Positions 1 to 18,357 of a DNA stretch of 18,357 nt are shown here, in pieces. The stretch comes from an uncultured bacterium (lineage in GTDB: Bacteria > Armatimonadota > Hebobacteria > CAIYQO01), in the NCBI GenBank assembly GCA_903928345.1, contig CAIYQO010000315.1:1-18357 (forward strand). The letters run 5' to 3'. The position numbers were made by a program, and so were the translations under genes. The notes beneath the pieces are model-generated. The model was given only the letters and a program-made list of their open reading frames with translations, was not told the DNA's origin and searched no databases. How positions within the stretch are numbered: the first letter of the stretch is position 1; every line of letters starts with the position of its first letter.

Positions 1-30
1 GTATAGTTGCCAGTGGTGGCAATCAAGTAT

Positions 31-300
31 TCAGTGTATTGGCGTGCGGTGAGCATAGCAGCAACAGGGGTATACCCACTCACCAAAGACACCAAACATT
101 ACGATATCGTTATGGAGTAGCAAAGCGAAAGTCCTAATATTATAGATGGGGATGATGGCAGCCCATCCCGGTCGGCCGGCTTTATCGAAGACCTTCCATG
201 CGCCGGCGATCATTAGGATCACGACCGCGAGCCAAACCAGGCTCATCATGCCGAACATGCCGGCTGCCGCGCCGGCTGCACCTGCAGAACTACTGTCCAT
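31..300 (-). CDS. small integral membrane protein with conserved AWKVF-KAG-PGW-A-IPIYN motif (uncharacterised DUF-type family); possibly 3'-truncated or divergent
   Basis: ORF track 89 aa. AGGAGG lies 5 nt upstream of the ATG at 300 (reverse complement of 304-309). One predicted TM helix (MMSLVWLAVVILMIAGAW) is followed by the motif KVFDKAGRPGWAAIIPIYN, which I recognise from small bacterial membrane proteins. The C-terminal about 30 aa run into an AT-rich block (positions 1-170), lack the remainder of the usual family sequence, and contain an odd CCC run. Confidence 0.45.
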   Translation of the reverse strand: MDSSSAGAAGAAAGMFGMMSLVWLAVVILMIAGAWKVFDKAGRPGWAAIIPIYNIRTFALLLHNDIVMFGVFGEWVYPCCCYAHRTPIH

Positions 301-415
301 GTGTGCCTCCTACTTATGATGTTGATATCCACACGCGGGGACCGCGATGTGTTCCTGGACTTCCTGCCGGACTTCAGCACCGATTCGGGGGCCATCCTGG
401 CGCAGGCTTATTTAT

Positions 416-444
416 ACGATAACGGAAAAGAAGCGGTAATGCAA
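416..444 (-). promoter_or_regulatory. candidate sigma70 promoter for the 31..300 gene (TTGCAT-17-TATCGT on minus strand)
   Basis: The reverse complement of 439-444 is TTGCAT and of 416-421 is TATCGT, with a 17-nt spacer. The -10 is weak. Confidence 0.25.
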
Positions 445-574
445 GAGTGAGGCGGGATTATCTTTTCCGGATGATTATATCAGCCGTCGCACCCTTGACG
501 AGGAAGAGGAAAAAGAGGATAGTTATGGCTACATCGGTTAAATACGCCGGTGAATCCTCCAAGGAGGCCCTGGT

Positions 575-1660
575 ATGAAACGCGGTTTTACTCTTATCGA
601 ACTGCTGGTCGTGATAGCGATCATAGCTATCCTCGCTGCCATTCTTTTCCCGGTCTTCGCCAAAGCGCGCGAAAAGGCCCGCCAGACGAGCTGCCTGAAC
701 AATCAGCGCCAGATCTGCCTGGCGGCGACGATGTACTGCCAGGATCACGACGAGATGTTCCCCACCGCCGACAACTTCTGGGGCGCCATCAGTCTGGACA
801 AGGGTGTGCTCATCTGTCCCACCAAGGGCACCAAGACGCTCAACGGGTATCTGTTCAACGGCGGCGCCAACGGATTTCACATGTCCGGGCGCGCGCTGGG
901 CGAGATCAAGAACCCCTCCACCGCCATGGTCACCGCCGACGGCGTGCTGAACACCATCCCCGCCGGCTGGGAAGACCCCAACGGCGGCACCACGCTGGTG
1001 GGCCACGCGATCACCGAGGCCGTCGACGAGACGCGCCACGGCGGCACCTTCTGCATCTTCGCTTGCCTGGACGGCCACGTGGAAATCGGCACCGCGACGA
1101 ACGTCGAATCCGCCTTCTACGGCGCCGGCGCCTCGCTGCCCGTGTATACGAAGAACCTGATCTGGGAAGACGGCTGGGGCGACGGGGCCAACGGCGTGAC
1201 GAAAGAAGTCACCTCCGTGCCCGGCACGGTACCCTACACCGGCGGCTCCTGCCTGAAGATATGGGGCAACTACTGCCAGTTCAATGGTGCGCAGAACACC
1301 CTCACCTGGCCGGCGGGCATGTCGATCAAGGGGTGGTACTACTTCCCGTCCAACGCGCCGGCGGATGCTACCTTCAGCTACGACGTCTACGGCAACGGCG
1401 GGACGACGGGCGCCACCTGGCAGGGCGCCTATTACGGTACCACCGCGCTGTCGAACCAGGGTACGCCGAAGCAGAAGTCGGCCACCATCGTGCGCGGGGT
1501 CTGGACCGCCTTCACGCTGACAAATACGGACTTCAATACCACGCCGAACCCCTTCGTCCTACCGATCACCATGCCGTCCTCCCCGGTGATGGGCTACGCC
1601 GGCACCGGCGCGGGCATCAACGGGCAGTGCTGCTACGTGGACGGCCTGCGCTTCGAATGA
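575..1660 (+). CDS. DUF1559 (H-X9-DG) domain protein with N-terminal prepilin-type cleavage/methylation signal (type II secretion pseudopilin-like)
   Basis: The N-terminus [28 protein letters not shown] is a classic prepilin leader with a hydrophobic helix. The following [35 protein letters not shown] is typical of DUF1559. The H-X9-DG signature reads ...[18 protein letters not shown] lies 9 nt upstream of the ATG at 575. Confidence 0.9.
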
Positions 1661-1670
1661 CCTGAAGGTT

Positions 1671-1691
1671 TGCAGGGACTGTCCCGTGACG
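1671..1691. repeat. repeat family A copy (TGCAGGGACTGTCCCGTGACG), palindromic core GGGACTGTCCC
   Basis: It starts about 10 nt after the stop of the DUF1559 gene. The same 21-24 nt motif recurs at 1757-1777, inverted at 1791-1812, and again at 18246-18267 and 18334-18357. Confidence 0.7.
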
Positions 1692-1756
1692 TTCCGTGTG
1701 CGCGTTGCGCGACCGTCTGCCTGCTAGCCTGGAAGCAATAACCTGGTATCGGAAGA

Positions 1757-1812
1757 CTACAGGGGCTGTCCCGTGGCGCATTGATAACCTACGCCACGGG
1801 ACAGTCCCTGCA
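1757..1812. repeat. repeat family A hairpin: two inverted family-A copies (19-bp arms, 1 mismatch) around a 13-nt loop
   Basis: ACAGGGGCTGTCCCGTGGCG (1758-1777), loop CATTGATAACCTA, then CGCCACGGGACAGTCCCTGCAG (1791-1812). It lies between the convergent genes at 575..1660 (+) and 1816..2553 (-) and could act as a bidirectional terminator, though no U-tract follows. Confidence 0.7.
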
Positions 1813-1815
1813 GAG

Positions 1816-2553
1816 CTACGCCGGCCGTTCGTCCAGCAAAATCTCCCCCTCGATGCCCACGATGACGCGGTAGAGGGGGATTTCCACCCCGGCGCTTTGT
1901 TGGGCCAGCGTCACCAGGCGTTCCAGCCCGCGGCAGCAAGGCACCTGCATCATCACGATGGTGATGCTGCGCAGGCCGGCCTCGACGATCATGGTCGCCA
2001 GCTTCTCCACGTACCCCTGCGGATCGTCGAGTTTCGGGCAGGCGATGGCCAGTGCGTGGCCGGTGAGGAACTGTCGGTGGAAGTCGCCATGGGCGAAGGC
2101 CGCGCAATCCGCCGCCAGCAGCAGGTCGGCGTCGCGGAAATACGGCGCCGTGGGCGCGACCAGGTGCAGTTGCACCGGCCATTGCGCCAGCGCGCTGGCC
2201 GCGGGGGCCGTCGCCGTCGTGGCGGCAGGGGCTTTGGGCGCGAAGGCGCGCATCTGCGACCCCGGGCACCCGGCGTGGTGCGCGTGCGCGGGGGACGGCG
2301 CCGGGCGGCCCAGCGTCTGCAAGTGCGTCGCCACCGCGGCTTCGTCGAAGGCGGGGGCGTCACGCTCGATGATGGTGATGGCCCCTTGCGGGCAGTCCGC
2401 CAGGCAGGCGCCCAGCCCGTCGCAATAGTCGTCCTTCACCAGCCGCGCCTTGCCGTCGATCAGTTGAATAGCCCCCTCCGCGCAGGAACCGACGCACAGC
2501 CCGCACCCGTTGCACAAGGCCGCCTCGATCTGCACGATCTTGCGTGTCGCCAT
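1816..2553 (-). CDS. 4Fe-4S dicluster ferredoxin-domain protein with Cys-containing C-terminal domain
   Basis: There are two CxxCxxCxxxCP motifs (CNGCGLCVGSCAEGAI and CDGLGACLADCPQGAI). The C-terminal domain carries further conserved Cys (ADCAAF, IACPKLDDP, PCCRG). The start was moved to the internal ATG (MATRKIV...) because GGAGGGGG lies 6-8 nt upstream; the ORF-track start at 2586 has no SD. Confidence 0.8.
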   Translation of the reverse strand: MATRKIVQIEAALCNGCGLCVGSCAEGAIQLIDGKARLVKDDYCDGLGACLADCPQGAITIIERDAPAFDEAAVATHLQTLGRPAPSPAHAHHAGCPGSQMRAFAPKAPAATTATAPAASALAQWPVQLHLVAPTAPYFRDADLLLAADCAAFAHGDFHRQFLTGHALAIACPKLDDPQGYVEKLATMIVEAGLRSITIVMMQVPCCRGLERLVTLAQQSAGVEIPLYRVIVGIEGEILLDERPA

Positions 2554-2815
2554 AGGATACCCCCTCCGTCGCATTGACACCCGCATGATACCACGCGCGG
2601 CGCGCCTTCGCTATGATTTCGGTCATAGGCGCGGCGGGTCTCGCAGCACGCCCCATTTTCCGCCATTCCGCCCCACGCACGATTTTGCGCGATTTTTGCG
2701 TCAAAACGTAACAAAAGAAAACTCGTGTTTGCATGTTGGTAACAAGCGTGTGCATTGGTGACCGAAAAAAGGTGGAAAAGGAGGCAAAAAATATCGCTTG
2801 CTTCCTTACCGAGCT

Positions 2816-2845
2816 ATTGACAGCCCGGCGGGGGGCGGCGTAAAA
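2816..2845 (+). promoter_or_regulatory. near-consensus sigma70 promoter upstream of mraZ (TTGACA-18-TAAAAT)
   Basis: TTGACA at 2816-2821, an 18-nt GC-rich spacer, then TAAAAT at 2840-2845. The predicted TSS is about 2852, about 44 nt upstream of the mraZ ATG. Confidence 0.55.
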
Positions 2846-2881
2846 TGGCGCTGTCCGGTGGAAAATGGCGCGATCCGGCGA
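2843..2881 (+). promoter_or_regulatory. 20-bp tandem direct repeat (AAAATGGCGCnnTCCGGYG x2) overlapping the -10/TSS; candidate MraZ operator
   Basis: AAAATGGCGCTGTCCGGTGG at 2843-2862 is followed directly by AAAATGGCGCGATCCGGCG at 2863-2881. MraZ is known to autoregulate through direct repeats in its own promoter in E. coli. GGTGGAAAA also occurs at about 2771. Confidence 0.45.
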
Positions 2882-2895
2882 ATTGCGGGACTTGT

Positions 2896-3339
2896 ATGGG
2901 CGTTTACGGCGAATCCGAGCATCAGATCGACGATAACGGTCGCATCAATATCCCTCGTCGTTTTCAAGCATTGTTTGAACACGGGGGCTTCCTCACTCGC
3001 GCCTTAAACAGCCTGTCGCTGGTCTATTACACGCACGCGGCGTGGCAGGAGATTCAGGATCGGCTCAACGCCGTCGATTTCTCCGAGCAAGCCGCCGACG
3101 ACGTGGCCCGCTACTTCAGCATCGGCACGGAAGTGCGCTTGGACGGGCAGGGCCGGCTGACGATTCCGCCCAACCTGCGCCGCCGCGCCAACCTGGACAA
3201 AGACTTGACGTTGCTCGCCATCGGCAATCGGCTGGAGATCTGGAACTCCGCGGCCTGGCAGGCCTACGACAACGAACGTTTGACGCCCGGCAATTTGGGG
3301 CAAGCCCTGAGCGCGCTCAACCCGCGCCGTGCGGGCTGA
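2896..3339 (+). CDS. mraZ: transcriptional regulator MraZ
   Basis: It carries the duplicated MraZ/SpoVT-AbrB-like halves with signature GESEHQIDDNGRINIPRRF and DGQGRLTIPPNLRRR. The start was moved from the ORF-track ATG at 2845 to the ATG at 2896 (MGVYGESEH...), which matches the usual MraZ N-terminus and lies downstream of the predicted TSS. rsmH follows. Confidence 0.85.
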   Translation: MGVYGESEHQIDDNGRINIPRRFQALFEHGGFLTRALNSLSLVYYTHAAWQEIQDRLNAVDFSEQAADDVARYFSIGTEVRLDGQGRLTIPPNLRRRANLDKDLTLLAIGNRLEIWNSAAWQAYDNERLTPGNLGQALSALNPRRAG

Positions 3340-3354
3340 CCGCGGAGCCCGGCT

Positions 3355-4317
3355 ATGGACCGTGACAATGTAGAAACCGGAGCGGTGGACGCTCTCCACC
3401 ATGAGCCGGTCATGCTCGCCGAAGTGCTGGCGTACCTGGATCCCCAACCGGGGAAGACCATCGTAGACGCCACGCTGGGCGGCGGGGGCCATGCGCACGC
3501 CATTTGCGAGCGCCTCGGCCCCACGGGCCGCCTGATCGGCCTCGAGCAGGACGCCGACGCGCTGGCGCGGGCGCGGCGCCGGCTACACGGCTTTCCGGTC
3601 ACCTACGTGCACGAGAACTTTCGGCACCTTGACAACATCATATCGCATCTTGACCTCGGCTCCGTTGACGGGTATTTCTTCGACCTGGGGGTTTCTTCCT
3701 TCCAGCTCGACACCCCGGAGCGCGGATTCAGCTTTCGCTTCGACGCCCCGCTGGATATGCGCATGGACACCCGGATGCCCGACACCGCCGAGGACTTGAT
3801 TAACCGGATGACGGAGAGTGAGCTTATGCACATTTTTCTCGAATCCGGTTATGGACGGTGGGCGCGACGCCTGGCCAAAGCTGTTACCACGTCTCGGCAA
3901 CTATCACCGATCACCACGACCGCCACATTCGCCGCTTTAATCGCCGCAACGATTCCCGGACACCATCACAGCAAGATTCACCCTGCGACCAAGGCCTTCC
4001 AGGCCTTAAGGATCGCTGTCAATGATGAGATCGCCGCCCTGCATGCCGCATTGATCGCCGCCACCCATCACAGCAACGTCGCCGCACGCATTGTCGTCCT
4101 GTCCTACCACAGCTTGGAGGATGGAGAAACGAAACGGACGTTCCAATACCTCGCCGGCCGGCGTCCGCCCCCGTCCAATCCCTATGACCCGGAGCCTCCT
4201 GCCTTACCGCAGTTGCTCTCCGTGCTCACGAAAAAACCGTTGATCCCGTCGCCGGAAGAGATCCGGCGCAATCCGCGCAGTCGCAGCGCCAAGCTGCGCG
4301 CCGCGGAACGACTGTAG
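3355..4317 (+). CDS. rsmH: 16S rRNA (cytosine1402-N4)-methyltransferase RsmH (MraW)
   Basis: Motifs HEPVMLAEVL, DATLGGGGHA, DLGVSSFQLDTPERGFSF, DMRMD, SYHSLEDG and NPRSRSAKLR are all present. The position after mraZ is conserved. Confidence 0.9.
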   Translation: MDRDNVETGAVDALHHEPVMLAEVLAYLDPQPGKTIVDATLGGGGHAHAICERLGPTGRLIGLEQDADALARARRRLHGFPVTYVHENFRHLDNIISHLDLGSVDGYFFDLGVSSFQLDTPERGFSFRFDAPLDMRMDTRMPDTAEDLINRMTESELMHIFLESGYGRWARRLAKAVTTSRQLSPITTTATFAALIAATIPGHHHSKIHPATKAFQALRIAVNDEIAALHAALIAATHHSNVAARIVVLSYHSLEDGETKRTFQYLAGRRPPPSNPYDPEPPALPQLLSVLTKKPLIPSPEEIRRNPRSRSAKLRAAERL

Positions 4318-4538
4318 CCCCGCGCCTTTCCCGGGTATGGGCCACGCGCCCGTGCCTTGTCCGGCCAAGTCGGCCGGGCTGTGTCCCGAATCCCCAAACC
4401 GCGTGTGTTCGCGGGGCGTGGATGCCTGAGGGTCGCCTCGGGTATCGCCCCATCGTCGCCGTTCGACTTTTGCCGACGGGCTCGTCCCGTCTCCTAGCCC
4501 GCTCATTGCAACATCGCGTCATACCCGAGGTGGCCGTC

Positions 4539-5057
4539 ATGGCAGCTCTTGCGCAACGCACAGTTTGGTTGGAACCCGACGTCACCACCGAATCACCGGC
4601 GGTGGCGGTACGCCCTCGTCGGCGCACCCGCACTACCCCGCTCCTGTGGTCTCATACCGCCGTCGCCGTCAGCGTCGTCGCGCTCGGTGCGGCGTTGCTC
4701 CTCGCCTACGTGCATAGCTACGCGCGCCTGGCGGAGGGGGAATTCCACCGCCAGCGCCTGCAGACGGAGATCGCCCAACTGCAGCGCGACAACATCGCCC
4801 TCGGCCTGGAACTCGACCGGCTGGGCGCGCAGGCGCGCGTCTCCGAGTTGGCCAAGGCGCAGGGTCTGGAACTGCCCACCATGGACCGCGTGCAGTATGC
4901 CCGCGTGACGGCCCCCGCCGCCGTGGTCGTGGCGCAAGCGCCCAAACCCGCCCACTCCTGGCTGGCGCGGGCCGGCGCGTCCTTCCTGACCGCCATGGGA
5001 CACACCGTGCAGCGCATCAGCCGCGGTCCCGGCACACCGGCCTACGCGCAGGATTAA
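4539..5057 (+). CDS. ftsL: cell division protein FtsL-like (septum formation initiator family; single TM plus coiled coil)
   Basis: It sits between rsmH and ftsI. It has a TM helix (AVAVSVVALGAALLLAYV) followed by a leucine-zipper-like coiled coil (RLQTEIAQLQRDNIALGLELDRLGAQARVSELA). The start was chosen at the ATG at 4539, with GAGGTGG 8 nt upstream; the ORF-track start at 4422 gives an unlikely 39-aa extension. Confidence 0.65.
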   Translation: MAALAQRTVWLEPDVTTESPAVAVRPRRRTRTTPLLWSHTAVAVSVVALGAALLLAYVHSYARLAEGEFHRQRLQTEIAQLQRDNIALGLELDRLGAQARVSELAKAQGLELPTMDRVQYARVTAPAAVVVAQAPKPAHSWLARAGASFLTAMGHTVQRISRGPGTPAYAQD

Positions 5058-5143
5058 CCCGGTGGGCCGGCGGGCAAGAGAGAGACAGCCGCGCCGCGCC
5101 CCCGCCGACCGGCGGGACGCCGCGCTACAGCGTAATTCTGGTC

Positions 5144-5175
5144 GCGACATCCCTTGCCCCGGCAAGGGATGTCGC
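5144..5175 (+). promoter_or_regulatory. perfect 15-bp-stem hairpin (GCGACATCCCTTGCC cc GGCAAGGGATGTCGC) in the ftsL-ftsI spacer; possible attenuator or terminator
   Basis: It is a perfect inverted repeat. Only a weak U-tract follows (TGTTAACGGGTT). It lies 87 nt after the ftsL stop. Confidence 0.5.
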
Positions 5176-5180
5176 TGTTA

Positions 5181-5250
5181 ACGGGTTCAACGTTGAAGGT
5201 GCAAAGTTGAGCGTGCTGCTACCCGTTGAACGTTGAACTTTGCACGTTGC
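5181..5250 (+). promoter_or_regulatory. cluster of palindromes and direct repeats (TTCAACGTTGAA perfect 12-bp palindrome; GTGCAAAGTT / AACTTTGCAC inverted pair) immediately upstream of ftsI
   Basis: ACGGGTTCAACGTTGAAGGTGCAAAGTTG ... ACCCGTTGAACGTTGAACTTTGCACGTTG: two about 27-nt segments that are partly direct and partly inverted copies of each other. This looks like a protein operator or an RNA structure. A weak TTGAAC-18-TATTTC promoter candidate lies at about 5234-5263. Confidence 0.4.
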
Positions 5251-5300
5251 ACTCCGTATTTCGGTACGCGGAACCGGCGTTGCCATGAGGGAACCGGCAG

Positions 5301-7952
5301 ATGGCGACCTGGCTTTCAGGATACAGTCGACAACATCGCACCATCCGGCGCAACGCCGTCATCTGGTGCGGCATCTTCGCGGCGGTCTTTCTCTTGTTGG
5401 GCTGCCGCCTCCTCTGGTTGCAGACGGTACGCGGCCACTTCCTGCAGGCGCAGGCGGCGAGCTACATCAACCGCATCGAAGTGCTGGCCGCCCGCCGCGG
5501 CGAATTGCTCGACCGCGACCACAAGGCGCTGGCCCTCGACGACACCCGCGACTCCCTCTACGTCGATCCCGAGATGGTGGATAACGCCGCCTTCGTCGCC
5601 GGCCAACTGGCGCCGGTGATCGGCCGCCCGGAGCAGGAGATCGTCGACACCATCACCCGGCAGCTCCCCTTCATCTGGATCAAGCAAGCCATCGCGCCCA
5701 CCATCGCCACCACCGTGGACAGCCTGAAACTGCCCGGCGTCACCGTACAGGCGGACGGCGCGCGTTACCGCGTGGGTGCCAACCCGGCGTTGCTGCCGGC
5801 GAGCACCGGCGTGGCCGCCGCGCTGGCCACCGCCGCGGGGATGAAGCAGGCGACGCTGATCACGGCGTTGGGCATCCCCACCGCGCTGCCGCAGGAACAG
5901 AGCGGTCCGGTGGATCCGGAAGCCGACATGCCGGCCAAAGGCGCCCCCGCAAAACACGCCGCCAAGGTGGCGAAGCCCGCTCCCGCCCCCGTGAAGCCGC
6001 TGCCCCCGCCCCCGTCGGAGCAACGCTGGCTGCCGGGCGAGTTCAACGAGGCCTCGGCCAACGCGGTGCAGGCGCTGCACTTCACCGGTGTCACGGTGGA
6101 GAAGCTCGGTCCCAGCTTTTCCGTGGGTGTCGACCCGCGCCTCTACCTGAACCACACCGCGCCGATGACCGCCGACGCCGTGGCCGACCGCCTGGCGCCG
6201 CTCCTCGGTATGACCCACGACGCCGTGGTGCGCCGCCTGCTCTTCAAGCCGCGCTTCGCCTGGCTCTACCGCGGCCTTTCCGAGGAGATGAGCAACGCGG
6301 TGCAAAAGCTGCAGGGCACCTTCTACGTGCTCACGCCGGGCATCGCCGCCAGCGTCCCGTTGAAGGACGAGAAGACGGCGGACCCCGAGGCGCGCCTGAC
6401 GGCCGTGGTGGAGCGGCTGTATAAGATGATCAACCCGCAGCCGAAGCACGTGAAGCGCGGCCAGACGCCGGAGCCGGTAGTGGAGCTGATCTCCCATGAC
6501 GCGATCCGCGCCAAGCTGGTTGCCGGAGCGGCGCCCGGGCCGCTCATCGAGAAGCTCGATGACGGCCGCCCGGTGCTCTCCATCATCCGCCGCCTGAAGC
6601 AGGAGCCCATCCCCGGCGTGGTCTACGGCCTGCCGGGCGTGAGCACCAAGCAGGAGCGCCGCCGCCGCTACCCGTTCAGCAACATGGCCTCCGCCACGCT
6701 GGGCTTCGTGGGGTATTGGAACGACGCCTTCCACGGCGCCTTCGGGCTGGAACAGTCGGAGGACAAGACGCTGCGCGGCGAAGATGGCAAGATCAAACGG
6801 GAGATCGACACCCATCGCATGTCCATCCCCGAAAGCGACGTAATGCTGAAGGCGCCGGTGAACGGCTGCAACGTGGTGACCACGCTGAGCACCGACATCC
6901 AGCAGGTGGCGGACGACGAGTTGGGCAAGGCGGTGGACGCCACCCACGCGCTGCGCGGCGCCTGCGTGGTGATGGATTGCAACACCGGCGAGATCCTCGC
7001 CATGGCGACCTACCCGAACTGGGACGCCAACGCGCCGGGGAAATCCACGCTGCCGCTGGTGCACACCGCGGTGAGCAACTGGTACGAGCCGGGTTCGACC
7101 TTCAAAACGATGACCGTGCTGGCCGCGTTGGAGGAAGGCACGATCCACGACGGGGAGAACGTGACGTACTGCTCCGGCGCCCTGACGGTGGGCAACCACA
7201 CCATTCACGAGGCGCACGGCGCGCACGGCGAGGTGGACTGCGGGCGCCTGCTGGAGCAGTCCTGCAACCTGGGTGCCGCCACGCTGGCCATGAAACTCGG
7301 CCCGACGCGCTTCCTCAAGTGGTGCGACCGGCTGGGCTTCGGCAAGCCGACGGGGGTCGAGATCGCTAACGAATCCACCGGTTCTCTCAACCGCCTTAAC
7401 TGCGAGCGCGCGAAGATCACGCTGGCGAACGAGGGGTTCGGGCAGAGCATGGCCGTCACCCCACTGCAGATGCTCGCGCTCTACTCCGCCGTGGCCAACG
7501 GCGGCTACCTGGTGAAACCGCACCTGGTGAGCGCGCGCGAGCTGCCCGACGGCAGCTATCAGCCGGTGACCACGACGCGTACGCGGGTGTGCAAGGCGGA
7601 AACCGCCTCACTGATGCGCGGCTACCTGGAGCGGGTGGTCACCAAGGGCACCGGCAAGGCCGCCGCCATCCCCGGCTACCGCATCGGCGGCAAAACGGGC
7701 ACCGCGCAAAAGGCCGGCGTGGGCGGCTTCCGCCCCGGCAAGTATATCGGCAGCTTCATCGGCTTCCTGCCGGTGGAAAAGCCCCGCCTCGCCATCGTGG
7801 CCCTTATCGACGAGCCGCAAGGCGCCCACTACGGCGGCGTGATCGCCGCCCCGGTGGTCAGCGCCGTAGGCCGCCGCGCCATGGAATTTCTCAGCATCCC
7901 GCCCTCGAAGATCGTCACCACGAAAACGGCGAAACCCGCGGCTGAGCATTGA
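5301..7952 (+). CDS. ftsI: peptidoglycan D,D-transpeptidase FtsI / class B penicillin-binding protein with greatly expanded N-terminal module
   Basis: The N-terminal TM anchor is VIWCGIFAAVFLLLGCRLLWL. The transpeptidase motifs are SxxK (EPGSTFKT), SxN (EQSCNLG) and KTG (GGKTGTA). Its position after ftsL is conserved. At 883 aa it is about 300 aa longer than typical FtsI; the extra sequence precedes the transpeptidase domain and includes a Pro/Ala/Lys-rich linker (KGAPAKHAAKVAKPAPAPVKPLPPPPSEQ). Confidence 0.9.
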   Translation: MATWLSGYSRQHRTIRRNAVIWCGIFAAVFLLLGCRLLWLQTVRGHFLQAQAASYINRIEVLAARRGELLDRDHKALALDDTRDSLYVDPEMVDNAAFVAGQLAPVIGRPEQEIVDTITRQLPFIWIKQAIAPTIATTVDSLKLPGVTVQADGARYRVGANPALLPASTGVAAALATAAGMKQATLITALGIPTALPQEQSGPVDPEADMPAKGAPAKHAAKVAKPAPAPVKPLPPPPSEQRWLPGEFNEASANAVQALHFTGVTVEKLGPSFSVGVDPRLYLNHTAPMTADAVADRLAPLLGMTHDAVVRRLLFKPRFAWLYRGLSEEMSNAVQKLQGTFYVLTPGIAASVPLKDEKTADPEARLTAVVERLYKMINPQPKHVKRGQTPEPVVELISHDAIRAKLVAGAAPGPLIEKLDDGRPVLSIIRRLKQEPIPGVVYGLPGVSTKQERRRRYPFSNMASATLGFVGYWNDAFHGAFGLEQSEDKTLRGEDGKIKREIDTHRMSIPESDVMLKAPVNGCNVVTTLSTDIQQVADDELGKAVDATHALRGACVVMDCNTGEILAMATYPNWDANAPGKSTLPLVHTAVSNWYEPGSTFKTMTVLAALEEGTIHDGENVTYCSGALTVGNHTIHEAHGAHGEVDCGRLLEQSCNLGAATLAMKLGPTRFLKWCDRLGFGKPTGVEIANESTGSLNRLNCERAKITLANEGFGQSMAVTPLQMLALYSAVANGGYLVKPHLVSARELPDGSYQPVTTTRTRVCKAETASLMRGYLERVVTKGTGKAAAIPGYRIGGKTGTAQKAGVGGFRPGKYIGSFIGFLPVEKPRLAIVALIDEPQGAHYGGVIAAPVVSAVGRRAMEFLSIPPSKIVTTKTAKPAAEH

Positions 7953-8119
7953 CTTGCAGGGGCTATCCCCAATACGGTTCAGCTAAGCGTTTCGCGCTCC
8001 CGCGCGACCCCCGCCGCCCCGCTTGTTCCCCCCCAACAACAGATGTTCCGGTTGCGCGCGCACGCGGGGGGGATGATGGCAGTACGCTGTAGGATATTCG
8101 CGCAGGAAGGGGGCGCAGC

Positions 8120-9271
8120 ATGCTGTCCGGCCGGAGTTTTCGCCTGGGGCGCATCGGCGGCATCACGATCAACATCGACTACACCTGGTTCATCATCTTT
8201 GCACTGTTTGTCTTCCTGCTTGCCACCGCCTACTTCCCCGCGGTGCTGGCGCATGTGCCGCACCCCGCGTCCCCGTTGATGGTGTGGGGCACGGCGGTGC
8301 TCACCAGCGTGCTCTTTTTCGGCTCTGTGCTCGCGCACGAATTGTCCCACTCCTTCGTGGCGCGGCGGCACGGCATCCCCATCAACAGCATCACCCTGTT
8401 TATCTTCGGCGGGGTGGCGCAGATGGAGGACGAGCCGCAGACGCCGGGCGACGAATTCAAGATGGCGATCGCCGGGCCGCTGGCGAGCATTGCCATCGGG
8501 GTGCTCTTCATCATGCTCCTCGCCGGTGCGCACAACGTGCTGCCGCCGCTGGCCAACGCGGCGCTGTGGTATCTGGGCGCCATCAACATCATCCTCGCCG
8601 TCTTCAACCTGTTGCCTGGCTTCCCGCTGGACGGCGGGCGCGTCTTCCGCTCCCTGGTGTGGGCCATCACGCATGACCTGCGCCGCGCCACGCAGATCGC
8701 CTCCATCACCGGGCAGGGGTTCGGGTGGATCTTCATCGTCCTCGGCCTTGCCAGCCTGGTGGTGCCCGTGCTGGGCAAATACATCACGGTGTGGATGGCG
8801 CTGATCGGTTGGTTTTTGGTAAGCGCGGCGCGCAGCAGCTACCAGCAAGTAGTAATGCGCGATACCCTGAGCCACGTGCCGGTGCGCGACGTGATGCACC
8901 CGACCGTGGAGGCCGTGCCCGCCACGCTGTCGGTGCAGCAACTGGTGACGGACTACTTTCTGCGCGGCAGCTCCAGCGCGTTGCCGGTGGAGCTGAACGG
9001 CACGGTGACCGGCGTGGTAGGGGTGGAGGACGTGCAGGCGCTGCCGCGTGACGCGTGGTCGGGCACGCTGGTGAGCGAAATCGCCCGCCCACTCACCCAG
9101 GAGCAAACGCTGCACCCCGACGACGACGCCTGGGCCGCCACCAGCCGCATGGCGCACGGCAACCGCGACCGCGTGCTCATCACCGAAGGCGACCACGTGG
9201 AAGGCATCGTCACCCGCGGCAGCATCCTGCGCTGGTTGCAGACGCATAAGCCGGGGTTCGCGACGGGGTGA
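8120..9271 (+). CDS. site-2 protease family (peptidase M50) membrane metalloprotease with C-terminal CBS domain pair
   Basis: HExxH appears as AHELSHS within a TM region. The second zinc-ligand/LDG motif reads NLLPGFPLDGGRV. There are multiple TM helices. The C-terminal about 130 aa resemble a CBS pair (VRDVMHPTVEAV...; GVVGVEDV...; VEGIVTRGSILRWL). GGAAGGGGG lies 6 nt before the ATG. Confidence 0.85.
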   Translation: MLSGRSFRLGRIGGITINIDYTWFIIFALFVFLLATAYFPAVLAHVPHPASPLMVWGTAVLTSVLFFGSVLAHELSHSFVARRHGIPINSITLFIFGGVAQMEDEPQTPGDEFKMAIAGPLASIAIGVLFIMLLAGAHNVLPPLANAALWYLGAINIILAVFNLLPGFPLDGGRVFRSLVWAITHDLRRATQIASITGQGFGWIFIVLGLASLVVPVLGKYITVWMALIGWFLVSAARSSYQQVVMRDTLSHVPVRDVMHPTVEAVPATLSVQQLVTDYFLRGSSSALPVELNGTVTGVVGVEDVQALPRDAWSGTLVSEIARPLTQEQTLHPDDDAWAATSRMAHGNRDRVLITEGDHVEGIVTRGSILRWLQTHKPGFATG

Positions 9272-9300
9272 GCTTTCCGCCTCTCGCGTGACGTTTATCG

Positions 9301-9355
9301 GTCAGCGTGCCCTCACCCCCCGCCCCCTCTCCCAAAGGGATGAGGGCACGCTGAC
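9301..9355 (+). terminator. 15-bp perfect-stem hairpin with 25-nt C-rich loop, 30 nt after the M50 stop (possible terminator; no U-tract)
   Basis: GTCAGCGTGCCCTCA (9301-9315) pairs with TGAGGGCACGCTGAC (9341-9355). The loop CCCCCCGCCCCCTCTCCCAAAGGGA contains a TCCC/GGGA mini-stem. Confidence 0.4.
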
Positions 9356-9416
9356 GGACAGGCGTCCCAAACAAAACAGCAAAGGCGGTAGTCCCTCTCG
9401 TATAGCAAACATATGC

Positions 9417-9445
9417 TTGACATTGCCCTCCTTTTCTGCTATACT
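9417..9445 (+). promoter_or_regulatory. consensus-like sigma70 promoter (TTGACA-17-TATACT) upstream of the terminase fragment
   Basis: TTGACA at 9417-9422, a 17-nt spacer, then TATACT at 9440-9445. The ORF-track start at 9413 overlaps this promoter, so the real start is probably the ATG at 9515, preceded by GGAGGGGAA. Confidence 0.55.
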
Positions 9446-9514
9446 CCAGCCCTTCCAGGCATGAGGCGGAGGGGCGCCAGTGCCGCGGGGTTCACTTTCG
9501 GGGGGAGGGGAACG

Positions 9515-10249
9515 ATGCGGCAAGAGACGGCGACGCGCCCGTTGACCGATGTGGCGCGGGAGGAGCTGGGGGCGTTCGGCACGCAGGTCTTCGACCTGTG
9601 GCCGGCGGCGCACCACGAGGTGTGGGTGGAGCTGCTAAGCGACCCGCGCCTCAACCGGCTGCTCATCATCGCGCCGCCGGGCCATGCCAAATCCACCTGG
9701 TGCACCATCATCTACCCCGCGTGGCTGGTGGGGCGGCAACCCTCCGTCAATATCCTCCTCGTCTCCGCCACCGCGGCGCAGGCCCGGCTCTTCAGCGCCG
9801 GGGTGCGCGAAGCGGTGGTGGGCAGCCCCGCCTTCGCCGACATCTTCCCGGGTCTCGCGCCCGACCGCAAACGCGGCTGGGGGCAGAACGCGTGGTTCGT
9901 GCAGCGCCCGCCGGATAGCAACAAGGACGCCACTGTGGCCGCCTGCGGGGTAGGCGGGCCGCTCATCGGGCGCCGCGCCGACGTGATCATCGTCGACGAC
10001 CCCTGCGACCAGGCCAACACCACCACCGTAGCGCGCCGCGACAAGCTGTGGCAGTGGTTCCGCCAGACGCTGCTCACCCGTCTGCGCCCCAATGGCCGCG
10101 TGATCGTGGTGATGACCCGCTGGCACGAAGACGACCTGGCCGCCCGCCTGATCCGCAGCGGCGAATTCGCCGTCTGCCACCTGCGCGCCCTCAGCGACGG
10201 CCCCGACGTGCGCGCGACGCTCACCGTGCCGGGGGCGGTGCTGGGGTAG
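9515..10249 (+). pseudogene. phage terminase large subunit, N-terminal ATPase fragment (gene interrupted after the ATPase domain)
   Basis: Walker-A-like LIIAPPGHAKST, Walker B VIIVDDP and the terminase coupling motif TRWHEDDLAARL are present. The frame ends at the TAG at 10247-10249. The rest of the protein continues 128 nt downstream in another frame. Confidence 0.7.
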
Positions 10250-10289
10250 CGGATTGCCACCCCTACCTGTTATCGCCCCCCACCTCCGA

Positions 10290-10324
10290 CCCCTCCCCCG
10301 CAACGTCCTGTGGCGGGGGAGGGG
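10290..10324. repeat. hairpin family B copy 1 (CCCCTCCCCCGC - 11 nt - GCGGGGGAGGGG) inside the terminase-disrupting insert
   Basis: 12-bp perfect stem. The family recurs at 10360-10394 and 11265-11309. Confidence 0.65.
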
Positions 10325-10359
10325 AGAACAGAAATGCGAATAGTTTTCGATAATCATCT

Positions 10360-10394
10360 CCCTTCCCCCGTCACACGATGTTACGGGGGAAGGG
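10360..10394. repeat. hairpin family B copy 2 (CCCTTCCCCCGT - 11 nt - ACGGGGGAAGGG)
   Basis: 12-bp stem with an 11-nt loop. The loop contains the first ATG of the nuclease fragment. Confidence 0.65.
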
Positions 10395-11136
10395 CCGGGG
10401 ATGGGGGGCCGTCTTTCCGAAAGGGTACCAAATGCCGGACATCCTCATCCATCGCCGCGGCCCCGCGTTGTGGCCGGAGGTGTTTCCGCTCAAGCTGCTG
10501 CAGACGTTGAAGCGCGAGTTGGGGTCGCTGCTGTTTGAGACGGTGTACCAGGGGGAGCCGTCGCCGGCGCAAGGCACGGTATTTCAGCGCGGCTGGCTGG
10601 CGAGCTACACGGAGACACCGCGCGCGCTGGAGATCGGCCAAGCGTGGGATACCGCGTTGAAAGGCGGGCAGGAACACGACTACTCCTGCTGCGTGACGGG
10701 CGGGCGCGACGCCGACGGGCGGGTGTTTATCCTGGACGTGTGGCGCGGGCAGGTGGAGGCGCCGGCGCTGGGCCGGCAGGTGCTCATGCTCGCGGAACGG
10801 CACCAGCCGCGCTGGGTGGTGATGGAAGACGCCGGGGCGGGGGCCATGCTGCTGCAACAGATTCGCGGCCGCCGCCTGCCGATGATCCCCGTGACGCCGG
10901 TGAAGGACAAGCGCTTCCGCGCCGGAGTGGTGGCGCCGCTGGTGGAGCGCGGCGACGTGCGCCTGCCCGTCTACGCCCCGTGGCTGGAGGATTTCATGGG
11001 CGAATTACTCGGCTTCCCCGCGGGGCGGCACGACGACCAGGTGGATGCCTTCGTGCACCTGCTCACCCGCTTCGCCGCCCACTCCCCGCTACCCATGACC
11101 GACTGGGGACGCATCCAGCGGCCGGAGGGGTGGTAG
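10378..11136 (+). pseudogene. phage terminase large subunit, C-terminal nuclease fragment
   Basis: The linker/nuclease-domain motifs LWPEVFPLKLLQTLKRELGSLLFETVYQGEP and GRHDDQVDAFVHL (terminase RNaseH-like nuclease) are present. The frame is open from 10354 and differs from that of the ATPase fragment. There is no SD in front and no other phage structural genes in the window. Confidence 0.7.
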
Positions 11137-11187
11137 ATGGGGAATGCAAAGTGAAAAATGGAGAATGGAGAATGCAGAATGGGGGAC
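11118..11187 (+). repeat. about 70-bp direct repeat, copy 1 (GCGGCCGGAGGGGTGGTAGATGGGGAATGCAAAGTGAAAAATGGAGAATGGAGAATGCAGAATGGGGGAC); overlaps terminase last codons + stop; contains tandem NAGAATG heptamers
   Basis: It is about 97% identical to 13462-13532 (1 mismatch, 1 indel). Weaker similarity extends about 25 nt further upstream: the terminase ends ...DWGRIQRPEGW*, and the region before copy 2 reads ...DVRGAIRRPEGW* in frame. Confidence 0.8.
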
Positions 11188-11264
11188 TTACCCCGGCCTC
11201 AGAGGCGTTAGCTACTGTCACGGCTGGTCCGTTCTCCAACCCGACGATAAATCGTCAGTTGGGA

Positions 11265-11309
11265 CCCCCCCTCCCCCGCTAAGACTTGAAGACTTGCGGG
11301 GGAAGGGGG
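11265..11309. terminator. hairpin family B copy 3 (CCCCCCTCCCCCGC - 16 nt - GCGGGGGAAGGGGGG); likely bidirectional terminator between terminase fragment (+) and flotillin (-)
   Basis: 14-bp GC stem followed by CTTTTCC on the plus strand. It lies 8 nt from the flotillin stop. The loop contains AGACTTGAAGACTT. A further small palindrome CCAACCCGACGATAAATCGTCAGTTGG lies at about 11236-11263. Confidence 0.45.
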
Positions 11310-11316
11310 GCTTTTC

Positions 11317-13341
11317 CTACATCCGCGGTGCCGACGGGCCGCCGGACTCATCGCGGGGGTTTTGCGCCGGTTCCGTGCCTTCTACCGTCGTCGTTTCTAC
11401 CACGGACGTCGCTGCTGTACCTATGGGCGTCGTGCCCAGGTATTTCATCAGGGAGGCGGCCAGGCCATCGAGCGATCCACCCCCGCCGGTGACCAGGATA
11501 TCCGGCACGAACTTCATGTTCCCTTCCGCCAGCGCGGTGACGGCGTTCACCAGTGCGGTGGGCGCCTGTCCTAACGCCTGCACTTGCGCCTGGTAGGCTT
11601 TCGCGCGGGCCAATCCCACGGCTTCCACCTCGGCACCCTTGGCGGCGCCGGTTTCACGGATATAGGTGGCTTCGCCGTCCGCTTTGGCTTTCTGCGCGTT
11701 GGCGTTGTTCGTCTCGATATCCACGTTCACCCGCGACTGCGCCAGTTTGGCCTGCATATCCGCGGTACCCTTTGCCTGTTCCATGGAGATGCGCTGCTCT
11801 TCCGCGGCACGCTGTTTTTCGTAGGTCTCGATCTCCTGGAAGGCGATTTCGCGCTGGGTCAGCACGCGCACCATGTCATCGGGGAGGATCACGTCCTGGA
11901 TGTAGACGCCCTTCGTCTCCACCTGGTATTCGGCCAGTTGCGAGGCGATATGCGCGAAGGCTTCCGCCTGCACTTCCTGGCGCGTCTCGATGAACCTGAT
12001 CGCCGGCATGCTCTGCAATTTATCGCGGAAATGGTTGCCCACCGCGGCCTGCAACACTTCGTTGACCAGATTGTACATGGTGCCCACGCTGGAGATCACG
12101 CGCGGGGCCTTGGTGTCGGGCACGTGAATCTGCACCTGCAGGTCGAACTTGAAGACGAAGCCTTCCCGGCTTTTCGCTTCGATGGGCTGCAGGCGGCTGT
12201 CCAGGTTGTGCGCCTGGGAGACCACGTCCGCCCAGTTGATGGTGAGGATGGCCGTGGGCACGATTTCCGCCTGGTAGACGCGCGGATTGATGGGGTATTT
12301 CCCGGTGCGCAACGGCTCCTGCCAGATGCCGCGATGGCCCGGGCGCACCAGACTGCCATATTTGAAATCCACCCCGGAGGTGTCTTTGGTCACCAGGCCG
12401 ACATAGGCCTTGATCACCGCGACTTCGCCCTGCTGCACCACCAGCATCGGCACCATCTCCACGGACACCAGGAAGGGGTTCAGCGCGTAGGCGCCATAGA
12501 GCAGCGGGTCGTGCTGCAAGCCGATTTTGCCGCCATTGGTGAGGAAGGCCTGGAAATCCTGGTAGTTGTTGTGAAGGTTATTCATGTTACCGAGCAGCCG
12601 CTCGATAACTTCCGCGTCGTTCGCTTTGTCATTCTCCATCTTATCGATGTCATCGAAGCCACCCAGGCGGCAGGCGATGTCGCCCGCCGGCAAGGGATCG
12701 CCTTCATAGGCCGTGACGATGCCGATGGCATCCAGCATATTGCCGCCGGGTCCGGTCGGCTGCGGTTGAATGCGCACCAGTTCCAACTGTTCAGGACGCA
12801 AGCCGAAGGATTCCGGCACCAGGCGACGCTGGGCATCCACCTGCAATTGCGACGACGAGATGGGCACGCCATACACCTGCCGTTTGGTGATGACCAGAAA
12901 GCCCACCGGATGAATCGGCATCAAGGTCCCCGGCGGGAAGACGGGACGCTGGACGCCCTTTTGCCCCCCACGCTGAATGAAGGCGCGCAGGTCGCTGAAG
13001 TTGGCGAACTCGTTTTTATAGATGGCGGATTTCGCGCCGATGGGCAAAGATGACCCCACCTGCGCGATCACCACGCCTATCTCGTTGGCCGGCACCTGCA
13101 CCCAGGGGAATTTCTCGATCTTGTAGAGAATGGCCAACTTGAAGCGCAATCCGGGCATGAGGAGATCGGCCTGATAGCCGGCTTCGCCGTGAAAGGCAAT
13201 GGGGTTGTCTTCCATCAGCCGTTTGAAGCTGAAGCGTTTCGTCACCAGGCCGACCTGGGTCGGGCCGATCGAACGGAACGAGAAGAGGAGAATGAGGGCA
13301 ACCGCGATCCCTGCCGCCCACAACAATGTTACAAGATCCAT
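11317..13341 (-). CDS. flotillin-like SPFH/band-7 domain protein (YqiK/FloT-type) with long C-terminal coiled coil
   Basis: It has an N-terminal TM (LLWAAGIAVALILLF), an SPFH-like core, and an extended Ala/Gln/Glu-rich coiled-coil region (EIETYEKQRAAEEQRISMEQAKGTADMQAKLAQSR...AKAYQAQVQALGQA) typical of bacterial flotillins. AAGGAGG lies 7 nt upstream of the ATG. Confidence 0.8.
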   Translation of the reverse strand: MDLVTLLWAAGIAVALILLFSFRSIGPTQVGLVTKRFSFKRLMEDNPIAFHGEAGYQADLLMPGLRFKLAILYKIEKFPWVQVPANEIGVVIAQVGSSLPIGAKSAIYKNEFANFSDLRAFIQRGGQKGVQRPVFPPGTLMPIHPVGFLVITKRQVYGVPISSSQLQVDAQRRLVPESFGLRPEQLELVRIQPQPTGPGGNMLDAIGIVTAYEGDPLPAGDIACRLGGFDDIDKMENDKANDAEVIERLLGNMNNLHNNYQDFQAFLTNGGKIGLQHDPLLYGAYALNPFLVSVEMVPMLVVQQGEVAVIKAYVGLVTKDTSGVDFKYGSLVRPGHRGIWQEPLRTGKYPINPRVYQAEIVPTAILTINWADVVSQAHNLDSRLQPIEAKSREGFVFKFDLQVQIHVPDTKAPRVISSVGTMYNLVNEVLQAAVGNHFRDKLQSMPAIRFIETRQEVQAEAFAHIASQLAEYQVETKGVYIQDVILPDDMVRVLTQREIAFQEIETYEKQRAAEEQRISMEQAKGTADMQAKLAQSRVNVDIETNNANAQKAKADGEATYIRETGAAKGAEVEAVGLARAKAYQAQVQALGQAPTALVNAVTALAEGNMKFVPDILVTGGGGSLDGLAASLMKYLGTTPIGTAATSVVETTTVEGTEPAQNPRDESGGPSAPRM

Positions 13342-13461
13342 CGTACGCCTCCTTATACCTTGCGTGTAACACGTTTAACTAACTTCGACGCCTCCGGCGG
13401 GGGTTCCTGCTTCCAGTATGCCGACATCCAGTCGGCGCGTGGATGTCAGGGGGGCCATTCG

Positions 13462-13532
13462 GCGGCCGGAGGGGTGGTAGGTGGGGAATGCAAAGTGAAA
13501 AATGGAGAATGGAGAATGCAGAATGGGGGGAC
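13462..13532 (+). repeat. about 70-bp direct repeat, copy 2 (same orientation as 11118-11187)
   Basis: See copy 1. It lies in the spacer between the two minus-strand genes, upstream of the flotillin start. Confidence 0.8.
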
Positions 13533-13550
13533 AACCGCACCCCGTTCGAC

Positions 13551-13578
13551 ATTTTCCATTCTCCATTGTGCATTGCCG
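13551..13578. repeat. inverted partial copy of the NAGAATG heptamer array (CATTTTCCATTCTCCATTGTGCATTGCC)
   Basis: Its reverse complement GGCAATGCACAATGGAGAATGGAAAATG matches AATGCA.A.TG.A.AATGGA.AATG in 13485-13525. With the 25-nt spacer (containing GGGGTGCGGTTGTCCCC) it can form a long imperfect stem-loop just 3' of the 13589..14425 gene on the minus-strand transcript. Confidence 0.55.
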
Positions 13579-13588
13579 CAACGCGACC

Positions 13589-14425
13589 CTATTTTTTCAC
13601 CAGCGTCGACTTGCTGCGGGTGTATTGCAGGTCGACGGTGGCTTTGCGGTGTTCCAGTTGGGCGAGGCTGAGTTCGATGATCTCCTCGGCCTCGTAGGTG
13701 CTCATGGTGCCGACGGTGACCATGTCGCAGTCGCGCAGGGTGTTCCACACGAAGGCCATGCCGGTGGGGGGCAGCAGACGGCCCGCGGCGAGGGGCTTGA
13801 TGGTCATCACGGGGCATTTGGCGTTCTGGATGGTTTGCCCAATCCAGTCCGTCTCCACCTGGCACAGGAAGCCGGCGGCGTTGTACGGGGTGATGTACGT
13901 TGCCACGTCGGCGTCGCAATTGTCGGCGCAGAGGATCGCCTCCGGGTTGTGCGAACTCAGGCCGGGCACCAGCCCCATGGCGCGCACGATGCGCAGCAGC
14001 TCCGCCAAATCCGGCGCTAGGCAGGTATTCACGCGGTCGAGCCGTGGGTCGGTGGTGCACTGGTGCGGAAAACAGAAGGTGGCGCCGAAGTCGATGCACT
14101 CCTGCACGGTGCGTTTCCAACCGTCGTAGCCGCCTGACATCTCCCAGTGCGGCGTGCACACCCAGAGCATCCGCTCGCCGGTGCGCTGCTCCACCTCGCG
14201 CAGCGCGTCGGCGGTGAAGACGCTCTGCATGCTCATGAAGGCGTTGCAGCCGGCGCGCGCGAAGACTTCGATCACGTCGGCCATCTTCTTCGGCGTGTCG
14301 AACATCTCCTTGATCAGCCGATCCTTGGCGCGACTGGTGTGGGAGAAGCCCAGGAACCAGTTGCTGCCGCAGATCAGCCGCGGCATGGAGACCCCACCGA
14401 CATCGGTGCGTGGAAACCCACTCAT
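13589..14425 (-). CDS. hypothetical Cys-rich soluble protein (13 Cys; no family recognised)
   Basis: The long ORF shows coding-like composition. The start was chosen at the internal ATG (MSGFPRT...), which has GAGAAGGGGGC immediately upstream. Candidate motifs are PRLICGSNWFLGFSH, FCFPHQCTTD and ILCADNCDAD. I could not assign it to a known family from memory. Confidence 0.55.
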   Translation of the reverse strand: MSGFPRTDVGGVSMPRLICGSNWFLGFSHTSRAKDRLIKEMFDTPKKMADVIEVFARAGCNAFMSMQSVFTADALREVEQRTGERMLWVCTPHWEMSGGYDGWKRTVQECIDFGATFCFPHQCTTDPRLDRVNTCLAPDLAELLRIVRAMGLVPGLSSHNPEAILCADNCDADVATYITPYNAAGFLCQVETDWIGQTIQNAKCPVMTIKPLAAGRLLPPTGMAFVWNTLRDCDMVTVGTMSTYEAEEIIELSLAQLEHRKATVDLQYTRSKSTLVKK

Positions 14426-14458
14426 AATGCCCCCTTCTCGAGACAGGACTGACACCCG

Positions 14459-14487
14459 ATTTTACCGGAGTTTGCCGCCGCTGTCAC
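14459..14487 (-). promoter_or_regulatory. candidate sigma70 promoter for the 13589..14425 gene (GTGACA-17-TAAAAT on minus strand)
   Basis: The reverse complement of 14482-14487 is GTGACA and of 14459-14464 is TAAAAT, with a 17-nt spacer. The TSS would lie about 27 nt upstream of the ATG. Confidence 0.45.
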
Positions 14488-14677
14488 CCCCCGCGGCAGA
14501 GTTTTCCACACCCCGACGGACGCGAAAGGGGGACAAATCACGCTCGCGGCTTGCTTGGTCTACGAGGGAGCACTGCGTTATCCACTGAGCGCCTGTGGAA
14601 AAAGTTAGGGCTTCTTGTGGAAGAAAGCGCACAAATTGGGGAGAAGTGCGACAGAAAAAACGCGTTTGGGGCTTGAC

Positions 14678-14709
14678 TCGACATTGACGTGGGGGATGTC
14701 TCGTATAAT
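14678..14709 (+). promoter_or_regulatory. candidate promoter for the response regulator (perfect TATAAT at 14704-14709; -35 candidates TCGACA/TTGACG at non-ideal spacing)
   Basis: CTTGACTCGACATTGACGTGGGGGATGTCTCGTATAAT. The -10 is perfect, but the spacers are 20 and 13 nt. Confidence 0.3.
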
Positions 14710-14756
14710 AACCATGTCAGCGGGAATTAGGACCCCGCTGAAGGGAGGTGTCCCTG

Positions 14757-15152
14757 ATGCGGCACACAGTACTGGTGATAGACGACCAATGGTCCATGCA
14801 AGAGCTGGCTCGCATTGTCCTGCAGACCGCGGGGTTCCGCGTGCTGTTGGCGGGCGACGGCGCCACCGGTCTCAGCCTCGCGCGTACGGAACACCCGGAT
14901 GCCATTCTCCTCGATCTGCGCATGCCCGGCCTCGACGGCCTGGACGTGTTGCGCGTGTTGCGCCAACAGGCGGGCACGGCGGAGATTCCGGTGCTGCTCA
15001 TCACGCCCGATGCCGGCGAAGAGGCCCAGGCGGCCGAACGCCGCGCCGGCACGGCGGAGATCCTGCGCAAGCCCTTCCACCCCCCCGAGCTGCTGCGCGG
15101 CGTGCAAAACCTGCTCGCCCGCCCCACGCTGCCGGTAGCGATGACGGGGTGA
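14757..15152 (+). CDS. stand-alone CheY-like response regulator receiver domain protein
   Basis: REC residues are present: VLVIDD (acidic pocket), LLDLRMPGLDG (phospho-acceptor Asp), LLIT (Thr) and LRKPF (Lys). There is no output domain. AAGGGAGG lies 8 nt upstream of the ATG at 14757. Confidence 0.85.
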   Translation: MRHTVLVIDDQWSMQELARIVLQTAGFRVLLAGDGATGLSLARTEHPDAILLDLRMPGLDGLDVLRVLRQQAGTAEIPVLLITPDAGEEAQAAERRAGTAEILRKPFHPPELLRGVQNLLARPTLPVAMTG

Positions 15153-15170
15153 CCGGTCGCCGACATGCAC

Positions 15171-15325
15171 TTTGGGAGGGCGAGTGTACCCGCGAGCCGC
15201 GCGCGTATGCTCCGCGTTGAAAGCAGAAATGGTCTGTACGTGTGACCGCTCACACGTACAGACCATTCGCGTGTTTCTCTGCGATTGCCTCGCACGCGGC
15301 TCGCGGGTACGCTCGCCCTCCCAAA
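15171..15325. mobile_element. MITE-like / structured element: 31-bp terminal inverted repeats (1 mismatch) enclosing a perfect 14-bp-stem hairpin
   Basis: The left arm TTTGGGAGGGCGAGTGTACCCGCGAGCCGCG (15171-15201) pairs with the right arm CGCGGCTCGCGGGTACGCTCGCCCTCCCAAA (15295-15325). The inner hairpin is GTCTGTACGTGTGA ccgc TCACACGTACAGAC (15232-15263). It starts 19 nt after the response-regulator stop. No target-site duplication is obvious. Confidence 0.4.
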
Positions 15326-15417
15326 GGTTACGAATCCCCTTCCCCGATCACCCCACAAGGTATCCGCCCCGCGACGCCGAAATAAAGGGTAGTTTACCCG
15401 TAAAGGAGCCTTCCCTG

Positions 15418-18240
15418 ATGGTGCGTCGCGTGTGTGTGGTCGTCTTGTTGCTGCTCGCCGGTGTGGCGGTATGGGCGCAGGACGCCAAGATGTTCGAGTA
15501 TCCCGAGCAGTTGGCGCCGTTAAAACTGGACACGGCGGGATCGAAAAAGTGGTCGGCCACGGTGACCAAGCTGGCGCCGGACTTCGGCATCGCCTACCCC
15601 GGCGACGTAGTGACGCTGGAAATTTCACTCAAGAACACCGACACCGTGCCGTTGGCGGTGACGCCGACCGTCGACGTGACGCGCATCAACATGCAGTTCG
15701 AGGGGTACGACTTCACCCGCGGCGACCCGATGATCGGCGGCACGAAGATCAGCATCACCCCGGCGACGCCGGGGATGCGCACGCCGTTGGCCGCGGTGAC
15801 GGTGGCCCCGAACGCGACGGTGAAGCTCCTCTGGTCGCTGCCCAAAGCCTCCGACTGCGCGGCCTATGGCGCCTACGCGGTGATCGTGGACCTGGGGGAG
15901 AAGGGGCGGCAGGCGGCGGGCACCTTTGCACGCGTGCACCCGCCCAACCCGGCGGCGGGCGACGGCAAATCCTCCCCGCTGCTCTACTCCATGTTCTGGC
16001 AGTGGCCCATCGACCAGCAGTGCGCGCTGCTCGCCCGCCTCGGGTACAAGTGGGTACGCACCGACGGCAGCCCCAACTGGGCTTCCGCCAGCCAGCAGGA
16101 TGTCTACGCGCCCTTCGACTGGACGCGTGAGGACGCCTGGATCAAACCCTTCCGCGACAACCACCTGTGGATCCTCAGCAACATGTACGGCTCGCCCGGG
16201 CAGACGGTCACGCAGCCCAACCAGAAGGCCTACAACGTGATCCACGAGGAGAAATACGACGAGCGCATGGGCGAATTCGTGGAAGGTGCCGTGAAGCGCT
16301 ACTGCGGCGAAGACGGCAACGGCCCGCTGCAGACCATCGACTACTACAACGAACCGTGGGAAGGCGGCGGCATCAGCGGGTGGAAGAGCGACTCCGTACG
16401 CTACCGCAAGCTGTACGAAACGATCTACGAGCGTGCCCACAAGGCGAGCAAGTTCATCAAGGTGGGCGGCGCCTCGAGCATCATGAACACGGTCGACAAG
16501 TTCTTCATCATCCCCGACTGGCGCAAGCAGTACGGGATGGACGTGCTCACCGACCACTACGTGCAGCCCTACTGCTGCTTCGGCCCGCGCGTAGCCGACA
16601 CGCTGAAACTGCCTTCCATCGAGACGGAAACGTGGATCGGCAACACGCCGGACAGCCTGATCGCCACCGCCACGCACTTCACCGCGGCGGGACAGCAGCA
16701 GGTGAATCCCAACCACCCGTCGCAGCTCATCTGGGGCGGCAACGGCTCCGGGCCGATGTGCACCCCGGCGGTGGTGGCGGCGAACTATTTCCTCTACTTC
16801 ATCGCCGGCAAACATTTCTCGCGCGTGGTCTTCCTCGACCACCTGCCGTGGCTGTATGAGTGGACGGACGGCAAAACGACGAACTACATCCTGGCCGGCG
16901 ACCGCCACCTGCTCAACGACCAGGCGGTGACGATGTACGACCAGATCCGCGCCGACGGCACGCTGGAGCTGGACTCCCTCAAGGGCAAGCTCAAGGCCAC
17001 CGACGCCTTCGGCAACCTCTACCCGCTGAAGAAGGGCAAATACCTGCTGCCCTGCTCCTACACCTCCGTCTACCTGGACGCGCCCGGCCTCGACCCGGCG
17101 AAGGTCATCGACGCGGTAAGCAAGGCGAAAATGACCGGCGTGAAGCCGGTGGAGATCTTCGCCGACGACTTCACCGCGCCGATCAACAAGGCGAAGACGG
17201 TGGACGTCACCCTGCACAACGTGCTCAACCGCGCGGTCAGCGGCACGCTCACCTTCACCCCGCCGGCGAGTATCAAGCTGACGACGGCGATGCTGGCGGT
17301 GACGCTGGCGGCGGGTGAGGAGAAGCGCTTCAGCCTGCCCATCGCCGGCGCGACGGTGAACCCCGCCAACGCGTACGAATTTACCTACGCCTTCAAAGGC
17401 GACGCGGGCAGCGCCACGCTCAAGGAAGTGCTGCACGTCAACACCCTCACCAAGGGCACGCCGACCATTGACGGCGACCTGAGCGACTGGAACGACGCCG
17501 TGCCGGTGATCACCTTCGGGCAGGACCTGAAGCGTGACCTCGCCGAACGCGCCTGGCGCCCGTGGGAACAGGAGAAGGACGTCACCAAGGGCCTCACCGA
17601 GGTGCGCTTGAAGTGGGACGCCACCAACCTGTACATCGCCGTGCGCGACCGCAACAAGGACTGGTCGACCAAACCGCGCCTCTCCACCCGCAAGGACGAC
17701 GACTACTTCGGCACCGGCGACATGGCGCATACCTACGTGAAAGACATGTGGGACGCGCTACCCTTTACCGGCTCCTGCGTGCAGGTCGGCATCGGCCTGG
17801 GGCTGCATAAGGCGGGCTTCGGCCCGGCGACCACCGCCCCCGCGCGCATGCTGGCCGACGACGACACCGACTACGAATACGACTTCTGGGGCGCGCCCGA
17901 CGGCGGGCTGGAGATCTGGCGCAGCAGCAAGCCGGGCACGGAACTCTTCAACTTCCTGCCGCGCTGCATGCCCGTCGGGTACGACGGCGTGCCCAAGGGC
18001 GCCAAAGGCGTGGTGAAGCGCGTCGGCAACGACACGGTCTACGAGGTGGCCATCCCGCTGGCCGACATGCCCGAGCTGCACCCCGCCGCCGGTGGCACCA
18101 TCCACCTCACCTTCGCCCTGCCCGGCTCCGGCGTGCAATTCGGCGCGGGCCGCAGCCGCACCCGCAGCAACGGCCTCACCCTCAAACCCACCTGGCAGCC
18201 CACGCCCTCGAACGACATTGCGTGGGGGTTTGTGGAATAG
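15418..18240 (+). CDS. secreted multidomain glycoside-hydrolase-like protein (signal peptide; Ig/CARDB-like beta-sandwich; GH5-like TIM barrel with NEP motif; second CARDB-like domain; CBM9-like C-terminal domain)
   Basis: The start was chosen at the ATG at 15418 (MVRRVCVVVLLLLAGVAVWAQDA, a signal peptide) with AAAGGAGC 8 nt upstream; the ORF-track start at 15172 lies inside the inverted-repeat element. The hydrolase-like core reads KWVRTDGSPNW...IDYYNEPWEGG, where NEP is the acid/base motif of GH5-type clan GH-A enzymes. The CBM9-like signature is GTPTIDGDLSDWNDAVPV...LYIAVRDRNKDW. Confidence 0.8.
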   Translation: MVRRVCVVVLLLLAGVAVWAQDAKMFEYPEQLAPLKLDTAGSKKWSATVTKLAPDFGIAYPGDVVTLEISLKNTDTVPLAVTPTVDVTRINMQFEGYDFTRGDPMIGGTKISITPATPGMRTPLAAVTVAPNATVKLLWSLPKASDCAAYGAYAVIVDLGEKGRQAAGTFARVHPPNPAAGDGKSSPLLYSMFWQWPIDQQCALLARLGYKWVRTDGSPNWASASQQDVYAPFDWTREDAWIKPFRDNHLWILSNMYGSPGQTVTQPNQKAYNVIHEEKYDERMGEFVEGAVKRYCGEDGNGPLQTIDYYNEPWEGGGISGWKSDSVRYRKLYETIYERAHKASKFIKVGGASSIMNTVDKFFIIPDWRKQYGMDVLTDHYVQPYCCFGPRVADTLKLPSIETETWIGNTPDSLIATATHFTAAGQQQVNPNHPSQLIWGGNGSGPMCTPAVVAANYFLYFIAGKHFSRVVFLDHLPWLYEWTDGKTTNYILAGDRHLLNDQAVTMYDQIRADGTLELDSLKGKLKATDAFGNLYPLKKGKYLLPCSYTSVYLDAPGLDPAKVIDAVSKAKMTGVKPVEIFADDFTAPINKAKTVDVTLHNVLNRAVSGTLTFTPPASIKLTTAMLAVTLAAGEEKRFSLPIAGATVNPANAYEFTYAFKGDAGSATLKEVLHVNTLTKGTPTIDGDLSDWNDAVPVITFGQDLKRDLAERAWRPWEQEKDVTKGLTEVRLKWDATNLYIAVRDRNKDWSTKPRLSTRKDDDYFGTGDMAHTYVKDMWDALPFTGSCVQVGIGLGLHKAGFGPATTAPARMLADDDTDYEYDFWGAPDGGLEIWRSSKPGTELFNFLPRCMPVGYDGVPKGAKGVVKRVGNDTVYEVAIPLADMPELHPAAGGTIHLTFALPGSGVQFGAGRSRTRSNGLTLKPTWQPTPSNDIAWGFVE

Positions 18241-18245
18241 AAAAC

Positions 18246-18267
18246 CTGTAGGGACTGTCCCGTAACG
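18246..18267. repeat. repeat family A copy (CTGTAGGGACTGTCCCGTAACG), 6 nt after the stop of the hydrolase gene
   Basis: Same motif as 1671-1691. Confidence 0.7.
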
Positions 18268-18333
18268 CCTCGGGCGAGGTGTTATGCTAATCGCACTGCA
18301 CCCGTCTGGGACGCGTGCATACCAACCGACATC

Positions 18334-18357
18334 CTGCAGGGGCTGTCCCGTGGCGGA
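18334..18357. repeat. repeat family A copy (CTGCAGGGGCTGTCCCGTGGCGGA), truncated by the window end
   Basis: It matches 1758-1777 (the left arm of the 1757-1812 hairpin). It lies 66 nt after the previous copy, the same spacing as at 1671/1757. Confidence 0.7.

Follow-up and report, generated by a model that had tools for sequence, protein, structure and literature searches.

A 22-nt repeat unit beside gene stop codons in an uncultured Armatimonadota bacterium: a candidate short interspersed extragenic palindromic repeat outside the named families

The window analysed here is an entire contig of 18,357 nt from an uncultured member of the Armatimonadota, a placement that follows from homologues of its RsmH protein. 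Near its left end a gene encoding a prepilin-type N-terminal methylation motif together with an N-terminal fragment of DUF1559 (575..1660, plus strand; stop codon 1658-1660) faces a convergent gene for a 4Fe-4S dicluster domain protein (1816..2586, minus strand; stop codon 1816-1818). At the right end lies the gene for a conserved 940-aa protein (15418..18240, plus strand; stop codon 18238-18240), the C-terminus of which (...WGFVE*) is ancestral. This protein has no match in Pfam or NCBIfam, and the label of hydrolase, given to it in a previous reading made from the sequence only, is supported by no domain match. Between the two places are found mraZ, rsmH, ftsL and ftsI, all core dcw genes, an SPFH gene and a split gene for a phage large terminase, which is the sole phage gene in the window. 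No transposase, RAYT, recombinase, phage integrase, Cas protein, tnpB or iscB was detected among the window ORFs that were tested.

Beside these flanking genes, at two loci 16.5 kb apart with unrelated neighbours, the window carries five copies of a 22-nt unit, YTRYAGGGRCTGTCCCGTRRCG. The 18-nt core pattern of this unit, AGGGRCTGTCCCGTRRCG, has exact matches on the plus strand at 1674-1691, 1761-1778, 18250-18267 and 18338-18355, and on the minus strand at 1792-1809. These five exact matches may be compared with a mean of 0.20 expected by chance, as determined from 200 dinucleotide shuffles with up to 3 mismatches allowed. The count observed at this tolerance was equalled in 0 of the 200 shuffles, and six matches were likewise reached in none of the 200. 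The positions assigned to the repeat by the sequence-only reading were correct, and the excess of five units over the expected 0.2 establishes a real, non-chance family.

The first locus (element 1) contains three units. Unit A (1670..1691, plus strand, TTGCAGGGACTGTCCCGTGACG) is of the solo type and follows the stop codon of the DUF1559-type gene by 9 nt. Unit B (1757..1778, plus strand, CTACAGGGGCTGTCCCGTGGCG) and unit B' (1792..1813, minus strand, which reads CTGCAGGGACTGTCCCGTGGCG) are the left and right arms of a hairpin. At the second locus, unit C (18246..18267, plus strand, CTGTAGGGACTGTCCCGTAACG), again of the solo type, begins 5 nt past the stop codon of the 940-aa gene, and unit D (18334..18355, plus strand, CTGCAGGGGCTGTCCCGTGGCG) presumably forms the left arm of another hairpin. 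Two nucleotides past unit D, at position 18357, the window ends, and this is the true end of the contig; a protein record, P0121, is 100% identical to the 940-aa protein, and the longest contig listed for it, from NCBI and ENA, measures 18,357 bp. The contig presumably stops within the predicted loop of the second hairpin, a repeat or palindrome being a typical place for an assembly to break.

Pairwise identity among the units ranges from 77 to 95%. The hairpin-arm units are the closest (95% for both B/D and B'/D), the solo units A and C are 86% identical, and A and B share 82%. Wherever the unit varies, the change is in every case a transition. The variants are specific to position and are common to both elements, with GGGACT...GTRACG in the solo units and GGGGCT...GTGGCG in the left arms, and the same stem position carries G.U in the plus-strand RNA of both. 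The core had been described earlier as palindromic, and this is so for units A, B' and C, in which GGGACTGTCCC is a perfect palindrome, but in B and D the core is the imperfect GGGGCTGTCCC. The dyad within a single unit is limited to a 5-1-5 arrangement (GGGAC-T-GTCCC). Folded as DNA, single units reach -2.5 to -4.9 kcal/mol with z-scores from -0.2 to -0.7, no better than shuffles, and for this reason the unit is not a classical REP stem-loop. It has more the look of a terminal repeat, or of a site that a dimer binds in duplex form. G+C content is about 73% in the units and falls to 58-61% in the spacers between them.

The pair B/B' behaves quite differently from a single unit. Its arms (1757-1778/1792-1813) are 22 nt long and 91% complementary, and they enclose a 13-nt loop (1779..1791, CATTGATAACCTA). 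Nineteen consecutive base pairs form, one of them G.T, and as DNA the hairpin has a folding energy of -24.6 kcal/mol, with z = -7.1 relative to shuffles. A hairpin with 19-bp arms had been proposed at this place; the hairpin is present, but 19 is the number of consecutive pairs and the arms measure 22 nt. The whole 171-nt region, folded as RNA, gives z-scores of -4.6 for the plus strand and -4.7 for the minus strand. A longer inverted relationship is also present, in that unit A with its flanks is complementary to B' over 27-nt arms (1666-1692/1791-1817, 89%).

The direct pairs A-B and C-D are spaced 87 and 88 nt from start to start. The intervening spacers, S1 (1692..1756, 65 nt) and S2 (18268..18333, 66 nt), are unrelated in sequence: aligned globally or locally, on either strand, they score no better than shuffles do. 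The earlier claim of paired 66-nt spacers that share length but not sequence thus survives in substance, with lengths that are nearly equal (65 and 66 nt, in a sample of two) rather than the same. S1 folds with a z-score of -0.9, and neither the spacers alone nor a solo unit with its spacer show significant structure. S1 does hold a possible and tentatively assigned decayed inverted unit, A' (1703..1724, minus strand, CGTTGCGCGACCGTCTGCCTGC), which retains approximately 17 of 22 matches with a 2-nt gap; its local alignment has p ~0.01 against 1000 shuffles, to be read against about 4 effective tests. No decayed inverted unit was found when S2 was searched likewise. The weak A' is consistent with a second, eroded doublet, and element 1 may therefore comprise two tandem doublets, one of which has decayed.

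The placement of the units with respect to genes is equally distinctive. Element 1 takes up the entire 155-bp gap between the convergent DUF1559-type and 4Fe-4S genes, and arm B' ends 2 nt short of the stop codon of the latter. It had been claimed that copies lie just past the stops of two unrelated genes; they do, at distances of 9 and 5 nt, and a third stop codon is located 2 nt from B'. All five units are extragenic and reside in gaps that hold gene 3' ends only. The four divergent (promoter) gaps and the five tandem gaps of the window contain 0 units, a distribution that with two sites is not statistically meaningful. No promoter-like site was found within the element. Canonical terminators, consisting of a hairpin and a U-tract, show no enrichment in the window (11 found vs 12.7 expected), so that hairpins lacking a U-tract, such as TRIT, a terminator hairpin of Mycobacterium, could have a place here. 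The terminator scan passes over the B/B' hairpin, which is followed by no T-run on either strand. A canonical intrinsic terminator is accordingly rejected as a description of the element.

Two further sequences in ENA derive from the same organism: a 2.4-kb contig (L093) that is 99.96% identical, and a second short contig, no longer than 3.1 kb, to which the cluster member P0184 points. The organism is represented in ENA assembly ERZ27313096 as well. The closest relative, from JGI sample 3300042261, has 83% amino-acid identity in RsmH and 79% in the 940-aa protein. Its 31.6 kb contain 0 units, and the next gene starts 24 nt after the orthologous 940-aa gene with no element between them. The loci of relatives (L094-L098 and L104-L110) were obtained by way of RsmH and the 940-aa protein. 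The set that was scanned, which omits L109 and L110, sums to 138 kb, or about 100 kb when three near-duplicate pairs are discounted, and in these 100 kb there were 0 units at up to 5 substitutions. Smith-Waterman scores on L094, L104, L097, L105, L106 and L107 were within background.

In relative L104 the 24 nt past the orthologous stop, CGCTGTACCGCGGGAGGCTGTCCCATG, supply the next gene with its Shine-Dalgarno sequence and start codon. They resemble unit C, CTGTAGGGACTGTCCCGT, with an alignment score of 20, which is reached at only about 13 places in 112 kb (p ~0.003 for a single pre-chosen window, the test being post hoc). A more distant relative carries TAGCGCGAGGCTGCC at the same place. The likeness in L104 could be the remnant of a unit, an ancestral sequence that served as a seed or attractor, or a product of chance.

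Searches of public collections were similarly unproductive. An 18-mer search of genome contigs (596 Gb) returned at least 90 stretches with one chance match each, among them a WD40 coding sequence (L042). A metagenome scan with the hairpin pattern gave two spurious matches, one in coding sequence (L091) and one at a palindromic contig end (L092). A viral scan gave five single chance matches, and element 1 had no BLAST match among phages and plasmids. With gathering and E-value thresholds, Rfam yielded nothing beyond generic miRNA-hairpin noise that was far under the cut-offs. Translated hairpin peptides, used as queries for spurious ORFs running through other copies, found none, and a natural-frame query for read-through ORFs had a single match (P0180), which is a genuine Ig-repeat adhesin. 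The literature held nothing relevant on the motif strings or on REP-type repeats in Armatimonadetes/Armatimonadota. As far as is visible, then, the proposal of a genome-specific family is sustained: the repeat is lineage-specific, with 0 copies in about 100 kb of relatives and no true match in the metagenome, viral, phage and plasmid collections or in Rfam.

Other small hairpin elements, about 120-155 bp long and bounded by inverted arms, occur in the same contig and in relatives. A homologue of one such element (15170-15326) sits elsewhere in a relative, at another locus, and on this ground small non-autonomous elements are evidently active in the lineage. The element at 15170-15326 represents a genuine MITE-like family, part of whose interior is kept between genomes, and it differs in this respect from the repeat described here.

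Comparison with named systems reveals partial likeness to several of them. As in REPINs, units of about 20 nt are extragenic, an inverted doublet (1757-1778/1792-1813) forms a hairpin in single-stranded DNA or RNA, conservation is higher in doublet units than in singlets and lower in the spacer or loop than in the units, and the family is specific to a lineage. The present repeat departs from REPINs in that a unit by itself forms no stable stem-loop, the loop spans just 13 nt, and there is an extra direct unit at a fixed 65-66 nt. In the REPIN system the REPs flank a gene for a RAYT (a Y1/HUH transposase, PF01797); among the window ORFs that were tested, none had a transposase match. The Correia MITE of Neisseria resembles it in size (about 145-150 bp), in its inverted repeats of 22-27 nt (here A/B', with 27-nt arms that are 89% complementary), and in being non-coding, adjacent to genes and able to form an RNA hairpin. 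In contrast to a MITE, the interiors of the two copies are unrelated, and the terminal repeat recurs a third time inside the element. The flanks offer no more than AGGT and AGCT, with no target-site duplication of 2 nt or more beyond the extension of the inverted repeat. The inverted repeats notwithstanding, the missing target-site duplication and shared interior led us to reject membership among MITEs.

The E. coli REP/BIME sequences are alike in having clustered units at gene 3' ends and between convergent genes. However, the linkers of BIMEs are conserved motif types and their REPs alternate in orientation, whereas here the units run + + - and the linkers lack a conserved sequence; S1 and S2 therefore exclude a BIME. 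In classical REPs, of which a genome carries tens to hundreds, each unit is an imperfect palindrome with a stable stem-loop of its own. A classical REP is excluded as well, because despite the extragenic location at 3' ends the single unit does not fold. The previous characterization of a composite REP/BIME-like element or 3'-end module is accordingly retained for the extragenic location, the gene 3' ends and the inverted doublet, and is set aside as regards a folding unit and conserved linkers.

TRIT, the Mycobacterium terminator hairpin of conserved sequence with 147 copies (Gardner et al. 2011, PMC3152330), is also a useful comparison. Its sequence and its structure are both conserved, and it is palindromic and hence bidirectional, confined to a narrow window at stop codons and restricted to a lineage; all of this applies to the present hairpin, which lies 2 nt from a stop codon, with units 5 and 9 nt past two further stop codons, albeit in a small sample. 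Both hosts are G+C-rich, and the window has no excess of canonical U-tract terminators. TRIT differs in being a single hairpin documented in 147 copies, as opposed to a composite (solo unit, 65-66 nt and hairpin) documented at two sites. No similarity to the TRIT sequence was seen, and Rfam gave no match.

Several further candidates were rejected. Integron attC sites, which have R''/L''...L'/R' with RYYYAAC...GTTRRRY cores and belong to co-oriented cassettes, were dismissed since neither end has a GTTRRRY core, the genes on either side converge and core dcw genes occupy the region. The notion that the two elements are att sites of an island extending from 1.7 to 18.3 kb, or the ends of a multi-site transposon, is contradicted by the geometry, by the core dcw genes lying between them and by the unrelated spacers. 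Mini-ORFs starting from the GTG of the unit would have 13, 3 and 2 codons, with no start in unit C, and are inconsistent. We have filed the element under short interspersed extragenic palindromic repeats, where it is new, and it stands outside every named family.

The reading that we favour, with confidence that stops a little short of even, is that of a dispersed palindromic repeat of the REPIN or MITE kind, non-coding and restricted to the lineage, which is tolerated at 3' ends and whose hairpin acts as a U-less terminator or stabiliser. According to this model, the GGGAC-N-GTCCC dyad would be a module for a transposase or recombinase that is encoded elsewhere in the genome and acts, or once acted, in trans. 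The inverted doublet (22 + 13 + 22 nt), which is the best-conserved part, would be the probable propagating unit, and the upstream solo units would be accessory or decaying copies. Copies may persist in gaps that contain 3' ends only, where insertion would be harmless. Transcribed from either strand, the GC-rich hairpin of 19-22 bp could then serve as a bidirectional 3'-end terminator or RNA stabiliser that dispenses with a U-tract. That the repeat is mobile, that an enzyme acts on it in trans, that the genome has many copies and that transcript ends are affected are all things that we infer.

Several observations support a repeat of the REPIN or MITE kind. Five units were found against an expectation of 0.2, at two loci and beside unrelated genes, and the fold of the inverted doublet is far more stable than that of shuffles. 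The arm units resemble one another more closely than the solo units do, and REPIN theory leads one to expect that doublet units will be more alike than singlets (PMC3116915). Units sit close to stop codons (at 2, 5 and 9 nt) and are absent from divergent and tandem gaps. They are missing from relatives, including at one orthologous site, and the lineage harbours other active small hairpin elements. Finally, the presumed termination of the contig in a predicted loop is a typical assembly break. Other observations weaken the same reading. Two elements are known and both are on one 18-kb contig; there is no target-site duplication; the single unit, unlike classical REPs, is not a stable stem-loop; and the window encodes no transposase, RAYT or recombinase. 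Replication of the whole segment from A to B' is disfavoured in particular, since this should preserve the interior and the spacers are unrelated, yet 65 and 66 nt long.

It is this last feature, a spacer of constant length and free sequence, that also speaks for a second explanation, which we regard as possible but on the unlikely side. In this case the element would be a selected cis-regulatory module of the 3' end, in which a dimeric factor recognizes the GGGAC-N-GTCCC dyads, in DNA or double-stranded RNA, at a spacing of 87-88 nt, so that the hairpin works as a factor-assisted terminator or stabiliser resembling TRIT. Both elements have the same orientation to the upstream gene and start 5-9 nt past its stop. 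The position-specific variants common to the two elements, including the G.U at the same position, hint at constraint on the whole composite, for which a functional module is a better fit than selfish DNA, and the restriction of unit variation to transitions points the same way. TRIT, narrowly placed at stop codons in 147 copies in M. tuberculosis, provides a precedent (PMC3152330). Against such a module, the sample is two, the genes it would serve are functionally unrelated, and a solo unit with its spacer lacks significant structure. No candidate binding protein is known. The absence of the element after the orthologous gene in the closest relative implies that it is not an old feature of that gene. 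A 3'-end module is the main rival of the REPIN or MITE kind of repeat, and the two can both hold.

An improbable explanation is a mosaic like the NIMEs of Neisseria, in which targets of a site-specific recombinase (cf. dRS3) bracket arbitrary segments of 50-150 bp and arrays accumulate by repeated recombination. In NIMEs, repeats with the dRS3 consensus ATTCCC-N8-GGGAAT form arrays separated by RS segments (PMC1797815). The form is a good fit, because here too short dyad-bearing repeats (22-nt units with a 5-1-5 dyad) flank unrelated segments, of 65-66 nt, and the contrast in G+C between units (about 73%) and spacers (58-61%) is reminiscent of the G+C wave of dRS3 and RS (PMC1797815). However, each site has 2-3 units instead of a long array, the third unit is inverted across a 13-nt gap, and the segments have a fixed length, whereas RS segments form repeat families of 19-214 bp. 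In addition, the unit does not share the dRS3 sequence, NIMEs have not been seen outside Neisseria (PMC1797815), no recombinase or phage integrase is nearby and no link to a recombinase is known. The difference from dRS3 in unit sequence and the 2-3 units per site rule out membership of the NIME class as such.

A decidedly improbable conclusion would be that the composite is a functional module of fixed geometry, in which conserved 22-nt handles, with their position-specific variants, and a terminal hairpin bracket a segment constrained in length (65-66 nt) but free in sequence. It would be either a NIME-like recombination cassette outside Neisseria or an RNA composed of handle, variable segment and hairpin, unrelated to CRISPR, and it would be kept by selection or by a dedicated enzyme, not being selfish DNA in decay.

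We consider it very unlikely that the unit is a signal for DNA uptake, comparable to the Neisseria DUS, with inverted pairs that double as terminators. Uptake signals often come as inverted pairs, which in the case of the Neisseria DUS serve as terminators, and the present unit likewise forms an inverted pair behind a gene, in a host with many pilin-like proteins, among them prepilin-type ones. But at 22 nt the unit is longer than known uptake signals, 0 of its 5 copies are in coding sequence, where uptake sequences are common, and it is absent from close relatives, with which sharing would be expected.

A degenerate CRISPR-like or guide-RNA cassette, with conserved handles around a variable "spacer" of fixed length, is hardly credible: the unrelated spacers of equal length between conserved repeats recall such a cassette, but the repeat is 22 nt, the spacers are 65-66 nt, there are two direct units per site with the third inverted, the window has no cas, tnpB, iscB or recombinase genes, Rfam is empty and no promoter-like site lies in the element. 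A CRISPR array proper, in which at least 3 direct repeats, each 23-55 nt long, alternate with spacers of uniform length (about 26-72 nt), usually alongside cas genes, is excluded by the two direct 22-nt units per site, the inverted third unit after 13 nt and the lack of cas domains, as the sequence-only reading had anticipated.

As a whole, the element is probably an ordinary one on present evidence. The feature that would raise it above the ordinary, if any does, is the length-constrained, sequence-free spacer, which is known from two examples of 65 and 66 nt. Since the contig ends inside the repeat, the repeat probably breaks assemblies, and it should thus be a useful marker for the binning and scaffolding of this organism. 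If the whole genome confirms the family, a repeat resembling REPINs or TRIT would be documented in the Armatimonadota, a phylum for which we found none described. It would also offer a handle on how transcript ends are formed in a G+C-rich lineage that, in this window, has no excess of canonical terminators.

Across the whole window, matches to the canonical terminator, a hairpin followed by a T-tract, show no excess (11 observed against 12.7 expected from shuffles), and several of the 3' gaps are occupied instead by long GC-rich hairpins or repeats. Another inverted repeat, with 30-nt arms that are 83% complementary and separated by 17 nt (9290-9319 and 9337-9366), lies in the divergent gap between the ORFs at 7979-9247 (reverse strand) and 9413-10249 (forward strand). 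The second of these ORFs encodes the N-terminal (ATPase) half of a phage large terminase, aligning with phrog_38 positions 260-481, and the adjacent ORF at 10378-11136 encodes the C-terminal (nuclease) half (phrog_38 positions 476-713); together they represent a lone split gene. No other recognisable phage genes were found near it in the window, and the split terminase is probably a prophage remnant.

The end of the nuclease-half ORF is overlapped by the first copy (11105-11185) of an 81-nt direct repeat containing GGAGAATGGAGAATG. The second copy, at 13449-13529, is 93% identical to the first, and the two bracket an SPFH/Band-7 gene (11317-13341, reverse strand); a partial inverted copy follows at 13540-13572. 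Analogous inverted-repeat elements (TTAGAAGTTAGGAG...) are present in a relative's locus, L097, at 11831-11947 and 15281-15403.

Repeat analysis also revealed a MITE-like element, distinct from the 22-nt unit family, with arms at 15170-15205 and 15291-15326, directly upstream of the gene for the 940-aa protein. The closest relative carries a homologue of this element at another locus (L094, arms at 7939-7972 and 8054-8087), where it is flanked by parB and a GFO_IDH gene. The arms are 34-36 nt long with 94-97% complementarity and are separated by 81-85 nt. The two copies share conserved arms and a conserved inner hairpin, GGTCTGTACGTG...CACGTACAGACC, and have otherwise diverged. The 940-aa protein itself (15418-18240), which the sequence-only reading had called a hydrolase, is without any Pfam or NCBIfam domain, and that label is not upheld; PF06452 is present only in distant homologues (~30% identity). 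In the closest relative an in-frame stop splits the orthologue (L104, 10001-12820) into 796 and 130 aa.

The window spans its contig from end to end. The contig's last bases (18355-18357) run to 2 nt past unit D, inside the predicted hairpin loop, which suggests that the assembly was broken by the repeat or palindrome. A metagenome contig, L092 (Ga0255182_1007901), ends in a perfect long palindrome (3680-3733, containing CTGTCCCGTGACG); this is no relative of the element and looks like an assembly fold-back artefact.

In the closest relative, a sequence resembling one unit, CGCTGTACCGCGGGAGGCTGTCCCATG (L104, 12818-12850), lies 3' of the orthologous stop codon, where it supplies the following gene with its Shine-Dalgarno sequence and start codon. 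At the equivalent position a more distant relative carries CGCGAGGCTGCCGAGG (L109, 8824-8850). The sequence at this site could be a remnant of the element, a seed for it, or a chance resemblance.

What the first reader, a model, noticed from the sequence alone, without database searches (positions are those of the whole stretch)
9417..11136. Lone phage terminase large subunit split by a hairpin-rich insert, yet retaining a consensus promoter and SD
The ATPase fragment (9515..10249; Walker A, Walker B, TRWHEDDL) and the nuclease fragment (10378..11136; LWPE...YQGEP, HDDQVDA) lie in different frames, separated by about 130 nt. The spacer holds two copies of the CCCCTCCCCCGC/GCGGGGGAGGGG hairpin and an AT-rich patch, so it looks like a small non-autonomous insertion (MITE-like) rather than a point frameshift. 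No portal, capsid, tail or small-terminase genes are present on either side; the neighbours are an M50 protease and flotillin. Yet a TTGACA-17-TATACT promoter and a good SD precede the gene. This is either a prophage or GTA remnant, or a domesticated terminase-derived module.
Basis: partly seen in the sequence, partly recalled or inferred. Interest (0 to 1): 0.6.

Follow-up and report, generated by a model that had tools for sequence, protein, structure and literature searches.

The report
Solitary two-gene terminase module, conserved
A phage DNA-packaging enzyme gene sits alone in this bacterial chromosome as two separate genes, an arrangement kept under selection in at least eleven related Armatimonadota genomes; the hairpin-rich insert lies between the two genes and did not break them.

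Summary
A terminase large subunit (TerL) ATPase ORF (9515-10249) and a nuclease ORF lie in different frames. A hairpin-rich spacer separates them, a near-consensus promoter precedes them, and no other phage gene is in the window.

The interpretation "split by the insert" is wrong. All 11 relatives at 64-87% identity whose two halves are both visible are split at the same loop. Four of them have no insert: the stop and start codons overlap (ATGA or ATGCTGA). The real nuclease start is ATG 10432.

Both ORFs are under purifying selection. That includes the comparison with the closest relative, which carries the same insert (dN/dS 0.24 and 0.12). In a syntenic pair, selection is as strong as on the neighbouring lpxC, fabZ and lpxA.

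In every locus where the upstream region is visible, the module has a TTGACA-17-TGnTAnnnT promoter. In 10 of 11 it also has a CAAAC-N4-GTTTG palindrome. The nine genomic contexts are all different and all non-phage.

The insert (10275-10409) is one 135-nt palindrome built from two REP-like hairpins. It is secondary, tolerated and diverging.

Conclusion: this is a self-contained, selected, two-cistron TerL module, not a dead remnant. Its cellular role is unknown.

The parts
9406..9419 (+). Operator-like palindrome CAAACATATGCTTG (consensus CAAAC-N4-GTTTG). It overlaps the -35 hexamer.
   Evidence: With at most 1 arm mismatch it sits at the module promoter in 10 of 11 clade loci. Only 2 other hits occur in 156 kb of clade loci. 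Perfect matches across the 56 loci held at the time occur only at this promoter.
9417..9445 (+). Sigma-70 type promoter: -35 TTGACA (9417-9422), 17-nt spacer, TG (9437-9438), -10 TATACT (9440-9445).
   Evidence: 11/12 match, with 0.2 such sites expected by chance. The same -35 / 17 nt / TGnTAnnnT layout is conserved in all relatives with upstream sequence.
9446..9514 (+). 5' leader with the Shine-Dalgarno run GGGGGGAGGGG (9500-9510). GGAGG ends 6 nt before the ATG.
   Evidence: Read from the sequence. Purine-rich leaders are conserved in relatives.
9515..10249 (+). TerL-N cistron: terminase ATPase core, 244 aa, stop TAG 10247-10249. The tail TLTVPGAVLG is shared with the closest relative, L067.
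   Evidence: PHROG phrog_38 at 1.7e-56 and the N-only family phrog_4758 at 1e-37. NCBIfam termin_lrg_T7 at 9e-21, which is below that model's cut-off. PDB match to T7 gp19. dN/dS against L067 is 0.24.
10240..10267 (+). Small stem-loop (GGGGU..ACCCC) that contains the TerL-N stop codon.
10275..10409 (.). 135-nt imperfect palindrome, REP/BIME- or MITE-like. It consists of hairpin 1 (10290-10324), an AT-rich loop (10325-10359, 31% GC) and hairpin 2 (10360-10394), plus outer arms GCCCCCCACCTCCGA / CCGGGGATGGGGGGC.
   Evidence: It folds on both strands (z -7.8 and -9.2). No Rfam family matches; only sub-threshold generic hairpin models hit. Homologous but rearranged elements sit at the same junction in L067 and L006. 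Related hairpins occur elsewhere in L006.
10420..10425 (+). Weak SD (AAAGGG), 6 nt before the TerL-C start.
   Evidence: Read from the sequence. Relatives with spacers have clear SDs (AGGAGG) before the equivalent ATG.
10432..11136 (+). TerL-C cistron: linker helices plus RNase H-like nuclease, 234 aa. It starts MPDILIHRRGPALWPE and ends RPEGW*.
   Evidence: Pfam Terminase_6C at 2.4e-13. TIGR01630 scores 81 bits against a cut-off of 41.7. The C-only family phrog_5573 matches at 5.5e-46. The start codon position is conserved in all relatives. dN/dS against L067 is 0.12.
11137..11185 (+). 3' untranslated stretch (ATGGGGAATGCAAAG...GAATGCAGAATGGGGG). It is part of the 81-nt repeat R1 (11105-11185).
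   Evidence: It resembles the 3' flank of relative L057. It is duplicated at 13449-13529.
11268..11307 (+). Third copy of the CCCCTCCCCCG..CGGGGGAAGGG hairpin, followed by CTTTTCC. It is the likely terminator of the module.
   Evidence: The simple terminator scan did not score it, because its loop is longer than 8 nt. Relatives also have a GC-rich hairpin 5-130 nt after the stop.

Best explanation
The locus is a self-contained, selected transcription unit that encodes a phage-type terminase large subunit as two separate polypeptides. Its order is: operator-like palindrome and strong extended -10 promoter, leader, ATPase cistron (9515-10249), intercistronic spacer, linker-plus-nuclease cistron (10432-11136), terminator-like hairpin.

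Shown:
- The break into two cistrons is ancestral to a clade found in Armatimonadota genomes.
- It lies in a surface loop after the last strand of the ATPase core.
- In several members the cistrons overlap by ATGA, the usual arrangement for translational coupling.
- Both cistrons evolve under purifying selection, in situ and after the insertion.
- The module is solitary in nine different housekeeping contexts.
- In this window, and already in the ancestor shared with its closest relative, a palindromic REP/BIME-like repeat landed exactly between the two cistrons. It replaced the last few codons of the first cistron and left the second with its own start and a weak SD.

Inferred:
- The two chains reassemble non-covalently through the junction tails (EV.A.LT.. 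and ..I.LH.RG). This would give an ATP-driven DNA translocase-endonuclease, as in the homing-endonuclease-split NrdA of phage Aeh1.
- A dimeric repressor binds CAAAC-N4-GTTTG.
- The palindrome at most tunes the relative expression or mRNA stability of the two cistrons.

The cellular role is not shown. My best guess is action on phage packaging: interference with related phages, or use of their capsids. I put that at about 0.3.
For: - Same split in every clade member with both halves visible: window, L001, L004, L005, L006, L007, L035, L057, L059, L060, L067. Fifteen N-only protein clusters at 64-87% identity exist.
- Junction types: ATGA overlap in L004, L005 and L057, and ATGCTGA in L001. Elsewhere the junction holds spacers of 89 to at least 536 nt, each followed by an SD and ATG.
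- The clade is monophyletic in an NJ tree. It is sister to intact single-ORF TerLs, one of which sits in a prophage with portal and capsid.
- dN/dS: window vs L067 0.24 (N) and 0.12 (C), both carrying the insert. Syntenic L004 vs L005 0.145 and 0.18, against lpxC 0.27, fabZ 0.22 and lpxA 0.16.
- The promoter and operator are conserved.
- Contexts are non-phage.
- The split maps after strand 225-228 and before helices 246-264 of a pLDDT-94 model of intact homolog P0001. That model matches solved TerL structures.
- Phage contigs with portal and capsid genes (L052, L062) carry TerL split at the same loop.
- Independent assemblies reproduce the locus. The only indels among them are an in-frame 3-nt one in the ORF and a 1-nt one in the spacer.
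Against: - There is no expression or protein data.
- The SD before ATG 10432 is weak (AAAGGG).
- A 135-nt, very stable hairpin in the mRNA could reduce downstream translation or cause cleavage, so this particular copy might under-produce the nuclease.
- Part of the pairwise dN/dS among distant members could reflect earlier evolution in phages. The syntenic pair and the window/L067 pair are the ones that speak to selection in the chromosome.
- The NJ tree has no support values.
- Whole genomes could not be scanned, so partner genes elsewhere are not excluded.
- No known defence-system model matches, so the proposed role rests on inference only.
Confidence: 0.8

Rival explanations
1. Dead prophage or GTA remnant. 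A once-intact terminase gene was inactivated by insertion of a small non-autonomous element, and the two ORFs are decaying pseudogene halves.
For: The two frames differ, an in-frame stop is present, and an inserted palindrome lies between the halves. No other phage genes are nearby.
Against: - The same split occurs in relatives that have no insert.
- There are no further frame disruptions in about 1.4 kb across 11 lineages, at up to 35% protein divergence.
- dN/dS after the insertion is 0.12-0.24.
- Promoter, operator, SD and start codon positions are conserved.
- All catalytic motifs are intact.
Confidence: 0.05
2. One polypeptide is restored by recoding: ribosomal frameshift, translational bypass of the hairpin-rich gap (as in T4 gene 60), or splicing of an intron.
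For: The last sense codon GGG is followed by UAG inside a small stem-loop (10240-10267). A GGG codon in the C frame lies at 10423-10425. This is reminiscent of take-off and landing codons.
Against: - GGG codons are frequent at 65% GC.
- The gap would be 179 nt, far beyond the known bypasses I can recall.
- Overlap-type relatives have no slippery heptamer.
- Spacers differ in length (89 to at least 536 nt), in sequence and in frame relation.
- Every C ORF has its own ATG at the same position.
- No intron or other Rfam family is found.
Confidence: 0.04
3. Assembly or sequencing indel in a normal single-ORF terminase.
For: GC-rich homopolymer runs and hairpins are error-prone, and several assemblies break at the palindromes.
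Against: Contigs from different samples and assemblers are 99.8-100% identical through the junction. The gap is 182 nt of extra sequence, not an indel. Relatives from unrelated datasets show the same architecture.
Confidence: 0.01
4. The module is the packaging enzyme of a dispersed element, with capsid and portal genes encoded elsewhere in the genome. Candidates are a GTA-like system, a satellite, or a prophage that lacks its own TerL. On this reading it is not an independent domesticated gene. This is a rival only for the role, not for the anatomy.
For: Capsid packaging is the only established activity of TerL. The C-terminal region is conserved (..RP.GW*). The closest intact relatives are in prophages of similar organisms. 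Module GC is above that of the flanks everywhere.
Against: No structural or TerS gene lies within 10 kb on either side in nine contexts. The module has its own promoter and operator rather than sitting in a late operon. Whole genomes could not be searched.
Confidence: 0.25

Closest known systems
Phage terminase large subunit (TerL) of the Terminase_6 / T7-like kind, e.g. T7 gp19, PhiV-1, D6E
   Same: The ATPase core has Walker A and B and a TRW coupling motif. The nuclease is RNase H-like, with the conserved acidic residues (WDTA, EDAG, HDDQVDA). Sequence and fold matches support this.
   Different: It is encoded as two cistrons. It is solitary, with no TerS, portal or capsid. It has its own sigma-70 promoter with an operator-like palindrome. 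It carries an extra loop at the domain boundary, where the break lies.
Split TerL genes in phages (PHROG N-only phrog_4758 and C-only phrog_5573; phage contigs L052 and L062 here)
   Same: The ATPase and nuclease are separate ORFs. In L052 and L062 the break is at the same loop (..ALSD..V.AD.. / ..LHE.GPALWP).
   Different: Those sit in complete head-morphogenesis modules (portal, Mu F, major capsid). Small basic ORFs lie between the halves in L062, and at least one does in L052. They are only 36-40% identical to this module.
Aeh1 phage NrdA split by the homing endonuclease gene mobE ("genes in pieces", PMC3045599)
   Same: An enzyme gene is broken into two cistrons and remains functional as two chains. 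New tails at the break serve assembly.
   Different: There, function was shown biochemically and the endonuclease gene is still present. Here, no endonuclease gene is present, and both the cause of the split and the reassembly are inferred.
REP/BIME elements of enterobacteria and other intercistronic palindromic repeats (ERIC, Correia-like MITEs) - compared from my own knowledge
   Same: It is a non-coding imperfect palindrome made of two inverted hairpin units. It sits between cistrons of one operon, and similar hairpins occur in other intergenic sites of the same or a related genome.
   Different: Copy number in the source genome could not be measured. There is no target-site duplication or terminal inverted repeat signature of a transposase. 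No RAYT or transposase is in the window.
Domesticated phage packaging genes in GTAs and capsid-forming satellites (RcGTA TerL, cf-PICI TerL) - compared from my own knowledge
   Same: It is a phage-derived TerL maintained by selection in a bacterial chromosome.
   Different: In those systems TerL lies inside a head gene cluster. Here it is alone.

Membership tests
Terminase large subunit (TerL) | N-terminal ASCE ATPase with Walker A lysine, Walker B acidic residues and a coupling motif | tested here: met
   PPGHAKST, ADVIIVDD and TRWHEDDL are invariant across the clade and intact homologs. phrog_38 matches at 1.7e-56 and T7 gp19 at 3.6e-11. Pfam Terminase_6N reaches only 19.1 bits, below its cut-off of 22.
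Terminase large subunit (TerL) | C-terminal RNase H-like nuclease with conserved acidic metal ligands | tested here: met
   Terminase_6C scores 50.8 bits against a cut-off of 22.6. TIGR01630 scores 81 bits against 41.7. D in QAWDTA, E/D in MEDAG and D in HDDQVDA are conserved. The model of the 47-56% identical homolog P0001 matches G20c, P22 and P74-26 nuclease domains.
Terminase large subunit (TerL) | Both domains on one polypeptide | tested here: not met
   There are two ORFs in different frames with a stop between them, in all 11 clade members.
Terminase large subunit (TerL) | Encoded next to TerS, portal and capsid genes, and packages DNA into procapsids | tested here: not met
   The genomic part was tested. 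None of these genes is in the window or within 10 kb on either side in relatives. Packaging activity cannot be tested with these tools.
Pseudogene / prophage remnant | Relaxed selection (dN/dS near 1) and accumulating frame disruptions | tested here: not met
   dN/dS is 0.12-0.24 in close pairs. There are no extra stops or frameshifts in any member.
MITE | Terminal inverted repeats | tested here: met
   The element is a 135-nt imperfect palindrome.
MITE | Flanking target-site duplication | tested here: not met
   The flanks are ..TGTTATC | element | CGTCTTT.., with no duplication visible.
MITE | Many copies per genome | tested here: inconclusive
   Only 18 kb of the source genome is available. 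A third related hairpin lies at 11268-11307. Related hairpins occur at 5 sites in L006. Assemblies break at the element's ends.
REP/BIME-like intergenic repeat | Short GC-rich imperfect palindromic units, often paired in inverted orientation, in intergenic or intercistronic positions | tested here: met
   Two 35-nt units lie in inverted orientation with a 35-nt linker between two cistrons. Similar units lie after genes in the window and in L006.
REP/BIME-like intergenic repeat | Associated RAYT transposase in the genome | not testable with these tools
   The whole genome is not available. None is in the window.
Known anti-phage defence systems (PADLOC) | Match to a defence-system protein model | tested here: not met
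   Neither cistron nor the neighbours match any model.
Self-splicing intron or known structured RNA in the gap | Match to an Rfam covariance model at the gathering score | tested here: not met
   only generic microRNA-hairpin models match, and far below threshold.
LexA (SOS) regulon member | LexA box at the promoter | not tested
   CAAAC-N4-GTTTG has an AAC-N4-GTT core that resembles the Gram-positive type box, recalled from memory. The LexA motif of Armatimonadota is unknown to me and no paper was found. No SOS gene promoters were available for comparison.

The most novel reading that the evidence does not exclude
A viral packaging motor has been exapted by Armatimonadota as a capsid-independent, repressor-controlled, two-subunit DNA translocase-nuclease. 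It would be a stand-alone cassette that moves between genomes. Possible roles are anti-phage interference with packaging, or stress-induced DNA processing. That would make it a kind of domesticated phage gene, or minimal mobile module, not described so far.
Probability: 0.3. Interest if true: 0.8.

Novelty: new variant of a known kind. Interest (0 to 1): 0.6.

Why it matters
TerL is treated as a hallmark of tailed phages and is routinely used to call prophages. Here, a clade of TerL genes lives alone in bacterial chromosomes. It has its own promoter and operator, it is split into two cistrons, and it is as constrained as lipid A genes.

Either bacteria have put the packaging motor to a new use, or there is a very small mobile module built from it. 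Both outcomes would matter for three reasons.
- For prophage annotation: these loci are probably mis-scored as remnants or pseudogenes.
- For understanding how the ATPase and nuclease of TerL communicate, because this is a natural two-chain version.
- For the search for new phage-derived host functions.

The module is small and well delimited, so it can be tested directly by expression and pull-down.

Tried and rejected
- Rfam at the gathering score and at E up to 1 on the window, the spacer and the phage gap: nothing real.
- PADLOC: no hit.
- tRNA genes, flanking direct repeats and target-site duplications around the module in five loci: none.
- Nucleotide similarity of spacers and flanks between distant clade loci: none beyond short hairpin motifs. 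Only L067, and partly L006, share the insert.
- Strand-specific RNA structure in the palindrome: both strands fold equally well.
- Covariation in the palindrome: not attempted. The window/L067 alignment is too rearranged by indels to test it.
- Gene-60-like bypass and frameshifting: considered and rejected (see rivals).
- HNH homing endonuclease as the ORF between the halves in phage contig L062: suspected by eye, not confirmed by Pfam.
- Exact look-up of the flotillin-like protein: not on record.
- Literature searches for solitary, domesticated or split terminases and for an Armatimonadota LexA motif: nothing relevant.
- The divergent tail of L055: a chimeric join to an ABC-type ATPase gene, not a variant of this locus.
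Full report
**What is in the window.** The 18.4-kb window is 65% GC bacterial chromosome and is a whole contig. It carries:
- mraZ, rsmH, an ftsL-like gene and a class B PBP;
- an M50+CBS protease (8120-9271);
- the two terminase ORFs;
- a Band_7/flotillin-like gene on the minus strand (11317-13341);
- a 288-aa ORF (13589-14455, minus strand);
- a response-regulator receiver and a 1022-aa ORF.

No Pfam, PHROG or NCBIfam match to any phage structural or TerS protein was found.

**Checking the observation.**
- The ATPase ORF is ATG 9515 to TAG 10249 and carries PPGHAKST, ADVIIVDD and TRWHEDDL.
- The nuclease ORF is open from 10378 to 11136 and lies in another frame.
- The promoter TTGACA-17-TATACT at 9417-9445 scores 11/12 with a TG extension. 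Shuffles give 0.2 such sites.
- The SD is GGGGGGAGGGG at 9500-9510.
- The spacer holds two near-identical hairpins, at 10290-10324 and 10360-10394, around a 31% GC patch.
- Folding shows these are the two arms of one 135-nt palindrome, 10275-10409. The 211-nt stretch 10240-10450 that holds it folds at -118.6 kcal/mol, z -7.8, and the other strand folds equally well.
- A third copy of the hairpin, followed by CTTTTCC, lies at 11268-11307.
- Independent metagenome assemblies (L055, L056, L063-L066) are 99.8-100% identical through the junction. The architecture is therefore not an assembly error.

**The split is older than the insert.**
- A search with the joined halves found intact 450-490-aa terminases at 50% identity or less. 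One hit, at 70%, covered only half of the query. Its contig (L001) has two ORFs whose stop and start overlap (ATGCTGA), with no insert.
- Scans of genomes, metagenomes and the protein collection then gave a clade at 64-87% identity.
- Every member with both halves visible is split at the same place: window, L001, L004, L005 (=L033/L034), L006, L007, L035, L057 (=L058), L059, L060, L067.
- In each, the N ORF ends shortly after ..ALS(D/E)G.EV.A.LT.. The C ORF starts at its own ATG just before ..I(P)LH(H/R)RGPALWPE.
- L004, L005 and L057 have an ATGA overlap, the classic arrangement for translational coupling.
- The others have spacers: 89 nt (L035), 111 (L060), 167 (L067), 182 (window), 282 (L007), 296 (L059), 298 (L006), and at least 536 nt of a 116-nt tandem repeat (L008). 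Where the C ORF is visible, each spacer ends in an SD and an ATG.
- By this alignment the real start of the window's nuclease cistron is ATG 10432 (MPDILIHRRG..), preceded by AAAGGG.
- Homologs at 59% identity or less are mostly single ORFs. P0001 (50% to the joined halves) lies in a prophage with portal and capsid genes.
- In an NJ tree the split, solitary genes form one clade, sister to that group. The tree has no support values.

**Where the break lies in the protein.** I built an AlphaFold model of the intact homolog P0001 (mean pLDDT 94). It matches PhiV-1, D6E, T4, HK97 and Sf6 terminases. The alignment places the break after the last core strand of the ATPase (residues 225-228) and before the two linker helices (246-264). 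Those helices travel with the nuclease. The clade has extra residues here. In L011 the same stretch is continuous and in frame (..EVFADVVW..[29 aa]..RIFIHDRGPALWPE). In the phage contigs L052 and L062 (RecT, ParB, portal, Mu F, major capsid) TerL is broken at the same loop. Small basic ORFs lie between the halves in L062, and at least one does in L052. PHROGs also holds N-only and C-only terminase families. A two-chain TerL is therefore used by real phages.

**Selection.**
- Between the syntenic loci L004 and L005, dN/dS is 0.145 (N) and 0.18 (C) at dS 0.33-0.39. The neighbours there give lpxC 0.27, fabZ 0.22 and lpxA 0.16.
- The window's closest relative is L067 (85-90% amino-acid identity, 81% nucleotide identity over 9402-11136). 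It has a homologous, rearranged palindrome at the same junction and the same N-terminal-cistron tail, TLTVPGAVLG*. The insertion therefore predates their divergence.
- Since that divergence, dN/dS has been 0.24 (N) and 0.12 (C).
- More distant pairs give about 0.3-0.5, with dS near saturation.
- Among assemblies of the window's own population, the only indels are an in-frame 3-nt insertion in the ORF and a 1-nt deletion in the spacer.

**A delimited module.**
- All members with upstream sequence share a -35 hexamer, a 17-18 nt spacer and an extended -10 (TGnTAnnnT).
- They also share a palindrome, CAAAC-N4-GTTTG. It overlaps the -35 in the window, L007, L008, L038, L059 and L060. It lies in the promoter spacer in L001, L004, L005 and L057.
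- With at most one arm mismatch, that palindrome occurs at 10 of 11 module promoters and only twice elsewhere in 156 kb.
- Similarity stops about 20 nt upstream of the promoter and soon after the stop codon. A GC-rich hairpin follows the stop.
- The flanking genes differ in all nine contexts and are housekeeping or unknown:
  - window: dcw genes, M50 protease and flotillin;
  - L001: ribD;
  - L004/L005: lpxC-fabZ-lpxA;
  - L006: trpD and glycosyltransferases;
  - L007: DUF1559 pilin-like genes;
  - L008: VWA;
  - L057: phosphoglucomutase and an AMP-binding enzyme;
  - L059: aroB, aroC, TrkA and RsmB;
  - L060: mnmA and padR.
- Even copies that are 86-87% identical (L007, L008, L059) sit in different places.
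- Module GC is 68-72% everywhere and always above the flanks, by 11-16 points in L007 and L008.
- No integrase, tRNA gene or flanking repeat was found.

**The insert.**
- It matches no Rfam family.
- It has no target-site duplication.
- Related poly-pyrimidine/poly-purine hairpins, some with the same 3' flank (GGGCCGGGGATG.GGG), occur at other intergenic sites of L006.
- The window holds other long palindromes (15170-15326) and a second hairpin family.
- Other lineages have different structured or repetitive DNA at the same junction: L007 (z -5.5), L059, and L008.
- Spacer GC follows the host, not the module.
- The simplest reading is that the intercistronic junction is the one place in the module where host REP/BIME- or MITE-like repeats can land without harm.
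- Whether the palindrome also modulates the mRNA could not be tested.

**What remains open.**
- The role of a solitary two-chain TerL is unknown. No defence model matches, the literature searches found nothing comparable, and whole genomes could not be scanned.
- I commit to the anatomy and to selection, with confidence 0.8.
- I favour a role connected to phage packaging only weakly, at about 0.3.
- The closest functional precedent for a gene in pieces that still works is the Aeh1 NrdA split (PMC3045599).

Noticed in passing
window 11105-11185 and 13449-13529: An 81-nt direct repeat (93% identical) brackets the flotillin-like gene. Copy 1 is the last 9-10 codons of the nuclease cistron plus 49 nt of 3' flank. 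Copy 2 encodes an allele-like GAIRRPEGW* and alone continues into a complete hairpin (13496-13572), right after the stop of the 13589-14455 gene. This suggests the 2.26-kb flotillin segment was inserted next to an older terminase 3' end.
   Followed up: partly
L008 10740-11259: In this relative, the junction after the ATPase cistron holds at least 4.4 copies of a 116-nt tandem repeat, each with a 51-nt hairpin. The array runs to the contig end, and the nuclease cistron is not reached.
   Followed up: partly
L059 10715-11010: The spacer contains AATTAGGA repeated four times. It also holds a long C-rich/G-rich palindrome of the same style as the window's, but with a different sequence.
   Followed up: no
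window 15170-15326: A 157-nt palindrome (36-nt arms, 94% complementary) with an inner 40-nt hairpin lies just after a response-regulator receiver gene (14748-15152). It is another MITE-like element.
   Followed up: no
window 1666-1817 and 18233-18356: A second repeat family, CTGCAGGGACTGTCCCGTGGCG, occurs in direct and inverted copies at both ends of the window (D3, D6, I10, I20).
   Followed up: no
window 2718-2731: This is the only other near-match in the window to the operator-like motif (AAAACTCGTGTTTG). It lies 114 nt upstream of mraZ and may be chance: 0.39 matches are expected.
   Followed up: no
window 9986 and 10320 (variants in L056, L063, L064): There is population polymorphism. One assembly has an in-frame ATC insertion in the Walker B strand region of the ATPase cistron. 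Two others have a 1-nt deletion in hairpin 1 of the spacer.
   Followed up: yes
window 9295-9324 and 10319/10411-10413: Several short-read assemblies of this locus start inside the palindrome after the M50 gene (9290-9366) and end in, or at the right edge of, the spacer palindrome. Either the elements are repeated in the genome or hairpins break the assembly graph.
   Followed up: partly
L062 4889-5794 and L052 10838-10951: In phage contigs with a TerL split at the same loop, the gap encodes very basic 36-51-aa ORFs (one is DUF7218). In L062 it also encodes a 109-aa ORF with an HNH-like look that Pfam does not confirm. In L052 the nuclease half has no start codon upstream of its conserved region.
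   Followed up: partly
window 575-1660; L007 270-1811 and 3853-4998: Prepilin-type N-terminal methylation / DUF1559 proteins recur near the module: 42-45% identical paralogs, one on each side in L007. This is probably just an abundant family in these genomes.
   Followed up: no
L055 3706-3930: This contig is identical to the window up to 11851, then switches to an ABC-type ATPase sequence. It is a chimeric assembly join, not a variant of the locus.
   Followed up: yes

Follow-up and report, generated by a model that had tools for sequence, protein, structure and literature searches.

Why would the last codons of a terminase gene recur, attached to no gene, on the far side of a neighboring flotillin-like gene? 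The window analyzed here, a whole 18,357-bp MAG contig from a metagenome bin, contains such an arrangement, which a preliminary description of this DNA had read as an att-like insertion at the terminase's 3′ end. On present evidence, the locus is a local rearrangement scar: the repeat pair looks like the mark of a recent local insertion or repair, with no recognizable mobile element. We assign a probability of roughly 0.45 to the reading that a recent recombination put a 2.28-kb flotillin segment between the terminase's stop region and the remainder of its terminator hairpin, duplicating 68 bp.

A direct repeat joins a terminase end to a hairpin arm

The repeats and the elements beside them are:

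11118–11185, + strand: direct repeat copy 1 (terminase C-half end, spacer and left arm, without an inverted partner)
11157–11182, + strand: heptamer array AATGGAG of copy 1, 3.7 copies
13462–13529, + strand: direct repeat copy 2 (orphan terminase 3′ end at 13462–13480, RPEGW*, and hairpin left arm)
13501–13526, + strand: heptamer array AATGGAG of copy 2
13471–13597, + strand: imperfect long hairpin (left arm in copy 2, right arm 13540–13580, then TTTTTT at 13592–13597)
13589–14455, − strand: gene X, 278–288 aa, Cys-rich, on the same strand as the flotillin-like gene

The two copies share one orientation and are identical at 67 of 68 nt, the sole mismatch being A at 11137 versus G at 13481. The runner-up repeat families across the window are 20–40 nt long with 63–90% identity, and none comes near this pair; by our own estimate, the expectation of a random 68-mer recurring in 18 kb with at most one mismatch is far below 1e-20. 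Identity ends abruptly at both borders, and the 100-nt flanks are alike only at the level of shuffled sequences (p = 0.84 left, p = 0.51 right). In each copy, the terminase coding end contributes 19 nt, a spacer 4 nt and the arm 45 nt, and an array with a period of 7 nt is perfectly conserved between the two. The coding piece of copy 1 (CGG CCG GAG GGG TGG TAG, RPEGW*) lies within the final 19 nt of the terminase C-half ORF, while the identical 19 nt of copy 2 have no gene attached. Thus far the preliminary description was accurate, having reported same-orientation repeats of about 70 bp, a first copy spanning the terminase's final codons and stop, and a tandem heptamer array in each. It had also set copy 2 inside a degenerate in-frame duplicate of the terminase end; the 19 shared nucleotides uphold this, but the longer resemblance (DVRGAI versus DWGRIQ) is statistically insecure.

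Left of the repeats, the nearest 15–30 nt are marginally alike (p ~0.02, about 14 of 21). If real over the 15–21 nt upstream of copy 2, this similarity would create a two-tier identity, as expected if copy 2 were the last remnant of a paralogous terminase, or of a segmental 3′ duplication with its terminator, whose body was deleted and whose 68 nt were homogenized by gene conversion. We consider this history improbable. It takes three or more events (duplication, deletion, conversion), the stretch 13342–13461 bears no other terminase trace, and a local hairpin at 13424–13448 accounts for part of the extra similarity.

The pair could also be an artefact, arising when an A-R-S-R-B path is a misresolved loop or when a chimera is joined within the conserved flotillin gene. 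The origin of the window as a metagenomic MAG contig invites this suspicion, as do the 85–93% nucleotide identity of flotillin genes between species over 11700–12500 and the fact that two other assemblies of the same strain, L143 and L144, both end at 11761. Yet these two independent assemblies are 100% identical to the window from 10351/10355 to 11761, which confirms the left junction (terminase, copy 1, flotillin 3′ end). The one-base difference leaves exact matches of just 19 and 48 nt between the copies, below usual final k-mers, and the assembly path is therefore unambiguous. Both parents of a chimera would still need the same 68-nt unit, and we regard an artefact as very improbable.

Copy 2 retains a complete hairpin

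An inverted partner arm, absent from the preliminary description, adjoins copy 2 only (13540–13572; 33 nt, 82% complementary). The resulting hairpin folds with −66.9 kcal/mol (z = −6.3), a value equaled by 0 of 200 shuffles; the copy 1 region folds no better than shuffles (z = −1.4). A U-run follows the hairpin on the + strand only, making it intrinsic-terminator-like on that strand, where there is no upstream gene to terminate. The convergent gene X shares its stop codon and its two Lys codons with the hairpin's base, where the pairing involves the terminase-derived GGGGU. Gene X itself had no match in Pfam, PHROG, NCBIfam or PADLOC.

These structures suggest an order of events. The coding piece and the arm are contiguous in both copies, so a single ancestor must have combined the terminase end with the left arm, loop and right arm. 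Because copy 2 has kept the complete hairpin and T-run, the terminase end and the hairpin would have been adjacent before the flotillin gene came between them. The hairpin's arms are 82% alike, compared with 98.5% for the direct copies, and the palindrome is consequently older than the duplication. Hairpins also lie close after the terminase stop in relatives (L127 and L128; with a T-run in L145), which fits an orphan + strand terminator at copy 2.

The repeated coding end belongs to a conserved split terminase

The terminase region comprises:

9417–9445, + strand: sigma-70-like promoter TTGACA-17-TATACT, TG-extended, upstream of the N-half, 11/12 matches
9515–10249, + strand: terminase large-subunit N-half (ATPase) ORF; phrog_38 E = 1e-56, phrog_4758 E = 1e-37
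10250–10431, no strand assigned: inter-ORF spacer with two REP-like G+C hairpins (CCCCTCCCCCGC...GCGGGGGAGGGG type)
10432–11136, + strand: terminase large-subunit C-half (RNaseH-like nuclease) ORF, ending RPEGW*; Pfam Terminase_6C E = 2.4e-13

The nuclease gene had been described as a fragment. It is not decayed: the terminase is split over two ORFs, an arrangement that is conserved, and this is the C-terminal gene. It matches TIGR01630 (E = 1e-22), and its dN/dS of 0.12 versus L145 indicates purifying selection. The N-half has a weak Pfam Terminase_6N match, and its end position is the same in all family members. Both terminase domains are present, always on two ORFs, unlike the single polypeptide of phage terminases, whose gene adjoins those for portal, capsid and small terminase. 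The pair sits among ordinary chromosomal genes, without phage genes nearby, and a pattern scan of viral contigs found no split-terminase relatives.

The C-terminus RPxGW* is conserved in six members of the family: RIQRPEGW* in the window, IQRPDGW* (L145), TIQRPRGW* (L126), LGRRPAGW* (L127), SGRPPGW* (L128) and LKQPSDW* (L001). Its conservation identifies the coding part of the repeat as native terminase and copy 2 as an orphan gene end.

The promoter stands out from shuffled sequence, where 0.1 such matches are expected, and L001 has a comparable upstream pair, TTGACA/TAGTAT. The two ORFs overlap (ATGA/ATGCTGA) in L001, L128, L129 and L148, which makes the window's inter-ORF spacer a lineage-specific insertion; it is within this spacer, at 10355, that L143 and the window diverge. 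As an aside, we judge a conserved chromosomal two-gene split terminase to be more curious than the repeat pair.

The heptamer arrays adjoin this terminase, which is under purifying selection, and they do not differ between copies. Both facts would suit functional sites, bound by the split terminase or by a regulator bracketing the flotillin gene, whose identity is held by selection and which are no scar at all. We rank this as the least probable of the readings considered. Nine other loci show no enrichment of GAGAATG around the split terminase, which led us to reject the heptamers as terminase recognition sites; the identity extends over non-heptamer and coding sequence, and the element is missing from the closest relative. 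A defense system composed of the terminase halves, the flotillin-like gene and gene X was likewise rejected, there being no PADLOC match.

The interval holds one complete, conserved gene

Between the copies (11186–13461) lie:

11186–11316, no strand assigned: flotillin 3′ flank, with two hairpins (11233–11264 and 11265–11310), then CTTTTCC on the + strand
11317–13341, − strand: SPFH/Band 7 (flotillin/YqiK-like) membrane protein gene, 674 aa; Pfam Band_7 E = 5e-18
13342–13461, − strand: flotillin 5′ leader, 120 nt, with RBS AAGGAGG and an 8-bp-stem hairpin at 13424–13448

The interval had been said to contain only a flotillin gene, a terminator and a leader, which holds, except that the hairpins number two. 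Their flank folds with −46.8 kcal/mol on the + strand (z = −4.2) and −55.4 kcal/mol on the − strand (z = −5.2), and it is now also the first terminator-like structure downstream of the terminase. A sigma-70 consensus was sought in the leader and was not found. In the protein, the Band_7 match covers residues 323–514, and the translation reads as SPFH/flotillin-like, with a hydrophobic N-terminus and an A/E/Q-rich stretch at residues 520–600. It has no PDB sequence match, so ‘flotillin’ is a family-level label only.

Homologues number in the hundreds, at 72–84% amino acid identity, in Armatimonadota-type MAGs, where they are annotated as SPFH domain protein or YqiK. Judged from these sequences, the gene is phylum-wide, highly conserved and apparently vertically inherited, and it does not look like typical island cargo. 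Composition makes no convincing case for a foreign origin, as its GC3 of 0.80 falls inside the contig's range of 0.75–0.93 and no mosaic pattern runs along the gene.

Gene neighborhoods differ among relatives

A metagenome scan and protein searches yielded 10 terminase loci and 6 flotillin loci. No flotillin gene lies downstream of the terminase in the related loci L001, L126–L129 and L145–L148, and no terminase lies near the flotillin gene at L003, L004/L005, L140, L141/L142 or the P0125 locus. This non-adjacency is weak evidence, as the surroundings of both genes are ordered differently in every relative. Flanking repeats of at least 12 nt were found in 0 of the 5 related flotillin loci with DNA checked. 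The search for an empty site among related loci found no true one, synteny being scrambled at that divergence. In the closest relative (L145–L147, 81–83% nucleotide identity), homology stops exactly at the terminase stop codon and neither flank matches; the 243 nt past its terminase contain no flotillin gene, copy-2 hairpin or gene X. The flotillin locus L140 and the terminase locus L145 come from the same JGI sample, and we rejected their assignment to one organism because dS is 1.1 versus 0.35–0.5 and GC3 differs.

Known mobile elements match the geometry only in part

An attL/attR pair would place direct repeats at both ends of a segment, with one repeat overlapping the 3′ end of a target gene that stays intact while an orphan fragment marks the far end. 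All of this is present, and to that extent the att-like proposal survives: a native 3′ end has been duplicated. What it lacks is a recombinase and a cargo-like gene. The preliminary description had suggested looking for a recombinase elsewhere on the contig; domain and profile matches revealed no integrase, recombinase or transposase in the insert or in the tested ORFs of the 18-kb contig.

Prophage e14 in Escherichia coli offers the closest geometry, as its integration in icd leaves an icdC fragment at the far end (PMC13626634). There too the target gene is intact at one end with a short orphan C-terminal copy at the other, the copies form direct repeats, and the insert is lost when they recombine (PMC13626634). 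However, e14 is a prophage of 15 kb that encodes an integrase and excises on SOS induction, whereas the window has a 2.28-kb insert with one housekeeping-type gene and no recombinase, and its repeated block includes half a terminator hairpin. CIMEs are similar in being segments between direct repeats at a gene's 3′ end without their own integrase (PMC5704250). They differ in being decayed ICEs or IMEs with accessory cargo, recognized via a cognate element that uses the same att site; in the 18-kb window we see neither a cognate element nor decayed transfer genes, and an att function here is putative.

Other classes were rejected. A transposon or IS target-site duplication is 2–15 bp rather than 68 bp, and both a transposase and terminal inverted repeats at 11186/13461 are missing. 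An integron cassette with attC is excluded by the missing inverted arm at copy 1 (z = −1.4), the lack of GTTRRRY at the borders and the lack of intI. Anatomy rules out a retro-copy. No tRNA, tmRNA or known RNA was found as an integration target. A phage or viral origin of the 68-nt unit was dismissed, as it matched nothing in IMG/VR or phage records. The unit does not occur in 218 kb of related loci.

Insertion into the hairpin or copying of its arm

Under the favored reading, the ancestral order would have been terminase C-half, left arm, loop, right arm, T-run and convergent gene X. The inserted segment would comprise the flotillin-like gene, the 120-nt leader and the 131-nt terminator flank that belong to it, and the duplicated 68 bp would be the 19-nt terminase coding end, the 4-nt spacer and the 45-nt left hairpin arm. 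Insertion would then give the present order: terminase with intact RPEGW* (copy 1), flotillin gene (− strand), orphan RPEGW* (copy 2), loop, right arm, T-run and gene X. The geometry would fit a single crossover between the chromosome and a circular intermediate with a 68-bp match, either att-like site-specific, catalyzed in trans, or Campbell-type homologous; we infer both this intermediate and its enzyme, as well as the direction of the event. In favor of an insertion, the interval amounts to precisely a single gene that brings its own RBS, leader and terminators. Counting against it, the repeat's right border coincides exactly with the hairpin arm's tip, as the boundary of a REP-type unit would. 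After the insertion, the terminase would keep its C-terminus and depend on the flotillin terminator, and the flotillin gene would be deletable by recombination between the copies.

A stronger version, to which we give slightly less credence than to an assembly artefact, would make the repeats the working recombination sites of a minimal one-gene cassette without its own recombinase. Catalysis in trans, conceivably by the orphan terminase ATPase/nuclease pair, would loop out the flotillin gene and put it back at the terminase terminator, giving presence/absence variation in a gene that organizes membranes.

If the segment was indeed inserted, a conserved housekeeping-type gene can move into a terminator hairpin as a tidy single-gene unit, leaving an att-like duplication without a recombinase. 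This would caution against taking every duplicated gene-3′-end signature as a mobile element, and it suggests that rearrangements may concentrate at long palindromic terminators in such repeat-rich genomes. The two repeats predict strain-level presence or absence of the flotillin gene.

A strong competing account, which we hold to be less likely, is that nothing moved. A REP/REPIN-like heptamer arm would occupy two neighboring intergenic regions, singly behind the terminase and as a complete inverted doublet behind gene X, and conversion or templated break-repair, triggered for example by palindrome cleavage, would have copied the arm with 19–23 nt of terminase from copy 1 to copy 2. The match of repeat border and arm tip follows naturally from this account, which requires neither a recombinase nor a mobile housekeeping gene; joining by microhomology would be compatible with a short CAT-C similarity at the left border. 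Small palindromic repeat families abound on the contig, and assemblies break at such elements. A doublet with a singlet is also the usual REPIN/REP picture (PMC3116915): the window has a hairpin doublet of about 95 nt by a gene end (13484–13529 with 13540–13580) with a single arm close by, and its genome has several other small palindromic families.

Nevertheless, the copied tract must extend 19–23 nt beyond the repeat into unique coding sequence, the terminase is left without its own hairpin directly after the stop, unlike its relatives, and the U-run and the basal pairing with terminase-derived GGGGU would be chance. The window has three repeat arms and no more, and further copies of the 45-nt arm were absent from the 18-kb window and from 218 kb of related loci. 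REP and REPIN elements are strictly extragenic, whereas this block runs 19 nt into the terminase coding sequence, and its arms are about 45 nt long with heptamer sub-repeats. Finally, REPINs are mobilized by RAYT, and the window has no RAYT gene.

Similar heptamers are widespread, which would also favor copying of an intergenic arm. A contig pattern scan with AATGGAGAATGGARAATG, a loose pattern, listed among its matches (GGAGAAT)n arrays from many phyla, in at least 120 intergenic stretches including an Armatimonadota MAG; none of the matches listed resembled the repeat beyond the heptamers. Short tandem heptanucleotide repeat arrays of the STRR type are described in cyanobacteria. They likewise consist of tandem 7-nt units in intergenic DNA, but here there are just 3.7 units, inside a larger 68-nt block not shared with the (GGAGAAT)n loci listed. 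Among the contig's palindromic families, CCCCTCCCCCGC hairpins occur at about 10283–10330, 10357–10407 and 11265–11310, family D3 at 1671–1817 and 18247–18355, and I1 at 15170–15326.

Structure of the direct repeats

Two direct repeats, 11118-11185 (copy 1) and 13462-13529 (copy 2), are each 68 nt long, with a single difference between them, A at 11137 against G at 13481. The preliminary description reported direct repeats of about 70 bp around a flotillin gene, the first covering the final codons and stop of a terminase gene and each carrying a tandem heptamer array; these observations stand. The features of the locus and the three parts of each repeat, in order, are

9515-10249, terminase large subunit N-half
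10432-11136, terminase large subunit C-half
11317-13341, minus strand, SPFH/Band 7 (flotillin) gene, 674 aa
13589-14455, minus strand, gene X, with a 278-288-aa product without known family
Repeat part 1, the 19 nt that close the terminase C-half reading frame, stop codon included (R P E G W *), inside both copies
Repeat part 2, a 4-base spacer
Repeat part 3, a 45-nt block, here called the arm, with an AATGGAG heptamer array of 3.7 copies

The repeat borders are sharp: the 100-nt flanks show no excess likeness over shuffled sequence (p = 0.84 and 0.51), with a marginal likeness confined to the 15-30 nt immediately left of the copies (p about 0.02). The right border is the exact tip of a hairpin arm. 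A misassembly is very unlikely: owing to the one mismatch, exact matches between the copies reach no further than 19 and 48 nt, and two assemblies of the same strain from other ENA samples (L143 and L144) independently show the left junction at 100% identity. ENA ERZ18625109 and ERZ27313079 contain this strain. The repeat is genuine and of recent origin, and its structure is informative. That the copies are functional binding sites is hardly credible, the motif having no association with this terminase elsewhere.

A terminator-like palindrome at the second copy

An inverted partner arm (13540-13572), overlooked in the preliminary description, follows copy 2 only, after an 11-nt loop, and is 82% complementary over 33 nt. 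Folded as plus-strand RNA, 13471-13590 reaches -66.9 kcal/mol (z = -6.3; no shuffle out of 200 equals it), with UUUUUU directly after. By its predicted fold, the copy 2 hairpin with its T-run is an intrinsic-terminator-like structure for a plus-strand gene, yet what precedes it is the leader of flotillin, a gene of the opposite strand. No partner arm follows copy 1, where the predicted fold is not stronger than in shuffled sequence (z = -1.4). The 45-nt arm is native sequence of the palindrome made by its pairing with 13540-13580. The direct copies share 98.5% identity against 82% complementarity between the palindrome arms, which makes the duplication by far the younger of the two.

The split terminase gene and its 3' end

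The same kind of terminase occurs in eight further loci (L001, L126-L129, L145-L147, L148 and L149), of which L145-L147 are the closest relatives, with 81-83% nucleotide identity and a C-half that is 90% identical in amino acids. In all loci examined (window 9417-11136; L001 301-1895; L126; L127; L128 1006-2477; L129 4643-6035; L145 224-1812; L148 9276-10720), the gene is divided at one constant position into two ORFs, for the ATPase and, in the +2 frame, for the nuclease, either overlapping (ATGA/ATGCTGA) or 110-371 nt apart via a hairpin-rich spacer, with a fresh RBS in L126 and L127. Separate half-length PHROGs families, phrog_4758 and phrog_5573, match each ORF; PADLOC gave no match to the split terminase. 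The gene is under purifying selection, with dN/dS of 0.23 and 0.12 against L145 and 0.36-0.40 against L001, values similar to that of flotillin (0.13), and it has a near-consensus promoter. Its surroundings are housekeeping genes with no other phage genes, also on a 60-kb contig. What had been called a terminase nuclease fragment is thus half of a conserved two-ORF gene, and this stand-alone chromosomal terminase looks domesticated, not decayed.

The terminase C-termini in relatives are alike (IQRPDGW*, TIQRPRGW*, LGRRPAGW*, SGRPPGW*, LKQPSDW*); therefore, the RPEGW* codons in the repeat are native terminase and copy 2 carries an orphan gene end. This orphan end might also be the remnant of a second terminase copy, which we consider improbable. 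Since the coding piece and the arm form one block in both copies, an ancestor must once have carried the terminase end, the left arm, the loop, the right arm and the T-run in an unbroken series. In this presumed ancestor the terminase ended at a terminator of its own and was convergent with gene X. L127 and L128 also have a hairpin shortly after the terminase stop, as does L145, there with a T-run. In L145-L147, homology to the window ends exactly at the terminase stop codon, and the next 243 nt hold no heptamers, flotillin or gene X.

The flotillin segment

The interval between the copies contains the flotillin gene, its 120-nt leader with a good RBS and, directly 3' of the gene, a pair of strong hairpins; the preliminary description had named the same contents with a single terminator hairpin. 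The flotillin homologues at 72-84% amino acid identity are mostly labelled Armatimonadota, nucleotide identity between species rises to 93% over 11700-12500, and the GC3 of 0.80 lies inside the contig range of 0.75-0.93. Flotillin neighbours differ in each of six related loci (the compared loci including L003, L004, L140, L141 and the locus of protein P0125), and no flanking repeats surround the gene in the five that have DNA to check. The terminase neighbourhood likewise differs in each related locus. Synteny is scrambled for both genes alike, and non-adjacency elsewhere therefore mostly reflects scrambling.

This family of 650-710-aa SPFH proteins has an N-terminal extension of about 300 aa ahead of the Band 7 domain and no PDB sequence relative. 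The protein is extremely conserved, yet its gene is solitary, with other neighbours in every genome compared.

Proposed recombination and its alternatives

We tentatively propose, with a probability of about 0.45, that the flotillin segment arrived through a recombination event after which the 68-bp block flanks it on either side. A circular molecule with matching 68 bp, crossing over once with the chromosome, would give this geometry and place the 2.28-kb segment between the left arm and the loop. The terminase would retain its C-terminus and now read into the flotillin terminator hairpins, and its old terminator would be left stranded upstream of flotillin. The two repeats would also render flotillin deletable: recombination between them would yield the empty site ...CAGCGGCCGGAGGGGTGGTAG[A/G]TGGGG...GCAGAATGGGGGGACAACCGCACCCCGTTCG, with the terminase body upstream, and the circle or excision junction ...GGGGGGCCATTCG + 68 nt + ACTTACCCCGGCC.

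The earlier proposal of an attachment-site duplication with flotillin as cargo holds in part. The repeat does copy the native terminase 3' end, and the geometry resembles that of prophage e14, in which icd continues into one end of the prophage and a C-terminal fragment, icdC, lies at the other (PMC13626634), an intact gene and an orphan C-terminal fragment at opposite insert ends, as with the terminase here. However, no ORF searched on the 18,357-bp contig, insert included, is a recombinase, integrase, transposase or further phage gene, no empty site joining the terminase end to the post-repeat sequence occurs among the available relatives, and the supposed cargo is among the most conserved genes in the lineage, a misfit with a mobile element. 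We do not assign an integrative element because its defining feature, a recombinase, was sought and is absent from insert and contig; the flotillin segment at most resembles a CIME, an att-flanked remnant (PMC5704250). The window also holds no tRNA, tmRNA or Rfam family. The description that fits the locus best is the scar of a rearrangement at a terminator palindrome, an att-like duplication without the defining enzyme.

In the main alternative, which we think less likely, the arm belongs to a REP/REPIN-like family (PMC3116915), represented by a doublet following gene X and a singlet following the terminase, and an ectopic conversion or templated repair tract carried 19-23 nt of terminase along. 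No gene movement is then required, the right border coincides exactly with the arm tip, and small palindromic repeat families abound on the contig and even cause assemblies to break; but the tract must exit the repeat into unique coding DNA, the terminase would have been without a hairpin of its own, and neither the window nor 218 kb of related loci shows a further copy of the arm.

Contig context and other repeat families

The window spans one complete contig of a metagenome bin. The contig genes are ordinary chromosomal ones, including

2845-9271, mraZ, rsmH, an ftsL-like gene, an ftsI-type PBP and an M50 protease with CBS domain
1022-aa ORF, no family match

This start of a division-cell-wall cluster (mraZ, rsmH, ftsL-like, ftsI) is followed by the M50/CBS protease, not by mur genes. 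The ORF at 14758-15153 reads as a putative response regulator of receiver type. Downstream of it, a palindrome (CTTTGGGAGGGCGAGTGTACCCGCGAGC..., 15170-15326) has 36-nt arms that are 94% complementary; the TTGGGAGGGCGAG core of this palindrome stands after the terminase of the closest relative as well (L145 1925-1975), a place where two assemblies break.

A G+C-rich hairpin family, CCCCTCCCCCGC-loop-GCGGGGGAGGGG, recurs in intergenic DNA (window 9290-9366, 10283-10330, 10357-10407 and 11265-11310; L126 240-612; L145 940-1108), lies exactly between the terminase ORFs in three genomes, and appears to behave like a REP/MITE-type dispersed repeat. L143 departs from the window at 10355, inside one such hairpin, and upstream of the C-half the same-strain assemblies have a DUF433 gene (L143 1-704) in place of the terminase N-half; L143 and L144 both end on the right at the same base inside flotillin (window 11761). 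Such differences may come from assemblies that break at repeats or at conserved sequence, or they may be true structural variation within the population.

Another dispersed palindromic repeat, TGCAGGGACTGTCCCGTGACG, has six copies, direct and inverted, at 1671-1817 and 18247-18355; its presence at both contig ends is probably why the contig ends there. Among the matches listed (L006-L125), intergenic (GGAGAAT)n arrays occur in Chloroflexota, Planctomycetota, Bacteroidota, cyanobacteria, Acidobacteriota and one Armatimonadota MAG (for example, L058 5895-5940, L078 646-845 and L071 2254-2387), and the L058 array adjoins a second heptamer array, CTGACCA/CTGACTA. We take these (GGAGAAT)n arrays to be reminiscent of cyanobacterial STRR repeats.

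Follow-up and report, generated by a model that had tools for sequence, protein, structure and literature searches.

The window analyzed here, an 18,357-nt stretch that forms a complete contig, contains a long imperfect palindrome in the spacer between two co-directional genes. The upstream gene encodes, as the initial annotation had it, a response regulator; this consists of a PF00072 receiver domain alone. The downstream gene encodes a 940-aa protein whose homologues are named Planctomycetes/Planctomycetota. As this protein matches no PDB sequence and, even at E<=1, no Pfam family, its earlier label, a secreted hydrolase, is without support. The palindrome is separated by 17 nt from the response-regulator stop codon (TGA, 15150-15152) and by 91 nt from the downstream start codon (ATG, 15418). 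It had previously been placed between the same two genes, but at distances of 19 and 92 nt. The features of the locus are as follows, with the units of the palindrome named according to their probable identity.

14757..15152, + strand: upstream gene, single-domain response regulator, receiver only, 131 aa (Pfam PF00072, gene call); context, outside the element
15170..15326, no strand: whole element, 157 nt, a probable REP doublet (REPIN-like) forming one long imperfect hairpin (inverted repeats, folds, and homology to L002, a locus in another MAG, which begins and ends at exactly these positions)
15170..15205, + strand: left extended arm, 36 nt, consisting of the REP unit with CTTT outside and GCGCGCG inside (extension common to L002)
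15174..15198, + strand: left probable REP unit, GGGAGGGCGAGTGTACCCGCGAGCC, with one mismatch to the family consensus (T at 15185); foot GGGAGG at 15174-15179, arms at 15180-15186 / 15191-15197, loop TACC at 15187-15190 (motif scan, logo, unit fold)
15199..15297, no strand: structured spacer between the REP units, 99 nt (doublet spacer census)
15228..15267, no strand: inner perfect hairpin, 18-bp stem 15228-15245 / 15250-15267, loop CCGC (repeat search, L002 alignment, fold)
15291..15326, - strand: right extended arm, 36 nt (repeat search, L002 alignment)
15298..15322, - strand: right probable REP unit, an exact 25-nt copy of the consensus (motif scan, logo)
15418..18240, + strand: downstream gene, conserved hypothetical protein, 940 aa, no family assignment; context, outside the element

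An inverted-repeat search returned the outer arms (15170-15205 / 15291-15326), which are 94% complementary and have 85 nt between them. The 31-bp terminal inverted repeats described previously (15171-15201 / 15295-15325, one mismatch) are present inside these longer 36-nt arms. The 155-bp element that they delimited is a real palindrome, but the full unit measures 157 nt; similarly, the 14-bp hairpin described at 15232-15263 is perfect, but its stem is actually 18 bp long. The inverted-repeat observation is thus confirmed, and the earlier description understated it.

A motif of 25-27 nt with sharp boundaries, (c)GGGAGGGCGAGCGTACCCGCGAGCC(g), is present once in each arm. In both copies the GGGAGG foot points outward, and the 99-nt spacer with its own 18-bp hairpin lies between them. 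We found no second copy of either arm elsewhere in the 18,357-nt window, where 0.00-0.01 matches were expected by chance. Folding predictions for 15153-15417 gave -139.4 kcal/mol (z -10.4) for RNA of the + strand and -153.6 kcal/mol (z -11.1) for RNA of the - strand. For 15165-15331 folded as single-stranded DNA, we obtained -77.2 kcal/mol (z -14.2). In all three cases, 0 of 200 shuffles equaled the native fold.

Copies and arrangements of the repeat

To trace the motif beyond the window, we searched genome and metagenome collections. In a collection of species-representative genomes, a 20-nt arm pattern occurred at six loci in four MAGs, whose titles are Planctomycetales (two contigs), Hydrogenedentota (two contigs), Lentisphaerae, and "uncultured bacterium". 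The Lentisphaerae copy is on a 134-kb contig of 47% G+C. The core 21-mer matched at least 120 metagenome contigs and, with <=4 mismatches allowed, we counted 234 motif copies in 126 loci plus the window. Single MAGs carry several copies on separate contigs (L001 and L004; L003 and L005), and up to seven copies were present on one contig (L098). The motif-bearing DNA comes from genomes of 47-70% G+C.

When 201 unique instances were aligned, positions 2-25 were conserved at 88-100%, and the flanks were essentially without information. Inside the unit, the variable sites are concentrated in the predicted loop, at positions 15 and 17. The searchable literature contained the motif string in unrelated eukaryotic primers alone, and the string is absent from the accessible portions of the supplementary files of the two main REP surveys, including PMC3733652. 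The repeat family seems to be undescribed so far.

Among the loci examined, the units occur as solos, form foot-out or, in a few cases, foot-in doublets, or follow one another in tandem arrays whose period is 18, 33, or 50 nt. The distinct foot-out doublets (n = 63) have spacers of 18-192 nt that group into spacer families. One 85-nt doublet, found in 11 copies, has a median identity of 86% including the spacer, while the identity of the flanks is 57%, or about chance. As a test of extragenic location based on longest ORFs was too noisy in G+C-rich DNA, we used a crude GC3-based gene call instead. With this call, 80% of 137 motifs were outside genes versus 82% of the DNA called coding, and a single cluster of 47 lay deep inside a gene. 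The repeat is therefore dispersed, extragenic, and multi-copy, and whole doublets, including their spacers, recur at unrelated sites.

We also took a census of gene contexts. Of the motif clusters, 27 lay in tandem, 10 in convergent, and 9 in divergent spacers, roughly like the background of adjacent gene pairs (192/54/44), and the orientation of solo copies showed no link to transcription. Copies in L004, L005, and the window had suggested a promoter or operator located ~65-100 nt upstream of start codons. Since the census revealed no positional or orientation bias, we dropped this idea.

Two further observations concern how these repeats appear in assemblies and annotations. The motif lay <=100 nt from a contig end in 18 of 69 whole contigs, compared to 5.7 expected. 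In addition, spurious peptides such as WEGEAPAEP and GSAGASPS result when gene callers translate the repeats.

A structured spacer of ~100 nt was present in two cases alone among the loci examined, the window (99 nt) and L002 (100 nt). The L002 element, 158 nt long and located at an unrelated site, aligns end to end with the 157-nt window element, from CTTTGGGAGGG to CCCTCCCAAA(G/C), and the flanks are unrelated. Across the 18 aligned pairs of the inner hairpin, we detected four compensatory double changes, one G.T wobble change, and one mismatch. To judge from this alignment, the two elements have conserved the structure of the inner hairpin. We rejected the possibility that this hairpin forms a nested repeat family in its own right, since its partial matches in 0.8 Mb of loci did not exceed the chance level.

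RAYT genes and the identity of the repeat

RAYT (TnpA-REP) proteins are HUH/Y1 single-strand DNA endonucleases. Among the loci examined, the motif directly flanks a RAYT gene in seven independent loci (L098, L042, L095, L056, L086, L022, and L088). These loci were obtained via the repeat and not via the protein; homologues of the L098 RAYT were then found by tblastn. The L098 ORF (1955-2380) scored 91.6 bits against the NCBIfam model NF047646, "REP-associated tyrosine transposase" (cut-off 80), and passed Pfam Y1_Tnp (24.7 versus 23). With the IS200 model NF033573, its score was 20.7 bits, below the cut-off of 55. The best PDB match of the L098 protein was E. coli TnpArep (4ER8, E 3.4e-11), with IS200-type transposases at E 0.25 or worse.

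The layout of these loci is consistent. In L098 and L022, repeat arrays bracket an ORF with DHVH (HUH) and YVRNNP motifs. The L042 RAYT gene (1004-1423) lies between doublets at 876/932 and 1430/1483, and that of L056 (9484-9903) lies between doublets at 9349/9400 and 9912/9957. In L022, four 33-nt REP units are also found in frame inside the RAYT gene; REPs within RAYT genes, in frame, have already been described (PMC6006769). Thus, RAYT genes sit between inverted copies of the very same repeat that forms the arms of the window element.

Searching with the RAYT protein yielded at least 197 homologues, some of which carry the JGI name "REP element-mobilizing transposase RayT". Named homologues come from Planctomycetaceae, Armatimonadetes, Lacunisphaera, Chthoniobacterales, and Deltaproteobacteria MAGs. 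The motifs PDH[VIL]H, WQ, and YVRxNP were present in most of the 120 homologues listed. We examined five RAYT homologues that were chosen by protein (L131-L135). All five were flanked by sister inverted repeats with the same layout and other stems, which read as follows.

GGGAGG-GCGAGGC-TCCC-GCCGAGC
GGAGG-GTCACG-CTCCGT-CGTGAC
GGAGG-GTCGG..CCGAC
GGGAGG-GCTCGGC-TCCT-GCCGAGC
GGGAGG-GCCAAG-CTCCGC-CTTGGC

In these sister repeats, a GGAGG or GGGAGG foot is followed by a 6-7-nt stem, a CTCC-type loop, and the return stem. For comparison, the window variant has the foot GGGAGG, arm GCGAGCG, loop TACC, and arm CGCGAGC; its stem carries a tandem G.A/A.G mismatch. As all five protein-chosen homologues are flanked in this way, a GGAGG foot followed by a stem-loop appears to be clade-wide. 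One candidate was discarded: P0137, considered as the RAYT of the Lentisphaerae contig, sits on another contig, and its RAYT is also flanked by a sister REP.

From the dispersed inverted units, the RAYT genes that they flank, and the sister repeats at RAYT homologues, we conclude that the window element is very probably a REP doublet, of the REPIN or BIME type, of a RAYT-associated repeat family. It would then belong to a known, ordinary class of miniature mobile DNA, the non-autonomous elements of HUH transposases.

Several observations count against this conclusion. A tblastn search detected no RAYT gene within the window, and there is one doublet in these 18 kb. The predicted hairpin of a lone unit (GGC..GCG-TACC-CGC..GCC with a 2x2 G.A/A.G internal loop) is weak: folded as DNA it reaches -5.2 kcal/mol with z +0.39, no better than shuffles, while sister repeats form significant hairpins (z -5.7 and -3.3). 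In canonical REPs, the tetranucleotide GT[AG]G precedes the foot of the hairpin on its 5' side, at a distance of 0-2 nt (Di Nocera et al., 2013; Quentin et al., 2018, PMC6006769). This tetranucleotide is absent from our unit, which has the conserved 5' sequence GGGAGG(G) with nothing conserved upstream. In a small sample, the REP variant does not track RAYT phylogeny, as RAYTs beside the exact 25-mer are 42-66% identical to each other and 40-61% identical to RAYTs beside other variants. Two of the associated RAYTs look inactive, one with HLP replacing HUH and one with an internal deletion. Finally, there are just two cases of the long-spacer subtype.

Alternative explanations and wider meaning

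We considered whether the element could be a dedicated cis-regulatory RNA, such as an attenuator, terminator, or processing/stability hairpin, that gates read-through from the regulator into the downstream gene. Its position 17 nt past a stop codon and between co-directional genes, the extremely stable hairpin into which a transcript would fold, and the failure to predict a sigma-70-like promoter between the element and the ATG all fit such a role, and REPs have been reported to terminate transcription, stabilize mRNA, and affect translation (PMC6006769). However, orthologues of the downstream gene (79, 63, and 61% identity) are preceded by other genes, and the element is missing there; these three closest homologues are not syntenic, and the comparison shows absence of the element only, not an empty site. 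When the upstream regions were aligned, weak similarity was confined to the last ~60-70 nt before the ATG, that is, downstream of the element. A scan for terminators found no + strand site at the element, where the stem is followed by GGTTACGAATCCCC and no T/U run. Moreover, the fold is equally good on both strands, and the contexts of the repeat are at background proportions, with solo copies that are not oriented by transcription. These results speak against the dedicated attenuator suggested by the initial annotation, and we consider a regulatory RNA of this kind unlikely.

A structured RNA had also been put forward as the primary identity of the element. Scanning the whole window with Rfam covariance models gave 0 matches at gathering score, and at E<=10 the region 15050-15500 matched generic miRNA-hairpin models alone, at 17-32 bits versus thresholds of 59-100. 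Structured RNA is thus without support as the primary identity. An effect on read-through or mRNA stability is possible as an incidental side effect of REP insertion; regulation is unlikely to be the reason for the element's existence.

Another explanation is that the repeat is primarily a binding site for a host protein, such as a nucleoid-associated protein, gyrase, or a regulator, and that its link to RAYTs is secondary. The unit has sharp borders, and its 25 nt are nearly invariant over a G+C range of 47-70% and among MAGs placed in three phyla, even though the associated RAYTs are just 42-66% identical. Each unit also contains a direct GCGAGC repeat, 12 nt apart, and E. coli REPs and BIMEs bind IHF, gyrase, and Pol I (PMC6006769). 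Nevertheless, the RAYT association and the sister repeats at RAYT homologues explain the conservation without a host protein, and the motif has no positional preference relative to genes. As a primary explanation we therefore find host binding quite improbable, although it is compatible with a REP doublet and does not exclude one.

Less probable still is a classical MITE, a deletion derivative of an insertion sequence with a DDE transposase that moves by cut-and-paste through its terminal inverted repeats. The near-perfect 36-nt inverted repeats at the ends of a small element without coding capacity would suit a MITE, as would a dispersed family. Yet we found no direct repeat flanking the element in the window (...GACATGCA / GTTACGAA...), in L002 (...GGAAAA / GTGTTC...), or in L003. 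The supposed terminal repeat also occurs singly, head to tail in arrays, and in pairs of the reverse order, and copies of the motif bracket HUH/Y1 RAYT genes, as detected by tblastn with the RAYT protein as sole query. Plasmid and viral collections contained no match to the element or to the motif. The earlier suggestion of a MITE was thus apt insofar as the element belongs to a family of short, non-coding units with inverted repeats that is dispersed over unrelated sites, but it is not a classical MITE, since it lacks a target-site duplication, and its partner is an HUH/Y1 RAYT.

We give almost no credence to an assembly or library artefact, for example a fold-back chimera: long palindromes can come from chimeric reads, and a contig of a second assembly (L127) breaks inside the hairpin, but this independently assembled 720-nt contig is identical through the left half up to its end inside the inner hairpin, the palindrome is imperfect with asymmetric internal segments, the flanking genes are intact and different from each other, and a homologous element in another MAG (L002) carries compensatory changes.

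Returning to the REP doublet, we can outline how it may have arisen. Judging from how E. coli TnpA-REP and IS200/IS605 work, a RAYT whose gene lies elsewhere in the genome would recognize the foot and stem-loop on single-stranded DNA, for example at a replication fork. The enzyme would cut and rejoin the DNA there, copying or moving the doublet in trans without creating a target-site duplication. Most likely, the doublet in the window would be a passenger that entered the space of 108 nt separating the regulator gene from its downstream neighbor. Should these genes be co-transcribed, the stable hairpin of the doublet could, like REPs in E. coli, incidentally impede read-through or protect the 3' end of the upstream mRNA.

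To our knowledge, nearly all work on REP-RAYT systems has concerned Proteobacteria. By sequence comparison, the repeat described here is unusually well conserved across phyla. We tentatively suggest, as a possibility that we regard as less than even, that it represents a "GGAG-footed" REP superfamily not described before, together with a RAYT clade particular to it (PDH[VIL]H / WQ / YVRxNP), and that one 25-nt variant of this superfamily is near-invariant in MAGs assigned to three phyla (Planctomycetota, Hydrogenedentota, and Lentisphaerae). If true, this would imply either that the REP/RAYT system has spread between phyla, repeatedly, or that the repeat is under strong sequence constraint from enzyme recognition or a host function. 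It would also run against the description of REPs as species-specific (PMC6006769). The GGAG foot, the G.A-mismatched stem, and the near-identical copies in multiple phyla should be useful for questions of RAYT recognition and vertical inheritance.

There are also practical consequences. The locus would best be annotated as a REP/REPIN-type repeat, and not as a riboswitch, sRNA, or MITE, and any interpretation of operon structure or of assembly breaks at this locus should take the hairpin into account. More generally, these repeats would explain a practical nuisance in MAGs of the PVC group, namely contig breaks and spurious peptides.

Comparison with known systems

The closest parallels are the REPINs and RAYTs of Pseudomonas fluorescens SBW25 (Bertels and Rainey, 2011, PMC3116915; PMC3337134). 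These papers describe REPINs as two inverted REPs with a spacer that form a hairpin and are non-autonomous, and RAYT genes as flanked by REPINs. They resemble our elements in that inverted units and a spacer make one hairpin, doublets occupy unrelated extragenic sites, the HUH/Y1 gene is flanked by the repeat, and there is no target-site duplication. They differ in their foot, which is GT[AG]G and not the GGAG(G) found here. Our unit stem has a tandem G.A mismatch and is weak alone, and our spacer is long (99 nt) and contains a separate perfect 18-bp hairpin. Further, REPINs are described as lineage-specific and vertically inherited, whereas the 25-mer occurs in MAGs assigned to three phyla.

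The REP/BIME repeats of E. coli and their TnpA-REP (REPtron) are similar in several respects. TnpA-REP is the closest solved structure to the family RAYT (4ER8, E 3.4e-11), the HUH (DHVH), WQ, and YxxxNP motifs are shared, and the gene is bracketed by inverted REP pairs. As in our family, the repeats are found as solos, inverted pairs, and clusters. However, sequence identity between the proteins is low, and the guide tetranucleotide is another one.

REP families of Planctomycetes and Verrucomicrobia have been described, as have REP dimers with spacers of 20-100 bp, often conserved and some containing stem-loops, in which the whole dimer forms a stable hairpin (Di Nocera et al., 2013, PMC3733652). 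Our doublets are like these structured-spacer dimers, but their tag is neither GTAG nor CGTC, nor does it fit the GGGGWSAS of TIRYT TIRs (PMC3733652). With a GGAG and not a GT[AG]G foot, the family therefore falls outside the GTAG-tagged superfamily. Among RAYTs, subclass 2.4 (NH[IFV]H / WQ / YIxNNP; Quentin et al., 2018, PMC6006769) resembles the proteins described here (PDH[VIL]H / WQ / YVRxNP); in ours, D and not N precedes the HuH, and the REPs of subclass 2.4 have GT[AG]G feet.

Finally, our elements share with MITEs of DDE insertion sequences and with IS200/IS605 derivatives the character of small non-autonomous palindromes that need a transposase in trans, and with IS200/IS605 the placement of an enzyme gene between two hairpin-forming ends. 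They differ from the MITEs of DDE insertion sequences in lacking a target-site duplication and from IS200/IS605 in their protein, which falls below the NCBIfam IS200 cut-off (20.7 versus 55 bits) and above that for RAYTs.

Other repeats and start contexts in the window

In addition to the REP doublet at 15170-15326, the window contains other inverted repeats:
9290-9366, 30-nt arms, 83% complementary, immediately behind the gene ending at 9271
13496-13572, 33-nt arms, 82% complementary, between two minus-strand genes

The arms of 13496-13572 are made of AATGGAGA-like units, and this repeat looks like a terminator, since it is followed by a T-run on the minus strand. No T-run lies behind 9290-9366.

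We also observed a second repeat family, CAGGGACTGTCCCGTGGCG, which is unrelated to the REP unit and is present in the window in five copies, compared to 0.03 expected by chance (strand marked only where minus):
1673-1691, copy
1760-1778, copy
1792-1810 (-), copy
18249-18267, copy
18337-18355, copy

The layout is the same behind two gene ends, those of the 575-1660 gene and the 940-aa protein gene downstream of the doublet, and the contig terminates within the last copy. No copy of this family was detected in any fetched locus.

The ribosome-binding/start contexts of the two genes flanking the doublet, which encode a response regulator and the 940-aa protein, are similar to each other:
14738-14759, AAGGGAGGTGTCCCTGATG
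15400-15420, AAAGGAGCCTTCCCTGATG

REP copies within arrays and RAYT genes

In locus L041, a REP-derived array has an 18-nt period:
L041 1519-1651, array in which nt 1-18 of the REP unit (GGGAGGGCGAGCGTACCC) recur about seven times, closing with one full unit

In the RAYT (REP-associated tyrosine transposase) gene of locus L022, REP copies lie in frame between the HUH and Tyr motifs and translate as AARVDARPPVD repeats:
L022 1031-1155, four tandem 33-nt copies

Judging from their sequences, two repeat-flanked RAYT copies appear inactive:
L056 9484-9903, RAYT copy
L088 2488-2763 (-), RAYT copy

H-L-P replaces the HUH motif in one; in the other, otherwise the same protein, the HUH region is deleted.

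Assembly and annotation at REP sequences

Short-read assemblies break at long palindromes such as that of the doublet. L127, an entire 720-nt contig from an independent assembly with the same sequence as the window, terminates at the inner hairpin's left arm. Gene calls for four RAYT homologues (P0095, P0112, P0117, and P0124) are extended at the N terminus and read through flanking sister REPs, repeats of the same design, yielding peptides such as WEGEAPAEP, GSAGASPS, and LGRSLALP. In PVC-group MAGs, such REP-derived peptides probably give rise to spurious "hypothetical protein" sequence.
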